DNA of 64,000 nucleotides from an uncultured Eubacteriales bacterium (GTDB lineage Bacteria; Bacillota; Clostridia; Christensenellales; CAG-138), in assembly GCA_900546845.1 (NCBI GenBank), contig UREK01000010.1, positions 5,040-69,039 of the forward strand. Direction: 5' to 3'. Shown in pieces: positions 1 to 64,000 of this stretch (position 1 is the first letter of the stretch; each line of letters begins with the position of its first letter). The translations under genes and the position numbers were made by a program. A model generated the notes under the pieces. That model was not told the origin of the DNA and searched no databases. It worked only from the letters and a program-made list of their open reading frames with translations.

Positions 1-743
1 AGCCTGCGCCCGCCGGGGCGGAAAAACCGGTCGAGCGCGCCGCGTATGCCGGAGGAAGCGTCCTTCCCGTCCTGGGAAAGCGAGGAAAAGACGGGCAGGG
101 GGAACGCGCCGAGCCCGCGGAGCGCCTCAAGCAGCGCATCCACGGCTTTCGTGTTGCCGCTTGCCACATAGCTCCGGTGCACGATGACGCCGACCACGGG
201 CTTCCCGCTTGCCCGGGCCCGCTCCAGGTATTCCGCTTCCTCCGCCGCGCCGGGCATGCTGCCAGGCTGATAGATCCCGCTCGATGGCAGTTCCGCATAA
301 GGCGCCGCGGCGGGGCCCGCGCCAAAGAATTCGTTTGCCGCGCGCAGCAGCATATTGTATACGTTTTCCTCCGTAGGCCGGGAGAAATAATCGTTGAGCG
401 CAGCATAGCGCGCTGCGTTCACGCCCGATTGCGGCGCAAGCTCGGCGATTTCCTCCGGCAGGGAGGATACGAAGAAGCACGGCGCATGGGCGCTCACCGC
501 CTGCCAGAAAGACGAGAAATCCGGCAGGTTCTGGCATCCCCCGTGGAAATATACCACGGCGAAATCGCATGTGCGGGCAAGCTCCATGAGGCGCTCGCGC
601 TGTTCGGGCCGCATCCGCACCTCCATGGGCGAGAAGCACGCGCCGGAAAAATCGCCCGGCGCTTCCGCAGCAAACCGCTTGAGCGCTTTTTGGAAATAGT
701 AATTCCTGTCGTCCGTGTCGATCAGGCACAAAAAATTAACCAT
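1..743 (-). CDS. CobN/ChlH-family chelatase large subunit, second paralog (5' part only; runs off the window start)
   Basis: Minus-strand frame absent from the ORF track because no stop occurs before the window edge. My translation is MVNFLCLIDTDDRNYYFQKALKRFAAEAPGDF...GKPVVGVIVHRSYVASGNTKAVDALLEALRGLGAFPLPVFSS. This parallels the N-terminus of the 1055-aa CobN-like ORF (RVLFVGNDLDT..., YVGMLCYRSRYLSGD...RGIGVIPAFT). The ATG at 743 sits behind AAGGGA and overlaps the radical SAM stop by 8 nt. The listed ORFs 127..729(-) and 177..767(+) are Arg-rich shadow frames. Confidence 0.6.
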   Translation of the reverse strand, partial: MVNFLCLIDTDDRNYYFQKALKRFAAEAPGDFSGACFSPMEVRMRPEQRERLMELARTCDFAVVYFHGGCQNLPDFSSFWQAVSAHAPCFFVSSLPEEIAELAPQSGVNAARYAALNDYFSRPTEENVYNMLLRAANEFFGAGPAAAPYAELPSSGIYQPGSMPGAAEEAEYLERARASGKPVVGVIVHRSYVASGNTKAVDALLEALRGLGAFPLPVFSSLSQDGKDASSGIRGALDRFFRPGGRR

Positions 744-1746
744 GCTTTTCCCTTTCGCAATCAATGAACGCCTGGTGCATCGCGCAGTCCCCGCGGTTCA
801 GCCCGCCGCAAGCCGCCCGGCCGGCGGGACAGCCGCCCCTGCAGAGCGGGAGATAGCGGCACCCCGCGCACGCGGCGTCCGGCAGGCATACGGACGGCTG
901 CGGCGCGCACAGCTCGCCCGCGATGTTGCCCATGCGGTATTCCGTAAGCCCTGTGAACGAGGAGCAGGGGTATACGTCCCCGTTGTAGTCCACGGCAAAG
1001 GACTCCCCCGTCCCGGCGTAGCAATAGCAGCCGCCGGTTATGCCGCGCTGCGCCATATAGCGCAGCTTCTCCACTTCTTTTATGCGCACGTCCGCGCCGA
1101 GGGCCTTCAATTCGGAAGCCCGGGCGGCCATGTGCGCAACGTCCGCCTTGAGCGAAGCATCCGGCGCAAAAGCGCCGCCCTTCCCGCGCCCGAGCGGGCG
1201 GAACATGTCGAGCCCCACGCCGCGGACGTTGCCGAGATAGGCCGCAAGGTCGATGAGCTCATGGAGCTTATGCTGGTTCACCCTTGTCACGACGGCGTTG
1301 AGGTTGCAGTGCACGCCCTGCGCGCCAAGCCGCTTGACGCCGGCCACCGCGTCCTGAAAGGCGGGCCTGCCGTCCGGGTAAACGCGCAGCGCGTTCGCCT
1401 CGGCCATGCCGTCCAGGCTCACGCCCACCGCGCAGTTCATGGCCTTGAGCGCCCGGCAGGCGGCTTCGCTCAGGAGCGTGCCGTTCGTTTGCACGGAAAA
1501 GGAGGCCGCGATCCCTTTCTGCCGGGCGTAGGCCGCGGCCTGCTCCATCAGATCGAGGCACAGCAGCGGCTCGCCCCCGGTGAACTGTATCTTCAGCTTC
1601 CCGCCCGCGCCCGCAAAGCGGTCTATCGCAAGCGCGGCGATGCCAAAGGGCATGTCGCTCTGTTTTGCACGCGCCGCATAGCAATAGCGGCAGGCCAGGT
1701 TGCAGCGCTCCGTGATGCGGAGCGTCAGGAGTTTTGCTTTTTCCAC
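736..1746 (-). CDS. radical SAM enzyme with C-terminal SPASM-type Cys-rich domain
   Basis: ORF 736..1788. It has CNLACRYCY (CxxxCxxC) near the N-terminus. The C-terminus reads GGCYCYAG...YPCSS...CAGCRYLPLCRGGCPA...C, typical of SPASM auxiliary clusters. Start trimmed to GTG 1746, 8 nt after GAGGAG. Confidence 0.85.
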   Translation of the reverse strand: MEKAKLLTLRITERCNLACRYCYAARAKQSDMPFGIAALAIDRFAGAGGKLKIQFTGGEPLLCLDLMEQAAAYARQKGIAASFSVQTNGTLLSEAACRALKAMNCAVGVSLDGMAEANALRVYPDGRPAFQDAVAGVKRLGAQGVHCNLNAVVTRVNQHKLHELIDLAAYLGNVRGVGLDMFRPLGRGKGGAFAPDASLKADVAHMAARASELKALGADVRIKEVEKLRYMAQRGITGGCYCYAGTGESFAVDYNGDVYPCSSFTGLTEYRMGNIAGELCAPQPSVCLPDAACAGCRYLPLCRGGCPAGRAACGGLNRGDCAMHQAFIDCEREKHG

Positions 1747-4700
1747 AGCCGTATCTCCTCGCCGGCCGCCTCGAGCCGCGCATGCCATTGCGCCACGGCC
1801 GCATCGGTAACGATGTCCACGCTGCCGCCCTGCACGTCGCCGCGGCCGCAGAGGCCGTCCTCCAGGCTTGCCTCATGCGCGAGATAGGCGCGCCGCAGCG
1901 CATGGAGCACATCACCTGCAGCGTTCCATTTGCCGCGGTCGTTGAGCTCCAGCAAGCGCCTTGCGCCCTCCTCGCCGGCGTAGGGGTTGTTCTCCGCGAA
2001 CCAACGGAGCGTCTCCGCATCGCAGGCATAGCTGCGCGCAAGCTCGTTGAGCGCCTCGTCCGAAAAGCTCCCGCCCATGCACTGCATGTCGAACACGTTC
2101 TCGATCCGGCACATGATCTCGGCGGCGCCGTCGTAGCCGCGCGCCATCATCCGCCGCTTCCAGTCCCCGTTGAGCAGCGTGGCCATAAGCCCATCATGAA
2201 GGTGCTCGCCGAGGGGTTTGACGCGCATGCCCTCCGCAGCGCTTTCGCCCATATAGGCGCGGACGGGCTTCTCCCGCCCCAGCAGGCTCTGCGCGGCCAG
2301 GGCATACCCGCCCTGTATGCGGGAGGAATAGCTGCTGTTGAGCGCATCCGTATGCCGGAGCGAGGTGATGCCGCAGGTGGCGTCCGTCAGCTTGACGGCG
2401 TTCAAAAAGTCGCCTACGCGCTTTTCGCCGTGCTTGTTCCTGCCGTAAACATAAGAGGAGGAATCCACAAAGTAGCGCGCCAGATCTTCTTCGCTTTTCC
2501 ACGCGCTCGCGGCGAGCGCAAGGCCAAGGCTGTTTGCGTAGGTGCCGGGCGCGCCGCCGAAGATCCGCGCGATGTCCGCGCCGCCCCCTTCGCGCATGGC
2601 TTCGCCGGTGTGCTTTGCCACATAGTTTTCCTCCGGCGGCTCGTCGAGCGCGGCCACGAGCGTCACGGCGTCGTCCAGCCGGTACAGCACGTCCGGCCAG
2701 GTGTCCCGCAGGATGCTCGATATGCGCACGGAAACGTCCATCCGCGGCCGGCCCAGCTCCGCAAGCGGGATGGGCGCAAGGCCCGTGACCACGCCGCGTT
2801 CATCCCATACGGGGCGCACGCCCAGCAGGCGCAGCATCTGGCTCATCTGCTCGCCGCCGGTGCGCGGGACGTCGAGCGAGATCATGTTGAGCGCGATCTG
2901 CTCGGGATACCTGCCCTCGTCCGCCAAAAACCGTTCGATGAGCGCCTCCGCCGCGCTGCTGCCGCGCGCGTAAGCCTCCTGTGTCGGGATGCGGCCGATC
3001 TCAATGCCATACATGTTTTTGCCCGTCTCAAACGGCATGTCCGCGGCGCTTCCGCCGCTTCCGGGCGGCACATACGCGCCGTTGAGCGCACCCACGGCCG
3101 ATGCGAGTTCATTTTCCCCGAGGATATGGAGCGCTTCCGCCTCCGGCGCATGGTCAATGATGACCGCGTAGCTGCGCCGCTTGGCGATGAGCGCAGAGGG
3201 GATGGATGCGGCGTTATATACATACAGGTTCGGCATGTCGCAGAGCGCCGCATCCGGGAAGCAGTCCCCGCTCAGCCCGTTCGCCTTGCCGGGCAGGAAT
3301 TCTAGGCTCCCGTGCGTACCCAGGTGCAGGCAGGCATCCGCGCCGAAAACGGCGCGCATGTACCAATACGTGGCCAGAAACTGGTGCGTGGGCGGGCAGG
3401 CCGGGTCCTGGAGGATCTTGCAGACCTCGCCCGTGCATTTTGCCCCATAGCAGCCGCGCTTGGGCTGGATCATCAAAAGGACGCTGCCGAAGCGGAGCCC
3501 CGTAATCACGAGCTTCCCATCGAGCGTCATGGCCTCGCCCGGAGGCGTGCCCCACTGGGCTTCCACCCTGGCGCGCGCGTCATCGCTCAGGCGGGAATAG
3601 AGCGCGGCGTATTCCTCCTGCGGCATATGGTACAGCGCCCCACCCGAGGCCGCGATGTCCTCAACGCTCGTCCAGCGGAAGTCGGAATACGCCTTCCGTT
3701 CCAGGAACATCGCGCGCAGCGCGTGGCCGTCCTCGGGCACGCCGCCCACCGCGTATCCTTCCGCCGCAAGCCGCTTGAGCAGGGCGGCGGCGCTTTCAAA
3801 CGCGTCAAGCCCCGCGGCCCGGCCAAGCGTCGCCTCCACACCGGAGCAGACGGCGTTGTTGAGCACGATGCAGAGCTTTTTCTCCGCGTTCGGCTTGCGC
3901 CGGAGCGCGATCCATGCAGCGGCGCGCCCGGTCAGCCGCTCCACCCGCTCAGCAATGGGGCGGTGCAGGCGGCGGTCCTCCGCGCCGCCGGTGAATATGG
4001 GCTCGATCATCCCGCTCATCTCAGGGATGTCGAACGCGAGTGCGGCGTCGTGCGAAAACGGGGCGTCCGCTTTGCGCCATTCCGCCTCGGTGAGGTAGCT
4101 GCTCTCGGCCGGGCGGATCACCGGGACGCCCATCTCCGCGTAGAGCTCCGCCGCGCGTTCAAACATGGACGCGCCGCTGCCGTCGCTCTGGCCGAAGAGC
4201 ACGGTGTTCACCAGCGCTTCGATCGCGGGTTTCCCGTTCAGATAGAAAAAACGGCGGACAGCCTGCTCCATGGAGAGCGCGCCCGCGTCGCCGGCCGAAC
4301 CGGCGGTGAACGCGGGGATCACGCCGATCCCGCGCCGGTTAAACGATTCCTTGATGCTGCGCTCAACCTCCAAGTCCCCGCTCAGATAGCGGCTACGGTA
4401 GCACAGCATGCCCACATATGCGCGGTAGCCGCGTTCCTCCTGCGCGAGGTATTCCTCCGGCGCGGCGTAAAATTGGCCGTTGAACGCGTAGATGCTGTCA
4501 AACGGGATGCGTTTGGGCTCCGGCGGGAGCGGCGCGCCAAAGAGCCTGCTCTGCGCAAGGCAGAGCAGATAGAAAAGGTTTTCCTCCCCGCCATATACGA
4601 AGTACTGGTTGCAAAGCGCGTTGTCTTCCGCAGAGAGGTTGGCGAACCCGGCAGCGATGTTTTCCACGCCGAGCGCGGCCACAAAGGGGATGCCAGCAAA

Positions 4701-4892
4701 GCGCCCCGCTGCGTCAAACCTGTCGTGATCCCCATGATCCCGCGCGACGAACGCGGCGTCTGCGTCAAGCAGTTTCTCCGGTGCATGGGCCGCCGCGCGC
4801 GATGAGAGGAAGCGCGCCTCCACGCCCGCCCGCTTTGCCGCCGCGCGCGTTGTGGGCGTATCGAGATCGTTCCCGACAAAAAGAACCCTCAC
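1725..4892 (-). CDS. CobN/ChlH-family chelatase large subunit (1055 aa)
   Basis: Long ORF with CobN/Mg-chelatase-like sequence throughout (e.g. HLGTHGSLEFLPGK, FGGAPGTYA, GYDGAAEI). The GTG start overlaps the ChlD-like stop (GTGA). Confidence 0.85.
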   Translation of the reverse strand: MRVLFVGNDLDTPTTRAAAKRAGVEARFLSSRAAAHAPEKLLDADAAFVARDHGDHDRFDAAGRFAGIPFVAALGVENIAAGFANLSAEDNALCNQYFVYGGEENLFYLLCLAQSRLFGAPLPPEPKRIPFDSIYAFNGQFYAAPEEYLAQEERGYRAYVGMLCYRSRYLSGDLEVERSIKESFNRRGIGVIPAFTAGSAGDAGALSMEQAVRRFFYLNGKPAIEALVNTVLFGQSDGSGASMFERAAELYAEMGVPVIRPAESSYLTEAEWRKADAPFSHDAALAFDIPEMSGMIEPIFTGGAEDRRLHRPIAERVERLTGRAAAWIALRRKPNAEKKLCIVLNNAVCSGVEATLGRAAGLDAFESAAALLKRLAAEGYAVGGVPEDGHALRAMFLERKAYSDFRWTSVEDIAASGGALYHMPQEEYAALYSRLSDDARARVEAQWGTPPGEAMTLDGKLVITGLRFGSVLLMIQPKRGCYGAKCTGEVCKILQDPACPPTHQFLATYWYMRAVFGADACLHLGTHGSLEFLPGKANGLSGDCFPDAALCDMPNLYVYNAASIPSALIAKRRSYAVIIDHAPEAEALHILGENELASAVGALNGAYVPPGSGGSAADMPFETGKNMYGIEIGRIPTQEAYARGSSAAEALIERFLADEGRYPEQIALNMISLDVPRTGGEQMSQMLRLLGVRPVWDERGVVTGLAPIPLAELGRPRMDVSVRISSILRDTWPDVLYRLDDAVTLVAALDEPPEENYVAKHTGEAMREGGGADIARIFGGAPGTYANSLGLALAASAWKSEEDLARYFVDSSSYVYGRNKHGEKRVGDFLNAVKLTDATCGITSLRHTDALNSSYSSRIQGGYALAAQSLLGREKPVRAYMGESAAEGMRVKPLGEHLHDGLMATLLNGDWKRRMMARGYDGAAEIMCRIENVFDMQCMGGSFSDEALNELARSYACDAETLRWFAENNPYAGEEGARRLLELNDRGKWNAAGDVLHALRRAYLAHEASLEDGLCGRGDVQGGSVDIVTDAAVAQWHARLEAAGEEIRLWKKQNS

Positions 4893-6814
4893 TTCGCTAT
4901 CCCTCCCGCAAGCTCCGCCATGTCCCCCCGCGTGAGGGAGACGATCCCCTTCAGCTGCGCGCTCCTCAGTTCATCCACCTTGAAATATGACGCGTTCAGG
5001 GCGAGCGCGATGCGCTCTGCCAGGTGGAAGGACAGGAAGTCCTTTTCCGTATCCACAACCACAGCCGGTATTTTTTCGTTTGAAAGGAGCCGCGCCGCCT
5101 TCAGCGCATCCTCCACCGGGTCGTCGCTCCAAAGGGGCGCGTTGGCCCTGCCGTCCGTCACGAGCACCACCATGGGCAGCATCTCTGGATCCTTCCTCCG
5201 CCGCGCGGCAAGCAGCTGCCACGCGCTGTAAAGCCCGTGCGCAAGCGGGGTCCGGCCGCCGGTGGGGAGCTGCTGGAGCTGCTTCTCGGCAAGGTCGACG
5301 CTGGAGGTTATGTTCAAAAGCACCTCCGCGCCCCCCTTGCGGAAGGCGATGAGGCCGATCTTGTCACGCTTTTGGTAGGAGTCCATGAGCATCGAGAGCA
5401 CGGCCTCCTTCGTGGCCTTCATGCGCTTGTTCGCGCCCATCGAGCCGCTCGCGTCCACGACGAAAACGATCGTTGCCCCCGTATGGCTTTCCTTCTTCTT
5501 GTAGCGCAGGTCCGCTTCCTCGATCGCCACGGCGCAGCCATGCTTTTCGCGCCATTTCTGGTAGGGGGCCGCCGCACGCAGCGTCGCGTCAAAGGCGACG
5601 TCCGTCCGGCCCTTTCCCTTTTGCAGCGCGAAGCCGGCATAGCGCCCCTTGTTGGCGCTGCTCGCCGTCTTCTGCCTGTGGCCCGCGCCCTTTCTCGCCC
5701 TGCGGTCGCGCAGGGGGGCGGGCAGCGCGACGACGTCGTAGATCTCCTCTCCGGCAACCAGGTCCTCCGGCGCGTCGGCGGGGGCGCTGTTCTCGCGCTG
5801 CGCGTCGATCTCATCCTCGCCGCCTTCCGGGGAGCTGCCGTCGTCGTGCGCTTCCGTGCGCTCCTGCTCCGCCTGCGGCGGCACGCCGCCCTTTTCCGGC
5901 GCATCGTCCGGGTTTCCCGTTTCGGGTTCCGTCTCGCGCTGGCCGCGCTCGGGCTGCTCCTCGGGCGCGGCCTCCCTGCGCCGGTGCGGCATCACGAACT
6001 CCGCCGCTTCCTTGATGTCGCCGATGGCCACGTTCCGCCTGCCGTCAAGCGCCGCGAGCGCCGCGGCCGTCTTTATGAGCAGCAGCTCGCAGCGGTTCCC
6101 CTCGGCGTGCGCGTTCCGCGCGAATTGGGCCGCTATTTTGCGCGCGCTCTCCTCGATCTTCACTTCCGGCAGCAGCCTGGCCGCACGCGCCACCGCATCC
6201 GCAAGGCGTTGGTTCGCGGCCGCATATGCGCGGCAAAAGCCCGCCCGGTCGCGCTCATAGGCCAGCCTCCGGCGGATGATTTCGGCGCGCTTGAGCACAT
6301 CCGTTTCACCTGCCACGTTCACATAGAGGCCAAATTTGTCGAGCAGCTGCGGCCGCAGGCCGCCTTCCTCCGGGTTCATAGAACCCACGAGGATGAAGCG
6401 GCATTCGTGGCGCAGGGAAATCCCCTCACGCTCCACGATGTTTTCGCCCAAAGCGGCGGCGCATAGCACGGCCGCGGCCATGGAATCCGGCAGCAGGTTC
6501 ACCTCGTCCACATACAATATATTGCCGTCGGCGCGCGCGAGCACCCCGCCGCTGAAGCGCCGCGCGCCGTCCTCTATCGTGCGCGTGAAATCCACCCCGC
6601 CCACGAGCATATCCTCAGTGGCGTTGAGCGGAAGCTCCACGAGCTTTTTTTCGCACAGCTGCCCGAGCGCCCGCACGATGGTGGACTTTGCCGTCCCCTT
6701 CTGCCCGCACAGCAGCACGCCGCCGATGGACGGGTCGACGAGGTTCAGCAGGAGCGCCCGCTTCGCTTTTTCCTGGCCGACGATCGCGGCAAAGGGGTAG
6801 CAGAAGTCACGCAT
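4889..6814 (-). CDS. ChlD/BchD-like chelatase subunit (AAA+ N-domain, acidic/Pro-rich linker, C-terminal vWA)
   Basis: N-terminus is [39 protein letters not shown] Glu/Pro-rich linker follows. The vWA/MIDAS motif is IVFVVDASGSMG. Overlaps the ChlI-like gene by 8 nt. Confidence 0.85.
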   Translation of the reverse strand: MRDFCYPFAAIVGQEKAKRALLLNLVDPSIGGVLLCGQKGTAKSTIVRALGQLCEKKLVELPLNATEDMLVGGVDFTRTIEDGARRFSGGVLARADGNILYVDEVNLLPDSMAAAVLCAAALGENIVEREGISLRHECRFILVGSMNPEEGGLRPQLLDKFGLYVNVAGETDVLKRAEIIRRRLAYERDRAGFCRAYAAANQRLADAVARAARLLPEVKIEESARKIAAQFARNAHAEGNRCELLLIKTAAALAALDGRRNVAIGDIKEAAEFVMPHRRREAAPEEQPERGQRETEPETGNPDDAPEKGGVPPQAEQERTEAHDDGSSPEGGEDEIDAQRENSAPADAPEDLVAGEEIYDVVALPAPLRDRRARKGAGHRQKTASSANKGRYAGFALQKGKGRTDVAFDATLRAAAPYQKWREKHGCAVAIEEADLRYKKKESHTGATIVFVVDASGSMGANKRMKATKEAVLSMLMDSYQKRDKIGLIAFRKGGAEVLLNITSSVDLAEKQLQQLPTGGRTPLAHGLYSAWQLLAARRRKDPEMLPMVVLVTDGRANAPLWSDDPVEDALKAARLLSNEKIPAVVVDTEKDFLSFHLAERIALALNASYFKVDELRSAQLKGIVSLTRGDMAELAGGIAK

Positions 6815-7820
6815 CGAGCATTGCCTCCCAATCCGGGGGAAGGCCGTTTGTCACGTCAAACGGCGTGCGCCTGAGCCGGTGCGGCAGCACCAGCGGCGCG
6901 GCCGCGACGATGTGGGAACGCGCTACGCTTTCGTCGCCGTAAAACGCCGCGAGCGTTTCTGCCGTTTTCAGCAGGGTGATGTCCGCCCTGTGGCCGTCCA
7001 CACCGAGCGCCGCGCCTATTTTGGCGGCGAGCAGATACATATCGTCGCCGGTCTTTACGCCGGGGAGCGCGTCCTGCGCGCGCTTTATGCGCGCCTTGAG
7101 CGCATTTTCTTCGCCCTGCCATTTAGCGGCGAAGGCTTCCGGATCGCGCTCAAACGCGAGCCGCCGCTTTATGAGCTCGCTGCGCAGCGCAATATCCTTC
7201 TCGCCGTGTATTTCCACCACGAGGCCAAACCGGTCGAGCAGCTGCGGCCGCAGGTCGCCCTCTTCGGGGTTCATCGTGCCGATCAGCACGAACCGCGCCG
7301 GATGGCTGAAGGATACGCCCTCGCGCTCCACGGTGTTTACCCCCATGGCGGCTGAATCGAGCAGGATGTCCACGATGTGGTCATCGAGCAGGTTGATCTC
7401 GTCCACATAGAGGATATTGCCGTTCGCCTCCGCGAGGATGCCCGGCTCGAACTCCTTTTCGCCCTGCTTGATGGCCTTTTCCATGTTCAGCGCGCCGACG
7501 ACCCGGTCCTCCGTGGCGCTGATGGGCAGCTCCACCACCCGGCGCGTATAACGCTCTTTTTCCAAGGCCGCTTTCGCCTTGCACGCGTCGCACAGCAGCG
7601 CGGGCTCGTCCACCCGGCAATGGAAGCGGCAGCCCTTTGAAACCTCCACCTCGTCCATCAGCGCGCAGAGGCCGCGCACGGCCGTGGACTTTGCCGTGCC
7701 CTTTTCCCCGCGGATCAGCACGCCGCCGAGGGCGGGGTTTATCAGGTTTAAGATCAGGGCGAGCTTCATGCTTTCCTGCCCCACAATAGCGGTGAACGGA
7801 TAAACGGCCTTTTCCTTCAT
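6807..7820 (-). CDS. ChlI/BchI-like AAA+ chelatase subunit
   Basis: Motifs [40 protein letters not shown] and [16 protein letters not shown]...[19 protein letters not shown]. The ATG at 7820 overlaps the ABC ATPase stop (ATGA), with AAGGAG upstream. Confidence 0.9.
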
Positions 7821-8968
7821 ACGATCTCCTTTTTGCACGGCGCCGGCGCCGTGATGGTTTCTATTAGTTCCGCAGCGGACGCTGCGCGCGGTTTTTTAAG
7901 CGAATCCGCGTATTCTATGAGCGTGCGCTGGAATTGGTTGTATTCGCCTATGTCGACTCCAGCGTTGAGGAAGTATCCCGCCCGCGCGATGAGCGCCTTG
8001 GCGCGCCGGATGGCGTCTTCCTCTACGGGGCGGAACGCGGGGGTGCACACCACATCGGCGGAAAGCGCGCGCGCCACCTGGTAATCGATGTCGTTGTCGA
8101 ACAGGATCCCGCATGCAAACGGGATCTTGTGCTTTTGCAGCAGCCGGAAGGCCGGGATGCCCTTGCCGCCTCCGGAGAGCACGAACACCTCGGGTTCCCC
8201 GCAGGGCGCGGTCAGCTCGATGCTGCCAAACAGCGTGTTGAACGAACCGCTCTCCATGTCGTAGAGCGAGGTGATCAGCTCGTCAGTGAACACTTCTTCG
8301 GGCGTGCCGCAGATCTCAATCCTGTCGCCCTTGACGCATATGACCTGGTCGGAGATCTTTGCGGCGAGGTCGATTTCATGGAGGGACATTACTACCGCCA
8401 CGTTTTTTTCGCTGGCCATTTTGCGCAGGATGTCCAGCAGTTCGACCTTGTGGCGGATGTCGAGGTACGAGGTCGGCTCGTCCAGTACGATGATGGTCGG
8501 CTGCTGGCAGATCGCGCGGGCCAGCATGATGCGCTGGCGCTGCCCGTCGCTTATGTCCGAAAACGGGCGGTCCGCCAGCTCTGTTGCCCGCACCATGGCG
8601 AGCGATTCGTCCACGACGGCCTTGTCCGCGCGGGTCAGCTTGCCGAAGTGGTTGGTATAAGGATAGCGTCCCATGGCGACCACCTGCGAGCAGGTCATAA
8701 GCTCGGGGTCTATGCGCTCGGTCAGCATGACGGAGAGCTGCTTGGCAAGCTCCTTGTTGGACCACTTCCCGATGTTGTTCCGGTCGATGCTCACCACGCC
8801 CGCGATCTTTTCCAGGTGCCGCGTGATGGTCTTGAGGATGGTCGATTTGCCGCTGCCGTTGGGGCCGATGAGCGTCAATATGCTGCCGCGTTCCACCGCG
8901 ATGTTGATGTCGTGGATCAGCACCTGGCCGGCATAGCCGACCGACAGGTTCTCAGTTTCAAAATACAT
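7817..8968 (-). CDS. ABC transporter ATP-binding protein (FepC/BtuD type) with extra C-terminal domain of about 125 aa
   Basis: Walker A GPNGSGKST, signature SDGQRQR and Walker B IIVLDEPTS. AGGAGG lies 8 nt before the ATG. The protein continues about 125 aa beyond the usual ABC cassette. Confidence 0.9.
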   Translation of the reverse strand: MYFETENLSVGYAGQVLIHDINIAVERGSILTLIGPNGSGKSTILKTITRHLEKIAGVVSIDRNNIGKWSNKELAKQLSVMLTERIDPELMTCSQVVAMGRYPYTNHFGKLTRADKAVVDESLAMVRATELADRPFSDISDGQRQRIMLARAICQQPTIIVLDEPTSYLDIRHKVELLDILRKMASEKNVAVVMSLHEIDLAAKISDQVICVKGDRIEICGTPEEVFTDELITSLYDMESGSFNTLFGSIELTAPCGEPEVFVLSGGGKGIPAFRLLQKHKIPFACGILFDNDIDYQVARALSADVVCTPAFRPVEEDAIRRAKALIARAGYFLNAGVDIGEYNQFQRTLIEYADSLKKPRAASAAELIETITAPAPCKKEIV

Positions 8969-8980
8969 TGCATATGCCTC

Positions 8981-10012
8981 CTAACCCTGCTTTTGCCTGC
9001 GCTTGACCATCATGCTGATCACGATCGGCGCGCCGAAGGCCGAGGTTACTGTGCCGATTGCAAGCTCCGTGGGCGCAAAGGCCGTGCGTGCGATCAGGTC
9101 GCAGAACATGCAGAACACCGCGCCGCACAGGAATGCCGTGGGGATTATGATGATCGGCTTGGAGGACTTCATCAGGAATTTTGCGATCTGCGGCACGGCG
9201 ATGCCGACAAAGGAGATCGGCCCCGCGAAGGCCGTGACACAGGCGGACAGGACGCTCGAAAGCACGATGAGCGCGATGCGGAAAAGCCGTATGTTAATGC
9301 CCATGCTCTTGGCGTAGCCCTCGCCCAGCTGATAAGCGTCCATCGGCTTTGAGATGAGCAGCGAGAGCAAAAGCCCCGCGGCGACGACAGCCGATATGAT
9401 GCCGAGCGTACTCCATGCCGCGCCGGAAAAGCTGCCCATCGACCAGGAGGTGAGGTTTGCGATGTCGCTGTCCTCCGCGAAGGCAATGCAGAAATCCGTT
9501 ACGGCGGAGCATACATAGCCGATCATGATGCCGATCACGAGCAGTATGGACATATTCTTCGCCTTATGCGAGAAAAGCAGCACGACCCCCATGATGAGAA
9601 GCGAGCCGACAAATGCCGAGAATACCAACAGATACGGGTGTATCTTCCCATATGAGCCCACGATGAATATGATCACAAAGCTCACGCACATCTTTGCGCC
9701 CGAGGATATGCCGAGCACGAAGGGCCCCGCAATGGGGTTGCGGAAAAACGTCTGGAGCAGGAAGCCCGACACGGCCAGCGCGCCGCCAAGCACAGCGGCC
9801 GTTAAGAGCCTGGGCAGGCGTATGCTCCAGACGATTTTGCTTTCCACGCCGTCGGGGTCGGGATTCTTCAATATGATTTCAAGTATTTTAAGGGGCGTTA
9901 TATTCACGGAGCCCGTATTGACGTTAAGTACGATGCCGATCAATATCAGAATCAACAGCCCCAGGATCACCGCCTGGTAGCGCGCTAATTGGAGGAAGCG
10001 TGTTTTATTCAT
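8981..10012 (-). CDS. FecCD-family ABC permease (iron-siderophore/cobalamin type)
   Basis: Multi-TM ORF with FecCD-like segments (RLPRLLTAAVLGGALAVSGFLLQTFFRNPIAGPFVLGISSGA). Confidence 0.9.
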   Translation of the reverse strand: MNKTRFLQLARYQAVILGLLILILIGIVLNVNTGSVNITPLKILEIILKNPDPDGVESKIVWSIRLPRLLTAAVLGGALAVSGFLLQTFFRNPIAGPFVLGISSGAKMCVSFVIIFIVGSYGKIHPYLLVFSAFVGSLLIMGVVLLFSHKAKNMSILLVIGIMIGYVCSAVTDFCIAFAEDSDIANLTSWSMGSFSGAAWSTLGIISAVVAAGLLLSLLISKPMDAYQLGEGYAKSMGINIRLFRIALIVLSSVLSACVTAFAGPISFVGIAVPQIAKFLMKSSKPIIIIPTAFLCGAVFCMFCDLIARTAFAPTELAIGTVTSAFGAPIVISMMVKRRQKQG

Positions 10013-10028
10013 TCTTTTTCCCTTCTTT

Positions 10029-10057
10029 CCCCGCCGGGCATGTGCCGCCCGGCGGGG
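10029..10057 (-). other. 11-bp GC hairpin between the binding-protein and permease genes
   Basis: CCCCGCCGGGC-atgtgcc-GCCCGGCGGGG with no U-tract. Typical of an intra-operon stabiliser or partial terminator after a solute-binding-protein gene. Confidence 0.6.
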
Positions 10058-10092
10058 AAAGCGTCGTCAGTCAGTCGGTCAGGCAGGGAGGC

Positions 10093-11310
10093 TCAGCTCA
10101 GCTTCAGCAGCGTCGTTGTCTCCGCAGCGGGATCGTTGAGCAGCTTGTGCATGTCCTCAATGATGCCGGCGATCGCGGCGGTGGACTGGGTGAAATGCGG
10201 CGCGGTGATAAACACGTTGCCATCCTTCACGGCCTTGAAGTCGGCAAAGAGCGGGTTGTATTCGATCATATCGGCGATCGAGTTGAACTTCTGCGCGAAG
10301 TTGACATAGAACAGGTAGTCCGCGTCGATGCAGCGGGCGTATACGTCTTCAAACGTGGTGTTCAGGTTGCCCGTCTTTTCGGGGTTCACATCCGCCATGA
10401 TGTAGTTGCCGCCGGCCATGCCGATCATCTGGGCCATATAGTCGCCGCCGTTGCGGGCATAGACCTCGCCGGAGCTGGAGCTGATGTAGAACATGGCGAC
10501 GGTCTTGTCCGTCTTGTCCGCAGAGGTCACGGCTTCCACCTTTTCAACCTGCTCGTTGAAGTAGGCGGCGGCTTCCTCATCCATGCCCATGACCGCGCCG
10601 AAGAGCTTTACCCATTCCACGCGGCCGAGGGGATGCCCTTCGCGCGAGGAGGATTCGATGAGGTAGGGGATGCCGAGCTCGTCGTATTTGGCCAGCACCT
10701 CGGGGTAGCCCTCGATCATGGTGGTGTCGACCTCAAGCTGGATGCCTTCCGCGGTGAGCATCTCGAAATCCGGCTCGCGGTATTTGCCGGAGAATTTGAT
10801 CTCCCCGTTTTCGAGCTTTGCGATCACGTTGTCAAGATACCAGCCGCTCACGTCCGTGCCGACCGTCGCAATGTTATCGAGGCCGTTGATCGCGTCTATG
10901 AGGGAGACCATGCCGGTGCTGCACATGGTGATCTTGTTGATGGGCTGCTGCAGCACGATCACGTTGTCCGCGAGGTCCGCGGGCACGCTCTTGCCCTCGG
11001 GCACGATCAGGAACTCTTTGTCGGGGTGGCAGACCGCGGTGAACATCGTGTAGCCGCCCTGGTAGCGGGTCATCGTGAACTGCTCAGCGTAAAGGAGCTC
11101 CTCCTCGTGATCGAGGATCAGTTCGCCGTCCACATCGGCAGGGTCGGGAGTTTCCACAGGGGCCTCGGTTTGGGCGGGGGATTCGGTTTCTGCGGGCTTG
11201 TCCGTCGGAACCGGCTCGTTCGTATTGGAGGGCGCGGCGCAGGCGGCAAGGGCGCATACCATGACCAAAGCGAGCAGCAGGGCCAGGAGCTTTTTGACAC
11301 AGTGTTTCAT
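10093..11310 (-). CDS. ABC substrate-binding lipoprotein (Peripla_BP_2-like, siderophore/corrinoid class)
   Basis: Signal peptide with lipobox (LVMVCALAAC), then a Pro/Thr/Glu-rich linker, then a binding-protein fold. It is the first gene after the riboswitch. Confidence 0.85.
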   Translation of the reverse strand: MKHCVKKLLALLLALVMVCALAACAAPSNTNEPVPTDKPAETESPAQTEAPVETPDPADVDGELILDHEEELLYAEQFTMTRYQGGYTMFTAVCHPDKEFLIVPEGKSVPADLADNVIVLQQPINKITMCSTGMVSLIDAINGLDNIATVGTDVSGWYLDNVIAKLENGEIKFSGKYREPDFEMLTAEGIQLEVDTTMIEGYPEVLAKYDELGIPYLIESSSREGHPLGRVEWVKLFGAVMGMDEEAAAYFNEQVEKVEAVTSADKTDKTVAMFYISSSSGEVYARNGGDYMAQMIGMAGGNYIMADVNPEKTGNLNTTFEDVYARCIDADYLFYVNFAQKFNSIADMIEYNPLFADFKAVKDGNVFITAPHFTQSTAAIAGIIEDMHKLLNDPAAETTTLLKLS

Positions 11311-11443
11311 TGCAGTTTCATTTCCTTTCCTGAAAATCGGAAACCGACCGTTCCGGAATCACTTGCGTCCCGCCCGCGTCCTCGGACCGCGCGGGGAATT
11401 CGGCAGACAGGTTGTAAGAACCGGGAAGAAGAGAGGAACCATT

Positions 11444-11480
11444 CAAACAAAAGAACGACAGAGGCCCAAAGCCTCTGCCG
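11444..11480 (-). terminator. intrinsic terminator (riboswitch expression platform)
   Basis: Minus strand reads CGGCAGAGG-cuuuggg-CCUCUGUCG followed by UUCUUUUGUUUG. It lies between the aptamer and the binding-protein start codon. Confidence 0.75.
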
Positions 11481-11519
11481 GTTGAATCGCACAGAAAATA
11501 CGCGCTGCCAAGCGGCAGC

Positions 11520-11705
11520 GGGTTGCTTCTTACTCTCCCACCGAAAGTGATTGCAATGCGGCTCAGCAGGTCTCCTGACTTAACATCATTCGGTACGCTT
11601 CGCCTTCCCGGCAATCTCCCAGTGGCAAATCCAAGCGCCCGTCCGTATCACAGTAGCGGGGGCTGTCACGGTTTTTCACCGTGTTCCCTTTTAAAACGCC
11701 CGATC
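11520..11705 (-). promoter_or_regulatory. cobalamin (AdoCbl) riboswitch aptamer
   Basis: The reverse complement contains AAAGGGAACACGGTGAAAAACCGTGACAGCCCCCGCTACTGTGA and GCCACTGGG. The B12 box AGTCAGGAGACCTGC is at 11566..11580. Confidence 0.9.
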
Positions 11706-11759
11706 AAACGATCAATTCGTTACTGCTCCGCAATGAAACGATATTTAATTTCCAAGAGA

Positions 11760-11788
11760 ATACTACTCTATTTTGCCGTTTCTGTCAA
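11760..11788 (-). promoter_or_regulatory. candidate sigma-A promoter of the riboswitch operon
   Basis: Minus strand has TTGACA, a 17-nt spacer and TAGTAT. Confidence 0.5.
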
Positions 11789-11827
11789 CACAGTTATTTC
11801 CATATATACCTGAAAAGAAGGGGGAGC

Positions 11828-11851
11828 GGCGGCGCTTTACGAAGCGCCGCC
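11828..11851 (-). terminator. terminator hairpin after the DUF1667 gene
   Basis: GGCGGCGCTT-tacg-AAGCGCCGCC, followed on the minus strand by a T-rich stretch. Confidence 0.6.
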
Positions 11852-11873
11852 AGGCTGCATGGAACGCCGAAGC

Positions 11874-12230
11874 TCAGCGTTCCATTTCATCCGCAGCGAC
11901 AACGTTCACGCCCGTATTGCAGACGTTTTCGAGGATCACATCGCCGATGTGAACCGGCGGCCGGGCTTCTATCCCACGGAGCGCGGCAAGGCAGCCGAAC
12001 ACCAGGCGCTTTTCGATGGGCGCGGCCGTCTTGACCGGGAGGGGGCGCGCCGTGCCTTGGACGCGTACGAGCGCCGTCACCATGCGCTTGGGGTTGGTGA
12101 GCTCCTCGCGGGCATAGCGCGCGCCCACAGCGCAGCCGTTGCCCGTGACTTCCGTGACTTCCTTGCCGTTGAACTCCGCTATGAGGCGGCAGCCCATCGG
12201 GCAGCCGATGCAAGTCAGCTCGCGTTTCAT
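11874..12230 (-). CDS. DUF1667 domain protein (third component of the clostridial glycerol-3-phosphate dehydrogenase-like trio)
   Basis: MKRELTCIGCPMGC...TGNGCAVG Cys motifs. ATGA overlap with the upstream oxidoreductase gene. Confidence 0.8.
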   Translation of the reverse strand: MKRELTCIGCPMGCRLIAEFNGKEVTEVTGNGCAVGARYAREELTNPKRMVTALVRVQGTARPLPVKTAAPIEKRLVFGCLAALRGIEARPPVHIGDVILENVCNTGVNVVAADEMER

Positions 12231-13489
12231 GCGCCCACCTCCTCGATTGCGACCGTAAGCGCGCCCTCGCCTTGCGCGAAAGCTTCTTGTTTCACCGTGA
12301 TCTCCGCCATCTCGCCGGGCGCAAGGATGCGCGCACGCTTTGCGGCAAGCTGCTCCCCGCCGCGGGTGACGGTGATGCGCGCATTCCGATAGACCGCGCG
12401 CGGGCGGAATAGGAACGTCACGTCCATCTGCGGCTTTTCGGAAAGCGTCTCCGGCACGAGCGCGGAAACACCGTTCCCGGCGATGACGGGCATGCGCGCT
12501 CCGTCCGGGCCTTCCCCGCGCAGGAAGCGGGCCGCCATCGCGCCCGCGCGCGCGGCTTCCGCTGAGACGAAATCCACCAGATCATGCACGTGCAGCACGT
12601 TCCCGCAGGAGAACACGCCGGGCACGCTCGTTGCGAGCGTCTCATCCACCACGGGGCCGTTCGTCGCCGGGGAAAGCGCCACGCCCGCCATCGCGGAAAG
12701 CTCGTTTTCCGGGATAAGGCCGACCGAGAGCAGTAACGTATCGCATGCGAGCTCCCGCTCCGTGCCGGGGATGGGGTTCTTCGCCGCGTCCACCTCTGCG
12801 ATCGTCACGCCCGTGAGGCGTTCCCGGCCGTGGACGTCCACGACGGTATGGTTGAACAGCAGCGGGATGCCATAATCGTCCAAACACTGCACGATATTGC
12901 GCCTGAGGCCGGAGGAATAAGGCATGATCTCCACGCAGGCGAGCACCTCCGCGCCGGAGAACGTCATCCGCCGCGCCATGATGAGCCCGATGTCGCCAGA
13001 GCCGAGGATCACGACCCGCTTGCCGGGCATGCGCCCTTCGAGGTTCACGAGCTTCTGCGCTGTGCCCGCGGTGAAGATGCCCGCGCAGCGCCAGCCGGGC
13101 GTGCCGAGCGCGCCGCGGGGCCGCTCCCGGCAGCCCATGGCGAGGATGACCGCCCCCGCCTCCACGGCAACGATCCCCTCCGCGCGGCTTACGTAAACCG
13201 CCCTGCGCTCCGGGGAGAGGGAGATGACCATCGCCCCGCACGCATAGGGGATGTTAAGCTCCCGCACGCGGGCAATATAGCGCGCCGCGTATTCGGGGCC
13301 AGTCAGCTCCTCCTGAAACGTATGCAGGCCGAAGCCGTTGTGGATGCACTGGCGGAGGATGCCGCCGAGCGCGTCCTCCCGCTCAAGGATCAGGAGGTTT
13401 TCCACGCCCGCCTCGCGCGCGGCACAGGCCGCGGCAAGCCCCGCCGGGCCGCCGCCGATGATGAGAAGGTCAACGCGTTTCGTTTTCAT
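12227..13489 (-). CDS. NAD(P)/FAD-dependent pyridine nucleotide-disulfide-family oxidoreductase
   Basis: Two dinucleotide folds: DLLIIGGGPAGLAAA and VVILGSGDIGLIMA. Confidence 0.85.
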   Translation of the reverse strand: MKTKRVDLLIIGGGPAGLAAACAAREAGVENLLILEREDALGGILRQCIHNGFGLHTFQEELTGPEYAARYIARVRELNIPYACGAMVISLSPERRAVYVSRAEGIVAVEAGAVILAMGCRERPRGALGTPGWRCAGIFTAGTAQKLVNLEGRMPGKRVVILGSGDIGLIMARRMTFSGAEVLACVEIMPYSSGLRRNIVQCLDDYGIPLLFNHTVVDVHGRERLTGVTIAEVDAAKNPIPGTERELACDTLLLSVGLIPENELSAMAGVALSPATNGPVVDETLATSVPGVFSCGNVLHVHDLVDFVSAEAARAGAMAARFLRGEGPDGARMPVIAGNGVSALVPETLSEKPQMDVTFLFRPRAVYRNARITVTRGGEQLAAKRARILAPGEMAEITVKQEAFAQGEGALTVAIEEVGA

Positions 13490-13491
13490 GT

Positions 13492-14943
13492 TTATCCCTC
13501 CGCCTTGCCGCCGAACAGGTCGGATTCAAGGTAACGGCTTTCGCCGCCGCATTTGGTGATGGAAAGCTCCGGCGCGGCCAATTCCTCCGCCAGCAGCTCC
13601 AGCGTCCGGGGCAGGCAGAAGCCCGCCTGGCAGCGCCCCATGCCCGCGCGGGTGCGCCGCTTGACGCCATCCACCGTGCGCGCGCCCACGGGCCTGCGGA
13701 TCGCCGCGCGGATCTCCGCCTCGGTCACAAGCTCGCAGCGGCAGACGATCTTCGCATAATCCGGGTCCCGGGCGATGGCCGCTTCACGCTGCGCGTCCGT
13801 CATGTCCCGGAATTTCGGGATGCCGGGGCGGATGGGATTAAAGGCCGGGTTCGGCCTTGCGCCGAGGCGCTCCGCGACCGCCTGCGCAAGGAATTCGCCG
13901 AGGGCGGGCGCGGCCGAAAGGCCGGGCGATTCCACACCGAGCGCGTTGAAGAACAGCGGCGCGTCCGCGGGTTCGCCGAGGATGAAATCATCCGTTTCCG
14001 CATGCGCGCGCACGCCCGCATACGTCGTGATGAACGCGCGCGCCGGGAGCGCGGGCCAGGAGCGCTTCGCGCGTTCGAGCACGCGGGCAAGCCCGGCGGC
14101 CGTGGTGCGCGTATCATCCTTGTCCGGGATGTCGTCCGCCGTGGGGCCGATGAGGATAGTGCCGTCCACCGTCGGGGCGATGAGCACGCCCTTGCCCATC
14201 GCCGTGGGCAGTTGGAAGATGGTGGAGCGGAATGCATCCCGGTAATTCTTATCCACGATGTAGTATTCGCCGCGGCGGGCGGTGATAGAGTGCTTCTCTT
14301 CGGAAACCATGTTATTGAACTCCGCTGAATGCACGCCCGTGCAGTTGACGACCGCGCGCGCCGTGAACTCCCCGCGCCCGGTCTCAACCCGCCAGCCGCC
14401 TGCCGCGTTGCGGGCGACGGCCGTCACCGGCGTTTCCCGAAAGAAGGCGACGCCGTTTTGCGCGGCGTTTTCCGCATAGGCGACGGTCAGCTCATACGGG
14501 CAGACGATGCCGCCTGTGGGCACATCGAGCGCCGCGCAAGCCTCCGGGTTCAGGTTCGGCTCACGGGCGAGCAGCGCTTCCCGCCCGAGGATGGCGAGAC
14601 CCTTCACGCCGTTCGCCTCCCCGCGCCGCTTGAGTTCCATAAGCACCGGAAGTCCGCCCTCCTCAAACGAGACGACGAGCGACCCGTTGCGGGAAAATGG
14701 CACGGAAAGCTCCTTCGTGATGCGCTCGAACATCGCGTTGCCGCGCACGTTGAACTTCGCCTTGTTGGAGCCGGGCGCGGCGTCGTACCCGCCATGGACG
14801 ATCGCGGTATTGGCCTTGCTTTGGCCGTTGCAAACGTCCGCGGTCTTTTCGAGCAGGGCGACGGAAAGGTCGTAGCGCGCAAGCTCGCGTGCCACGGCGC
14901 AGCCCACCATGCCGCCGCCGATGAGGATCACGTCATAAAACAT
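13492..14943 (-). CDS. glpA: FAD-dependent glycerol-3-phosphate dehydrogenase/oxidase-like protein with C-terminal BFD-like [2Fe-2S] domain
   Basis: YDVILIGGGMVGCAVA FAD fold. The C-terminus is CRCELVTEAEIRAAI...GMGRCQAGFC. Start moved to ATG 14943, 9 nt after GGTGGAG; the track uses an upstream GTG. Confidence 0.8.
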   Translation of the reverse strand: MFYDVILIGGGMVGCAVARELARYDLSVALLEKTADVCNGQSKANTAIVHGGYDAAPGSNKAKFNVRGNAMFERITKELSVPFSRNGSLVVSFEEGGLPVLMELKRRGEANGVKGLAILGREALLAREPNLNPEACAALDVPTGGIVCPYELTVAYAENAAQNGVAFFRETPVTAVARNAAGGWRVETGRGEFTARAVVNCTGVHSAEFNNMVSEEKHSITARRGEYYIVDKNYRDAFRSTIFQLPTAMGKGVLIAPTVDGTILIGPTADDIPDKDDTRTTAAGLARVLERAKRSWPALPARAFITTYAGVRAHAETDDFILGEPADAPLFFNALGVESPGLSAAPALGEFLAQAVAERLGARPNPAFNPIRPGIPKFRDMTDAQREAAIARDPDYAKIVCRCELVTEAEIRAAIRRPVGARTVDGVKRRTRAGMGRCQAGFCLPRTLELLAEELAAPELSITKCGGESRYLESDLFGGKAEG

Positions 14944-14993
14944 AGGATCTATCTCCACCTTTTATTTAGGAAATTTAGGGGGTGCTGTGTTCC

Positions 14994-15368
14994 GGCAGCG
15001 GGAACAATCCCCCGTCATGGCTTGCGCCGTTTCTCGCGGCAGTTCGTAGTGGCCGCGCGGGTAAGGCAATCCTCAGTCAGCGCTCGCGCGCTGACAGCTC
15101 CTTTGCCAAAGGAGCCTTTTGGTCTGTGTGCTTTCGAGCGGCACCCGTATACGGAAAAATGTTGGGGTGAACCACTTCCAAACGCCCCCTTTCTGAAAGG
15201 AGGTGGCACAGCGTAAGCCGTGACAGAGGATTGCCGTATACAGAATCCGTTGGAGTTCACCACTTCCAAACGCCCCCTTTTTGAAAGGGGGTGGCAGCGC
15301 GCTAGCGCTGACGGGGGATTGCCGTATACGGAAACCCGTCAGAGTTTACCGTTCCCAAAAGCCTCCCC
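14994..15368. repeat. BIME/REPIN-like array of ~88-nt hairpin units (family B), locus 1
   Basis: There are two forward units: ggcaatcc..gtcaNNgc..gcg plus hairpin GCTCCTTTGccAAAGGAGC. Two tandem inverted units follow (15155..15243 and 15244..15331; CCCCCTTTnnGAAAGGGGG ... gtgacNgNggattgccgtatac). A partial third unit abuts the glpK stop. The array is homologous to 49671..49958. Confidence 0.8.
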
Positions 15369-17019
<1,651 letters not shown>

Positions 17020-17098
17020 CAGGGAATGGGCTTGACATTGCCCGTGCGCCGGGGTAGTCTAATTTTTGAAAAGAAGCGGATAAGCGGGAGGGAACGCC

Positions 17099-17665
17099 AT
17101 GCAAAACGCCATTGCGGAAAAGCTCAGCGAAAACCCGGTGATCGCGGCGGTTGCGGAGCCGGAATGCCTGCCGCATGCGCTTGCGAGCGACTGCACCGTC
17201 GTGTTCCTCCTCGCGGGGGACATCCTCAACATCGGCGCGATGGTGGACGCGGTGAAAGGCGCGGGCAAGGCCGCAATGGTGCACCTTGACCTCATCGAGG
17301 GCCTTTCCGGCAGGGAGATCGCCGTGGATGCGATCCACGCCATGACCCGCGCGGACGGCATCATCTCCACTCGGGCCGCGCAGATCAAGCGTGCGCGCCA
17401 GCTTGGGCTTACAACCATCCAGCGCGGCTTCCTGCTGGATTCGCGCTCCGTGCGCAGCTTGCAGGCGCAGGCCGCGCAGGGGAGGCCGGACTATGTGGAG
17501 ATCCTACCCGGCCTCATCCCGCGCGTGATCGGGGAGCTTTCCCGGAGCATGAACGCGCCCATCATCGCGGGCGGGCTCATCAAGAGCAAGGAGGAGGTCG
17601 TCGCGGCGCTCAGCGCGGGCGCGGTAGCCGTCTCCACCACGGCGGAGGCCGTCTGGGCGCTTTAG
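17099..17665 (+). CDS. glpP: glycerol uptake operon antiterminator
   Basis: The 188-aa sequence (PVIAAV...VFLLAGDI...VHLDLIEGL...ISTRAAQIKRARQLGL...IQRGFLLDS...EILPG) matches the GlpP family. It is divergent from glpK. Confidence 0.85.
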   Translation: MQNAIAEKLSENPVIAAVAEPECLPHALASDCTVVFLLAGDILNIGAMVDAVKGAGKAAMVHLDLIEGLSGREIAVDAIHAMTRADGIISTRAAQIKRARQLGLTTIQRGFLLDSRSVRSLQAQAAQGRPDYVEILPGLIPRVIGELSRSMNAPIIAGGLIKSKEEVVAALSAGAVAVSTTAEAVWAL

Positions 17666-17826
17666 ATCCCCCGGATGATCGAATCCATCTCCTCGCGCGA
17701 ACGCGCGCGCCGCGCCCGCTGGATCAGCGCGTCCTTCGCGGCTGGGGAAAGCCGCGCGAAGCGTTCCATCGCCTCCATATCCTGCGAAAGGGACATCAAA
17801 AACCCGATCGGCACTTCAGAACTCAT
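17662..17826 (-). CDS. small hypothetical protein (54 aa; below the ORF-track cutoff)
   Basis: GGGAGGATATAAGGATTT precedes the ATG. Translation is MSSEVPIGFLMSLSQDMEAMERFARLSPAAKDALIQRARRARSREEMDSIIRGI. It lies directly downstream of the hydrolase gene, and its 3' end overlaps the glpP stop by 4 nt. Confidence 0.5.
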   Translation of the reverse strand: MSSEVPIGFLMSLSQDMEAMERFARLSPAAKDALIQRARRARSREEMDSIIRGI

Positions 17827-17898
17827 AAATCCTTATATCCTCCCAAAAGAAATCCATAGGGGAAGTATGCGCAGCTTGGCCGCGCCGCATGCCCGGCG

Positions 17899-18861
17899 TC
17901 AGGCTCCCTCCGGAGCGCCGTGCCGCCGCAGGAAGGCGAGCAGCGCCGCCTCGCAGCGCTCCCGTTCCACGAGGTAGGAAAGGCCGTGCCCGGCTTCCGG
18001 TACGAGGAAAAGCTCCTTTTCCGCAGCGCAGGCGGCGTAGTTTTCCCGCGTCATCGCCGGAGGGACGAAATCGTCCTTCTCCCCGTGCGTAAAGAACACG
18101 GGGATACTTTTGTTCCGGCGCATCGCCTCCACGGCGGAGCAAGCGTCGTACCGCCAGCCGCCGAAAAGCCCGGAGAAGGCGCTCGAAAGCCGCAGCACAA
18201 ACGCGGGGCAGCTCCCGAGCACCTGCCGCGCGACGGAGCCGATGATCGCCATTGGCGAAGTGAAGCCGCAATCCGCGATCACGCCGCGCACGTTTTCCGG
18301 CAGCGGCAGCGCCGTGGCCATGAGCACCGTCGTCGCGCCCATGGAAATGCCGCTCAGGAACAGCGGCAGCGCCGTGCCGAAGCGCCCGGCGGCATATTCC
18401 GCCCAGAGGCGGCAATCCTCACGCTCCTTTACACCGAATGTAATGTATTTTCCCTCGCTCGCCCCACAAGCGCGCTCGTCCGGCAGGACGATATGGTATC
18501 CGTTTTCATGATAAAACCGCAGCACGCAGGAAAAATCCCGCACGCCCGTGGCGCGGTAGCCATGCATGAGGAGGATCGTCCCCACGGCGTTTTCGCACGG
18601 CAGCACCTGTGCCGCAAGGCGAAGCCCGTCCGCGGAAACGATGGAAACGGCCTCCGGCCCCTGCGCGGCGAACCACGCGGCGCTCCGCTCCATCTCCGGA
18701 AGGAACGGGCCGTAGATATCCTGATCCAGCGGGAGCGCATCCTGCCCGGCCCGCCTGCGGGACGCAAGCAGGAACACCGCAAGCGCCGCCGCCGCCGAAA
18801 ACAGCGCTGCAAGCCCCAGGAGCGCCGCAAGCGCAATGAAAACGATCTTTATTAACTGCAT
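17899..18861 (-). CDS. membrane-anchored alpha/beta hydrolase
   Basis: N-terminal TM helix, HGY...GISMGA nucleophile elbow and C-terminal FTHGEKDDFV...GHG. Start set to ATG 18861 behind GGGGGAAAG. Confidence 0.8.
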   Translation of the reverse strand: MQLIKIVFIALAALLGLAALFSAAAALAVFLLASRRRAGQDALPLDQDIYGPFLPEMERSAAWFAAQGPEAVSIVSADGLRLAAQVLPCENAVGTILLMHGYRATGVRDFSCVLRFYHENGYHIVLPDERACGASEGKYITFGVKEREDCRLWAEYAAGRFGTALPLFLSGISMGATTVLMATALPLPENVRGVIADCGFTSPMAIIGSVARQVLGSCPAFVLRLSSAFSGLFGGWRYDACSAVEAMRRNKSIPVFFTHGEKDDFVPPAMTRENYAACAAEKELFLVPEAGHGLSYLVERERCEAALLAFLRRHGAPEGA

Positions 18862-18980
18862 GATACTTTCCCCCAAAATCCCCTGTTTTTGCATAGTATA
18901 GCACGGCGCGCGGTGTGTGCGGGCACTCGGCGTGCGAATTCATACGAATTTTCCATTTGGGATTTCCCAAATATTCGCTC

Positions 18981-19021
18981 TTGACATTTTGCACATACTG
19001 TATATACTGTAAATATACAGT
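18981..19021 (+). promoter_or_regulatory. promoter with overlapping palindromic operator of the GntR-ABC operon
   Basis: TTGACA, a 16-nt spacer and TATACT. The inverted repeat ACTGTATAT-N7-ATATACAGT (18997..19021) overlaps the -10 element. Confidence 0.6.
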
Positions 19022-19039
19022 TGAGCAAGGAGGAACCCC

Positions 19040-19423
19040 GTGCAGCTTTCCATCGACAACCGGAGCGACCGGCCGATTTATGAGCAGATCGCGGAGCAGA
19101 TCAAGGCGCAGATCATCAGCGGCGCGCTGACGGAGGACACGCTCCTGCCCTCCATCCGCAGCCTGGCGAAGGACCTGCGCATCAGCGTCATCACGACCAA
19201 GCGCGCTTACGAGGAGCTGGAGCGGGCAGGCTTCATCTATACCGTCGCGGCGAAGGGCTCCTTCGTGGCGCGGCGCAACGTGGAGCTTTTGCGGGAGGAA
19301 AATTTGAAGAAGATCGAGGCGCACCTCAAGGAGGCGCTCGCGCTTGCCGCGTCCTGCCGGCTTACGCGGGAATCGCTCTCTGAGATGCTGTGCGTGCTGG
19401 ACGAGGAGGGATACTGGAAATGA
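19040..19423 (+). CDS. GntR-family (YtrA-like) transcriptional regulator
   Basis: PIYEQIAEQIKAQIISGAL...LPSIRSLAKDLRISVITTKRAYEELE winged-helix motif. Short (127 aa), as in the YtrA subfamily. GTG start after AAGGAGG. Confidence 0.85.
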   Translation: MQLSIDNRSDRPIYEQIAEQIKAQIISGALTEDTLLPSIRSLAKDLRISVITTKRAYEELERAGFIYTVAAKGSFVARRNVELLREENLKKIEAHLKEALALAASCRLTRESLSEMLCVLDEEGYWK

Positions 19424-20262
19424 ACGCATTGGAAGTGCGGGGCGCGGGCAAGCGCTACAAGGGCTTCGTGCTCGAGAACGTGAGCTTCGCGCTGCCGGAG
19501 GGCTGCATCCTTGGCCTGATCGGGGAAAACGGCGCGGGCAAGACGACGCTTATCAAGCTGCTGCTCGGGATGATCGAGGGCGAGGGGGAACTCCGCGTGC
19601 TCGGGAAGGACGTGCGCCGGGAAGGGACCGCCATCCGCCAGGAGGTCGGCGTGGTGCTTGACGAGGCGAGCTTCCCGGGGAGCCTCAGCGCGAGGCAGGT
19701 GAACAAGGTGCTCCGGGACGCTTACGTAAATTGGCGGGAGGACGAATTCTTCCGCCTCCTCAAACGCCTTGCCCTGCCGGAACGCAAGCCGTTCAAGGAG
19801 TTTTCCCGGGGCATGAAGATGAAGCTCGCTATCGCGGCCGCGCTTTCGCACGAGGCGAAGCTCCTGATCCTCGACGAGCCGACGGGCGGGCTCGACCCCA
19901 TCGTGCGGGATGAAATCCTCGATTTGTTCTACGAGTTTACGCGGGACGCCGGGCATTCCATCCTGATCTCATCCCATATCGTGACGGACCTGGAGAAGCT
20001 GTGCGACTATGTCGCCTTCCTCCACAGGGGGAGGCTGCTGTTCATGGACGAGAAGGACGCGCTGCTCGAGCGCTACGGCGTGGTGCGCTGCACAAAGGCG
20101 GAATGCGCCGCGCTTGCGCCGGGCGCGGTGCGCGGCATGCGCGAGGGGCCCTACGGTGTGGAGGCGCTGTGCGAACGCGCGCTTTTGCCCCAGGGTGTTG
20201 CCTGCGCGCGGCCTTCCATGGAGGATGTGATCGTGTTCCTGGCAAAGGAGGGGACAAAATGA
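19420..20262 (+). CDS. ABC transporter ATP-binding protein
   Basis: Walker A GENGAGKTT, signature SRGMKMK and Walker B LLILDEPTGGLD. ATGA overlap with the GntR gene. Confidence 0.9.
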   Translation: MNALEVRGAGKRYKGFVLENVSFALPEGCILGLIGENGAGKTTLIKLLLGMIEGEGELRVLGKDVRREGTAIRQEVGVVLDEASFPGSLSARQVNKVLRDAYVNWREDEFFRLLKRLALPERKPFKEFSRGMKMKLAIAAALSHEAKLLILDEPTGGLDPIVRDEILDLFYEFTRDAGHSILISSHIVTDLEKLCDYVAFLHRGRLLFMDEKDALLERYGVVRCTKAECAALAPGAVRGMREGPYGVEALCERALLPQGVACARPSMEDVIVFLAKEGTK

Positions 20263-20891
20263 AGGGATTGCTTCGCAAGGATCTTTACGTGCTCTTTCAG
20301 GCGAGCCGCGCGCAGCTTTTGATCGCGCTGCTGTTCCTCGGGCTCTCTATGGCGACGGAGAACCTGCTTATGGCCTATATGCTTGCGCTCTACGCGGGGA
20401 TGACGCCGCTCACCGTGATCTCGCTTGACGAGCAGAGCCGCTTTGACCGCTTCGCGCTCGCCCTGCCGTGGTCGCGCGCGCAGATCGTGCTGAGCAAGTA
20501 CATCCTCTGCTTTGCGGCGGGCTGCGCCGCGGCGGCTGCGTACCTGCTCTGCACGCTGGCGCTCGGCCCCATCCTGGGCAGCGCGGCAAACCCGGCGGAA
20601 GCGCTGGCGACGTCCTGCGGCATGCTCGCCGCCGGCATCCTCCTCCCGGCGCTGATGCTCCCATTGGCGTTCCGCTTCGGCACGGAGAAGGGCCGGATGT
20701 GGAGCATGCTCATCATGATCGCAGCAATCCTCTGCATCGGCGTTTTCGTCACGGATGCGGGCGGAGGCCTCTTCCACCCGGCGGGCGGGTTTGGCACGGC
20801 CCCGCTCTGGCTGCTGCCGCTTGGCGCGCTCGCGCTGTTCGCGCTTTCCGCGCTCGTTTCCGTGGGGATCTATAAGCGGCGGGAGCTGTGA
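20259..20891 (+). CDS. ABC-2-type membrane permease
   Basis: MKGLLRKDLYVLFQ..., about six hydrophobic helices. ATGA overlap with the ATPase gene. Confidence 0.75.
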   Translation: MKGLLRKDLYVLFQASRAQLLIALLFLGLSMATENLLMAYMLALYAGMTPLTVISLDEQSRFDRFALALPWSRAQIVLSKYILCFAAGCAAAAAYLLCTLALGPILGSAANPAEALATSCGMLAAGILLPALMLPLAFRFGTEKGRMWSMLIMIAAILCIGVFVTDAGGGLFHPAGGFGTAPLWLLPLGALALFALSALVSVGIYKRREL

Positions 20892-20961
20892 TTCCCCAGT
20901 TCGCGGCAGAACCAATAGAAAGCTGATCCCCGCCGGTCCAATGGACTTGCGAGGATCAGCT

Positions 20962-21150
20962 TGTCGAAAAAGCCTTTCCGGGATTGTCAAGGGCCGCAGC
21001 CCTTGACTTTCCATCGCGGGCAGCGGCCTGTGCGGTGCGAGCGAAAAGCCTTGCGCCGCAAGGCTTTCTTTACACGGAGCGCTGACCGCGCCATCGGCGC
21101 AAGCGCGACGTGAATCCCTCGATAAAGTGGCAGATGCCACTTTATCGACA
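20962..21150. repeat. 189-bp multi-hairpin MITE-like element (family A), copy 1
   Basis: TGTCGAAAAAG...CTTTATCGACA terminal inverted repeats. Internal hairpins are GTCAAGGGCcgcaGCCCTTGAC, GAAAGCCTTGCgccGCAAGGCTTTC and TCGATAAAGTGGCAgaTGCCACTTTATCGA. It lies between convergent genes. Confidence 0.85.
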
Positions 21151-21179
21151 GCATGAAAGCTCCCGCGGGAGCTTCTTTG

Positions 21180-22229
21180 TTATTTCAACCTGCCGCTCCA
21201 GTTCTCGATGTCAATCCCCGTATAGTAATGCGCCAGGATGGCACGATAATCGAAGCCATCCTTTGCCATGGCGTTTGCGCCGTATTGGCTCATGCCCACG
21301 CCGTGGCCGTAGCCCTTGGTGGAGACGCGCACATCATCCCCCACGAATTCGATGGTGAAGTTGGCGCTCGGGAGGTCGAGCGCCTTGCGGAATTGCCGCC
21401 CGGTAGCCTCCGCGCCGCCCAGCCGCACGGTTTTGACCCGGCCGCTCGCGTAGCGGGCAGTGATCTCCACCTGTGCCTCCAGCTTTTTCGCAGAAAGGCC
21501 CGCCTTGGGGAAGGCCGCGTTGAGCTTTGTGAGGAAGTTCCTGCGCGAAAAGGCCGTGCTTTCCGCATAATGCGCGGAGCCCTCTTCGCCGGGGCTTTCC
21601 ACGCTCACAAGGTATGGCTGTGCGCTCGCAAACACGTTTTCCGAGCTCTCCGTCATCCCTCCCGCAGTGGAATGATAGAGCGCCTCGATCAGCGCGCCCT
21701 CATAGGTGGCGACCTCGCCTGCCGTGCCGTAGACGGCTTCCGTGACGCGCGCGGAATAATAGGCCGCGTCCGCCCCCCACTTTTCGGCGAGCTGATCTGG
21801 GGAACGATAGGATTGGCAGCAGGCACTGTCCGTGCAGACGTCCGCACCGCGGCGGCCGCAGGGCGTTCCGCCGCAGGCGGCAAGGTGGCGCAGCGTAAAC
21901 GTCCGCGCAGCGACGGCCTGCGCCTTAAGCGCTTCCTCTTCAAAAGCGGCGGGCATTTCGGCTGCGACCACGCCGCAAAGGTATTCCTCCAGATGCATGG
22001 AAAGCACACGGTCGTTCTCATCGTCATAAACGGCGATTACGGCGGAAATATCCTCCAGCAAAGGCTCGGGGACATCCGCTTCCCCGCCTGCGATGGCGCA
22101 GCCGCGCAGCAGCAACACAAAAAGGCTCAGCGCAAGTGCGGCAAGCCCGAGCGGCAGCGGCTGGAGCAGCGGGAATGCGGGCGGCGCGGCACGTCTGCGC
22201 GCCCGGCGCGTTGAAGGACGATATTCCAT
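21180..22229 (-). CDS. spoIID: SpoIID/LytB-domain stage II sporulation protein D
   Basis: EEYLCGVVAAEMPAAFEEEALKAQAVAARTF...YHSTAGGMTE...KGYGHGVGMSQYGAN. The start is uncertain; ATG 22229 was chosen and the track ORF extends further upstream. Confidence 0.8.
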   Translation of the reverse strand: MEYRPSTRRARRRAAPPAFPLLQPLPLGLAALALSLFVLLLRGCAIAGGEADVPEPLLEDISAVIAVYDDENDRVLSMHLEEYLCGVVAAEMPAAFEEEALKAQAVAARTFTLRHLAACGGTPCGRRGADVCTDSACCQSYRSPDQLAEKWGADAAYYSARVTEAVYGTAGEVATYEGALIEALYHSTAGGMTESSENVFASAQPYLVSVESPGEEGSAHYAESTAFSRRNFLTKLNAAFPKAGLSAKKLEAQVEITARYASGRVKTVRLGGAEATGRQFRKALDLPSANFTIEFVGDDVRVSTKGYGHGVGMSQYGANAMAKDGFDYRAILAHYYTGIDIENWSGRLK

Positions 22230-22340
22230 AGTTTCATCCGTATGCAGGCGCTTCCCGTTTAATTCATTTGCTTCCAGCATGCAAGTGCATGTATAATAAA
22301 GGGAAAGGATGACAAATACTGTCAAAGGAGAGGCAAAGGC

Positions 22341-23156
22341 ATGCAGGGACAGAACAGCGCGGGCACGGAACGTGGCAGGCAGGAAATGATCGCGCTTCTC
22401 AACAGCGGCGATAAGCGTGAACTGCGCGCGTTCATGCAGCTTTATTCCAAGCGGATCTATGACCGTGCGTTCGACATTACGCACGATCCGGCCAAGGCAA
22501 AGGACGCAACACGGCGCGTGCTTGCGGAGGTGGCTTCGCTCGCCGCGCGCGGCGAGTTAAAGGAGAACATCGATGCGCAGCTCATGGCGCTGACGGATCA
22601 GGTATGCAGCGAGGCCCTGTTCTTCAGCAGCCTGGTAGACGAAGCGCTGAAGGCTGAAGCAGCGCCCAAAGCGCCCGATATGGCGGCGCAGGAAGCGCCC
22701 GCAGCTGCGGAACCCCGGGAGCAGCAGGCAGATGTGCTCTGGACAGCCTGGGAAAATACCCCCGCGGAAGAAACGATCCTGGAACCGGGGACGGAGGCGG
22801 CTGACATGGAAATGTCCGGCACGGAAACGCCCGGCATGGATCTGCCCGGCGTGGAGCCGGATGAAGCGGAAGAGCTGGATGCAGAGGTGCCCAACCTGTT
22901 TGACGACGACGCGGACACGCCGCCCACAAACCGCCGACGGCAGGAAAAGCCTGCAAAGCGCTATGCGCCGGCACAGGAAGAAGATGAGGACGAAACCACA
23001 AGCCCGCTGCTCGTGATCGCCATCATCCTGCTTTCGATGCTGGTGGTGTTCTTGGTGTGGATCCTTATCGTTAAACTGATGGCCAGCGGCGTTTTACCGA
23101 ATTTCGACTTTGGGTTTGCCGATTGGTTCAACACGCATATATTTAAGCTGTATTAA
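22341..23156 (+). CDS. hypothetical membrane-anchored protein (helical N-domain, acidic linker, C-terminal TM)
   Basis: RBS AGGAGAGG. An acidic low-complexity middle region is followed by a single TM helix (LLVIAIILLSMLVVFLVWILIV). Function not recognised. Confidence 0.55.
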   Translation: MQGQNSAGTERGRQEMIALLNSGDKRELRAFMQLYSKRIYDRAFDITHDPAKAKDATRRVLAEVASLAARGELKENIDAQLMALTDQVCSEALFFSSLVDEALKAEAAPKAPDMAAQEAPAAAEPREQQADVLWTAWENTPAEETILEPGTEAADMEMSGTETPGMDLPGVEPDEAEELDAEVPNLFDDDADTPPTNRRRQEKPAKRYAPAQEEDEDETTSPLLVIAIILLSMLVVFLVWILIVKLMASGVLPNFDFGFADWFNTHIFKLY

Positions 23157-23273
23157 TACCATATTAAGTTCCAAGAAACGCTATTGACAGTCATTTGACC
23201 ATGTGTTAATCTATTAACAGCAGGGAGGCAGGATACGTTTCCCCGCACATTCGGGAAAAGGGAGGGTTTTGTT

Positions 23274-23777
23274 ATGGACGGATTCCTTGCATACATTGTC
23301 GGCTGGAGCTTGCCGGCGCTCGTCTGCCTGCTGGTGGGCCTTGGGCTGATGATCTTCGAAATGTTCACGCCCGGCATGGGGCTGCCCGGCATCCTCGGCG
23401 CAGGCGCGCTGATCGCAGCCGTGGTGCTGCGGGCGGATTCGTTTGCTTCGGCGCTCATCACACTCGCAGTCATCATCGTGATCCTTGCGGTTGCGGCGTT
23501 CTTCGTGTACCGTTCGTTCCAAAAAGGCGCGATCTCGCGCTCCCAGATCGTCCTCAACGACACGATTGAGAAAAAGTCCACCTCGCTTTCGGACGCAAGC
23601 GCGCAGGAGCTCATTGGGCTCGAAGGCGAATGCCTGACGGCGCTGCGCCCTTCCGGCAATGCAGACTTTGACGGCCGCAGGCTGGATGTGGTGAGCGCAG
23701 GCGAATTCATCGAAAAGGGCAGCCGCGTGCGGATCGAAGCCGTGGAAGGGCTGCGCATTTTGGTGAAGAAGATCTAA
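23274..23777 (+). CDS. NfeD-family membrane protein
   Basis: N-terminal TM helices plus a C-terminal OB-like segment (GECLTALRPSGNADFDGRRLDVVSAGEFIEKGSRVRIEAVEG). It lies upstream of floA, as in yqeZ-yqfA. Confidence 0.8.
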   Translation: MDGFLAYIVGWSLPALVCLLVGLGLMIFEMFTPGMGLPGILGAGALIAAVVLRADSFASALITLAVIIVILAVAAFFVYRSFQKGAISRSQIVLNDTIEKKSTSLSDASAQELIGLEGECLTALRPSGNADFDGRRLDVVSAGEFIEKGSRVRIEAVEGLRILVKKI

Positions 23778-23801
23778 GTTGACCAAAGGAGGCGGCCTTC
23801 G

Positions 23802-24047
23802 GTGAAATTTTGCATGAAATGCGGCGCATTCTATGAGGAGAAGGGCGGCGAAGGCTGTCCGCATTGCAAGGAGAACGCGCGGCTGCATGCTGCGGCGGAG
23901 GCCGCTGAAACCGACCACGGGATGGATGCGGAAACGGCGCGGCGCGCGCGCAGGCGCGCGTGGGTCGAGCTTTGCATCGGCATCCCGGTGTTCATCGGGG
24001 TTATCTATCTCATTATTTCCCTCATCCGGGTAATCCGGGGAGGTTAA
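23802..24047 (+). CDS. small zinc-ribbon membrane protein
   Basis: MKFCMKCGAFYEEKGGEGCPHCK followed by a C-terminal TM helix. Confidence 0.5.
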   Translation: MKFCMKCGAFYEEKGGEGCPHCKENARLHAAAEAAETDHGMDAETARRARRRAWVELCIGIPVFIGVIYLIISLIRVIRGG

Positions 24048-24095
24048 TAAAAACGAAGGGCTAGAACAAATCAGTTTAATTCAGGGAGGTTTATC

Positions 24096-25076
24096 ATGCC
24101 AGAACTCGTAGTATCCGTTCTCATCATCGTCGCGGCGATCATTTTCCTCGCAATTTTCTTCAGCTTCGTACCGGTCGGGCTTTATATCTCGGCCCGCGCT
24201 TCCGGCGTAAAGGTCGGCATCGGCCAGCTCGTTGCGATGCGCATCCGCAAGGTCGTGCCCTCGCGCATCGTGAACCCGATGATCAAGGCGACCAAGGCCG
24301 GCCTGGTGATCTCGCTCAACAAGCTGGAAGCGCACTACCTCGCGGGCGGCAACGTGGATCGCGTTGTGAACGCGCTTATCGCCGCGCAGCGCGCTGGCAT
24401 CCCGCTCGATTTTGAGCGTGCCTGCGCAATCGACCTCGCCGGCCGCGACGTGCTCAACGCGGTGCAGATGAGCGTCAACCCGAAGGTCATCGAGACGCCG
24501 GTCATCGCAGCCATCGCAAAGGACGGCATCGAGCTGCGCGCTAAGGCGCGCGTGACCGTCCGCGCCAACATTGACCGGCTCGTCGGCGGTTCCGGTGAAG
24601 AAACGATCATCGCCCGTATCGGCGAAGGCATCGTCACGACGGTCGGTTCCTCCAAGACCCATAAGGACGTCCTCGAAAACCCGGATCTCATCTCCCAGAC
24701 CGTGCTCAACAAGGGCCTTGACGCAGGTACCGCGTTCGAGATCCTTTCCATCGACATCGCGGATGTGGACGTAGGCCGCAACGTCGGTGCACAGCTCCAG
24801 ATCGACCAGGCGGAGGCAGACAAGCGTATCGCCCAGGCGAAGGCGGAAGAGCGCCGCGCGATGGCCGTTGCGCAGGAGCAGGAGAACAAGGCGGAAGTGC
24901 AGGGCATGCGCGCCCGCGTGATCGAGGCCGAGGCCGAGGTGCCGCGCGCGATCGCAGCAGCGTTCCGCGAGGGCAAGCTGGGCGTAATGGACTACTACAA
25001 CATGCAGAACGTGATTTCCGATACCAAGATGCGCGATTCCATCGCGGGCGGCGCGCAGGCGGAAAAGAAGGAATAA
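24096..25076 (+). CDS. floA: flotillin-like protein FloA (SPFH domain, UPF0365)
   Basis: [38 protein letters not shown]...[24 protein letters not shown] is characteristic of FloA/YqfA. Confidence 0.9.
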
Positions 25077-25129
25077 GCGTGCGCTGAACCATCCGGTGCC
25101 CGGCGCAACGCCGGGAGAAGGGAGCGCAG

Positions 25130-25840
25130 ATGGAAATACTCGTATTGCTTCTGATCATCTTCGCGGTGGTCAACGCGAGCAAAAACAAGAAACAGGCACA
25201 GCAGCAGGAGCAGGCGCGCAAGCGCCAGGCGGATGTGCGTTCTCTGGAGAGTGAGCAGGCCCGCGCAGCTGAGCGCCTACGGGATTACCAGGCGCAGCGC
25301 CAGCGGCAGGGGAACCCTGCCGCTGCGCCCGGCGCGCCCATGGCTCCTACGGTGCGGACGGCCGGGCAGGGCACGTCCACGCAGCCAGGCGGTGCATGGC
25401 GCTGCACTTGCGGCGAAACGAACCGCGCGGCCGCTAGGTTTTGTACGGCCTGCGGCAAGGCGCGCTATGGAGGCAGCATGAACTATGCTTCCACTGAGGG
25501 CGGCGGTGTTTCGGCGGAAGGTGCCGCTGCGCCGGGTTCTCTTGGCGGCACAAAGCCGCTGCAGGCCCGGCCGCACCCTGTGACGGCCTCCGTGACGCAG
25601 CATGTGGTAAAACCGCTGACGGAATCGACGCACCGCCATGTGGAATCGAGCATGACGGGCATCGAGGAGTGCCACGAACCGGCTGTTCCGCAGCCGCATG
25701 AGCGGGACGCTTATGCGCGCGGCGCAGAGCGGGCAGAGCTCCCCTACGGGCTCGTGTTCAACAGGGACGCAGTCACGCAGGGCGTGCTGTATGCGGAGAT
25801 CCTGGGCAAGCCGAAAGCGCTGCGCAAGCGCGGCGCATAA
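25130..25840 (+). CDS. hypothetical membrane protein with internal zinc ribbon
   Basis: N-terminal TM helix, a Gln/Arg-rich coil and WRCTCGETNRAAARFCTACG. Confidence 0.5.
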   Translation: MEILVLLLIIFAVVNASKNKKQAQQQEQARKRQADVRSLESEQARAAERLRDYQAQRQRQGNPAAAPGAPMAPTVRTAGQGTSTQPGGAWRCTCGETNRAAARFCTACGKARYGGSMNYASTEGGGVSAEGAAAPGSLGGTKPLQARPHPVTASVTQHVVKPLTESTHRHVESSMTGIEECHEPAVPQPHERDAYARGAERAELPYGLVFNRDAVTQGVLYAEILGKPKALRKRGA

Positions 25841-25866
25841 GCGCAAAAAACAAAGAGCATGAAAAA

Positions 25867-25891
25867 GAGCGGGTGCATACCCGCTCTTTTT
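25867..25891 (+). terminator. intrinsic terminator
   Basis: GAGCGGGT-gcat-ACCCGCTC followed by TTTTT. Confidence 0.75.
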
Positions 25892-25896
25892 CATGC

Positions 25897-26085
25897 TGTC
25901 GATCAAGTGGCAGATGCCACTTGATCGAGGGATTCACGTCGCGCTTGCGCCGATGACACAGCCAGCGCTCCGTGTAAAGAAAGCCTTGCGCCGCAAGGCT
26001 TTTCGCTTGCACCGCACAGGTCGCTGCGCGCGATCAAAAGTCAAGGGCTGCGGCCCTTGACAATCCCGGAGAGATTTTTTCATGT
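25897..26085. repeat. family A element, copy 2 (inverted relative to copy 1)
   Basis: Same 189-bp architecture as copy 1. The terminal hairpin is TCGATCAAGTGGCAgaTGCCACTTGATCGA. It lies between convergent genes. Confidence 0.85.
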
Positions 26086-26267
26086 CCGCGCCGCAGCCGC
26101 AGCAGCTGGAGGAGCCGGGACAAGGCGGCCGTATCTTTTTCGGCGGCACAGTTTGCTGAAAGGAACAGCGCTCGTTTCCCATGCTTCAGAAATCAGGGAA
26201 CGCGCAAGGCGGCGGGAGCACACCCGAGTGTATTCCCGCCGCCTTGCAGTAAAGATTGGTTTCGTTT

Positions 26268-27644
26268 TTACTCCACGATCAGGCAGCTGTTGTGCATATA
26301 GCCCGTATAGCCGTTGGCCGTGCAATAATACCAGCCCGTTTCCGAAACGGAAAGGATCGTAACCGGCGTGCCGCCGTCGATCAGCGCTATAACCGCAGCG
26401 CTCGTGCTCCCCGCCGCGCGCATGCGCGCCTGCGTCCCTTCCTTCACGCGCGTGCCGGATGTGACCGCCGAGCCCTGATTCGGCGTGGGCACCGGAGTCG
26501 GGCTTGCCGTGCCGCCGCCGATGGAGATGCCGCCGCTTGTTCCGCTGCCCGGCGTGGGCGCCGGCGCGGCTGTGGCAGCGGGTGCAAGCGCCGCCGTGTC
26601 GAGCGTGGGATAGACGAGCGCCGTGCTCTTCACGACGTACTTGGTGCGCAGATAGCCCTCCACGCCGTTATAGGAGCCATACCACCAGCCCTTCTTCGGG
26701 TTGGAAACCACCGCCGCTTCCCCGCCCTTCGGGATCGTCGCAAGCTTTTTGGAGCCCGTGCTCATAGAAGCGTATACGTAAGTCTTCTTCGTGGCGGTGT
26801 AAGCCTCCTGCGTCTGCACCGGCGCATCCGGGTAACAAAGGATGTACTGCGTTTTCACATAGCCGAGCGTGCCGTCCTGGAGCTTCGCCTTGCACCAATC
26901 GGAGCCAATCTGCAGCAGAATCATCTTCTGCCCGCGTGAAAGCGTCGCCACAGTGGTGTCGCGCGAATTGGAAAAGCCGGTGCGCAGCGGTACGTTGTCG
27001 TAGCGGCAGATTGCGGGGATTTCCGCCGGGTCCGCCTTCGTGTCCGTGGGCTGCACATAATCCGAATAGGACGGGATCGCAGCCTTGAGCTCTTTCACAA
27101 GCTCCGGGTTTGCGGCTTTCTTCCGGTCGATCTTACAGGTGGTTCCCGGCGGGCAGTTATAGAAGATCCACTGGGCGACATGCGGCAGGACGCGCACGCA
27201 GCCATGAGAGACGTTCTCACCCAGTTTCCGATACGCGGTGCGGGACATGCTGGAAAGCTTTTTGGAATTGTACATCACAGAATGGATGTAGATGCCGCGC
27301 ACCACCTGCGTCCAATACTGCGCATACTGGCCGAAGGCTACAAAGTAGCCGAAGCGCTCCTTGAGCTGGCCCAGTTTAAATGTGCCCGCTCCGGTCGGGT
27401 TTTCCTCGTTCCCGGTGGTGCACAGGCTTTGCAGCACGATCGGCCCGCCGATGGCGCCCTCGTAAACGGTGATAATCTGGTTCACCAGGTCGATCTCAAT
27501 CGTGTAGCGGTTCGGGTCGGTGTTGTCATAGTCGATTTTGCTGGTCATGCCCGGCAGCACCGCCGCCTCGGCGGGCATGGCTGGGATGAGCGCAATGGCT
27601 GTGGCTAGGCAGAGCACAAGCGCAAGCAGGCGTTTTTTCATCAT
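26268..27644 (-). CDS. L,D-transpeptidase (YkuD) with SH3-like repeats, secreted
   Basis: Signal peptide MMKKRLLALVLCLATAIALIPAMPAEA, catalytic SHGCVRV motif and repeated SH3b-like segments. The ATG at 27644 follows GGAGGAA. Confidence 0.85.
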   Translation of the reverse strand: MMKKRLLALVLCLATAIALIPAMPAEAAVLPGMTSKIDYDNTDPNRYTIEIDLVNQIITVYEGAIGGPIVLQSLCTTGNEENPTGAGTFKLGQLKERFGYFVAFGQYAQYWTQVVRGIYIHSVMYNSKKLSSMSRTAYRKLGENVSHGCVRVLPHVAQWIFYNCPPGTTCKIDRKKAANPELVKELKAAIPSYSDYVQPTDTKADPAEIPAICRYDNVPLRTGFSNSRDTTVATLSRGQKMILLQIGSDWCKAKLQDGTLGYVKTQYILCYPDAPVQTQEAYTATKKTYVYASMSTGSKKLATIPKGGEAAVVSNPKKGWWYGSYNGVEGYLRTKYVVKSTALVYPTLDTAALAPAATAAPAPTPGSGTSGGISIGGGTASPTPVPTPNQGSAVTSGTRVKEGTQARMRAAGSTSAAVIALIDGGTPVTILSVSETGWYYCTANGYTGYMHNSCLIVE

Positions 27645-27684
27645 GGTTCCTCCATCCGTTTTGTTTATTGAAAACAAGCGCGGC

Positions 27685-28518
27685 TCAGGCCGGCTTTTTT
27701 TCCTCCGCGTCCGTTGGTTTGCAAAGCAGGTAGGTAACCGCGAAGCCTCCTATGAGCAAAGCGAGGCAAAGCGCCTGCATTGGGGACCAGGTAAATCCCG
27801 GGAAGATCAGCACGATAGAGCCTGCAAGAAGGCCCAATACCGCATAATAAGCATACCCATGATGCCGGTCAAACATGCGTTTGACCAGCGTGATCGTTGC
27901 GAACACGGTCACACCCGCGCCAGCGGCGACGCATGCCATCGCCGGGATGTTGAAACTGTTGAGCGCGGAAAGCAGCGGCTCATACAGCCCCATATACATT
28001 AAAATGAACGACGTGCTGATGCCCGGGATCACCGTGCCGAACGCAATGAGCACGCCCGCAAGCGCCGCGGTCCATCCGTTAAACGGCCAGGCTTGGCCGC
28101 CTGTAATCAGTTTATCGCCCGCGGCGAACAGGAGGATCAGCACAATGCCAAAGGCTGTCCCAAACAGATAGCGCTTCTTGAAGCCATGCTGGTTAGCCTC
28201 TTTCATAAAGGAAGGAACGCCGCCGAGCACCAAGCCGATGAGGGCGTACATCACGGGCATCCTCCAGTTTGCCATCAGCCACTCGACCAGGCGGCTCGTG
28301 GCGAGAAGCCCCACCACGCCGCCAAGCCCCAAGGGGAGCAGGAACAGCGCGTTGCGCTTAACTGCCTTAAAGAAACCTACCACAGCGTCAATCACCGGGC
28401 GGTAAACGCCCATCGAAACCGCAAGCACGCCGCCGCTCGCACCGGGCAAAATCGCCGCAATGCCGATGATGGCCCCCTTCAAGAGCCGCATCCAAAATCC
28501 GTTTTGTCTTTCGTCCAT
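27685..28518 (-). CDS. DUF368 family membrane protein
   Basis: LLKGAIIGIAAILPGASGGVLAVSMGVYRPVIDAV and an internal repeat IPGISTSFILMYMGLYEPL are typical of DUF368. Confidence 0.8.
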   Translation of the reverse strand: MDERQNGFWMRLLKGAIIGIAAILPGASGGVLAVSMGVYRPVIDAVVGFFKAVKRNALFLLPLGLGGVVGLLATSRLVEWLMANWRMPVMYALIGLVLGGVPSFMKEANQHGFKKRYLFGTAFGIVLILLFAAGDKLITGGQAWPFNGWTAALAGVLIAFGTVIPGISTSFILMYMGLYEPLLSALNSFNIPAMACVAAGAGVTVFATITLVKRMFDRHHGYAYYAVLGLLAGSIVLIFPGFTWSPMQALCLALLIGGFAVTYLLCKPTDAEEKKPA

Positions 28519-28680
28519 TCAATACTCCCAAAAACCCCGGCTTTGCAGCCATGCGCGCGTATCCCGCCGCAGCGTGCAGAATCGCTCACCTGTATTGTAT
28601 CGCAAAATATTCCATCAAGTACAGCGGTTTAAGCAAAATTTACAAATGCTTGATTTTTCACGCACCGGCAGATTTTTCTC

Positions 28681-28709
28681 TTGCAAAACTGCTGAAAATG
28701 CGGTATCAT
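28681..28709 (+). promoter_or_regulatory. candidate promoter for tRNA-Ser
   Basis: TTGCAA, a 17-nt spacer and TATCAT. Confidence 0.5.
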
Positions 28710-28754
28710 ATCTAAGCATGATTGCGCCAGGCAAGAGCAATAAGCCTTATGTGT

Positions 28755-28845
28755 GGAGAGATGGCTGAGTTGGTCGAAGGCGCACGACTGGAAATCGTGT
28801 ATGGCAGGAATGTCATCAAGGGTTCGAATCCCTTTCTCTCCGCCA
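28755..28845 (+). tRNA. tRNA-Ser (anticodon GGA)
   Basis: Acceptor GGAGAGA/TCTCTCC. Anticodon arm CACGA-CTGGAAA-TCGTG. Long variable arm. T-arm AAGGG-TTCGAAT-CCCTT. CCA is encoded. Confidence 0.92.
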
Positions 28846-28846
28846 C

Positions 28847-28884
28847 GTCGGAGCAAGCTATATATCGCTTGCTCCGACTTTTTT
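28847..28884 (+). terminator. intrinsic terminator after tRNA-Ser
   Basis: GTCGGAGCAAGC-loop-GCTTGCTCCGAC followed by TTTTTT. Confidence 0.85.
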
Positions 28885-29117
28885 ACAAAAATTAGAGCGT
28901 GCTCGCTCCGCTGTTCCGCTGTTCCTCCTTTCCGCAAAAGGCCACGCTCGGCTCACCTGCCCGGCTGTAAACATCCTAGCAGCGGCTCACCGCCGCTGCC
29001 AACCTTTTGCTGCGGGCTACGAGGTTCAATCCCCACCAGTGAAACGCCAAAAATGGCTTTATTGCAGGCAAAAGGCGCGCCTCCTGGCGCGCCCCTGTTG
29101 TCGTTTTGTTCTAGCCG

Positions 29118-30956
29118 CTATGCCACGTCGTGCTCGTATTGCAGCTTGTACAGCTTGTAATAGATGCCGCCCTGGCTGAGCAGTTCCTGGTGGTTCCCCT
29201 CCTCCATGATGCGGCCCTTGTGCATGACGATGATCTTGTCCGCGTTCTGGATGGTGGAAAGCCGGTGGGCGACGATGATGGTCGTCCTGCCCTCCATGAG
29301 CTTGCCGAGGGCGTCTTGGATCAGCGCTTCCGTTTCTGTATCGATGTTGGCGGTCGCCTCGTCGAGGATCAGCACGGAGGGCTTGAACGCAAGCGTCCGT
29401 GCGAAGGAGAGAAGCTGCCTCTGCCCGGCGGAAAACGCCGCGCCGCGCTCGATCACCTCATGCGAATAACCGCCCGGCAGGCGGGAAATGAACCCAGCCG
29501 CGTTCACCGTTTCGGCCGCGGAAACGATCTCCTCATCCGTGATGGCCGTTTCGTTCAGGCGGATGTTGTCCCGCACGTTGCCGGTGAAGAGGAACACATC
29601 CTGCAGCATCTGGCCGATGTTGCGGCGGAGATCCTCCAGGCGGATCTTGCGGATGTCGATGCCATCGATGAGGATGGCGCCCTTCTGGATGTCGTAATAC
29701 CGACAGATCAGGTTTTGGATCGTCGTCTTGCCCGCGCCCGTCGCGCCCACGAAGGCGACCCGCTGGCCGGGCTCCACGGTGAAGGAAACGTCCTGCAGCA
29801 CCCATTCTTCACCCCGGTACGCAAACCAGACGTTTCTGAACTCGATCTTGCCGCGGAACGTATCCACGCTGACGGCATCCGGTTCGTTGACGATCTGCGG
29901 CTCCGTATCGAGCAGCCAGAAGATGCGCTCCGCGCACGCGTTTGCAGATTGGACGGTATTGAACTGCTCCGCGAGCTCCTGGATAGGCTGGAAGAACTTG
30001 TTGATATAGCGCTGGAACACGACGAGCGTGCCGATGGTAACAAGGCCGTCGAGCGCCATGTTGCCGCCCACAAAGAGGAGGATCGCAAGCGCCGCGATGT
30101 TCATCACGTAGGAAACCGGGCTGTACAGCGCAAATGTGATGAGCTGCTTCATGTTGATCTTGCGCAGCTCCTCCGTGCGGTTCTCGAAATCCTCCTTCAC
30201 GTCGTTTTCCGCTGTGAATACCTGCACCACTTTCATGCCGGAAACGTGCTCCGCCACAAAGCCGTTAAGCTCGGAGATCTTCGCGCGCATCGTCCGGTAG
30301 ATCTTGCGCGTGGCGCTGCGGAACACGAACGTCGCAACCGTGATGAGCGGGATGACGATGAAGATATAGAGCGAAAGCTTCACATTCTGCGAAAGCATCA
30401 CCGCGATGACGCCCACGAGCACGAAGCAGCTTTTGAGGATGTTCACGATCACGCTTGTGAACATCTCGTTCACGGTTTCACAATCGTTCGTGACGCGGGT
30501 TACAAGCCGGCCGATCGGGTTGTCGTTGAAGAAGCCGACGTGCAGCTTCATCATGTGCGAGAAGATGTCGTTGCGCAGGTTGTAGATGATCTTCTGGCTT
30601 ACCATGGCAAGGATCGCCGCCTGCGCATAGGTGAGGCCCATGACGATAAGCACCGTCGCAAGATAGATGAGGCCAAGGCGCACCACGCCCGCAAGATCCG
30701 CCGCGCGCAGCTCCTTAAGCTGCGCGATGGAAAAGCCCTCGCTGCTGACCTGCTCATATTTGGAGACGAAGTTGTCCACCGCGTCGCCCAAGATCTGCGG
30801 CTGGTACAGTTCCAGCACCACAAGGATGAGGATGATCGCAAGCGCCAGCGCGAACCACCCCGCGTAGGGCTTTGCATACCGCAGCAGCCTGCGGTTGGGG
30901 GACGCCTTCTTCCCAGCGGGCTTTGCCCGCTTTGCGTTTTCTGTTTTCCTGCTCAC
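29118..30956 (-). CDS. ABC exporter, fused permease/ATPase (heterodimer partner)
   Basis: Six-TM domain plus Walker A GATGAGKTT, signature SAGQRQL and Walker B ILILDEATA. Confidence 0.9.
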   Translation of the reverse strand: MSRKTENAKRAKPAGKKASPNRRLLRYAKPYAGWFALALAIILILVVLELYQPQILGDAVDNFVSKYEQVSSEGFSIAQLKELRAADLAGVVRLGLIYLATVLIVMGLTYAQAAILAMVSQKIIYNLRNDIFSHMMKLHVGFFNDNPIGRLVTRVTNDCETVNEMFTSVIVNILKSCFVLVGVIAVMLSQNVKLSLYIFIVIPLITVATFVFRSATRKIYRTMRAKISELNGFVAEHVSGMKVVQVFTAENDVKEDFENRTEELRKINMKQLITFALYSPVSYVMNIAALAILLFVGGNMALDGLVTIGTLVVFQRYINKFFQPIQELAEQFNTVQSANACAERIFWLLDTEPQIVNEPDAVSVDTFRGKIEFRNVWFAYRGEEWVLQDVSFTVEPGQRVAFVGATGAGKTTIQNLICRYYDIQKGAILIDGIDIRKIRLEDLRRNIGQMLQDVFLFTGNVRDNIRLNETAITDEEIVSAAETVNAAGFISRLPGGYSHEVIERGAAFSAGQRQLLSFARTLAFKPSVLILDEATANIDTETEALIQDALGKLMEGRTTIIVAHRLSTIQNADKIIVMHKGRIMEEGNHQELLSQGGIYYKLYKLQYEHDVA

Positions 30957-32749
30957 AGCGCATACTCCTCCTTCTTCATTTTTTCCAGGAGCTGCCTGTG
31001 GTAAAGGTCCGCGTACATGCCGCCAAGCGCGACAAGCTCCTCGTGGTTGCCCATTTCGGTGATCGTGCCGCCGGAAAGGACGATGATCTTGTCCGCATGC
31101 TGCAAGGTGGAGATGCGGTGCGCGATGATGATGTTTGTCTTGCCCGCGCGCAGCGTATGCAGGTTGCGGAGGATCTGCTCCTCGGTATCCGTATCCACGG
31201 CGGAGACGGCGTCGTCCAGGATCAGGATCTCCGGATCGAGGATCAGCGCCCGCGCGATGGCGATGCGCTGCTTCTGCCCGCCGGAAAGGGACACGCCGCG
31301 TTCGCCGACCATGGTCTCATAGCCGTCCGCAAAGTCCATGATATTCTCATGTACGCAGGCCGCCTTCGCCGCGGCGATGATCTCCTCCTCCGTCTTGCTG
31401 TGGTCGCCAAAGGCGATGTTGTTCTTCACCGTGTCCGAGAAGAGGAAATTATCCTGCATCACATAGCCGGTCGCACGGCGCAGGGTGTTGAGCGAAACGC
31501 TGTGGATCTCCCGCCCGCCGATGTAGATCATATCCCGTCCGGGGTCGTCCACGCGCAAAAGCAGGTTCGCAAGCGTTGTTTTGCCCGCGCCTGTGCGGCC
31601 GACGACGCCGAGCGTCTCCCCGCGCTTTACGAGGAAGGAAACGTCATGCAGCACGTCCTTTTCCGTGCCGGGATAGCGGAAGGTGAGGTTCTCCACGCGG
31701 ATGTCGCCGGAGAGCGGCTCCTCTTTCCCGGCGGGGATCAGATCCGGGATGTCCGATTCCGTATGCAGCACAGCCTCCACGCGTTTGAGCGAGGCAGAGC
31801 CGCGGGTGACAACGTTGATGATCCTGCCGATGGAAGCGATCGGCCACACCAGCATGTTCAAGTATTGAATGAACGCAGAGAAGTCGCCCACGCTGATCTC
31901 CCCGAGGATAGCGATATAGCCGCCGTACGCGATGGCAATCGCCATCGCGCAGCCCGCGATCATATTCATGAACGGGAACATAAACGCCTGCACCTTCGCG
32001 TCACGGATGTTTGCTGTGCGGGATTCCATGTTTACCGTCTCAAACGCAAGGCATTCCTTTTGCTCCTGTACGAAGGCCTTGATGACCTTCACGCCGTTGA
32101 GCTTCTCCTGCACAAAATCGGCCACCTTGGAAAACGCCTCCTGGCGACGGGTAAACCGCTTGTGCATTTCCCGGCCGACAAACGTGCTCACCACGGCGAC
32201 GAGGCTCATCGGCAAAATGGCCACGATGCTCAGCCGCAGGTCGATCTCAAAGATCATCTTTGCCATCGTGGCAAGGCCGATCGCAAGCGCGTCAAGCCCC
32301 ATCATGATGGTGACGGCAAACGTCATGCGCACAGCCTCGATGTCGTTTGTCATGTATGCCATGATCTCGCCTGCCTTATGCTCATGGAAATATGAGGCGG
32401 GCAGCGTATTCAAATGGGAAAAGAGATCGTTGCGCATGTCGCGCTCGATCTTGCGCGCCGCGCCAAAGATGCAATAGCGCCAGGCGATGCGCCCGGCGAG
32501 CACGATGAGCGCGATCGCCGCCATCGTCAGAACCGCAGTAACAAAGCCGGACTGCGCAATGGTATTTGTTTCAATGCCGTCGATCACGTTGCCGACGATG
32601 ATCGGCACCTCGGTCTGCGCCAAGTCGATCAGGATCAGCACCGCCATGCCGATGAGGTAGCTCCACTTGTACTTCCGGATAAATCGCCGCGCATATGGGC
32701 TTCGGAGGATATCCATGATGCCTGCCTTGCGCGCCTTCTTTTTCCCCAT
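30953..32749 (-). CDS. ABC exporter, fused permease/ATPase (heterodimer partner)
   Basis: Walker A GRTGAGKTT, signature SGGQKQR and Walker B ILILDDAVSAVD. Start set to ATG 32749 after AAGGAG. 4-nt overlap with the partner gene. Confidence 0.9.
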   Translation of the reverse strand: MGKKKARKAGIMDILRSPYARRFIRKYKWSYLIGMAVLILIDLAQTEVPIIVGNVIDGIETNTIAQSGFVTAVLTMAAIALIVLAGRIAWRYCIFGAARKIERDMRNDLFSHLNTLPASYFHEHKAGEIMAYMTNDIEAVRMTFAVTIMMGLDALAIGLATMAKMIFEIDLRLSIVAILPMSLVAVVSTFVGREMHKRFTRRQEAFSKVADFVQEKLNGVKVIKAFVQEQKECLAFETVNMESRTANIRDAKVQAFMFPFMNMIAGCAMAIAIAYGGYIAILGEISVGDFSAFIQYLNMLVWPIASIGRIINVVTRGSASLKRVEAVLHTESDIPDLIPAGKEEPLSGDIRVENLTFRYPGTEKDVLHDVSFLVKRGETLGVVGRTGAGKTTLANLLLRVDDPGRDMIYIGGREIHSVSLNTLRRATGYVMQDNFLFSDTVKNNIAFGDHSKTEEEIIAAAKAACVHENIMDFADGYETMVGERGVSLSGGQKQRIAIARALILDPEILILDDAVSAVDTDTEEQILRNLHTLRAGKTNIIIAHRISTLQHADKIIVLSGGTITEMGNHEELVALGGMYADLYHRQLLEKMKKEEYAL

Positions 32750-33022
32750 GCTCTTCTCCTTCGTGATCTGTCGAAATAGATCAAAACTCAAAACATCTCA
32801 ATTCTAGCACTTGAAGCAGGCTTTATGTCAAGCCCTGCAACGGTTCGAAATGCAACCTGTTTGGTATTATATCGTATCTTGACGAAAAATTGAACCTGTG
32901 CGCAGTAACATTAACTTCGCCTTAACGCCTCCGGCGGCCTCTCTCCATTCGTTTGCAAAACGTGGTATTTGCCGCGCCAAATAGCCATAAATATAGGCAG
33001 AAACAGGAAGGAGCGCCAGGCA

Positions 33023-33586
33023 ATGCAAAACCGTGTCCGATTCAGCGAGGTTACGAAGGCATATCTATGCCGGTATTATGAGATCCTTGACGAAATGGTC
33101 CAAGGCATGACGCAGGCGAGGCTGACCGAAAGCATTTCCGGCAGCTTCATTGTTCAGATGATCCCGCACCACCGGGCGGCGATCGAAATGTCACGCAACC
33201 TTTTGCAGTACACCACCTGCGTCCCGCTTCAGGACATCGCCGCGAACATCATCTCCTCCCAGACGAAAAGCATCGAGGCCCTGCAGCGCGTGGACCCGCA
33301 ATGCGCCCTCGTACAAAACCAACCGCAGGACGTCTGCCTTTACCAGCGGAAGCTGCAGTCCATCCTGGGAACAATGTTCCATGAGATGCGGGAAGCCCCT
33401 GCCGACAACCGCCTCAACGCCGATTTCATCCGAGAGATGATCCCGCACCATGAAGGGGCGGTCCGCATGTCCGAAAATGCGCTGCGCTACCCGATCTGCC
33501 CGGAGCTCGTCCCGATTTTGCAGGCGATCATCACCTCCCAAAAGGCTGGGATCTGCAAGATGGAGCGCCTGCTCAAGCGGATGTGA
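33023..33586 (+). CDS. DUF305 domain protein
   Basis: Duplicated MIPHHRAAIEMS / MIPHHEGAVRMS motifs. The ATG at 33023 follows AGGAAGGAG. Confidence 0.8.
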   Translation: MQNRVRFSEVTKAYLCRYYEILDEMVQGMTQARLTESISGSFIVQMIPHHRAAIEMSRNLLQYTTCVPLQDIAANIISSQTKSIEALQRVDPQCALVQNQPQDVCLYQRKLQSILGTMFHEMREAPADNRLNADFIREMIPHHEGAVRMSENALRYPICPELVPILQAIITSQKAGICKMERLLKRM

Positions 33587-33599
33587 GCGCATTTCAGGC

Positions 33600-33789
33600 T
33601 GTCGCTAAAGTGGCACCTGCCACTTTAGCGAGGTTTGCACTTCGCGCTTGCGCCGCCCGCGCGGCGAGCGCTTCGCGTAAAGAAAGCCTTGCAACGCAAG
33701 GCTTTTCGCTCGCACCGCACAGTTTCGCTGCTCGCGATCAAAAGTCAAGGGCTGCGGCCCCTGACAATCCCGGGAAGACTTTTTCGACA
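33600..33789. repeat. family A element, copy 3 (same orientation as copy 2)
   Basis: The terminal hairpin is TCGCTAAAGTGGCAccTGCCACTTTAGCGA, with changes compensatory relative to the other copies. The middle hairpin has an altered loop (GCAACGC). Confidence 0.85.
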
Positions 33790-33844
33790 CGCTGCGACGC
33801 ATGCGGGCAGCCTTTCGGCTGCCCGCATGGTCCGCAATTCCAAT

Positions 33845-34138
33845 TTAATTCAGGAACACTTCCTTCGCCGTTTCCGGCAGGAAATAGCCCTTCATGTCGT
33901 ATTTGTTGTAAGTGCTGTATTCGGAGAGCACGCGCCCGCCAAGCGAATAGCTGCGGATGAAGCGCTTTCCGTCCACGCTCGTCCAATTTTCCGCATCCCA
34001 GCTTAGGTAGCCGTCCTCATCGGTCTGCTTTGCGTCGAACACAAGGTCGACCTGGCGGTTTTCTTTGGCGACGAGGTCGGTCAGTTCCGCTGTAGTCAAG
34101 TCGCGTTCGCATTTCTCTATCTTGTCAAAGACCTTCAT
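33845..34138 (-). CDS. hypothetical protein (97 aa), last gene of the grd transcription unit
   Basis: GGGAG lies 7 nt before the ATG, and the gene starts 13 nt after the grdD stop. No family recognised. Confidence 0.55.
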   Translation of the reverse strand: MKVFDKIEKCERDLTTAELTDLVAKENRQVDLVFDAKQTDEDGYLSWDAENWTSVDGKRFIRSYSLGGRVLSEYSTYNKYDMKGYFLPETAKEVFLN

Positions 34139-34151
34139 CCTTCCGCTCCCT

Positions 34152-35303
34152 TCAGCCCACGTAGCCCGCCTGGCGGAGGATCTCCAGCGCCTTCCCGTGG
34201 TTCGCCTCGCTCATCATCACGAGCGGGCCGGTGCAGCCCATGCCGGTTTCCGCGTAGATGCCCGCTTTCCAAAGCGCCTTCGCCGCATCCTCAAGATCCA
34301 TCACCTCGATGCCCGCAATGGACGCCGTGCAGGGCTCCGCCGGCGGGGCCTTCACTTCTTCCTCCGCCGCAGCGGGTTTCTGCGCCGCCTTGCGCGCCGC
34401 GAGGATTTTGCTGAGACCCGCCTGCTCCGCCTTGGCGAATTCCGCCCTGGCCTTCTCAAACACCTTGCCGCGCACGAGCTCCGCCGCATATTGCAGCGCG
34501 TTTGCGATGAGCGGCGCGCCGGAAGCCCGGGAGATGATGAGGATCAGCTTTTCATATCCCTGACCGATGCCGGGGCCATAGCCATAGCCCGTCGCCTCAA
34601 AGCTGCCGCCGGTCGTGTAGGCCGAAAGCATTTTGATGAGCACGTTGCCCGTAAGAGAATCGGTTACGAGTACATCCGGCGTACCCTGGAGCACATCGTT
34701 GCCACGCAGCACCGCGCCGCCGTCCGCCCGGGCGGAGCTTGCCCAGCGGAATTCGTAGCCCCCTTCCTTCAACTGGTTGAGCGCCATTTCCGCCTGCCGC
34801 GCGCCGTCCACGTTCAGGATGCCGACCGTGGGGTCTGCGACGCCGCAGGCCTTTGCAGCGATGATGCCGTCCACCGCGTTCAGAATCATGCCCTCGATGC
34901 GGTCGCCGCTCGAAGTGCCCGTGGTGTTTGCGATGAACATCTCCCGCCCGCGTGCCGGGGTTACCGCCCGGCCAACGGTCGAAACGCCGATCGGGAACGG
35001 GAAGTGCATCGTGACTGCGCCGTCCACCGCGCCGGATTCGACCATCTGCTCCATCTTCTTGTGGCCTTCCTCCTCGTTTGCGACGGGTACCGTCGTCACG
35101 CCCTCGGCGGTAAGCGTGCCGATGTAATATACATCTACGCCCCGCGCCGCGGCCATTTTGGCGGCGGCCATCGCGTTTTCCTCGCCGTGCTCGCTGCCCA
35201 TGCCCGTGAGGGCGATCTTTGGCCTCGCGGCGAAGGAACCCGTCTCCAGCCCTTCCGCCATCCTGAGGAAGGATTGCGCAATGATTGTTTCCACGTTTGC
35301 CAT
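34152..35303 (-). CDS. grdD: glycine/sarcosine/betaine reductase complex component C, alpha subunit
   Basis: MANVETIIAQSFLRMAEGL... matches the GrdD family and follows grdC. Start set to ATG 35303. Confidence 0.85.
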   Translation of the reverse strand: MANVETIIAQSFLRMAEGLETGSFAARPKIALTGMGSEHGEENAMAAAKMAAARGVDVYYIGTLTAEGVTTVPVANEEEGHKKMEQMVESGAVDGAVTMHFPFPIGVSTVGRAVTPARGREMFIANTTGTSSGDRIEGMILNAVDGIIAAKACGVADPTVGILNVDGARQAEMALNQLKEGGYEFRWASSARADGGAVLRGNDVLQGTPDVLVTDSLTGNVLIKMLSAYTTGGSFEATGYGYGPGIGQGYEKLILIISRASGAPLIANALQYAAELVRGKVFEKARAEFAKAEQAGLSKILAARKAAQKPAAAEEEVKAPPAEPCTASIAGIEVMDLEDAAKALWKAGIYAETGMGCTGPLVMMSEANHGKALEILRQAGYVG

Positions 35304-35317
35304 ACCGCGCACCTGCC

Positions 35318-36859
35318 TTATTCGGCCTGGCCCATCAGGGTAGCCGCGAATTCGCGCATCGCCTTTGCGATCAGCTTCTTGACCTCTTCTTCGCTCACGC
35401 CAGCCTCGGCGGGCGCGGCGCCCTCGTTCGCCTCGATCACAAAGGATACGCCGTCAAACAGGTTCGTCATGCGGCCGAGGAACAGCGAGCCCTTGCCAAT
35501 AATCATCACGCGCTTGATCTTGCCGGCAAGGATGTCATTGCGCGCAAAGCCGATGTATGGTACGCCGGAGGGAATGTGGCCCTGTGTCGGCGCCCAGCCG
35601 GTGAGGCCATGCTCCTCGGTGAACTTTGCAAGGTCCTTCTTTTCAATGTCCCCGCGCTTCACCGCAAGCGCAGCGATCATCTTGTAGTTGGCAAGCGGCA
35701 CGTCTCCCGCGCCCGCAGGCTTTGTGATGTCCGGATTCTGCATTTCGGGGGAGAATTTGTCCACATCCGTGACTTTAAGGCCCGCGCGCGCCAGCGGCTC
35801 GGTCACAAGGCTGCCGATGACGGCCTGCGGCGCAGAACCGGTGCCAACCGTGTGGCGGCCAAGGATGCTGAGGTTGATGGCCGGGCTCACGCCGTCGTCC
35901 TCACTGAGGATCACGGCAAAGCCGCCGATCATGTCCTCCAGGATGGGGAGGCCCTTCTTCACATGATCCTTGCCGTTCATGCCGAGCTTTGCGGTGCAGC
36001 CGCCTGCCGTGACGGCAACGGTCTTATACGCACCCGCCGCGACAAGCGCCGCTGCCTCTACCAGCGCATGCGCAGGGCCCGCGCAGAAGCCGCGCGTGTC
36101 GGAGCCGGTCGCATTGCCAAGGCCTGCGATCTCCGCAGCGCTCTTGGCAAAGTTGCCGCCGCCGCGCTGGTTCATGTCGCCGCAGGCTTCCTCAGAGCAA
36201 TCGATCACGTATTCGACCGCGCCCTTTTCAACGCCCGCGTTCTTCACCGCGCTCAGCAGCGCCAGCACGGAGGAAGCCTTGGAAACAAGGTTCTCGTGCA
36301 TCACGTGCGCGGAAAGGTTCGCGTCGATGTCGTGCGCGCGGTTCACACAGCCCACGAGCACGCCGTTATGGTACAGGCCTTCGGAGTGCTCCTCCGCCAC
36401 AAGCCGGGCGACCTCCGCCGCGTCCACACCCTCGCCCACGCGCGCAAGGATCGTTTCATCCATGAGCGGGTTCGCTGCAAGCGCAGCCTTATGTGCGGCG
36501 ACAAACGCAGCATCGAGCTTCACAAGGTCAAACACGTCGCAGGCCTGCATGAGCAGCAGGAACTCCTCCTGTGGCATGATCTGGCCAAACTGGCCAAAGC
36601 GGCTCGTCTCCGGGCACTTCTTGTCATGCCAGGGCTGCGGCACGGCCGCAAGTTCATCCGGCGTGACGTTGCCGATGTACACCTGGTTGGGGTAGTAGGA
36701 GAGCGTATCCTCAAAGCTGCGGATATGCTCCGGCAGTTCCTTTAAATATTCGCTTTCCGGGTTGACCACGCGCTCCGTGGTCTGCGTAGTGCCGTTGTGG
36801 ATCACCATGTCCGGCGTATGGACGAGGATGTAGCCCGCGCCCTTGATGATGCTTTTCAT
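35318..36859 (-). CDS. grdC: glycine/sarcosine/betaine reductase complex component C, beta subunit
   Basis: MKSIIKGAGYILVHTPDMVIHNGTTQT... and a thiolase-like body typical of GrdC. Confidence 0.88.
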   Translation of the reverse strand: MKSIIKGAGYILVHTPDMVIHNGTTQTTERVVNPESEYLKELPEHIRSFEDTLSYYPNQVYIGNVTPDELAAVPQPWHDKKCPETSRFGQFGQIMPQEEFLLLMQACDVFDLVKLDAAFVAAHKAALAANPLMDETILARVGEGVDAAEVARLVAEEHSEGLYHNGVLVGCVNRAHDIDANLSAHVMHENLVSKASSVLALLSAVKNAGVEKGAVEYVIDCSEEACGDMNQRGGGNFAKSAAEIAGLGNATGSDTRGFCAGPAHALVEAAALVAAGAYKTVAVTAGGCTAKLGMNGKDHVKKGLPILEDMIGGFAVILSEDDGVSPAINLSILGRHTVGTGSAPQAVIGSLVTEPLARAGLKVTDVDKFSPEMQNPDITKPAGAGDVPLANYKMIAALAVKRGDIEKKDLAKFTEEHGLTGWAPTQGHIPSGVPYIGFARNDILAGKIKRVMIIGKGSLFLGRMTNLFDGVSFVIEANEGAAPAEAGVSEEEVKKLIAKAMREFAATLMGQAE

Positions 36860-36986
36860 ATCAATAAACTCCGTCCTTTCAGCAATGATTGTTCCGTTTT
36901 TGCGTTTCCGCTCCGCGCGGCCGGAAGATGTGCTTTTACAGGTTGGGGCGGCGGCATCCGCCGCCGCCCCCTGCGTGTCCGCAGCC

Positions 36987-37457
36987 TTAATACTTGCAGT
37001 ATTGCTCGCGGATGCTGGTCATCTCGTTGACGATGTCGTCAACATCGAGAACCATCTCCATCATCTCGACCTGCTCGCTGTACACGTCAGGATCGAACTC
37101 TGCCTTGATTTCAGGCTCGCACACGTGATACACCCTGAGTCCCAACTGGACTCCTGTCAACGGACCGGCGTAAGTCGGGTCACCATTGGTGACCGTCTCC
37201 GCAGCGAGGCCAGCGGCTTCGCCTTCCGCAGCGCCCAAGAGAACGACGACGTTCTCGGGGCCGTACTGCTCGGCAAACCCTTTGACCCGCTTCTGGTTTT
37301 CCAGATCCATTGCACCAGCGGACGTTCAGACAAAGCACTCCGTTGAGGAAAACACGACCTCGGCGCCCGCGCTCTTAGCGCAAAGCTCGATGGCCTGCCC
37401 GGGAATGCCGTCCCGGTCACCGATCACGATGACCTTCTTGCCAGCTAAAATGCCCAT
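36987..37457 (-). CDS. grdA: glycine reductase selenoprotein A (in-frame UGA = Sec44)
   Basis: Reading through the TGA at 37326..37328 gives [61 protein letters not shown]... This joins onto track ORF 36987..37310. CFVUTSAGAMD is the GrdA active-site motif. RBS is AAGGAGGA. Confidence 0.92.
37326..37328 (-). other. UGA selenocysteine codon of grdA
   Basis: In frame 43 codons after ATG 37457. A potential stem (CCGCTGGT...ACCAGAAGCGG) lies immediately downstream. Confidence 0.85.
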
Positions 37458-37541
37458 GCCACATCCTCCTTTTCCTGTATTATAGAAAGCCCTCCGGCTT
37501 GCTACCGTTTCGCCGCGCCCATGAAGCCGGGCGCGTTCCGG

Positions 37542-37859
37542 TCAAATGTGTTTCTGGATCATCGCCTCGACGTTTTCCGGCGTGGCGTCATCCTTCACCA
37601 GGGAGTCAATCATCTCGCCGTTCTCGTAAATCGCGATCACGGGGAGGCCGAGCACCTTCTGGCTGATGGCCAGGCGGCGCGCCTTGGTGGTGTTGAGCGC
37701 GCAGAACTTCATCTGCTCGCCGTATTTTTCCGCATACGCATGCACGTGCGGCATCAGCGCGGCGCAGGGCACGCAGCCGTCGCCATAGAAATCCACAAGC
37801 ACCTTGCCGGATGCCTGAAGCACCTCGGGTTCAAACGTCGTCTTATCAACTTCCAGCAT
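37542..37859 (-). CDS. trxA: thioredoxin (grd-associated, GCVPC active site)
   Basis: VLVDFYGDGCVPCAAL; 105 aa. Confidence 0.9.
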   Translation of the reverse strand: MLEVDKTTFEPEVLQASGKVLVDFYGDGCVPCAALMPHVHAYAEKYGEQMKFCALNTTKARRLAISQKVLGLPVIAIYENGEMIDSLVKDDATPENVEAMIQKHI

Positions 37860-37881
37860 TGTTAAGCCCTCCTTTTGTACT

Positions 37882-38826
37882 TTATTTCAGGTTTGCGATG
37901 TACTTTTCCGCCTGCATGGCGGCGATCGCCCCGTCCGCGGCAGCGGTGACCACCTGGCGGAGGCTCTTCACACGCAGGTCGCCCGCAGCGAACACGCCGG
38001 GCAGGTTCGTGTGCATGTTGTCGTCCGTCTTAATGTAGCCGTTTTCCATCTCCACCATGCCTTCATAAAGGCCGGTATTGGGCAGAAGGCCGATGAAGCC
38101 GAACACGCCGAACATGCCGTCCTCCTCGTCCGCCTCGATGGTGGTCAGCTCGCCCGTTTTGGTGTTTTTGACGACCATTTTGGAGAGGATCTCGTCGCCG
38201 TCCACCTCGTCCACAACGCTGTTCCAGAGGAAGTGAAGTTTCGGGTTCGCAAACGCCTTTTCCTGGATGGATTTCGCGGCGCGCAGCTCGTCCCGGCGGT
38301 GGATGATCGTCACCTTGCGGGCGAACTTCGTCAGGTACATAGCCTCTTCAACAGCCGCGTCGCCGCCGCCGACCACGAACACTTCAAAATCCTCGAAAAA
38401 CGCAGCATCGCACGTCGCGCAGAAGGAGATGCCCTTGCCGACGAACTTGCCCTCGTTCTTGCAGCCGATGGGGCGCGGGAATGCGCCGGTCGCAAGGATC
38501 ACGGTCTTTGCCAGGTATTCGTCACCCTTCGCGCCGGTGAGCTTCTTCACTTCGCCGTCAAGCTCCACGCTTTTGATGGAATCCCGCGCGCGCTCCACGC
38601 CGAACTTTTCCGCCTGGGCAGTCATGCGGGCGATGAGCGAAGGGCCGGATTCGCCCTCGAGCTGCTGGCCGGGATAGTTTTCGATCTCGTTGGTGATGGC
38701 GATCTGCCCGCCATCCTGCCCCTTTTCGATGATGAGGGTGCTGAGCCTGGAGCGCCCGGCATAGAGGCCGGCAGTCAGGCCGGCAGGGCCTGCGCCCAGG
38801 ATGATCACATCATAAATCTTGCTCAT
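37882..38826 (-). CDS. trxB: thioredoxin-disulfide reductase
   Basis: YDVIILGAGPAGLTAGLYA, CATCDA redox site and VVGGGDAAVEEA. The ATG at 38826 is 9 nt after GGAG. Confidence 0.92.
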   Translation of the reverse strand: MSKIYDVIILGAGPAGLTAGLYAGRSRLSTLIIEKGQDGGQIAITNEIENYPGQQLEGESGPSLIARMTAQAEKFGVERARDSIKSVELDGEVKKLTGAKGDEYLAKTVILATGAFPRPIGCKNEGKFVGKGISFCATCDAAFFEDFEVFVVGGGDAAVEEAMYLTKFARKVTIIHRRDELRAAKSIQEKAFANPKLHFLWNSVVDEVDGDEILSKMVVKNTKTGELTTIEADEEDGMFGVFGFIGLLPNTGLYEGMVEMENGYIKTDDNMHTNLPGVFAAGDLRVKSLRQVVTAAADGAIAAMQAEKYIANLK

Positions 38827-38895
38827 TTTACTATGCTCCAAACGGATTTTGGGATAAGCCGCCTGCGGGAGACCCTCCGCAGGCGGCAGTTCTTG

Positions 38896-40200
38896 CTACA
38901 GTTCGAAGATCGTCTGATCCTCGACCTCGGTCGTGAGCGCCTCAAGCGCACGGGCGACCAGCTTCTTGCGAAGCGCGTACTCCTCCTCAGCGGGCAGAGC
39001 CGGGTTGCCAAGGGGATGCGGGATCGCAATCGTCGGAACGATTCGGTTTGCGCCGACCGTCATCGAGATAGGCGTGACCGTGCACATATGCACCACGGGG
39101 ATGCCCGCCCTTTCGATTTCTTTCACCATCGTTGCACCGCAACGCGTGCAGGTGCCTCAGGTCGAGGTCATGATGACGGCGTTTACGCCGGCCTGCAGGA
39201 GCTTTTGCGCATACTCCGCGGCGAACTTCTTCGCGTTGGCGACGGAAGTGCCGTTGCCGACGGTGGTGTAGAAATAATCGTGCAGCTTGCCGATCCTGCC
39301 CTCGCGCTCAAACTCGCGCAGCACGTCCACGGGGAGGACGCGGTTCGGGTTCTCGTTGGCATACACGGGGTCGTAGCCGCCGTGCGCGGTCTCATAGGTC
39401 GCTTCGGTCAGCTTTTCCACGCCCTTGATGCAGTATTCGCCATAGTGGGACGCGGAGGAGGATTCGATGTGGTCCGGGTTGCCCTTGGGCACGATGCCGC
39501 CGGAGGTGCACAGCGCGACCGTCGCGTGCGCAAGATCCTTCACGGCCGGGTTGGGGGCGACGCGGTCGAAGGAGGGCATCGGGTATTCCGTGGTGAACGG
39601 CTTGTCGGCAAGCTTCTTGAGGAGCATGTCAACAGCGCGCTTGGAGCCGCGCTCCTTCTCGAAGAAGTTCACGCGCACGCCGTTGGGCATGTAGCCGTCC
39701 TCGCAGGAAGCACCGAGCTTTTCGCCCTTCATCAGCTTGAGCGCGAGCTTTGCCATCACAGGCGCGGCCTTGCGCATGCCGGCCGCGCTGTTGGCGGTGG
39801 GCACGATGAGGAGCTTATCCTTGAGGTCCGCGCCGGGGTTTTCTTCATACATGCCGGTGAGGACCGGGATGCCGAGTTCTTCCTTCACAGCAAGCGCAAC
39901 GTTGGCGCAGGCATAGCCATAGCGGCCGGCGTTGAACGCGGGGCCTGCGATGAACAGATCCGGCTTCTTTTCCTTGACCCATGCGAGGATCTGAGCCTTC
40001 GCCTCTTTTTCATGCTCCGCGAAGTGGGAGTCGCCGCAGACGATCGTCGCCACGATCTCCGCCTCGCCCTTCCAAGCCTGGTTGAACGCGAGGCCGGGGC
40101 CTACGAATCCTTCCCGCAGCTCGGGAGCTACGTGCGCCATTTCCTCGCCGCCGATGTTGGCGAAGAACTGGTTGATGTAATGTACAACACGATAACTCAT
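38896..40200 (-). CDS. grdB: glycine reductase complex selenoprotein B (in-frame UGA)
   Basis: Track ORFs 39157..40200 and 38896..39129 are one frame joined by TGA 39157..39159: ...AVIMTST-U-GTCTRCGATMVKEIERAGIPVVHMCT... This is the UxxCxxC GrdB motif. The N-terminus is VVHYINQFFANIGGEE. Confidence 0.92.
39157..39159 (-). other. UGA selenocysteine codon of grdB
   Basis: The frame continues for 87 more codons. A GCACC...GGTGC stem follows directly after the UGA. Confidence 0.85.
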
Positions 40201-40223
40201 GTTCTCTGCTTTCTCCTTCCCGT

Positions 40224-41525
40224 TTATCTTGCGCTCAGGCGGTTGAAGCCCATCTCGTTGGTAGCGCCGGTGATGACCTGGAGCTCCGCCTCAATGGAGC
40301 CGTCCGGGCGCAGGGAACCGGCGTGGCCGCCGGCGATCTTGTCGACGTAATCGAGCGTGCCGATGACCTTCTCCATCGGCGGGAGGACGATCACCTCGTT
40401 CGCATTGCCGCCGGTGACGACCGCGTCCGCGAGCGGGTCCGCGTCTGCAAGCGACTGGGACTTGCCATCCTGCCCAGCGTATTCGTCGGTGATGATGGTG
40501 GTCTTGACGCCCATCTGCTCGATCTTCTTCGTGTTCATGATGAGGTCGGTGTCCGGGTTGCCGAAGCCTTCCTGGGAGACGATCACGCCGTCAAGATCCA
40601 AGAGGCGGCAGAGCTTGGCGCTCCAATCGGAGGAACGCTGCTTATCCGCGAGGTACACGTTCTCGTTGGTGATGATGTTGCAGACGTAGTTGAGCGTTTT
40701 GCCGTGCTGCTCGAACAGATCCGCCACCACGGGGTTGTTCTGGTGATGGTAGGTGGTGTTCTTGTCGCACGCGGAAACGCAGTTGCCGCTGATGATCGCG
40801 CCGTCCATGGTCTCCGTCGGGTACAGGATGGTCGTAAGCGAGCGCTTCGCGTCCACGCCGTAAACATAGGTGTCATGCAGAAGGCCCTGGCTTTGCAGCA
40901 TGTGGACGTAGCCCACGCGCGGCAGGTTCGGGAACTTCTCGATGCCCTCCTTGACGCCGAAGGTCTCGAAAGTCTTCGTCTCATCCGGGGTAATGTTGCG
41001 GCCGAGTTCGCCCACGAACGTCGCGGCGCGCAGCCCCGCCATGCGGACGGCATGCTCATACTCATGCTGATGCACGCCCTCGACCGGCTCGCACACCATC
41101 ACGAGGTTCAGGAGCTTCGAGAACGGCGTATACTCCGCGCCCGGGCCGCTCATGTCGATGATGCCCTCCTGGAAGCCGACGATCTTGCCGGCGGTGACGA
41201 CCGCCATGCCGCGGAGCACGTGGGTCTTGCCGGAACCAACGGTGTCAACCTTGGCGATGACGCCCGGGAATTCGCCGCCGGGGCCCTCGACCTTCACGCG
41301 GGGCTCGATGACGTCCTTCACGGGGGTGATGCGGACGCTTTCGCCTGGCTTTGCAATGTCAAAGCGCGCGGACTTGACACAGGCCTTCACGTCGTCGTCC
41401 TCATACACAAAGGCCTTGACCGCGTCGGCGTTGACGAAAAGCGTTCCGTTTTCTACCTTGCATTCGTTTGAAAATTGTATGTCCTTGATCTCGATGAAGC
41501 CCAATTCCAATTTCAAAGCGAACAC
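40224..41525 (-). CDS. grdE: glycine reductase component B proprotein (alpha/beta)
   Basis: LKLELGFIEIKDIQF...GPGGEFPG... is typical of GrdE. The true start may be TTG at 41516 (giving MKLELG...), 8 nt after GGAGGAGG. Confidence 0.88.
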   Translation of the reverse strand: MFALKLELGFIEIKDIQFSNECKVENGTLFVNADAVKAFVYEDDDVKACVKSARFDIAKPGESVRITPVKDVIEPRVKVEGPGGEFPGVIAKVDTVGSGKTHVLRGMAVVTAGKIVGFQEGIIDMSGPGAEYTPFSKLLNLVMVCEPVEGVHQHEYEHAVRMAGLRAATFVGELGRNITPDETKTFETFGVKEGIEKFPNLPRVGYVHMLQSQGLLHDTYVYGVDAKRSLTTILYPTETMDGAIISGNCVSACDKNTTYHHQNNPVVADLFEQHGKTLNYVCNIITNENVYLADKQRSSDWSAKLCRLLDLDGVIVSQEGFGNPDTDLIMNTKKIEQMGVKTTIITDEYAGQDGKSQSLADADPLADAVVTGGNANEVIVLPPMEKVIGTLDYVDKIAGGHAGSLRPDGSIEAELQVITGATNEMGFNRLSAR

Positions 41526-41536
41526 CTCCTCCTTTT

Positions 41537-41956
41537 TTATTGCTGGTTTTGTATCTTACTAAGGCCCGCCGCTGCGTCGAATTCCACGGCGCCCGCAAGC
41601 AGGGTATAGTCGATCAGTTGGAAATCCCGCTTCACCGCCTCGGTGAGCGTCCGCGCCCGGGGCGGGAACTTATCCGCCGCGAGGATGCATTCCGCGATGA
41701 TCCCGGCCTGCTCCGCGGAAAACCCGTGCGGCTCTCGGGAAAGGACGACGGACTTATACGGCGTTTCGTTGGGCTTGACGCTGCCGGACAGCGGGTGGGT
41801 ATACAGCGCGTGGCCCGCGTAGATGAGATCCCGCGCCTTCACGAGGATCTCCCGGTACGTGCATTCCGAGAAAAAACGGATCTCACAGCAGCCCGCCATG
41901 CATTGCGCAAGGAGCGGGTTGTTCGTGAGGATCAAAGAATCGCGTGCGTGCTTCAT
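41537..41956 (-). CDS. grdX: GrdX protein
   Basis: MKHARDSLILTNNPLL...YTHPLSGSVKPNETPYKSV... Start trimmed to ATG 41956 after GGGAGGGAG, because the longer track ORF would run through the riboswitch terminator. Confidence 0.8.
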   Translation of the reverse strand: MKHARDSLILTNNPLLAQCMAGCCEIRFFSECTYREILVKARDLIYAGHALYTHPLSGSVKPNETPYKSVVLSREPHGFSAEQAGIIAECILAADKFPPRARTLTEAVKRDFQLIDYTLLAGAVEFDAAAGLSKIQNQQ

Positions 41957-41995
41957 ACGCTCCCTCCCTGGCGCCAACGCCCCATTTTTCATGCA

Positions 41996-42222
41996 CAAAA
42001 AAACAGAGCAGGCCGCGGGCAACAGAAATTAGCCCTTGCCTGACTCTGTACATAAACCTGAGAGATTCCCCGCAGCTCGCCGCAGGTTGCGCCTTCGGTG
42101 CTTTCGCTTTCCAGAGTTTTGTCGGAATACAGTCCGTTTGCCTGAGATGTTCGCGCCGTGCCGGCAAGCTGCGGCGCTTATTCCTTCGGCCCCGCCCAAC
42201 CTGGGGCAGAATCTCCTGTATT
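41996..42222 (-). promoter_or_regulatory. tandem glycine riboswitch with terminator expression platform
   Basis: Aptamer 1 on the minus strand: ATACAGGAGA...GGGCCGAAGGAA...TCTCAGGCAAACGGACTGTAT. Aptamer 2: CTCTGGAAAG...CACCGAAGGCGCAA...CTCTCAGG...ACAGAG. The terminator that follows has a 5' arm that reuses the ACAGAG of P1, and it ends in TTTTTTT. Confidence 0.85.
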
Positions 42223-42277
42223 CTTCATCCAAAGCAGATTCAATTTTATTGCAGGGAAGCCATCCCCTACGTCTATA

Positions 42278-42306
42278 ACTATACCGCTTTGTATGTAAAA
42301 TGTCAA
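42278..42306 (-). promoter_or_regulatory. grd operon promoter
   Basis: Minus strand has TTGACA, a 17-nt spacer and TATAGT. Confidence 0.7.
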
Positions 42307-42401
42307 TCAAAATACGGCATATCATCGGAAAATACAATAGTAATCCCCCTGTCTTTCCAAAGATGCGCGGAGCGTCCTGTTTTCCGGGCGCTCCGCGCAT
42401 T

Positions 42402-42836
42402 TCACTTCGATTCGGGTAGTGCGCCGTCGCCGCCCATAAGCGCGGTCATCTCCTCAATGCGCTCCAGCGGGAACGGCGGCATGCACAGGGGCCTCATGGC
42501 GATGCTCATGAGCTTCATCGGGTTGTCGTCCGCCGCCACGCGGTTGGACGAAAGCGCCCCGCAGCGCCTGCAGCGGTGGACGATCGCCCATTCGCCGCCC
42601 TTACGCACCCAGACCGCCACCGGTTCCATCACACCGCCGCAATCCGCGGCCCGGTCGCCCGGCTCCACATCCACATGCAAGCTCGCAAGGCAGTTGGGGC
42701 AATGGTTCCTGTGCGCGCTCCCTGCCCCCGCGGAAACCACGGAGCGGCCGCAGGCCTTGCAGGTGAAGCTGTCCACACAAGGGTGGTTCTTGTAATAGTT
42801 CTTTTCGTATTGCTTCCGTTTGTTTTCACGGTTCAC
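42402..42836 (-). CDS. RNHCP domain protein
   Basis: CKACG...HRNHCPNCLASLH...CGG...HRCRRCG zinc-ribbon pattern, including the literal RNHCP motif. Confidence 0.7.
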   Translation of the reverse strand: MNRENKRKQYEKNYYKNHPCVDSFTCKACGRSVVSAGAGSAHRNHCPNCLASLHVDVEPGDRAADCGGVMEPVAVWVRKGGEWAIVHRCRRCGALSSNRVAADDNPMKLMSIAMRPLCMPPFPLERIEEMTALMGGDGALPESK

Positions 42837-43098
42837 GGTATCTTTCCTCCTAAAGGCAATTTTGAATTTCCTTTTGGGAGGAATGCGGAAATTTAACGCC
42901 TTCCTCCCGGTCAGCGCACAATCTCCTGCTTGATATACTTTTTCAAAAAGCGTTGCTCCTTCTTTCCGTTTTGCCGGTTTTCGGCTTGTTTATCAGTATC
43001 ATACCACGCGGCGGGCGGCGTTTCAAGCGCCCCGGCCGCTCCAGCCATACCCGGCTGAATACAAAAAATCCCCATCGCTTACTGGCTGGGGCTTTTTA

Positions 43099-43371
43099 TT
43101 ATCTGCCTTTCCGGAAGGAACCGCCGCCTCGGTATGTGTTTACGATGCAAGTGTAAACCTGGCCGTATCTTGGGCATTTCAAAACGTGAAAAATAATATC
43201 ATCGATCCAATGTCCTTCTTCGTCCTTATGTTTGCCTGGTTTGCAGTTGCCGTCGATCAGGGTGAAGCCGTCGTTTTGGATCAGTTCACTGATAGATTGG
43301 ATCGTTTTTTCGTATTCTTTAGGCGTATGGAACTCTTTTACCAATTTAATCTGAGAACAGTAATCGCACAT
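43099..43371 (-). CDS. small Cys-rich hypothetical protein (90 aa)
   Basis: The track ORF 43099..43632 overlaps the rhomboid gene. It was trimmed to ATG 43371, 8 nt after GGGAG. Sequence is MCDYCSQ...GNCKPG...LKCPRYGQVYTC. Low-GC codon usage. Confidence 0.5.
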   Translation of the reverse strand: MCDYCSQIKLVKEFHTPKEYEKTIQSISELIQNDGFTLIDGNCKPGKHKDEEGHWIDDIIFHVLKCPRYGQVYTCIVNTYRGGGSFRKGR

Positions 43372-43409
43372 TTTTTGCACTCCCGTAATCTCGTGTTTCT
43401 CCGGTACGT

Positions 43410-43991
43410 TCAATCTGATTTCTTCAAACCAAGAATCCAACCTATAAATGCTGCTGCTGCGCCCGCAACAAAGGAAATCAAGTGAAATATGATCGTTGTA
43501 GCATTCATAAACGAAAGCACGGGGATATTGCTGACTATCAGGTAGAGAATAAGCCAGTTTCCACTCCAAGTTCCAAGCTGCAGCTTCGGAAATCCGGGAG
43601 TAAGGAATGACATTACCAAGCCAAATCCGCATAACGCAAAGTTATAAGCAGAGCCGCCTACACTTTGCAGTGTATCCCGATAGATGCAGAGAAAGATGAT
43701 TTGACTTACGACAGCACATGCAGCGCCGATTAACACGAAGCGCACACTTCCGATATGCTGTTCGTAAAGATAACCGACCCAGAACATTGCGCATACATTT
43801 GCAAGCAAGTGAATCAAATTCGTATGGGTCAGCCCGGCGGTAAAATAGCGGTAGTATTCGTTGCCGATATGAGCGACGCCCGTTCCGCTGAAAAGAGGAG
43901 CGATATGATTGGTGGTCACAAGGCACCATACGAGGATCCATACCAGAATAATGAGAATAGAACCCCGCATTTTTAAAATTCTATTTTTCAT
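43410..43991 (-). CDS. rhomboid-family intramembrane serine protease
   Basis: Six hydrophobic helices, with HLLANV, GGSAYNFAL (catalytic Ser context) and FHLISFVAG (catalytic His context). The ATG at 43991 is 5 nt after AGGAG. Confidence 0.75.
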   Translation of the reverse strand: MKNRILKMRGSILIILVWILVWCLVTTNHIAPLFSGTGVAHIGNEYYRYFTAGLTHTNLIHLLANVCAMFWVGYLYEQHIGSVRFVLIGAACAVVSQIIFLCIYRDTLQSVGGSAYNFALCGFGLVMSFLTPGFPKLQLGTWSGNWLILYLIVSNIPVLSFMNATTIIFHLISFVAGAAAAFIGWILGLKKSD

Positions 43992-44363
43992 TACTTCTCC
44001 TATCGCCTGTTTCGAATTTATCTCAAGCGTTCCCGGCAATGCTTTGGGTGGCTGTATGACGGTCATCACCGCAATGCCGCCAGAGTGACGGACATAGAAC
44101 CGAATGGCTTTCCGGGCACCAAACGTTTGATCGCTCCACCGCCGTAATTTACCGCCCATCTGGGAATATAAAATTCAATACAATTATAGCATCAGAATGC
44201 GGACTTTTCCACCACCTTAACTCTGCATACGGTTATAAATAAAAACTCTATGTGAATGATTTCTCAAACACATAGAGTTTATCATTTCCCGTTTACCTGG
44301 CAAAAGTCATATTTCCCTGAATGCTTCTTTATGACTTATTGCCGTTCTGCAACGGGGATTTCA

Positions 44364-44460
44364 TGGCGGGAACATGTGGGAATCGAACCCACCTGGGCAG
44401 CTCTTCACCACCTGCAACGGTTTTGAAGACCGCGGGGCACACCAGCACCCATCTGCTCCC
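44364..44460 (-). tRNA. selC: tRNA-Sec (anticodon UCA)
   Basis: The reverse complement is GGGAGCAGATGGGTGCTGGTGTGCCCCGCGGTCTTCAAAACCGTTGCAGGTGGTGAAGAGCTGCCCAGGTGGGTTCGATTCCCACATGTTCCCGCCA. It has a CTTCAAA anticodon loop, a long variable arm and the T-arm GTGGG-TTCGATT-CCCAC. Confidence 0.9.
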
Positions 44461-44514
44461 AAAGCGTAAGCCATTATAGCACGTCCGCTTTGTGAAAGGC
44501 AAGAGGAAACTCTC

Positions 44515-46440
44515 TTATGCCTGCACGGGCGGAAACCCGCGGTTCAGCCGCCGGAAGTCGCCTTCCTTTTTCGTGATCCCCGTCTTGTCGAAATACTCGA
44601 GGACCGCCAGGGCGTATTTGCGGGAGGTGCCGAGCAGATCGCGCATCTGCGCGAGGGTCAGCGTCTCGTTTTCCGCGAAATGCGCCTGCGCTGCCGCGCA
44701 GGCCCGGGCATAAGCGGCGCTGCCATAGCAGATCTGCGGGGAGAGCATTACGAGCTCGCCGCCGGAAAGCATGCTGTCGAGCACCTGTTTGAGATCCGCG
44801 CGCTCGTTCTGCGGGAACGTCGCGGCGACTTCATCCACCGTGGCGGGCTCGATGCCCGCATCCGCATAGTATTGGAGCAGCTTTTCACGGATGGCGCTCT
44901 GCCTTTTGGTGTAGCGCACCTCGAACTCCGCAAGCGCGTAGCGTTCCCCGGCCCTGCGGAGGATCCCCTCCCGGCAGAGCGCCGTGAGCAGCGCGTCCGC
45001 AACGGCCTGGTCCGTTGCCCGAAACAGCTTCTGCCGCAGCTCCGCCGCCTTCATGCCCGCGTGCAGCGGGTTCTTTGTGTGGTAGCCGGAGAGGAGCGTT
45101 TTGCAGGAAGCGGCCACCTCGTCAAGCGCAGCGGCCGCGATGAAGCGCCCTGGCAGCGGCTCCACAGCGCGCCCTGCTGCAAGCAGATCCGCCAGCTCCG
45201 CCGCAAGCGGTTCCGCGTCGAGTCCAAGTTTCGCGCCAAGCTGCTGCGCCGTCGGGAGCGCCGCCTTGAACTCTGCGAGCACCTGCGCCACCCGGTCCCC
45301 CGCCGTGCCGCTTTCCTTGATTTTAAGCGCCTCGAGGACGGCCGGCACGTTGCGCTTATGCCGGGTGGGCGCGTCGTCCAGGATCACGCCGCCGCCGATC
45401 GTCTCGAGCGGCGAATAAAAGCGGATCACAAAACGGTCTCCGTTCTTCGTAGCGACCGGCTCCGCCATGCGCAGCTGCGCGTAGCCGCTCTCGCCGGGTT
45501 CGAGCGCGTCCCGGTCCAACAGCACCACCTTGGCAAGTACCACCGCCGCGCCGTGGTACAGATGCACCTGCATGTCGTTTGTGATCACGCGGCCCGAATC
45601 CCGGAGGTTCTGTAGCTTTACATCGAGCATTCGGGATATGCGGACGCTCCCCGGGCGCGCCACCGCGTCGCCGCGCCGCACATCCGTCTTTTTGAGGCCA
45701 GCGAGGTTCACCGCTACGCGCTGCCCTGCATAGGCCGTGTGCACCGTTTTGCCGTGTACCTGCAAATTGCGGATGCGCGTCTCTGTGCCGGAGGGCACGA
45801 GCTCCGCCGCGTCGCCCTCGTTCATGCAGCCCTCGATGAGCGTGCCCGTCACGACCGTGCCGAACCCATCCACGGAAAACACCCGGTCCACCGGCAGGCG
45901 GAAGGGCACGCGCACGCTCTTTTCCGCCGCCGCGTGCACGAGCGCGTAGAGCGCCTGCTTCAATTCCGGGACGCCCTCGCCCGTATAGGCGGAGACGGCC
46001 AAAATGGGCTTTCCTTCCAGGAAGGAGCCCTTCGCGCGTTCGCGCACCTCCTCCTGAACCATCTCGAGCCATTCTTCATCCACCATGTCCTTTTTCGTGA
46101 TGACGATGAGGCCGTCCCGGATGCCGAGCAGCGTCAGGATATTTAGGTGCTCCACCGTCTGCGGCATAAAGCCTTCGTCCGCCGCGACGACGAGCATCGC
46201 AAGGTCGATCCCGCCTGCGCCGGAGAGCATGTTTTTGATGAAGCGCTCGTGCCCCGGCACGTCCACGATGCCCGCCTGGGTGCCGTCCGGCCAATCGAGG
46301 TGGGCGAAGCCGAGCTCGATGGTAATGCCGCGCTTTTTTTCCTCCGCGAGGCGGTCGGTGTCAATGCCGGTAAGCGCCTTGATGAGCAATGTCTTGCCGT
46401 GATCCACATGCCCCGCCGTACCGATGATGACGTGCTTCAT
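44515..46440 (-). CDS. selB: selenocysteine-specific translation elongation factor
   Basis: The GTPase N-terminus reads [21 protein letters not shown]...DVPGHERF...TKKD. The extended winged-helix C-terminal half is typical of SelB. Confidence 0.92.
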
Positions 46441-47816
46441 CGCACCGCCTCCTTTGCCGCGTTTACGATAACCGGGAAATCCGCTTCGAGCAGCGTGCGC
46501 ACATGCAGCAAGTACCGCCCATGGTCGATCCTGCCGATGACGGGCGGCTCACCCAAGCGCAGCGCCGCCTCGAGCGCCTCCGCGCCCTTGCCTGCCGGGG
46601 TGAGCGCCACCGCGTATCCCGGCAGGAGCTGCATCGGCACGGAGCCGCCGCCCACCGGGTCTTCCGCCGGGACGGTCTCCGCCGCCACCCCCGCCGCATT
46701 CAGCATCGCGCAGAGCGTTTCCGCGCGGGCCTTGAGCGTTTCCGGGCCAGCCGCGAGCATGGCAAGTACCGGCACCTCCTTCGCCGCCGTGCCCGAAGCG
46801 TACAGCCGGAGCGTCGCCTCGAGCGCCGCGAGCGTCATCTTGTCCACGCGCATCGCGCGGGTAAGCGGATGGCGCTTGAGGACGTCGATGTATTCCCGTT
46901 TGCCGATGATCACACCCGCCTGCGGGCCGCCGAGCAGCTTATCCCCGGAGAAGGAGACCACGTCCACCCCGGCGCGGATGGAATCCTGCACCGTAGGCTC
47001 GCCGCGGATGCCGAAGCGGTTCAGATCGCACAGGGAGCCGCTGCCGAGATCCTCGATCACCGGCAGGCCGTGGGCATGGCCAAGCGCGGCCATCTCCTCC
47101 CGGGAGACGGCTTCCGTGAAGCCGACGATGCGGTAATTGCTCGTGTGTACCTTCATGAGCGCCCGGGTCTCCGGGCCGATCGCCCGCTCGTAATCCCGCA
47201 GATGCGTCTTGTTCGTGGTGCCCACCTCCCGGAGGCGCGCGCCGCAGCTTTCCATGATCTCCGGCACGCGAAAGGAGCCGCCGATCTCCACCAGCTCCCC
47301 GCGGGAGGCGACGACCTCCCCGCCCGCCGCGAGCGCGGAAAGGATCAGGAGCACGGCCGCCGCATTATTGTTCACCACGAACGCGGCCTCCGCGCCGGTG
47401 AGCGCCGTCAAAAGCCCTTCTACATGGGAATAGCGCTCGCCGCGCCCGCCGGTCGGCACATCGTATTCCAGCGTGGAATACCCGCGCGCCACCTCCGCCA
47501 CAGCGGCAGCCGCCGCCTCCGCAAGGCAGGCGCGGCCAAGGTTCGTGTGCAGGGCGACGCCCGTGCCGTTGACGGCCCGGCGCAGGGAGGGCCGCTGCGT
47601 CCGCTTCAGCCGCGCAGCTGCCTCCGTGCAGAGCGCGGCTTCCTCCGGCAGCGCTTCGGCGCGGCCTTCCAGCACCGCCTGGCGCAACTCCGCAAGCACG
47701 GTGCGCACCGCATCCGCAAGTGCGCCGCGCGGCGCGTCCGGGCAAAGAGAAACCAAGGCGGGCGACCGAAGCAGGTCGTCCACCTTGGGAATTTCACGCA
47801 GCAATTGGTTATTCAT
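46437..47816 (-). CDS. selA: L-seryl-tRNA(Sec) selenium transferase
   Basis: LLREIPKVDDLL...AVNGTGVALHTNLGRA...FSGDKLLGGPQAG (PLP Lys context). 4-nt overlap with selB. Confidence 0.92.
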   Translation of the reverse strand: MNNQLLREIPKVDDLLRSPALVSLCPDAPRGALADAVRTVLAELRQAVLEGRAEALPEEAALCTEAAARLKRTQRPSLRRAVNGTGVALHTNLGRACLAEAAAAAVAEVARGYSTLEYDVPTGGRGERYSHVEGLLTALTGAEAAFVVNNNAAAVLLILSALAAGGEVVASRGELVEIGGSFRVPEIMESCGARLREVGTTNKTHLRDYERAIGPETRALMKVHTSNYRIVGFTEAVSREEMAALGHAHGLPVIEDLGSGSLCDLNRFGIRGEPTVQDSIRAGVDVVSFSGDKLLGGPQAGVIIGKREYIDVLKRHPLTRAMRVDKMTLAALEATLRLYASGTAAKEVPVLAMLAAGPETLKARAETLCAMLNAAGVAAETVPAEDPVGGGSVPMQLLPGYAVALTPAGKGAEALEAALRLGEPPVIGRIDHGRYLLHVRTLLEADFPVIVNAAKEAVR

Positions 47817-47895
47817 CTGTCGCACGCTCCATTTCGCTCGATCGCTGTATCGTTGTTCCAATTATAACAGCAATTCCGCGATTGGGGAAGCGCGC

Positions 47896-48138
47896 TCATT
47901 CGTTTTCAAGTATAAGCTCGTATCGTTCGTCCGCCTCAATGCAGTACACACGTTCCACATCCTCGTCCATCGCGTCCAGCATGGGCGTATCCGCTTCATA
48001 GCGCACGCAGGTGCCGCAGGAGGAACTCAGCACGCGCGGCACAGGCGCCATCTGCGCGCGTACACCCGCAGAGCCGAGCGCGCGGCTCGTCATGAGCGCC
48101 GCAAGGTGCGTATGGAACGTTGCGATATATTTCGCCAT
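47896..48138 (-). CDS. DUF3343 domain protein
   Basis: 80 aa. MAKYIATFHTHLAALMTSRAL...CGTCVRYE. It sits between selA and the TusA-like gene. Confidence 0.7.
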   Translation of the reverse strand: MAKYIATFHTHLAALMTSRALGSAGVRAQMAPVPRVLSSSCGTCVRYEADTPMLDAMDEDVERVYCIEADERYELILENE

Positions 48139-48139
48139 T

Positions 48140-48343
48140 TTACTTCCGAAGCGTCAGATGGAACTCCGCACCTTCCTGCTCCACGGAGACCTGGTAGCCC
48201 ATGTGCGTGCCAAAGCGCGTCACATTCTCCACGGCGCAGCGGTCATCCACGAGCACCACGAGCTCTGCAGGCGCGTTCTTCTTCACTTCCTTCTGCACCA
48301 TCGCCACCGGCATGGGGCAGGAAAATCCTCTCGCGTCGATCAT
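48140..48343 (-). CDS. TusA/SirA-like sulfur(selenium)transferase
   Basis: MIDARGFSCPMPVAMVQKEV (CPxP motif); 67 aa. Confidence 0.85.
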   Translation of the reverse strand: MIDARGFSCPMPVAMVQKEVKKNAPAELVVLVDDRCAVENVTRFGTHMGYQVSVEQEGAEFHLTLRK

Positions 48344-48377
48344 CGTTCCGATCCTTTCCGGCTGAAAAGCCCGTCTC

Positions 48378-49475
48378 TTATTTTGCCGTTTTTTCCTTCT
48401 TCGGCATGTTCAAAAGGGAGATCGCTACGAGCACCACGATGCCAAGGAGCACCGCGACCTTGCCCGCAGTGGAAATCCCGCCTACCACGAGCTCGCCCGC
48501 TTCGCTGAGGGAATCCGGGTTGCCCGCAAGGCCAAAGTTGTGCGCGAACGCCGCGCCCACGATCATGCCGAGCACCGCCACGGCGGAATCGCCGTTGCCT
48601 TCGCCCGCGAGGATCAGCTGCCGCAGCGGGCAGCCGCCCAGGAGCACCGAGCCCCAGCCCACAAGCACCATGCCGAGCGCATTCCAAAGATGGCTGCTGT
48701 GCGCGACGGGCTGGAGGTCAAAGCCGAGCTTGAACTTGCTCAGCGCCAAGTTGCCGATGAGCACGACCACAAAGATCGCAACGAAGCCGTAAAGCAGTTT
48801 GAAATCCTGAAGCATGACGCTGTCCCGGATGCCGCCGACCATGCAGAGGCGGGAGCGCTGCGCCAGCGCGCCTACGACAAGCGCGATCGCAAGGGCGATG
48901 AAGAAGGGAGCGCGCATGGAACCAGGGCCGGCCTCGCTCAGTTTGAAGAGCGTCGGTGCGGCGAGGAACAGCACGAGCAAGCCCACCATCAGAGCCGGCA
49001 GGACGCCGCCTTCCGGCGCGCCGAGCGTATAGTTGCGGCGGAGCGAGAAGCCACGCTTGAGGAACTGCACGCCGATGAGGATGCCGATCACAAAGCCAAG
49101 AAGGCCGACAAGCGCATTGAGGTCGCCGCCGCCGAGGCGGATGACCATGCGCAGCGGGCAGCCGAGGAACGCAAGCGCGCCGATCATCACGAACGCGCCG
49201 ATCACAAAGCGCGTCGCCGGGGAGGAGCCTGCCTTCGCGCGGAACTCACCCTTTGCAAGCGCCATAATAAACGCGCCGAGCACGAGGCCGATGATCTCCG
49301 GCCGGATGTATTGCACCTTCGCCGCGCTGTGCAGCCCGACGCCGCCCGCGATGTCCCTCAAAAAGCATGCGATGCAGAAGCCCATGTTCGCAGGGTTGCC
49401 CAGGAGCGTCAGCACGACCGCCGCAACGCCCACGATGGCGCCCGCGATCACCACGATCCAATTTACCTTTTTCAT
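48378..49475 (-). CDS. yedE: YedE/YeeE-family membrane protein (selenium/sulfur compound transport)
   Basis: Two pseudo-repeats with GFCIACFLRD and LCMVGGIRD / GGCPLRQL motifs. The ATG at 49475 is 8 nt after GGGGGGAG. Confidence 0.85.
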   Translation of the reverse strand: MKKVNWIVVIAGAIVGVAAVVLTLLGNPANMGFCIACFLRDIAGGVGLHSAAKVQYIRPEIIGLVLGAFIMALAKGEFRAKAGSSPATRFVIGAFVMIGALAFLGCPLRMVIRLGGGDLNALVGLLGFVIGILIGVQFLKRGFSLRRNYTLGAPEGGVLPALMVGLLVLFLAAPTLFKLSEAGPGSMRAPFFIALAIALVVGALAQRSRLCMVGGIRDSVMLQDFKLLYGFVAIFVVVLIGNLALSKFKLGFDLQPVAHSSHLWNALGMVLVGWGSVLLGGCPLRQLILAGEGNGDSAVAVLGMIVGAAFAHNFGLAGNPDSLSEAGELVVGGISTAGKVAVLLGIVVLVAISLLNMPKKEKTAK

Positions 49476-49670
49476 TTTGGTTTCTCCCCCCATAATTCCT
49501 TGAACTTTTCCGCGCTATACGCGGTTTCAATCGGAATTATAGGGTATCCGCCGTAAAATAGCGAATTCCGCTTTTCAATATTCTCCAAATTTTCATCGAA
49601 AAAACCGATGATATGATGGTTGAAAGCAAGGCCGGAGCCGTCCCTGCAACGCTTTCAGCGGTGGCTGCGA

Positions 49671-49958
49671 GGATACAGCAATCCTCAGTCACGGCTTGCG
49701 CCATTTATTGCGACAGTTCGCAAAGGCCGCGCGAATAAGGACAATCCTCAGTCCGCTTCGCGGACAGCTCCTTTGCCAAAGGAGCCTTTTGATCAATGCG
49801 CTTCCCTGCGCTATCCGAATACGAAATCCGTTGGAGTCCACCACCCCCAAACGCCCCTTTTTAAAAGGGGGGGCACGGCGCAAGCCGTGACGGGGGATTG
49901 CCGTATTCCAGCGCGCAAGCGCTAACGGGGGATTGCCTTGCTAAGTCTGCCGTAGGGT
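49671..49958. repeat. BIME/REPIN-like array (family B), locus 2
   Basis: Collinear with 14994..15368. Two forward caatcctcagtc... units carry the GCTCCTTTGccAAAGGAGC hairpin. Inverted units follow, ending in gtgacgggggattgcc and aacgggggattgcc. Confidence 0.8.
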
Positions 49959-49986
49959 TGCCTTGTCAAAATGCCGTCTTATAAAT

Positions 49987-50898
49987 TCAAACCAGCTTCG
50001 GCGTTTCCGCCCGGACATAGCGCACGAAGCGCTGCTCCAGCAGCGTGAGCGCTGCGTCCTTGCGCCAGGCGATGCAGATGTCCCGGTGCGCGCCTTCCGG
50101 CTCAAAATCAAAGGCAAGGAGCCTCCCCGCGGCAAGTTCCTCCTGAACAGCCAGGCTGGAGATGACGGACACGCCCATGCCCTGCGAGACGCTGGCCTTA
50201 ATGGCCTCCGGGTTATCCATGCGGGCGACGACGCGCAGCGTCTCCGGCAGGATATTGTGGCCGCGGAAGTATTCCTCCACGGCCCTCTGCGTGCCGGAGC
50301 TTTCCTCCCGGGCGATCATCGGCTCCTCAAGCAGCGCAAAACCATCCTCCCCCTGGCGGCGGAGTTTCTGAAAGCGCGCGTTGTTCGCCGCAATGAGGAC
50401 GAGCCTGTCCTGCGCGATCGGGTAGCAAGCGAAGCGCCGCGCGGGCAAAGCCGCGCCGAGGAGCCCGATGCGCACCTCCCCCTGTTCGAGCAGGACGCGC
50501 ACCTCCTCGCTGTCCCCGCGCCGCAGCAAGAAGGAAACGCCGGGGTGCTGCTGCAAAAATCCGGCCATCAGGCGCGGCAGCAGCGATTGCGCCGGGACGG
50601 TGGAGGTGCCGATGCGCAGCGCATCACCCCCCACGCTTTCCCTAAGCTCCTGCAGCGCTTCGCAGCGGCTCAGGATGTCCTTCGCGGCAGTATACGCCCG
50701 TTTGCCCTCGTCCGTAAGCGCGAACTTTTTGCGTGCGCCGCGCAGGATCAGCTGCGCGCCAAGCGCCTGCTCGAGCGCCTGAATGTGCATGCTCACGGTG
50801 GATTGCGTCAGGTGCAGCCGCTCGGCCGCGCGCGTGAAGCTGCCGTATTCCGCCGCAGCCACAAAGGTCTCAAGCTGCCGCAAACTGATGTCCAACAT
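49987..50898 (-). CDS. LysR-family transcriptional regulator
   Basis: LRQLETFVAAAEYGSFTRAAERLHLTQSTVSMHIQALEQALG helix-turn-helix. Confidence 0.9.
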   Translation of the reverse strand: MLDISLRQLETFVAAAEYGSFTRAAERLHLTQSTVSMHIQALEQALGAQLILRGARKKFALTDEGKRAYTAAKDILSRCEALQELRESVGGDALRIGTSTVPAQSLLPRLMAGFLQQHPGVSFLLRRGDSEEVRVLLEQGEVRIGLLGAALPARRFACYPIAQDRLVLIAANNARFQKLRRQGEDGFALLEEPMIAREESSGTQRAVEEYFRGHNILPETLRVVARMDNPEAIKASVSQGMGVSVISSLAVQEELAAGRLLAFDFEPEGAHRDICIAWRKDAALTLLEQRFVRYVRAETPKLV

Positions 50899-50956
50899 GT
50901 TCTTTCTCCTTCGTCTCTACAGTGGCATTCCCCTGCCAGAAGGGCTGTGGAACAAA

Positions 50957-51000
50957 ATCGCAAATATCGATGTGACATTTCGCGCCCAGTGTGCTATGCT
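50957..51000 (+). promoter_or_regulatory. candidate LysR box and promoter in the divergent region
   Basis: Palindrome ATCG-N7-CGAT (50957..50971), followed by GTGACA, a 17-nt spacer and TATGCT. Confidence 0.45.
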
Positions 51001-51030
51001 CTTCCTGTCTAAACAAAAAGGAGCATACCG

Positions 51031-52179
51031 ATGCGCACGATCTATCTTGACAACGCCGCGACTTCGTTCCCAAAACCCGCCGGCGTCAGCGACCGCATGA
51101 AGGAATACCTCGATTCCGTGGGCGCAAACATCAACCGTTCCGTCTATGGCGCCGCACAGGATGCGGGGCTCGTGGCCCTGCGCCTGCGGGAACGCCTCGC
51201 GCGGCTTTTCGCCTTCCCGGAAAAGCCGACCCACGTGATCCTCACCCCCGGCGCGACCGCGGGGCTCAACTTCATCATAAAGGGGTATCTGCGCCCCGGG
51301 GACCACTGCATCGTGAGCGCGATGGAGCACAATGCCGTGATGCGCCCGCTTTTGCAGCTCTCCGGCGTGGCGTTCGACCGCATCCCCTGCGACGCGGCGG
51401 GCCGTTTCGACCCGGCGGCTATCCTGCCGCTCATCCGCCCAAACACGCGCCTCTGCCTCATCGCCCACGCTTCCAACGTGTGCGGTACGGTACAGGACGC
51501 TGCGGCCGTGGGGGAGATCTGCGCGGCGCACGGCGTCGCCTTCGCGCTCGATGCGGCGCAGACCGCCGGGCATATCCCCATCGACTTTGCAAAGCTGCGC
51601 CTGAGCGCGCTCTGCGCGCCCGGGCATAAGGGGCTTCTCGGCCCTTCCGGCATCGGCGTGCTGCTTGTGCGGGATGATTTCGCCCATTCGCTTACGCCGC
51701 TCCTCGCGGGCGGCACGGGGAGCGCTTCGGACAGCGAATACCTGCCGGATTACCTGCCGGACCGCTTTGAATCCGGCACGGCGAACCTGCCCGGCATCTA
51801 TGGCTTGGAGCAGGCGATCCGCTTTATAGAAGAAACGGGAATCGACGCGCTGCGCGCCCACGAGCTCCGGCTGACCGCGCGCTTCCTCGATGGGCTCGCC
51901 GGCATCCCGAATATCCGTCTTTGCGGCACAGGGGAACTTTCCCGCCGCGTGGGCGTGATCTCAGTGGATTTCTTGAAGTGCGACAACGCGGAAGCCGCCT
52001 TCCGGCTGGAGAGCGAGTTCGGCGTCCTCACCCGCTGCGGGCTCCACTGCGCGCCCTCCGCGCATAAGACGCTCGGCACCTTCCCGCAGGGCACCGTGCG
52101 CTTCTCGCTGGGCTTTGCGAACACGGAGGATGATGTGGATGCCGCGCTTTCCGCCATCCGCGCCGTCAGCGCAGGATGA
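51031..52179 (+). CDS. class V aminotransferase: cysteine desulfurase / selenocysteine lyase family
   Basis: IYLDNAATSFPKP...SAMEHNAV...HASNVCG...PGHKGLLGP (PLP Lys context). Confidence 0.85.
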   Translation: MRTIYLDNAATSFPKPAGVSDRMKEYLDSVGANINRSVYGAAQDAGLVALRLRERLARLFAFPEKPTHVILTPGATAGLNFIIKGYLRPGDHCIVSAMEHNAVMRPLLQLSGVAFDRIPCDAAGRFDPAAILPLIRPNTRLCLIAHASNVCGTVQDAAAVGEICAAHGVAFALDAAQTAGHIPIDFAKLRLSALCAPGHKGLLGPSGIGVLLVRDDFAHSLTPLLAGGTGSASDSEYLPDYLPDRFESGTANLPGIYGLEQAIRFIEETGIDALRAHELRLTARFLDGLAGIPNIRLCGTGELSRRVGVISVDFLKCDNAEAAFRLESEFGVLTRCGLHCAPSAHKTLGTFPQGTVRFSLGFANTEDDVDAALSAIRAVSAG

Positions 52180-53206
52180 TCCGCTTCCCGCCCTCGTATT
52201 TTGCGACCGTTCCGATGCGCTGCGCGCTCGGGACGGTTTTTTTCAGCTCTTCATACAGCGCGTCCGCGTCCGCCGCGGCAACGGCGATCAGGAGGCCGCC
52301 CGCCGTCTGCGGGTCATAAAGGACGTCCTGCTTGGCAAGCTCCGTCTCCCCCGCGTCCACACCCATTTCCGCGAACGTGCGGTTGCGGTACATGCCCGCG
52401 GGCAGAAAGCCCATGCGTGCAAGCTCCAGCGCTTCGGGGATAACGTCCACCGCGTCCACATGGAGGGTGATCGTCACGTCGCTGCCGGCGGCCATCTCAT
52501 ATGCGTGGCCCAGGAGACCGAAGCCCGTCACGTCCGTGCAGGCATGCACATCGTATTTTATCATCGCGTCCCGCGCAGCCTTGTTGAGCGTGGTCATCAT
52601 GCGGTACATGAGCGCCTCGCTTTCTTCCGAAAGCATGTCCGCCTTTGCGGCGGTTGAAAGCACGCCGATGCCGATGGGCTTGGTCAAAAGCAGCACGTCC
52701 CCCGGCTTTGCGCCGGAGTTGGTGAGCACCTTGTCCGGATGCACGAAGCCCGTTACGGCAAGGCCGTATTTCGGCTCGTCATCGTGAATGCTGTGGCCGC
52801 CCGTGATGAGCGCGCCTGCCTCATAGACCTTATCATAGCCGCCGCGCAAAAGCGCATGCACCGCATCCATGGGCATGGATTCCGGGATGGCCATGATGTT
52901 GAGGCAGAGCTTCGGCTCGCCGCCCATGGCGTAAACGTCAGAAAGGGCGTTCGTGGCGGCGATCTGCCCGAACAGGTACGGATCATCCGCGATCGGCGGG
53001 AAGAAATCCACCGTCTGCACCAGCGCCAGTTCGTCGCTGATCTTGTAAACCGAGGCGTCGTCGCTCTTGTCGAAGCCAACGATCAGATTCGGGTCATGGT
53101 GCACCCGGATCCCCTCCAGCAGCTGCGCGAGCACGCCCGCGCCGACCTTCGCGCCGCAGCCGGCGCATTTTGCAAGCTTTGTGAGCTTGATGTCCTTCGC
53201 TTCCAT
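52166..53206 (-). CDS. selD: selenide, water dikinase (Cys-type)
   Basis: IKLTKLAKCAGCGAKVG N-terminal motif (Cys, not Sec) plus an AIR-synthase-like body. The ATG at 53206 is 9 nt after AGGAG. The 3' end overlaps the convergent desulfurase gene by 14 nt. Confidence 0.9.
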   Translation of the reverse strand: MEAKDIKLTKLAKCAGCGAKVGAGVLAQLLEGIRVHHDPNLIVGFDKSDDASVYKISDELALVQTVDFFPPIADDPYLFGQIAATNALSDVYAMGGEPKLCLNIMAIPESMPMDAVHALLRGGYDKVYEAGALITGGHSIHDDEPKYGLAVTGFVHPDKVLTNSGAKPGDVLLLTKPIGIGVLSTAAKADMLSEESEALMYRMMTTLNKAARDAMIKYDVHACTDVTGFGLLGHAYEMAAGSDVTITLHVDAVDVIPEALELARMGFLPAGMYRNRTFAEMGVDAGETELAKQDVLYDPQTAGGLLIAVAAADADALYEELKKTVPSAQRIGTVAKYEGGKRIILR

Positions 53207-53391
53207 CGCAACCTTCTCCTTTTTCCGCGCCGGCGCCAAACCGCCCGTCACGCAAGGCTATTGTCTCAAATCCAGGGCCGGATTGCAACCGCGCGCCGCA
53301 TCATTTTTGTGCGCCGGACGCTATTTTTATCGAAAAAAACGATGAAATGCGCTCGCGGCGGGAAGCGATTGCTCCCGCCGCCGTGCCAGCT

Positions 53392-53580
53392 TGTCGAAAA
53401 AGTCTCTCTAGGATTGTCAAGGGCCGCAGCCCTTGACTTTCAATCGCGAGCAGCGACCTGTGCGGTGCGAGCGAAAAGCCTTGCGCCGCAAGGCTTTCTT
53501 TACACGGAGCGCTGGCCGCGCCATCGGCGCAAGCGCGATGTGCAATCCTCGATCAAGTGGCATCCGCCACTTGATCGACA
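53392..53580. repeat. family A element, copy 4 (same orientation as copy 1)
   Basis: 189 bp. The terminal hairpin is TCGATCAAGTGGCatccGCCACTTGATCGA. It is bracketed by an identical 28-nt direct repeat (53354..53381 and 53587..53614). Confidence 0.85.
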
Positions 53581-53646
53581 GCCTATCGCGGCGGGAAGCG
53601 ATTGCTCCCGCCGCGCTTTGTCTATATGCCAAATATTGACGTTTTC

Positions 53647-54333
53647 CTACCGCGCGACGCAGTATTCCGCCATATATGCCTCCATGCGTGCGCGCATCGC
53701 GCTGTCGATGAGGACGCGGCCGTCGATCTCCTTGTTGTAAAGCGTCTCGAGGATGTCCCGCACCGTTACAAGCGGGAACGTGCGGATGCCAAAGTCCCGC
53801 TCGATCTCCTCGATGGCGGTCAGCGCGCCCTGGCCGCGCTCCATGCGGTCCACGGAGATGATGAGGCCCGGCACTTCCACCTTGGCCGCGGCCTGCAAAA
53901 CAGGCAGCGTTTCACGCACGGCCGTCCCGGCGGTGATCACGTCCTCAATGATGAGGAGCTTGTCCCCATCCGCCGGCTTGTAGCCCACCATGGAGCCGCC
54001 CTCGCCGTGATCCTTGGCTTCCTTGCGGTTGAAACAGTAATTCACATCCCGGCCCATGCGGGCGAGCGCCGCCGCTGTGGAGACAGCGAGGGGGATACCC
54101 TTATACGCCGGGCCGAAGAGCGCCGCAACGTCCCCGGGCAGCTCGCCCGACGCCGTATGCGCCTCGATGCAGGCCGCGTAGAACTCGCCGAGCCGGGCGA
54201 TCTGCGCGCCGGTCTTATAGTTGCCCGTGTTGATAAAATACGGCGTTTTGCGGCCGCTCTTGGTGGTGAAATCGCCAAAGGTCAGCACGCCCGCGCGCGC
54301 CATGAAGGCGATGAATTCCGCTTTGTAGCTCAT
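53647..54333 (-). CDS. pyrE: orotate phosphoribosyltransferase
   Basis: FGDFTTKSGRKTPYFINTG...LLIIEDVITAGTA PRPP-binding motif. Confidence 0.92.
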   Translation of the reverse strand: MSYKAEFIAFMARAGVLTFGDFTTKSGRKTPYFINTGNYKTGAQIARLGEFYAACIEAHTASGELPGDVAALFGPAYKGIPLAVSTAAALARMGRDVNYCFNRKEAKDHGEGGSMVGYKPADGDKLLIIEDVITAGTAVRETLPVLQAAAKVEVPGLIISVDRMERGQGALTAIEEIERDFGIRTFPLVTVRDILETLYNKEIDGRVLIDSAMRARMEAYMAEYCVAR

Positions 54334-54347
54334 GGGTTTCCTCCTTC

Positions 54348-55259
54348 TTATCCCTGGAACGCGGCCTTGAGCGCCGCGATGCTTTCATAGCCTTCCCGCC
54401 GCAGGAACTCTGCGAGCCCTTCGAGCACATCCACTGGCGCGGTCGGGTTTATGAGCGCCGCCGTGCCGACCGCCACCGCGTCCGCGCCCGCCAGCAAGAA
54501 CTCCGCCGCGTCCTCGCCCGTCATGATGCCGCCCAAGCCGAGGATGGGCAGCTTCACCGCACGGCGCACCTGATATACCATGCGGACCGCCACCGGCTTG
54601 ACCGCCGGGCCGGAAAGCCCGCCTGTGCCGTTTGCAAGCAGCGGCCGCTTTGTTTTTAGGTCGATGCGCATGCCGAGGAGCGTGTTGATGAGCGAGAGCG
54701 CGTCCGCACCCGCATCCTCCACCGCCCGGGCGATGGCCGTGATGTCCGTCACGTTCGGCGTGAGCTTCACCATCACGGGCTTCTTCGCTGCGCGCTTCAC
54801 GGCCTCCGTCACCCGCGCGGCCATGTGCGGGTCCGTGCCGAAGCCGATGCCCCCCTCCTTCACGTTCGGGCAGGAGATGTTGAGTTCGTACATCGCAACG
54901 TCCGCCTCGTTGAGGCGCTCCGCCACAGCGACGTATTCCTCCACGCTGTGCCCGGCCAGGTTGGCGATCACCGGCACGCCGCATTGCGCGAGGTACGGCA
55001 GCTCGTGCGCGATGTACGCCTCCGCGCCCGGGTTTTGCAAGCCTACGGCATTGAGCATGCCGCCGTAGGTTTCCGCGATGCGCGGCGTGGGGTTGCCCGC
55101 CCAGGGCTTTGCCGCCACGCCCTTGGTGATGACCGCGCCCAGGCGGGAGACGTCATAAAATTCGCCGCTTTCCCGCGCGGCGAACGTGCCGCTCGCGGTC
55201 ATGACCGGGTTCTTGAGCGAAAGCCCAGCAAAGGAAATGCGAAGATCCGGCCCGTTCAT
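54348..55259 (-). CDS. pyrD: dihydroorotate dehydrogenase B, catalytic subunit
   Basis: [12 protein letters not shown]...NLAGH...ELNISCPNV...[10 protein letters not shown]. The ATG at 55259 overlaps the pyrK stop (ATGA), so the track ORF is over-extended. Confidence 0.92.
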
Positions 55260-56023
55260 TCGAAGATCACCTCGCTCCCGTCGAATACCGGCCCATCCTT
55301 GCAGACGCGCTTCTGCACGACCGCACCGTTTTGCTTGAGCTTGCAGACGCAGCCCACGCATGCGCCATAGCCGCAGCCCATGCGCTCTTCCAAAGAAACC
55401 TGGAGTGGAAGCGCGTGCAAAGCGCAAAACGCCGCAAGCGCCCGCAGCATCGGTTTCGGGCCGCAGGCGAGCACCGCGGTATCCGGGGGGATCGCCTCCC
55501 CTTCCAGCAACCGCACCACGTTCCCGTGGAAGCCCGCGCTGCCGTCCTCCGTGGCGATCCAAAGCGCGCCGCAGGCCGCCGCGAATTCCTCCCGCAAAAA
55601 CAGCGCGTCCCGGTACCCCAGCGCGGCCGTTACGGAAAGCCCCTCCGCTTTTGCCGCATGCGCCGCCTGGAGCAGCGGCGGCACGCCCACGCCGCCGCCT
55701 ACGAGCAGCACATGCCCGCGCTGCGGCAGGGCATAGCCGTTGCCGAGTGGGCTTGAAACGCGGAGGGGTTCCCCTGGCCGCAAAGCCGCCATGCGCCGCG
55801 TGCCCTCGCCCACGGCGCGGTACACGAGCGTAAGCGCTGCCCCCTCCTCACGGCAGACGCTGATGGGCCTTGGCAGCAGGTGCGCGCCATCCGCAAGGTA
55901 TACGTTCACGAACTGCCCCGGCCGCGCGGGTTCCGCCGCATCCGGCAGGCGCAGGGCTAATTGGTAAATATCCGGCGCGATAGGAGCGTTCCCCTCGATC
56001 TGCGCTGTTACGATCCGCTTCAT
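55256..56023 (-). CDS. pyrK: dihydroorotate dehydrogenase electron-transfer subunit
   Basis: The FAD/NAD-binding fold ends in the [2Fe-2S] motif [15 protein letters not shown] overlap with pyrF. Confidence 0.9.
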
Positions 56024-56925
56024 CCCATGATGTCCTTCTGCATGGCGAGCGCCGCGTCCCGCGCGGCTTCCGCAAAGTCCCGCTCGCCGTATTTTTCGTT
56101 TTTCTTGTAGGCCGCGATGATCCCGCGGGAGGAATTGACGATGCAGCCCCGGCCGTCCTTGTCGAAGAAGCCACGGATGTCCTCCGCCGTGCCGCCCTGC
56201 GCGCCATAGCCCGGCACGAGGAAGAACGTATGCGGCAGCGCCGCGCGCACGCGCGCGCCTTCCTCCCGGTGCGGCGCGCCGACGACAGCGCAGACCCGGC
56301 TGTAGCCCTGCGCCCCCATCGCCTCCCGGCCCCATTCGTCCACGAGCGCCGCCACATGCAGATAAATAGGCTTCCCGTCCACGACGATGTCCTGGAGCTG
56401 GCTGCTCGAAGGGTTGCTGGTCTTGACGAGGACGAAAATCCCCTTATCGTTCGCGTTGCAGGCATCAACAAAGGGCTTTATGCCGTCCACGCCGAGGTAT
56501 GGGTTCACGGTGACGAAATCCTCATGCCAGAGGTCGAACTTCTCTCCGGCGATCTCCGTGCCGCCGATGTGGGCGGCATAGGCTGCGGCGGTGGAGCCGA
56601 TGTCCCCGCGCTTGACGTCCCCGATGACGAGGAAGCCCATCTCCTTGGCGAGCGCGGCCGTCTTTTCGTAAGCCGCGAGGCCTGCGAGGCCATAGCGCTC
56701 GTAGAAGGCGATCTGCGGCTTCACGGCGGGGACGATCCCCCGCACCGCCGTGAGGATGGCCCGGTTGAACGCAAGGAACATTTCCGCGACGGCCTCCGGC
56801 GTTTTGCCGTATCCTTCAAACTTCTCCGCCCGCAGGTATGCGGGGATCATCTCGAGCGTAGGGTCGAGCCCCACGACGGTGGGGTTGTTGAGCGCGTCGA
56901 TGCGCGAAAGCAATGCGTCGATCAT
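56020..56925 (-). CDS. pyrF: orotidine 5'-phosphate decarboxylase (long type 2)
   Basis: NNPTVVGLDP...IGDVKRGDIGSTA... Confidence 0.9.
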   Translation of the reverse strand: MIDALLSRIDALNNPTVVGLDPTLEMIPAYLRAEKFEGYGKTPEAVAEMFLAFNRAILTAVRGIVPAVKPQIAFYERYGLAGLAAYEKTAALAKEMGFLVIGDVKRGDIGSTAAAYAAHIGGTEIAGEKFDLWHEDFVTVNPYLGVDGIKPFVDACNANDKGIFVLVKTSNPSSSQLQDIVVDGKPIYLHVAALVDEWGREAMGAQGYSRVCAVVGAPHREEGARVRAALPHTFFLVPGYGAQGGTAEDIRGFFDKDGRGCIVNSSRGIIAAYKKNEKYGERDFAEAARDAALAMQKDIMG

Positions 56926-58175
56926 GCGTATTCCTCTCCTGATTCCATGTTCCGGTAAACGATCTGCCCGCCCGCAACGGTCAGAAGCGTTTTCCCGTAG
57001 ACTTCCATGCCCGCGAAGGGCGTGCTGCGCCCCTTGGAGCGGAACGCCGCCGGGTCGATCCGGTAAGGGCGCTCCACATCGAACACGGCCACATCCGCAT
57101 GCGCGCCCACCGCGAGCGTCCCCCGGCGCACGTCGCCGAGGATCGCCGCCGGGTTCGCGCTCATGAGCGCGACGAGGCGGGAGAGCGGGATGTGCCCCGC
57201 CCGTACCAGGCCAGTATAGCTTACGGGGAACGCGGTTTCAACGCCGATCACGCCGTTGAGGGCCGTTTCATAGCCCCCCTCCTTCTCCGCTGCGCTGTGG
57301 GGCGCGTGGTCGGTGGCGATCGCGTCGAGCGTGCCGTCCTGAAGCGCTTCGATCACGGCGAGCACATCCTCCGCCGTGCGCAGTGGCGGGTTCATCTTGA
57401 AGTTGCCGTCCGCAGCGCGGGTTTTGTCAAAGGTAAAATAGTGCGGCGCGGTCTCCGCCGTGACGGCATAGCCCGCCGCCTTCGCGGCGCGGATGAAGTC
57501 AAGGCTCAGCTTTGCGCTGATGTGGCAAAGGTGCAGCGCGGCCCCGCTTTCCCGCGCAAGGATGAGATCCCGCGCGGCCATGCATGCCTCGCCCGCCGCC
57601 GTGCCGGGAAGCGCGTCGTCCTCCGTATGGTCGAAGATGGTAAGCCCCGCTTCCGCCGCCGCGCGCATGGTTTGAAGCATCACGGAAGCATCCGCTACGG
57701 AACGGCCGTCCTCGCTCAGCGCGCAGGCCCCCGCCGCCTTGAGCGCCGCCGCGTCAACCGGCGTCTTCCCCTGCTGCCCCATGGTGACTGCGCCGATGGG
57801 CAGGGCGTTGATCCCCGCCGCGCGGGCGCGCAGCGCCGCGACAGCCTCCGCCGTATCCGTTACGGGCCTGGTGTTGGGCATCATGCAGACGGTCGTAAAC
57901 CCGCCCGCCGCCGCAGCTGCGCAGCCGCTCTCCAGATCCTCCTTGTAGGTGAAGCCAGGGTCGCGGAAATGCACGTGCAGGTCGATGAGCCCGGGCAGCA
58001 CGAGCGCGCCCGGGACCTCGATGCGCTCCGCCTCCGCGGGGAGCTCGCCCGCCGATACGCCTTGTGCGCGGATGGCTGAGACGCAGCCTCCGCTCAGGTA
58101 CAGCTCGCCCACCGCGTCAAGGCCGAGTGTGGGGTCGACGATGCGGCCACGCGCAATGCAAATCGGCTTACTCAT
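56922..58175 (-). CDS. pyrC: dihydroorotase
   Basis: GLIDLHVHFRDPG...ATDHAPH metal-ligand motifs. Confidence 0.92.
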   Translation of the reverse strand: MSKPICIARGRIVDPTLGLDAVGELYLSGGCVSAIRAQGVSAGELPAEAERIEVPGALVLPGLIDLHVHFRDPGFTYKEDLESGCAAAAAGGFTTVCMMPNTRPVTDTAEAVAALRARAAGINALPIGAVTMGQQGKTPVDAAALKAAGACALSEDGRSVADASVMLQTMRAAAEAGLTIFDHTEDDALPGTAAGEACMAARDLILARESGAALHLCHISAKLSLDFIRAAKAAGYAVTAETAPHYFTFDKTRAADGNFKMNPPLRTAEDVLAVIEALQDGTLDAIATDHAPHSAAEKEGGYETALNGVIGVETAFPVSYTGLVRAGHIPLSRLVALMSANPAAILGDVRRGTLAVGAHADVAVFDVERPYRIDPAAFRSKGRSTPFAGMEVYGKTLLTVAGGQIVYRNMESGEEYA

Positions 58176-58596
58176 TTTTCATGCTGACGATCTCGTCGCA
58201 GTATTCGCAGCGGTACTCGCGCGTTTGCGCGTCGAGCAGGTGGAAGATATGCGGCGCGTTGCGCTCTACGCTCGTCACGCAGCGGGGGTTCTTGCAGCGG
58301 ATGACGTTTGTGACCGTCTTGGGGAGCTCCAGGTTGATCTTCTTGACAATCTGGCCGTTTTCGATGATGTTCACCGTGGCGTTCGGGTCGAGGAGGCCCA
58401 ACACGGTGAGATCCACGTCCGTCACGTTCTCGATCTTGATGAGATCCTTGCGGCCATGCTTCTTGCTCGTGGCGTTCATGATAAAGGCCACGGTGTTTTT
58501 CTTGGTGTCGATCTTGAGGTAGTCGAGGATGCGGTTGCCGGTGCCCGCCGTGATGTGGTCGATCACGATGCCGCGTTCAATGCTGTTGACGATCAT
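58168..58596 (-). CDS. pyrI: aspartate carbamoyltransferase regulatory subunit
   Basis: 142 aa with a C-terminal Zn domain: IRCKNPRCVT...YRCEYCD. Confidence 0.9.
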   Translation of the reverse strand: MIVNSIERGIVIDHITAGTGNRILDYLKIDTKKNTVAFIMNATSKKHGRKDLIKIENVTDVDLTVLGLLDPNATVNIIENGQIVKKINLELPKTVTNVIRCKNPRCVTSVERNAPHIFHLLDAQTREYRCEYCDEIVSMKNE

Positions 58597-58622
58597 TGCT
58601 GTTTCCTCCCTTTCTTACTGTC

Positions 58623-59552
58623 TTACTGTACTTCAATGCCGAGCAGCTTCATGATGAGCGCCATGCGCACGAACATGCCGTTCCTGGCCTGCTCGAAATA
58701 GAGAGCGCGCGGGTCGCTGTCCACCTCGACCGCGATCTCGTTGACGCGCGGCAGCGGGTGGAGCACCATCATGTTTGCGTTTGCAAGCTGCATCTTCTCC
58801 GCGTCGAGGATGTAGCGGTCCTTCAGGCGGATGTAATCGTCCTCGTTGAAGAAGCGCTCGCGCTGCACGCGGGTCATGTAGAGCACGTCGAGCTCCGGCA
58901 GCACGTCCTGCATCTTTTTCACCTCGCGGAAGGGGATGTTGTTCGCCTCCAGCACGCCGCGGCGCACATAATCCGGGATGCGCAGCTCCTCCGGCGAGAT
59001 GAGGACGAATTTGATCCCCGCATAGCGCGAAAGCGCCTTGATGAGCGAATGCACCGTGCGGCCGAACTTGAGGTCGCCGCAGAGGCCGACGGTCAGGTTT
59101 TCAAAGCCGCCCTTGCGCCGCCTTATCGTAAGAAGGTCTGTGAGCGTCTGCGTCGGATGCTGGTGGCCGCCGTCGCCCGCGTTGATGACGGGCATGTCCG
59201 TGCTGTTGGCGGCGACGCGGGGCGCGCCCTCCTTCGGGTGGCGCATGACGGCGATGTCCGCATAGCAGGCGATGGTGCGGATGGTGTCCGCGATGCTCTC
59301 ACCCTTGGCGACGGAGCTGGAGTTCGGCTCCGAGAAGCCGATCACCTGGCCGCCCAGGCGCAGCATCGCCGCCTCAAAGCTAAAGCGCGTGCGGGTGCTC
59401 GGTTCGTAGAACAGCGTTGCGAGCAGCTTGCCGTCGCAGGCATGGGCAAAACGCGGCGGGTCCGCGATGATCTCGTCCGCCAGGTCGAAGATCTCCTCCA
59501 GTTCGGCGGTGGTCATGTCCATAGGTTCGAGGATGCTTTTCCCTTTCAGCAT
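58623..59552 (-). CDS. pyrB: aspartate carbamoyltransferase catalytic subunit
   Basis: [13 protein letters not shown]...HPTQ...HPLPRV. The ATG at 59552 is 6 nt after AGGAG. Confidence 0.93.
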
Positions 59553-59589
59553 GTGGATCTCCTTTCTAAATGCAGGGCAGAATTTACGC

Positions 59590-59623
59590 AAAAAAAATCT
59601 TCCCTCAAATCAAAGGGAAGATT
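59590..59623 (-). terminator. pyr leader attenuator terminator
   Basis: Minus strand reads AUCUUCCCU-uugauuug-AGGGAAGAU followed by eight U residues, about 40 nt upstream of the pyrB start. Confidence 0.8.
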
Positions 59624-59711
59624 TTGCAACAAACGGGAAAGGATGGGAAAGGCGGGACAGGCCGCCCGGAAAGCAATCGCGCCGCGCCATGGTTTCGATC
59701 CGCCGCCGCAT
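59610..59711 (-). CDS. candidate pyr leader peptide (33 codons)
   Basis: AGGAGG lies 8 nt before ATG 59711. Translation is MRRRIETMARRDCFPGGLSRLSHPFPFVAKSSL. The stop TGA (59610..59612) lies in the loop of the attenuator hairpin. Confidence 0.45.
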   Translation of the reverse strand: MRRRIETMARRDCFPGGLSRLSHPFPFVAKSSL

Positions 59712-59806
59712 GCCGTTCCCCTCCTTTTTTAACCTTAAATCTTCGGTATGGTATCACATCCGAAGCGCTGTGTCAAGTAGGACAAAAAGGAAAGCATGCG
59801 CCGTTT

Positions 59807-61867
59807 TCAGCCGCCGAACTCCGGCGCAAGGAACGCCTCCAAAATGCGCTTCACGTCAATCTCGCGCAGGAGCGCTTCCATGCCCTCCAGCGTAAAAGAG
59901 GCCATCTCCCTGCTATATAAATCTGCACTGCCCTTGCCCTCCACGGCATAGGAAGCCAGGAACACGCCGGTGCTGCCGTCCTCCGCCTCGCCGATCGGCA
60001 TCAGGAAAATGCCTTCAAACGCGCTTTCCCCAAAAAGCTCCGCCGCACCCAGCGTCGCGCCCGCCTGCCTGGCCGCGCTTTCACCCATGGATACCGTCAC
60101 GACACAGGACGCTCCGTCCCCGGCGGCATAGATCAGTTCAGCCACCATACTTTGGGACAGCGAACCCCCGAGCGCCTCGTCCAACGCGGAAAGGGTATAC
60201 TTTTCACCCTCCGCGAACGTGTCGATCGGGAGGTTCTTTTGCGTGCTGAGATCCACCAGCGTTCCCTGCGCCGCGTCGCGCAACAGCCTGAATTTACCCT
60301 CCTTCAGCCACGTTCCTTCCATGAGTTCCACAGCGTTGAGCGCATAAGCGCCCGTCTCCATTTCCGCAAGGCCGGGGAACAGCCGCAGGAGCTTTTCCGG
60401 CGTTTCAAACGTATCGCCCAGGTAGAAGCACAGCTTCCGCCCGTCATCCTCCAGCACACAGTATGCCTCGTTCCAGGCAAGGCCGTGCTCCGCGGCAAGC
60501 TGGGCGCGCCGGTCTTCCTGCGCGGCGGCCGCCGCGGCTTCTCCCGCTTCATCCCGCTGATGTTCCAAGAGCGGCTCCGCATGCGCCGCGGCAAGATAGT
60601 CCGCCACGAGCTGCGCCGCGCCCTCGATGCGCGCATAATCCAAATGCGCAGGCACATCCTCCGCCGTGTGTACCTTATCGCCCTCATACACCGTGTCCGA
60701 AAGCGTCACGGCAAGCCTACTCCCGGCGCGCTGGAGAACCACTCCGTCGCCCGAATAGGTTTCCTGCCGGAGCTGCGCGCCCCCGGCGGCGCCCGCCTCC
60801 ACAAGCGCCTGTGCGAGCGGGTTCACGCCATCGAATTCTTCCGTGTAAACGTCGATGAAATCCCGGCCCGCGTGGCCGATGCAGTCAATGTTGATGATGT
60901 TCACGCACGCATAGCGCTCCTCCAGCAGTGCGGCAAATGCACGCGCGCCGTCCTTATCGTTTTCCTCCCCGTCCGTAGCAAGGAACACCACGTCCCGCGC
61001 CGGGGAAACGCCCCGCGCCGCGAACAGCGCGAGCGCGCGCAGCATCGCCGCTGTGCCGGAAGCGTTGTCATACGCCGAAGGGTAAAGCACGTCCCCATAA
61101 ATGCCGCTGCCATCGTAATGGGCCAGCACCAGCAGCGCTTCCTCCCTGTTTTTGCCCGGGAAGCAGCCCGCCACGTTGCGGCCAACGCCTTGCGCCCGCG
61201 CCGCCGCCTTCATGCGCACGCGCAGCTGCGCGCCCTCCGCGCGGACGGCCTCGCGCATCTGCGCGCTGATGACGGAAATCACCACGCCGCACGGCTGCCC
61301 GATCGTGCTGTTCCCGCTCTTCGTATCCTTCCCGGCTGCGTCCACAATCGCAACGCTTTCCCTGTTTTCCTTCGCATATTCGAGCGCCGCGCCGAAATTT
61401 ACGGTTAAAAAAAGCGCCTTTCCGGCTTCACACTCGGTTTTTTTGCCGCTGACCGGGATCTGAACGTCAACATCCTGGAACGGGTGGGTATAAATATAAT
61501 CTATGCCGGCCGTGAAGCTGATCTCCGTGCCATCCGCCGCGATCACAGCCACTTCCGGCTCCGCCGCCGAAGGCTCCGCGGTCTGGTCCATATATTCGAT
61601 CAAAAAAGAATCGCCTTCAAACGGCACGAGCCCTGCCGCCTCAAACGCGCCCGCGATGTATTCCGCCGCGCGCAGGCCGCCCCGGCTGCCCACCGTGCGC
61701 CCCTCCATTTCCCGGGAGCACAGCGCTAGGACGATCTCCTCCGCGCTGCCGAAGCCCCATTGCGGTGTAGGCGTTTCCACGGCCGCAGGCGCGGAGCAGG
61801 CGGACGCAAGCAGGAAACAGGCCAACAGGCATATTCCAGCGCAGCATCTTAAATAATTTTTCTTCAT
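59807..61867 (-). CDS. M28-family peptidase lipoprotein with large C-terminal extension
   Basis: Lipobox LLASAC. The M28-like core reads LVLAHYDGSG...DNASGTAAMLRALALF...FLATDGEE. Confidence 0.75.
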   Translation of the reverse strand: MKKNYLRCCAGICLLACFLLASACSAPAAVETPTPQWGFGSAEEIVLALCSREMEGRTVGSRGGLRAAEYIAGAFEAAGLVPFEGDSFLIEYMDQTAEPSAAEPEVAVIAADGTEISFTAGIDYIYTHPFQDVDVQIPVSGKKTECEAGKALFLTVNFGAALEYAKENRESVAIVDAAGKDTKSGNSTIGQPCGVVISVISAQMREAVRAEGAQLRVRMKAAARAQGVGRNVAGCFPGKNREEALLVLAHYDGSGIYGDVLYPSAYDNASGTAAMLRALALFAARGVSPARDVVFLATDGEENDKDGARAFAALLEERYACVNIINIDCIGHAGRDFIDVYTEEFDGVNPLAQALVEAGAAGGAQLRQETYSGDGVVLQRAGSRLAVTLSDTVYEGDKVHTAEDVPAHLDYARIEGAAQLVADYLAAAHAEPLLEHQRDEAGEAAAAAAQEDRRAQLAAEHGLAWNEAYCVLEDDGRKLCFYLGDTFETPEKLLRLFPGLAEMETGAYALNAVELMEGTWLKEGKFRLLRDAAQGTLVDLSTQKNLPIDTFAEGEKYTLSALDEALGGSLSQSMVAELIYAAGDGASCVVTVSMGESAARQAGATLGAAELFGESAFEGIFLMPIGEAEDGSTGVFLASYAVEGKGSADLYSREMASFTLEGMEALLREIDVKRILEAFLAPEFGG

Positions 61868-62010
61868 AGCGTCCTCCAGTTCGATCGCGTTTTTCGTTGT
61901 CTCGTTTCCCTTTGTTCTTTTCTTCTGCTAAGTTCTGAGTAAGAATACGGTTTTTCTGTTCTAAGTTTGTTTGTACTTAATATTACCAGTTTTTGTCCGG
62001 CGTTACAAGC

Positions 62011-62048
62011 AAAAATAAAGCGCCGCGCCCGATTTTCGGACGCGGCGC
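62011..62048 (-). terminator. intrinsic terminator after the FtsX-like permease gene
   Basis: GCGCCGCG...CGCGGCGC stem, followed on the minus strand by UUUAUUUUU. Confidence 0.75.
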
Positions 62049-62062
62049 CGCTTCGCTCCAAA

Positions 62063-63778
62063 TTACCGCTTCACGATCTTGAAATACGCCCGCGCCGTCA
62101 TGCGGTAAGCGATGAAATAGATGACCGCGAACGCTGCGCTTACACCGAGCGCGCAGCAGAGCACGAGCACCCAGTCATACAGCTCGAACGCCTGCATCAT
62201 CCGCGTAAGGATGCGGCTTGCGAACACCATGTGCAGGAGCGCCGTCGCAAGCGGCAGGAAGAACACCCATAGCACCTGCGCGTTGATCGTGCCCTTCACC
62301 TGCTTTTCGTCCATGCCCACCTGCTGGAGGATGCCGAAGCGTTCCTTATCCTCATAACCCTCCGTGATCTGCTTGAAGTAGATCATCAGCACCGTGACCA
62401 CCAGGAACAGGATTGCGAAGAACGCGCCGAGGAACAGCAGCCCGCCGTACATGCCGTAAGCTGCCTGCCGGGCGTTGAAAATGTCGTAGGGCACCGTACT
62501 GTATCTGATTTCCTCCCCATCCGAGTTTGTAGCCGTATACTCATTCTTCCCCATCGCTTCCACAAACGCGAGGCAATCCGCCTCGCTGCCGGTGAGGTCA
62601 AAATGCAGCGTGCCGTCCAGGTAGATGCTGTGCGGCTGGATATACAGCGTGGATTCCGGGTAAACCGTGCAGGCCGTTTTTTGCCCATCCCCGTTGCCGT
62701 CATAGGAGAGCTTGCTTTCCTCCGCATGCATCACAAGGCCGTGCTCCGCCGCAAGCGCAGCGAGCTTTTCATCCAGCCAAAGGCGTTTATCTTGCGGGAT
62801 GCTGACGCTCACGTCATAGGGGTGCTGCGGCGCGAGCGTCTTTTCCTGCCCAAGGTAAAGCGAGAGCGTGCCGCAGAGCGTCACAAGGAACATCGTGGAA
62901 AGGATGCAGATCGTCGCAAGGCTTGAGGCGTTCTGCCGCATGCGGTGGAACATGCCCGAAACGGAAACGAAGTTCTGCGGCTTGTAATAAAACCGCTTGT
63001 TGGCCCGGAGCGCGCGCAGCACCGCAATGCTGCCGGAGGTGAAAAGCAGGTTCGTCGCCAGGATGACGAGCAGCACCAGGATGAAGAAGATGCCAAGCGC
63101 CACGCCGACGTTTTCCACCGTCCATGCGTAGTAATACGCCGCGCCGAGCATGGCCGCGCCGATGAGCGCCATCGGGATCACGAGCTTGGAATCCTTCTCG
63201 CCGCGCTTCTCGCTCTGCATGAGCTGGATCGGGTTTGCAAGGTGCACCTGTGCGAGGTTATAAAGCGAGCTTACGAAGTACACGGCGAGGAAGAGCGCGG
63301 CCGTCGCAAGAAACGCCACCGGCGCGGGCCGGAACTCGTTCTGCGGCAGCGCGTGCATGAGCTTGAGGAGCAGCAGGAACAGGAGCTTGCCGAACACCAG
63401 CGCGAACACGAGCCCGCAGGCCAGGCCGCCGAGCAGGACGATCGCGTTTTCGAGCAGCAGGATGCGCCCCACGTGCGCCTTGGAAAGTCCGAGCACGCCG
63501 TAAAGGCCGAATTCCCGCTTGCGGCGCTTTACGAGGAAGCTGTTGATGGAGAGCAAAAAGCCCGCCGCGAACAGCGTGAACACCATAACGCCCATCCGGA
63601 ACAGCCCCTGCGCGGCGTCCCCGCCAGGCACCCCGGCAAGCTCGCCGGACATCGCAAACCCGCACACGAGGAAATAGATGCCGCCGATGATCGCGCAGGC
63701 GATCAAATACGGCAGGTACACCTCCCGGCTGCGGCGGATGTTCGCCCACGCAAGCCTGAGGTAAAATCCCTTAGCCAA
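62063..63778 (-). CDS. FtsX-like (BceB-type) ABC permease
   Basis: The N-terminus LAKGFYLRLAWANIRRSREVY resembles BceB. There are about ten hydrophobic helices with a large central loop. A TTG start at 63778 overlaps the upstream ATPase stop. The track ORF N-terminus is a spurious extension. Confidence 0.8.
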   Translation of the reverse strand: MAKGFYLRLAWANIRRSREVYLPYLIACAIIGGIYFLVCGFAMSGELAGVPGGDAAQGLFRMGVMVFTLFAAGFLLSINSFLVKRRKREFGLYGVLGLSKAHVGRILLLENAIVLLGGLACGLVFALVFGKLLFLLLLKLMHALPQNEFRPAPVAFLATAALFLAVYFVSSLYNLAQVHLANPIQLMQSEKRGEKDSKLVIPMALIGAAMLGAAYYYAWTVENVGVALGIFFILVLLVILATNLLFTSGSIAVLRALRANKRFYYKPQNFVSVSGMFHRMRQNASSLATICILSTMFLVTLCGTLSLYLGQEKTLAPQHPYDVSVSIPQDKRLWLDEKLAALAAEHGLVMHAEESKLSYDGNGDGQKTACTVYPESTLYIQPHSIYLDGTLHFDLTGSEADCLAFVEAMGKNEYTATNSDGEEIRYSTVPYDIFNARQAAYGMYGGLLFLGAFFAILFLVVTVLMIYFKQITEGYEDKERFGILQQVGMDEKQVKGTINAQVLWVFFLPLATALLHMVFASRILTRMMQAFELYDWVLVLCCALGVSAAFAVIYFIAYRMTARAYFKIVKR

Positions 63779-64000
63779 TGTCCGCACCCCCGTCCGAAAG
63801 CACGGAAAGGTTGGCGACGATCCGGTCGAAGAAGGCACGGTTGTCGTCCTCCCCGCGGTAAAGCTGGGCGAAGATCTCGCCATCCTTAATGAACAGCACG
63901 CGGCTCGCGTAGCTTGCGGCCATGGCGCTGTGCGTCACCATAAGGATGGTTTTGCCCGCGCGCTCGTTCAAATCCCGGAAGTTCTGCAGCAGGCTCACGG
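63771..64000 (-). CDS. ABC transporter ATP-binding protein (C-terminal part; 5' end outside the window)
   Basis: ...ERAGKTILMVTHSAMAASYASRVLFIKDGEIF... is the H-loop region of a BceA/MacB-type ATPase. Confidence 0.8.
   Translation of the reverse strand, partial: VSLLQNFRDLNERAGKTILMVTHSAMAASYASRVLFIKDGEIFAQLYRGEDDNRAFFDRIVANLSVLSDGGADIG

Follow-up and report, generated by a model that had tools for sequence, protein, structure and literature searches.

Bacterial MITEs such as Correia/NEMIS, RUP, ERIC, Chunjie and QMITE are small, non-coding elements that possess terminal inverted repeats, are bordered by a target-site duplication, are dispersed as many intergenic copies and fold into stable structures (PMC10969869). 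A 2024 review of prokaryotic MITEs describes no family that targets or duplicates transcription terminators (PMC10969869). Hairpins are known as insertion targets from IS1272 (IS1182 family) and TnSha1 of staphylococci, which insert in either orientation into hairpins, many of them confirmed terminators, and show no primary-sequence consensus at their targets (PMC4923244; PMC5678879). Insertion of IS1272 is accompanied by loss of the stem-loop, in part or entirely, and gives no target duplication (PMC4923244). According to a hypothetical pathway drawn for IS1272, joining of the element ends to the 5′ feet of a cruciform would duplicate the whole stem-loop (Wan et al., 2017; PMC5678879, Fig. 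13 pathway b), and other palindrome-targeting members of the IS1182 family were reported by Siguier et al. (2015), as cited in PMC4923244 and PMC5678879. A literature search for MITEs or insertion sequences that duplicate terminators returned only the papers on hairpin targeting by IS1272. Direct repeats of 0–60 bp are reportedly listed for the IS1182 family in ISfinder, a range into which the duplications described below would fit.

The element described here occurs in the window, i.e., the whole 64-kb stretch of DNA that was analyzed (62% G+C), and resembles each of these systems in part. On the one hand, it has in common with bacterial MITEs its small size (199 bp), the lack of coding capacity, terminal inverted repeats, target duplications, numerous intergenic copies and stable folding. 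The target duplications of MITEs are short and fixed in length (2–10 bp), as set by the parent transposase, whereas those of the present element are of variable length, which is unusual, and consist of a whole terminator hairpin. On the other hand, as for IS1272 and TnSha1, the target appears to be chosen by DNA secondary structure, terminators included, and insertion occurs in either orientation. However, IS1272 is a 1.9-kb autonomous element that deletes the stem-loop, whereas the 199-bp non-coding element duplicates it entirely. The SPRITE and BOX repeats of Streptococcus pneumoniae, also from Firmicutes, are likewise assembled from hairpin modules that include a rho-independent terminator-like module; unlike them, the present element holds its terminator-like module (hairpin 3) inside clear inverted termini, and there is neither sequence similarity between them nor any reported duplication of host terminators flanking SPRITE or BOX. 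Rhizobial RIME-type repeats were dropped from the comparison, as the host is of Clostridia type (SpoIID in the window, copies in Christensenella), and group IIC introns, which also insert after terminators, were set aside in view of the short unit, its inverted-repeat ends and the target duplication. We consider it very probable that the 199-bp element is a non-coding MITE that depends on a transposase acting in trans, which targets stem-loops or cruciforms by DNA shape and duplicates the whole stem-loop. The novelty lies in a MITE with structure-specific insertion and a target duplication of hairpin length.

The window carries exactly four copies of the element (Table 1), and a search of the window with an nhmmer profile of 35 members of the family adds no other. 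A sequence-only reading of the same DNA had placed four copies at 20962–21150 (+), 25897–26085 (−), 33600–33789 (−) and 53392–53580 (+), and these places are borne out both by the profile and by two conserved probes (30 and 33 nt), each of which matches the four copies only, with 0 matches in 100 shuffles. The length of 189 bp proposed at that time is to be corrected: judging from the flanking target duplications, the element extends 5 nt beyond these limits at both ends, hence a unit of 199 bp, over which the four copies display pairwise identities of 82–91%. Likewise, the ends described as common to all four copies are not both present in copy 2, in which the left terminal repeat has been lost and the sequence reads CGCGGACATGAAAAAA. 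For the comparison of flanks, the boundaries of the element were defined by a 199-nt profile (5′-CAG…CTG-3′). No reading frame is open across all four window copies. The terminal inverted repeats are 16 nt long (5′-CAGCNTGTCGAAAAAG…CTTTWTCGACAGSCTG-3′); in the consensus, 14 of the 16 positions agree between the left end and the right end read in reverse complement (CAGSCTGTCGAWAAAG), and a search with the left-end 16-mer retrieves right ends, inverted.

Table 1. Coordinates of the window copies, of their main parts and flanking hairpins, and of related small elements in viral contigs.
Feature	Position	Strand	Remarks
Terminal sequence bounding the element			CAGCNTGTCRAAAAAG and its reverse complement
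Copy 1	20957–21155	+	199 bp
Copy 1, left inverted repeat	20957–20972	+	
Copy 1, hairpin 1	20986–21007	+	GTCAAGGGC-cgca-GCCCTTGAC
Copy 1, hairpin 3	about 21044–21068	+	terminator-like
Copy 1, hairpin 5	21119–21148	+	holds the right inverted repeat
Terminator-like hairpin directly right of copy 1	21157–21174	.	AAGCTCCCGCGGGAGCTT; surviving copy of the target hairpin
Copy 2	25892–26090	−	first ~10 nt (left inverted repeat) replaced; left target copy lost
Hairpin abutting the right end of copy 2	25862–25891	−	AAAAAGAGCGGGTATGCACCCGCTCTTTTT; surviving copy of the target terminator
Copy 3	33595–33794	−	200 bp; both inverted repeats intact
Hairpin beside the left end of copy 3, at a distance of 5 nt	33800–33829	−	CATGCGGGCAGCC-gaaa-GGCTGCCCGCATG
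Copy 4	53387–53585	+	199 bp; sole window copy with an intact target duplication
Copy 4, left 29-nt target duplication	53353–53381	.	TCGCGGCGGGAAGCGATTGCTCCCGCCGC; pyrE terminator stem-loop
Copy 4, right 29-nt stem-loop	53586–53614	.	identical to the left one at 29/29 positions
Small element in viral contig L181	4178–4359		182 bp; same termini; 30-nt duplication GAAAAGGGTTGACGATGGTCAACCCTTTTT
Small element in viral contig L201	1062–1346		285 bp; same termini; perfect hairpin duplication

Based on ORF composition and Pfam, copies 1–3 lie between convergent genes, as the sequence-only reading had held for three of the four copies: an ABC-2 permease gene and SpoIID face copy 1, an unnamed ORF and the gene of a YkuD-SH3 protein face copy 2, and the genes of a DUF305 protein and PlsX face copy 3. 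Copy 4 is found between two tandem minus-strand genes, pyrE and an AIR-synthase-like gene (52166–53251, −) that is probably selD and probably codes for a selenocysteine-containing product; its orthologs in L150–L153 contain an in-frame TGA (TGCGCCGGGTGAGGCGCA), versus GGGTGCGGC in L154 and L155. The window also carries tRNA-Sec (44368–44460), a SECIS_4 element (39119–39156) and a glycine riboswitch (42120–42228), which, together with its G+C content and SpoIID, identify the host as an organism of Clostridia type. Furthermore, a second and unrelated repeat family is present at 15089–15366 and 49759–49915 of the window, and at L059:2520–2680 in a related metagenome contig; it is made of ~88-nt units, two of which stand in tandem at 15161–15336, and displays the motifs CAGCTCCTTTGCCAAAGGAGC and GGGGGATTGCCGTATAC.

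Direct repeats, counted at a score of at least 12, abut the element in 29 of the 55 copies that have distinct flanks, and measure 13–38 nt (median 26). In these 29 copies, no nucleotide separates the repeat from the element on the left in 23 cases and on the right in 24. When the left flank of one copy was instead paired with the right flank of another, the mean best score was 6.1 and the 95th percentile 8, versus 13–38 observed. Nearly all duplications (27/29) fold as a hairpin of at least 5 bp, i.e., insertion takes place into palindromic or hairpin targets as in the IS1182 family, and the sequence of the duplicated stem-loop differs from locus to locus. The duplicated unit usually comprises an A-tract, stem, loop, stem and the first T residues, and is the extended stem of an intrinsic terminator. 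Terminator hairpins adjoining the copies had been seen in the sequence-only reading; what it had missed is that insertion occurs at the hairpin itself, which thereby comes to stand in two copies, one on either side of the element. No intact duplication is found in 26 of the 55 copies, including three of the four window copies, and in these a hairpin remains on one side only: copies 1 and 2 have kept it on the right and copy 3 on the left, the second copy of its target hairpin, on the right side, being reduced to ATGCG. The left target hairpin of copy 1 is degraded in the window and intact in metagenome locus L047, with which copy 1 has its right flank in common. The 26 copies without an intact duplication count against a MITE that duplicates hairpins.

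Other small elements, retrieved from viral contigs by a scan with the terminal 16-mer, combine the same termini and perfect hairpin duplications with unrelated interiors (Table 1). In L181 and L201 the termini and the hairpin duplication thus remain associated although the interiors are unrelated, and they presumably define what the transposase recognizes. Two further observations concern the termini. In one copy (L108:10700–10725), the terminal 10-mer is inverted and reads CGACAAGCTG instead of CAGCTTGTCG, with a T5 run on one side and an A5 run on the other. In a relative with 88% identity, the region downstream of pyrE (L149:3690–3875) contains a different sequence of ~185 nt that ends with TTTTTTGACAGCCTG and precedes a terminator hairpin; this sequence may be a further element with the right terminus in common.

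Empty sites were found in relatives. Where PyrE is 93, 89, and 85% identical to that of the window, the spacer between pyrE and the AIR-synthase-like gene contains one terminator hairpin followed by a T-rich tract and no element, whereas the same spacer in the window reads hairpin, element, hairpin. With four copies in 64 kb and these empty sites, the element is both dispersed in many copies and present or absent depending on the genome, as MITEs are. The sequence of the hairpin at the empty pyrE sites differs between the related genomes, and a filled and empty pair with an identical hairpin sequence was not encountered among the fetched loci; that the empty sites come from genomes with a different hairpin sequence speaks against the model.

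The interior of the element is highly structured. The three hairpins recognized by the sequence-only reading are all present, among a total of five that are conserved. The consensus structure, derived from 17 sister-subfamily copies of several genomes, consists of these five hairpins and 50 pairs, in which 98% of the cells are standard pairs versus 34–51% after sliding the 3′ partners by 1–3 columns, and 14 pairs have changed on both sides versus 1–3 after sliding. On four of five measures the observed values were reached by 0 of 500 column shuffles; the fifth, a count of further pair types, was no higher than in the 500 column shuffles. The window-type subfamily (24 sequences) forms the same five hairpins at equivalent positions, and its identity to the sister subfamilies is only about 53%, mostly in the termini and hairpin 1. 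Compensatory changes in the stems, first noticed in the window alone, hold when many copies are aligned, and the paired changes of the terminal hairpin (GATAAAG/CTTTATC, GATCAAG/CTTGATC, and GCTAAAG/CTTTAGC) were confirmed in the window copies. The latter arise because hairpin 5 pairs the right terminal repeat with an inner inverted copy of itself.

Individual hairpins also have features of their own. Hairpin 1 (GGGATTGTCAAGGGC-N4-GCCCTTGAC) has an invariant stem sequence, with one G-T wobble in copy 3, and a variable loop, and judging from this pattern it is most likely a protein-binding palindrome. Hairpin 3 has a G+C-rich stem with an A-tract on one side and a T-tract on the other, and for this reason resembles a two-way intrinsic terminator. 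The conservation of five internal hairpins exceeds what a simple MITE needs and is left over by a MITE model alone, against which it therefore counts; templated repair within quasi-palindromes could also contribute to keeping the stems perfect without selection.

The hairpin 1 sequence is also met outside the family. It is found in Ktedonobacteraceae, Chloroflexia, a Chlamydiales MAG and soil and freshwater metagenomes, within quite different repeats in which it is followed by C/TGGGGyyTGGGGC…GCCCC (L002, L006, L010, L016–L018, L025, L040, L043, L045, L048, L058, L064, L067, and others). One such family of ~110 nt has several stems that appear to covary, and the hairpin-1-bearing repeats of these other phyla have no Rfam match.

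Four copies in 64 kb had been taken in the sequence-only reading to imply a highly amplified family, and a large family is indeed present in metagenomes and MAGs of human-gut Clostridia. A scan of one genome per species for the hairpin 1 pattern gave 33 loci, among which full-length copies (85–92% identity) are restricted to Christensenella sp. UBA1685; several MAGs of Oscillospiraceae and other Clostridia have elements of equal length and layout with other stem sequences. The metagenome scan returned at least 114 stretches, mostly from human-gut assemblies, and 32 of 132 strong profile matches, among the matches listed, are truncated where the stored stretch stops. Contigs thus often break off within the element, as is usual for assemblies that contain a high-copy repeat. 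In contrast, no match to the element was found in the plasmid (PLSDB) or phage (INPHARED) collections. Comparison with Rfam 15, as the sequence-only reading had advised, was carried out for the window copies and 11 related loci and gave no match at the gathering score; at E < 10, the same sequences retrieved noise only (9–18 bits). Within the family, some subfamilies carry an extra hairpin of ~48 nt (CCAAGGTGAATTGCCGCATAGCGGCAAGAGAAGGTCCCCTGGGGGATG) in the loop of hairpin 2 (L034, L053, L060, L071, L119, L121) and others have lost whole internal hairpin modules (L042, L057, L122/L126/L147, L131, L136, L141), and the element therefore evolves module by module. One flank is common and the opposite flanks are different in L046, L059, and L134, and also in window copy 1 compared with L047, which suggests that dispersed copies have undergone homologous recombination or that the assembly is chimeric at the repeat.

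The partner transposase was sought in several ways. A search of the viral contigs and of related contigs totaling about 1.1 Mb revealed neither a transposase bounded by the termini of the element nor one of the IS1182 type; the failure to find a transposase bounded by the termini is a point against the MITE model. All-against-all comparison of the ORFs flanking the hairpin 1 loci revealed as common genes only spurious ORFs lying over the element itself, and the flanking genes are housekeeping genes (PhzF, a kinase-TPR protein, glycogen phosphorylase). Several candidates for an autonomous or larger element were rejected: L013-type loci are a truncated remnant beside CNNM/CorC and ECF transporter genes; in L135, a truncated copy lies beside a 382-aa ORF with no Pfam or NCBIfam match; L059, L046, and L134 have a common right flank and different left flanks, pointing to recombination or chimeric assembly; L030 and L033 are a different repeat of ~230 nt that has hairpin 1 in common; L095 and L133 are a degenerate remnant of ~60 nt; in L239, which contains an IS21-like istA/istB pair, the match to the terminus sits within coding sequence; and L212, L175, and L179 are chance matches to the terminus.

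The strength of the internal structure raises the question of whether the element acts as RNA. The element could be a structured non-coding RNA or a 3′-UTR module (transcript stabilizer or terminator insulator) whose hairpins are under RNA selection and whose spread is secondary, and in this sense the sequence-only reading had considered a structured RNA domesticated at 3′ ends. Its fold is far stronger than that of shuffled sequences (plus strand, z = −7.5; minus strand, z = −4.9), covariation supports all five hairpins, and copies lie downstream of genes with a terminator-like hairpin 3. However, the 29 copies with an intact duplication differ in where the T-tract of the duplicated terminator lies relative to the element: 5 have it downstream only and 6 upstream only, where it appears as an A-tract, whereas 8 carry it on both sides and are thus ambiguous, and 10 carry it on neither; with 5 copies in the same and 6 in the opposite orientation, the element therefore inserts either way around. 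Window copies are sense to one neighboring gene and antisense to others, the paired columns hold G-U (10) and A-C (6) cells without strand asymmetry, and there is no promoter-like site at copy 1. Both orientations, the lack of a G-U/A-C asymmetry and the lack of a promoter-like site argue against a strand-specific RNA function, and this pattern fits a structure that is of importance at the DNA level, or one that does no harm whichever strand it forms on. Considering in addition that inverted termini and locus-specific duplications are marks of insertion at the DNA level, and that Rfam holds no match, a function as RNA is improbable and the earlier suggestion to that effect is not supported.

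Two other routes of DNA mobility can be weighed against the same evidence. A REPIN or an IS200/IS605-type, palindrome-associated element would be moved as a single strand by an HUH transposase (RAYT/TnpA) that reads subterminal hairpins, and such hairpins do exist in the element, as hairpin 1 close to its left end and hairpin 5 at its right end; its structure, moreover, is kept while the sequence changes. Y1 HUH transposition produces no target duplication and acts on elements devoid of terminal inverted repeats, whereas long duplications abut true inverted termini here; it is on these two features that the earlier REPIN-like reading fails. Moreover, the element ends without a conserved adjoining tetranucleotide and no RAYT- or TnpA-like gene was seen beside any copy. 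REP-RAYT systems are further set apart by the five different hairpins and by the absence of a common neighboring gene, and an IS200/IS605 derivation by flanks that differ at each locus; movement of this type is highly improbable. Finally, a Cas1-like integrase, as in casposase activity or CRISPR spacer integration, could attack both borders of a palindromic repeat and so duplicate it. CRISPR spacer integration duplicates the whole repeat, while casposons give 14–15-bp duplications, and the palindrome of 13–38 nt duplicated here is CRISPR-repeat-like in size and nature. As in spacer integration, the inserted DNA would come to lie between two copies of a palindrome of roughly 30 nt because two joining reactions occur at its two borders. 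The likeness is one of mechanism, drawn by analogy only: no cas1-like gene is found near any copy, and Cas1 systems use a defined, leader-adjacent repeat, whereas the target of the element is any terminator hairpin, of a sequence that differs per site. We regard the involvement of such an integrase as extremely improbable. By contrast, the MITE interpretation already offered in the sequence-only reading is supported by the terminal inverted repeats, the target duplications, the absence of a conserved ORF, the amplification and the empty sites in relatives.

For such a MITE, the following route of insertion can be proposed. A putative transposase encoded elsewhere would mobilize the element in trans and choose its target by DNA shape rather than by sequence, i.e., a stem-loop or cruciform, which in practice would mean intrinsic terminators that follow genes. 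Both 3′ ends of the element would be joined at the two 5′ feet of the extruded cruciform, which are near each other in space and one whole hairpin apart on the linear map. Gap repair would then copy the stem-loop and leave the element between two copies of the terminator, and the duplications would vary between 13 and 38 nt because their length follows that of the hairpin. Each neighboring gene would retain a hairpin copy beside its 3′ end. The first copy met by the transcript would have lost most of its T-tract, and hairpin 3 or the second hairpin copy may serve as the effective terminator and restore termination. The termini, the duplications with their hairpin nature, the empty sites in relatives, the abundance, the covariation and the indifference to orientation are shown, whereas we infer what type of transposase acts, that it attacks a cruciform and which roles the single hairpins play. 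A wider proposal, conceivable yet somewhat doubtful, is that gut Clostridia harbor an uncharacterized transposition system whose transposase would recognize extruded stem-loops, join both feet and duplicate terminators; its elements would be tolerated or even favored through their own two-way terminator (hairpin 3) and the terminator copy given to each neighbor, and hairpin 1 would be the binding site of a widespread DNA-binding or transposition protein.

If the mechanism is true, the family constitutes large-scale natural evidence for a transposase that reads DNA shape and cuts at the feet of hairpins, and provides an abundant, small substrate for finding and testing the enzyme. The family should be masked in annotation, as its copies are otherwise called small RNAs or spurious ORFs. 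Such insertions would account for the tandem terminators that surround repeats in these genomes and for the breaks of metagenome assemblies at these sites in gut Clostridia, and would offer a route to the duplication of terminators and the rewiring of the 3′ ends of operons.
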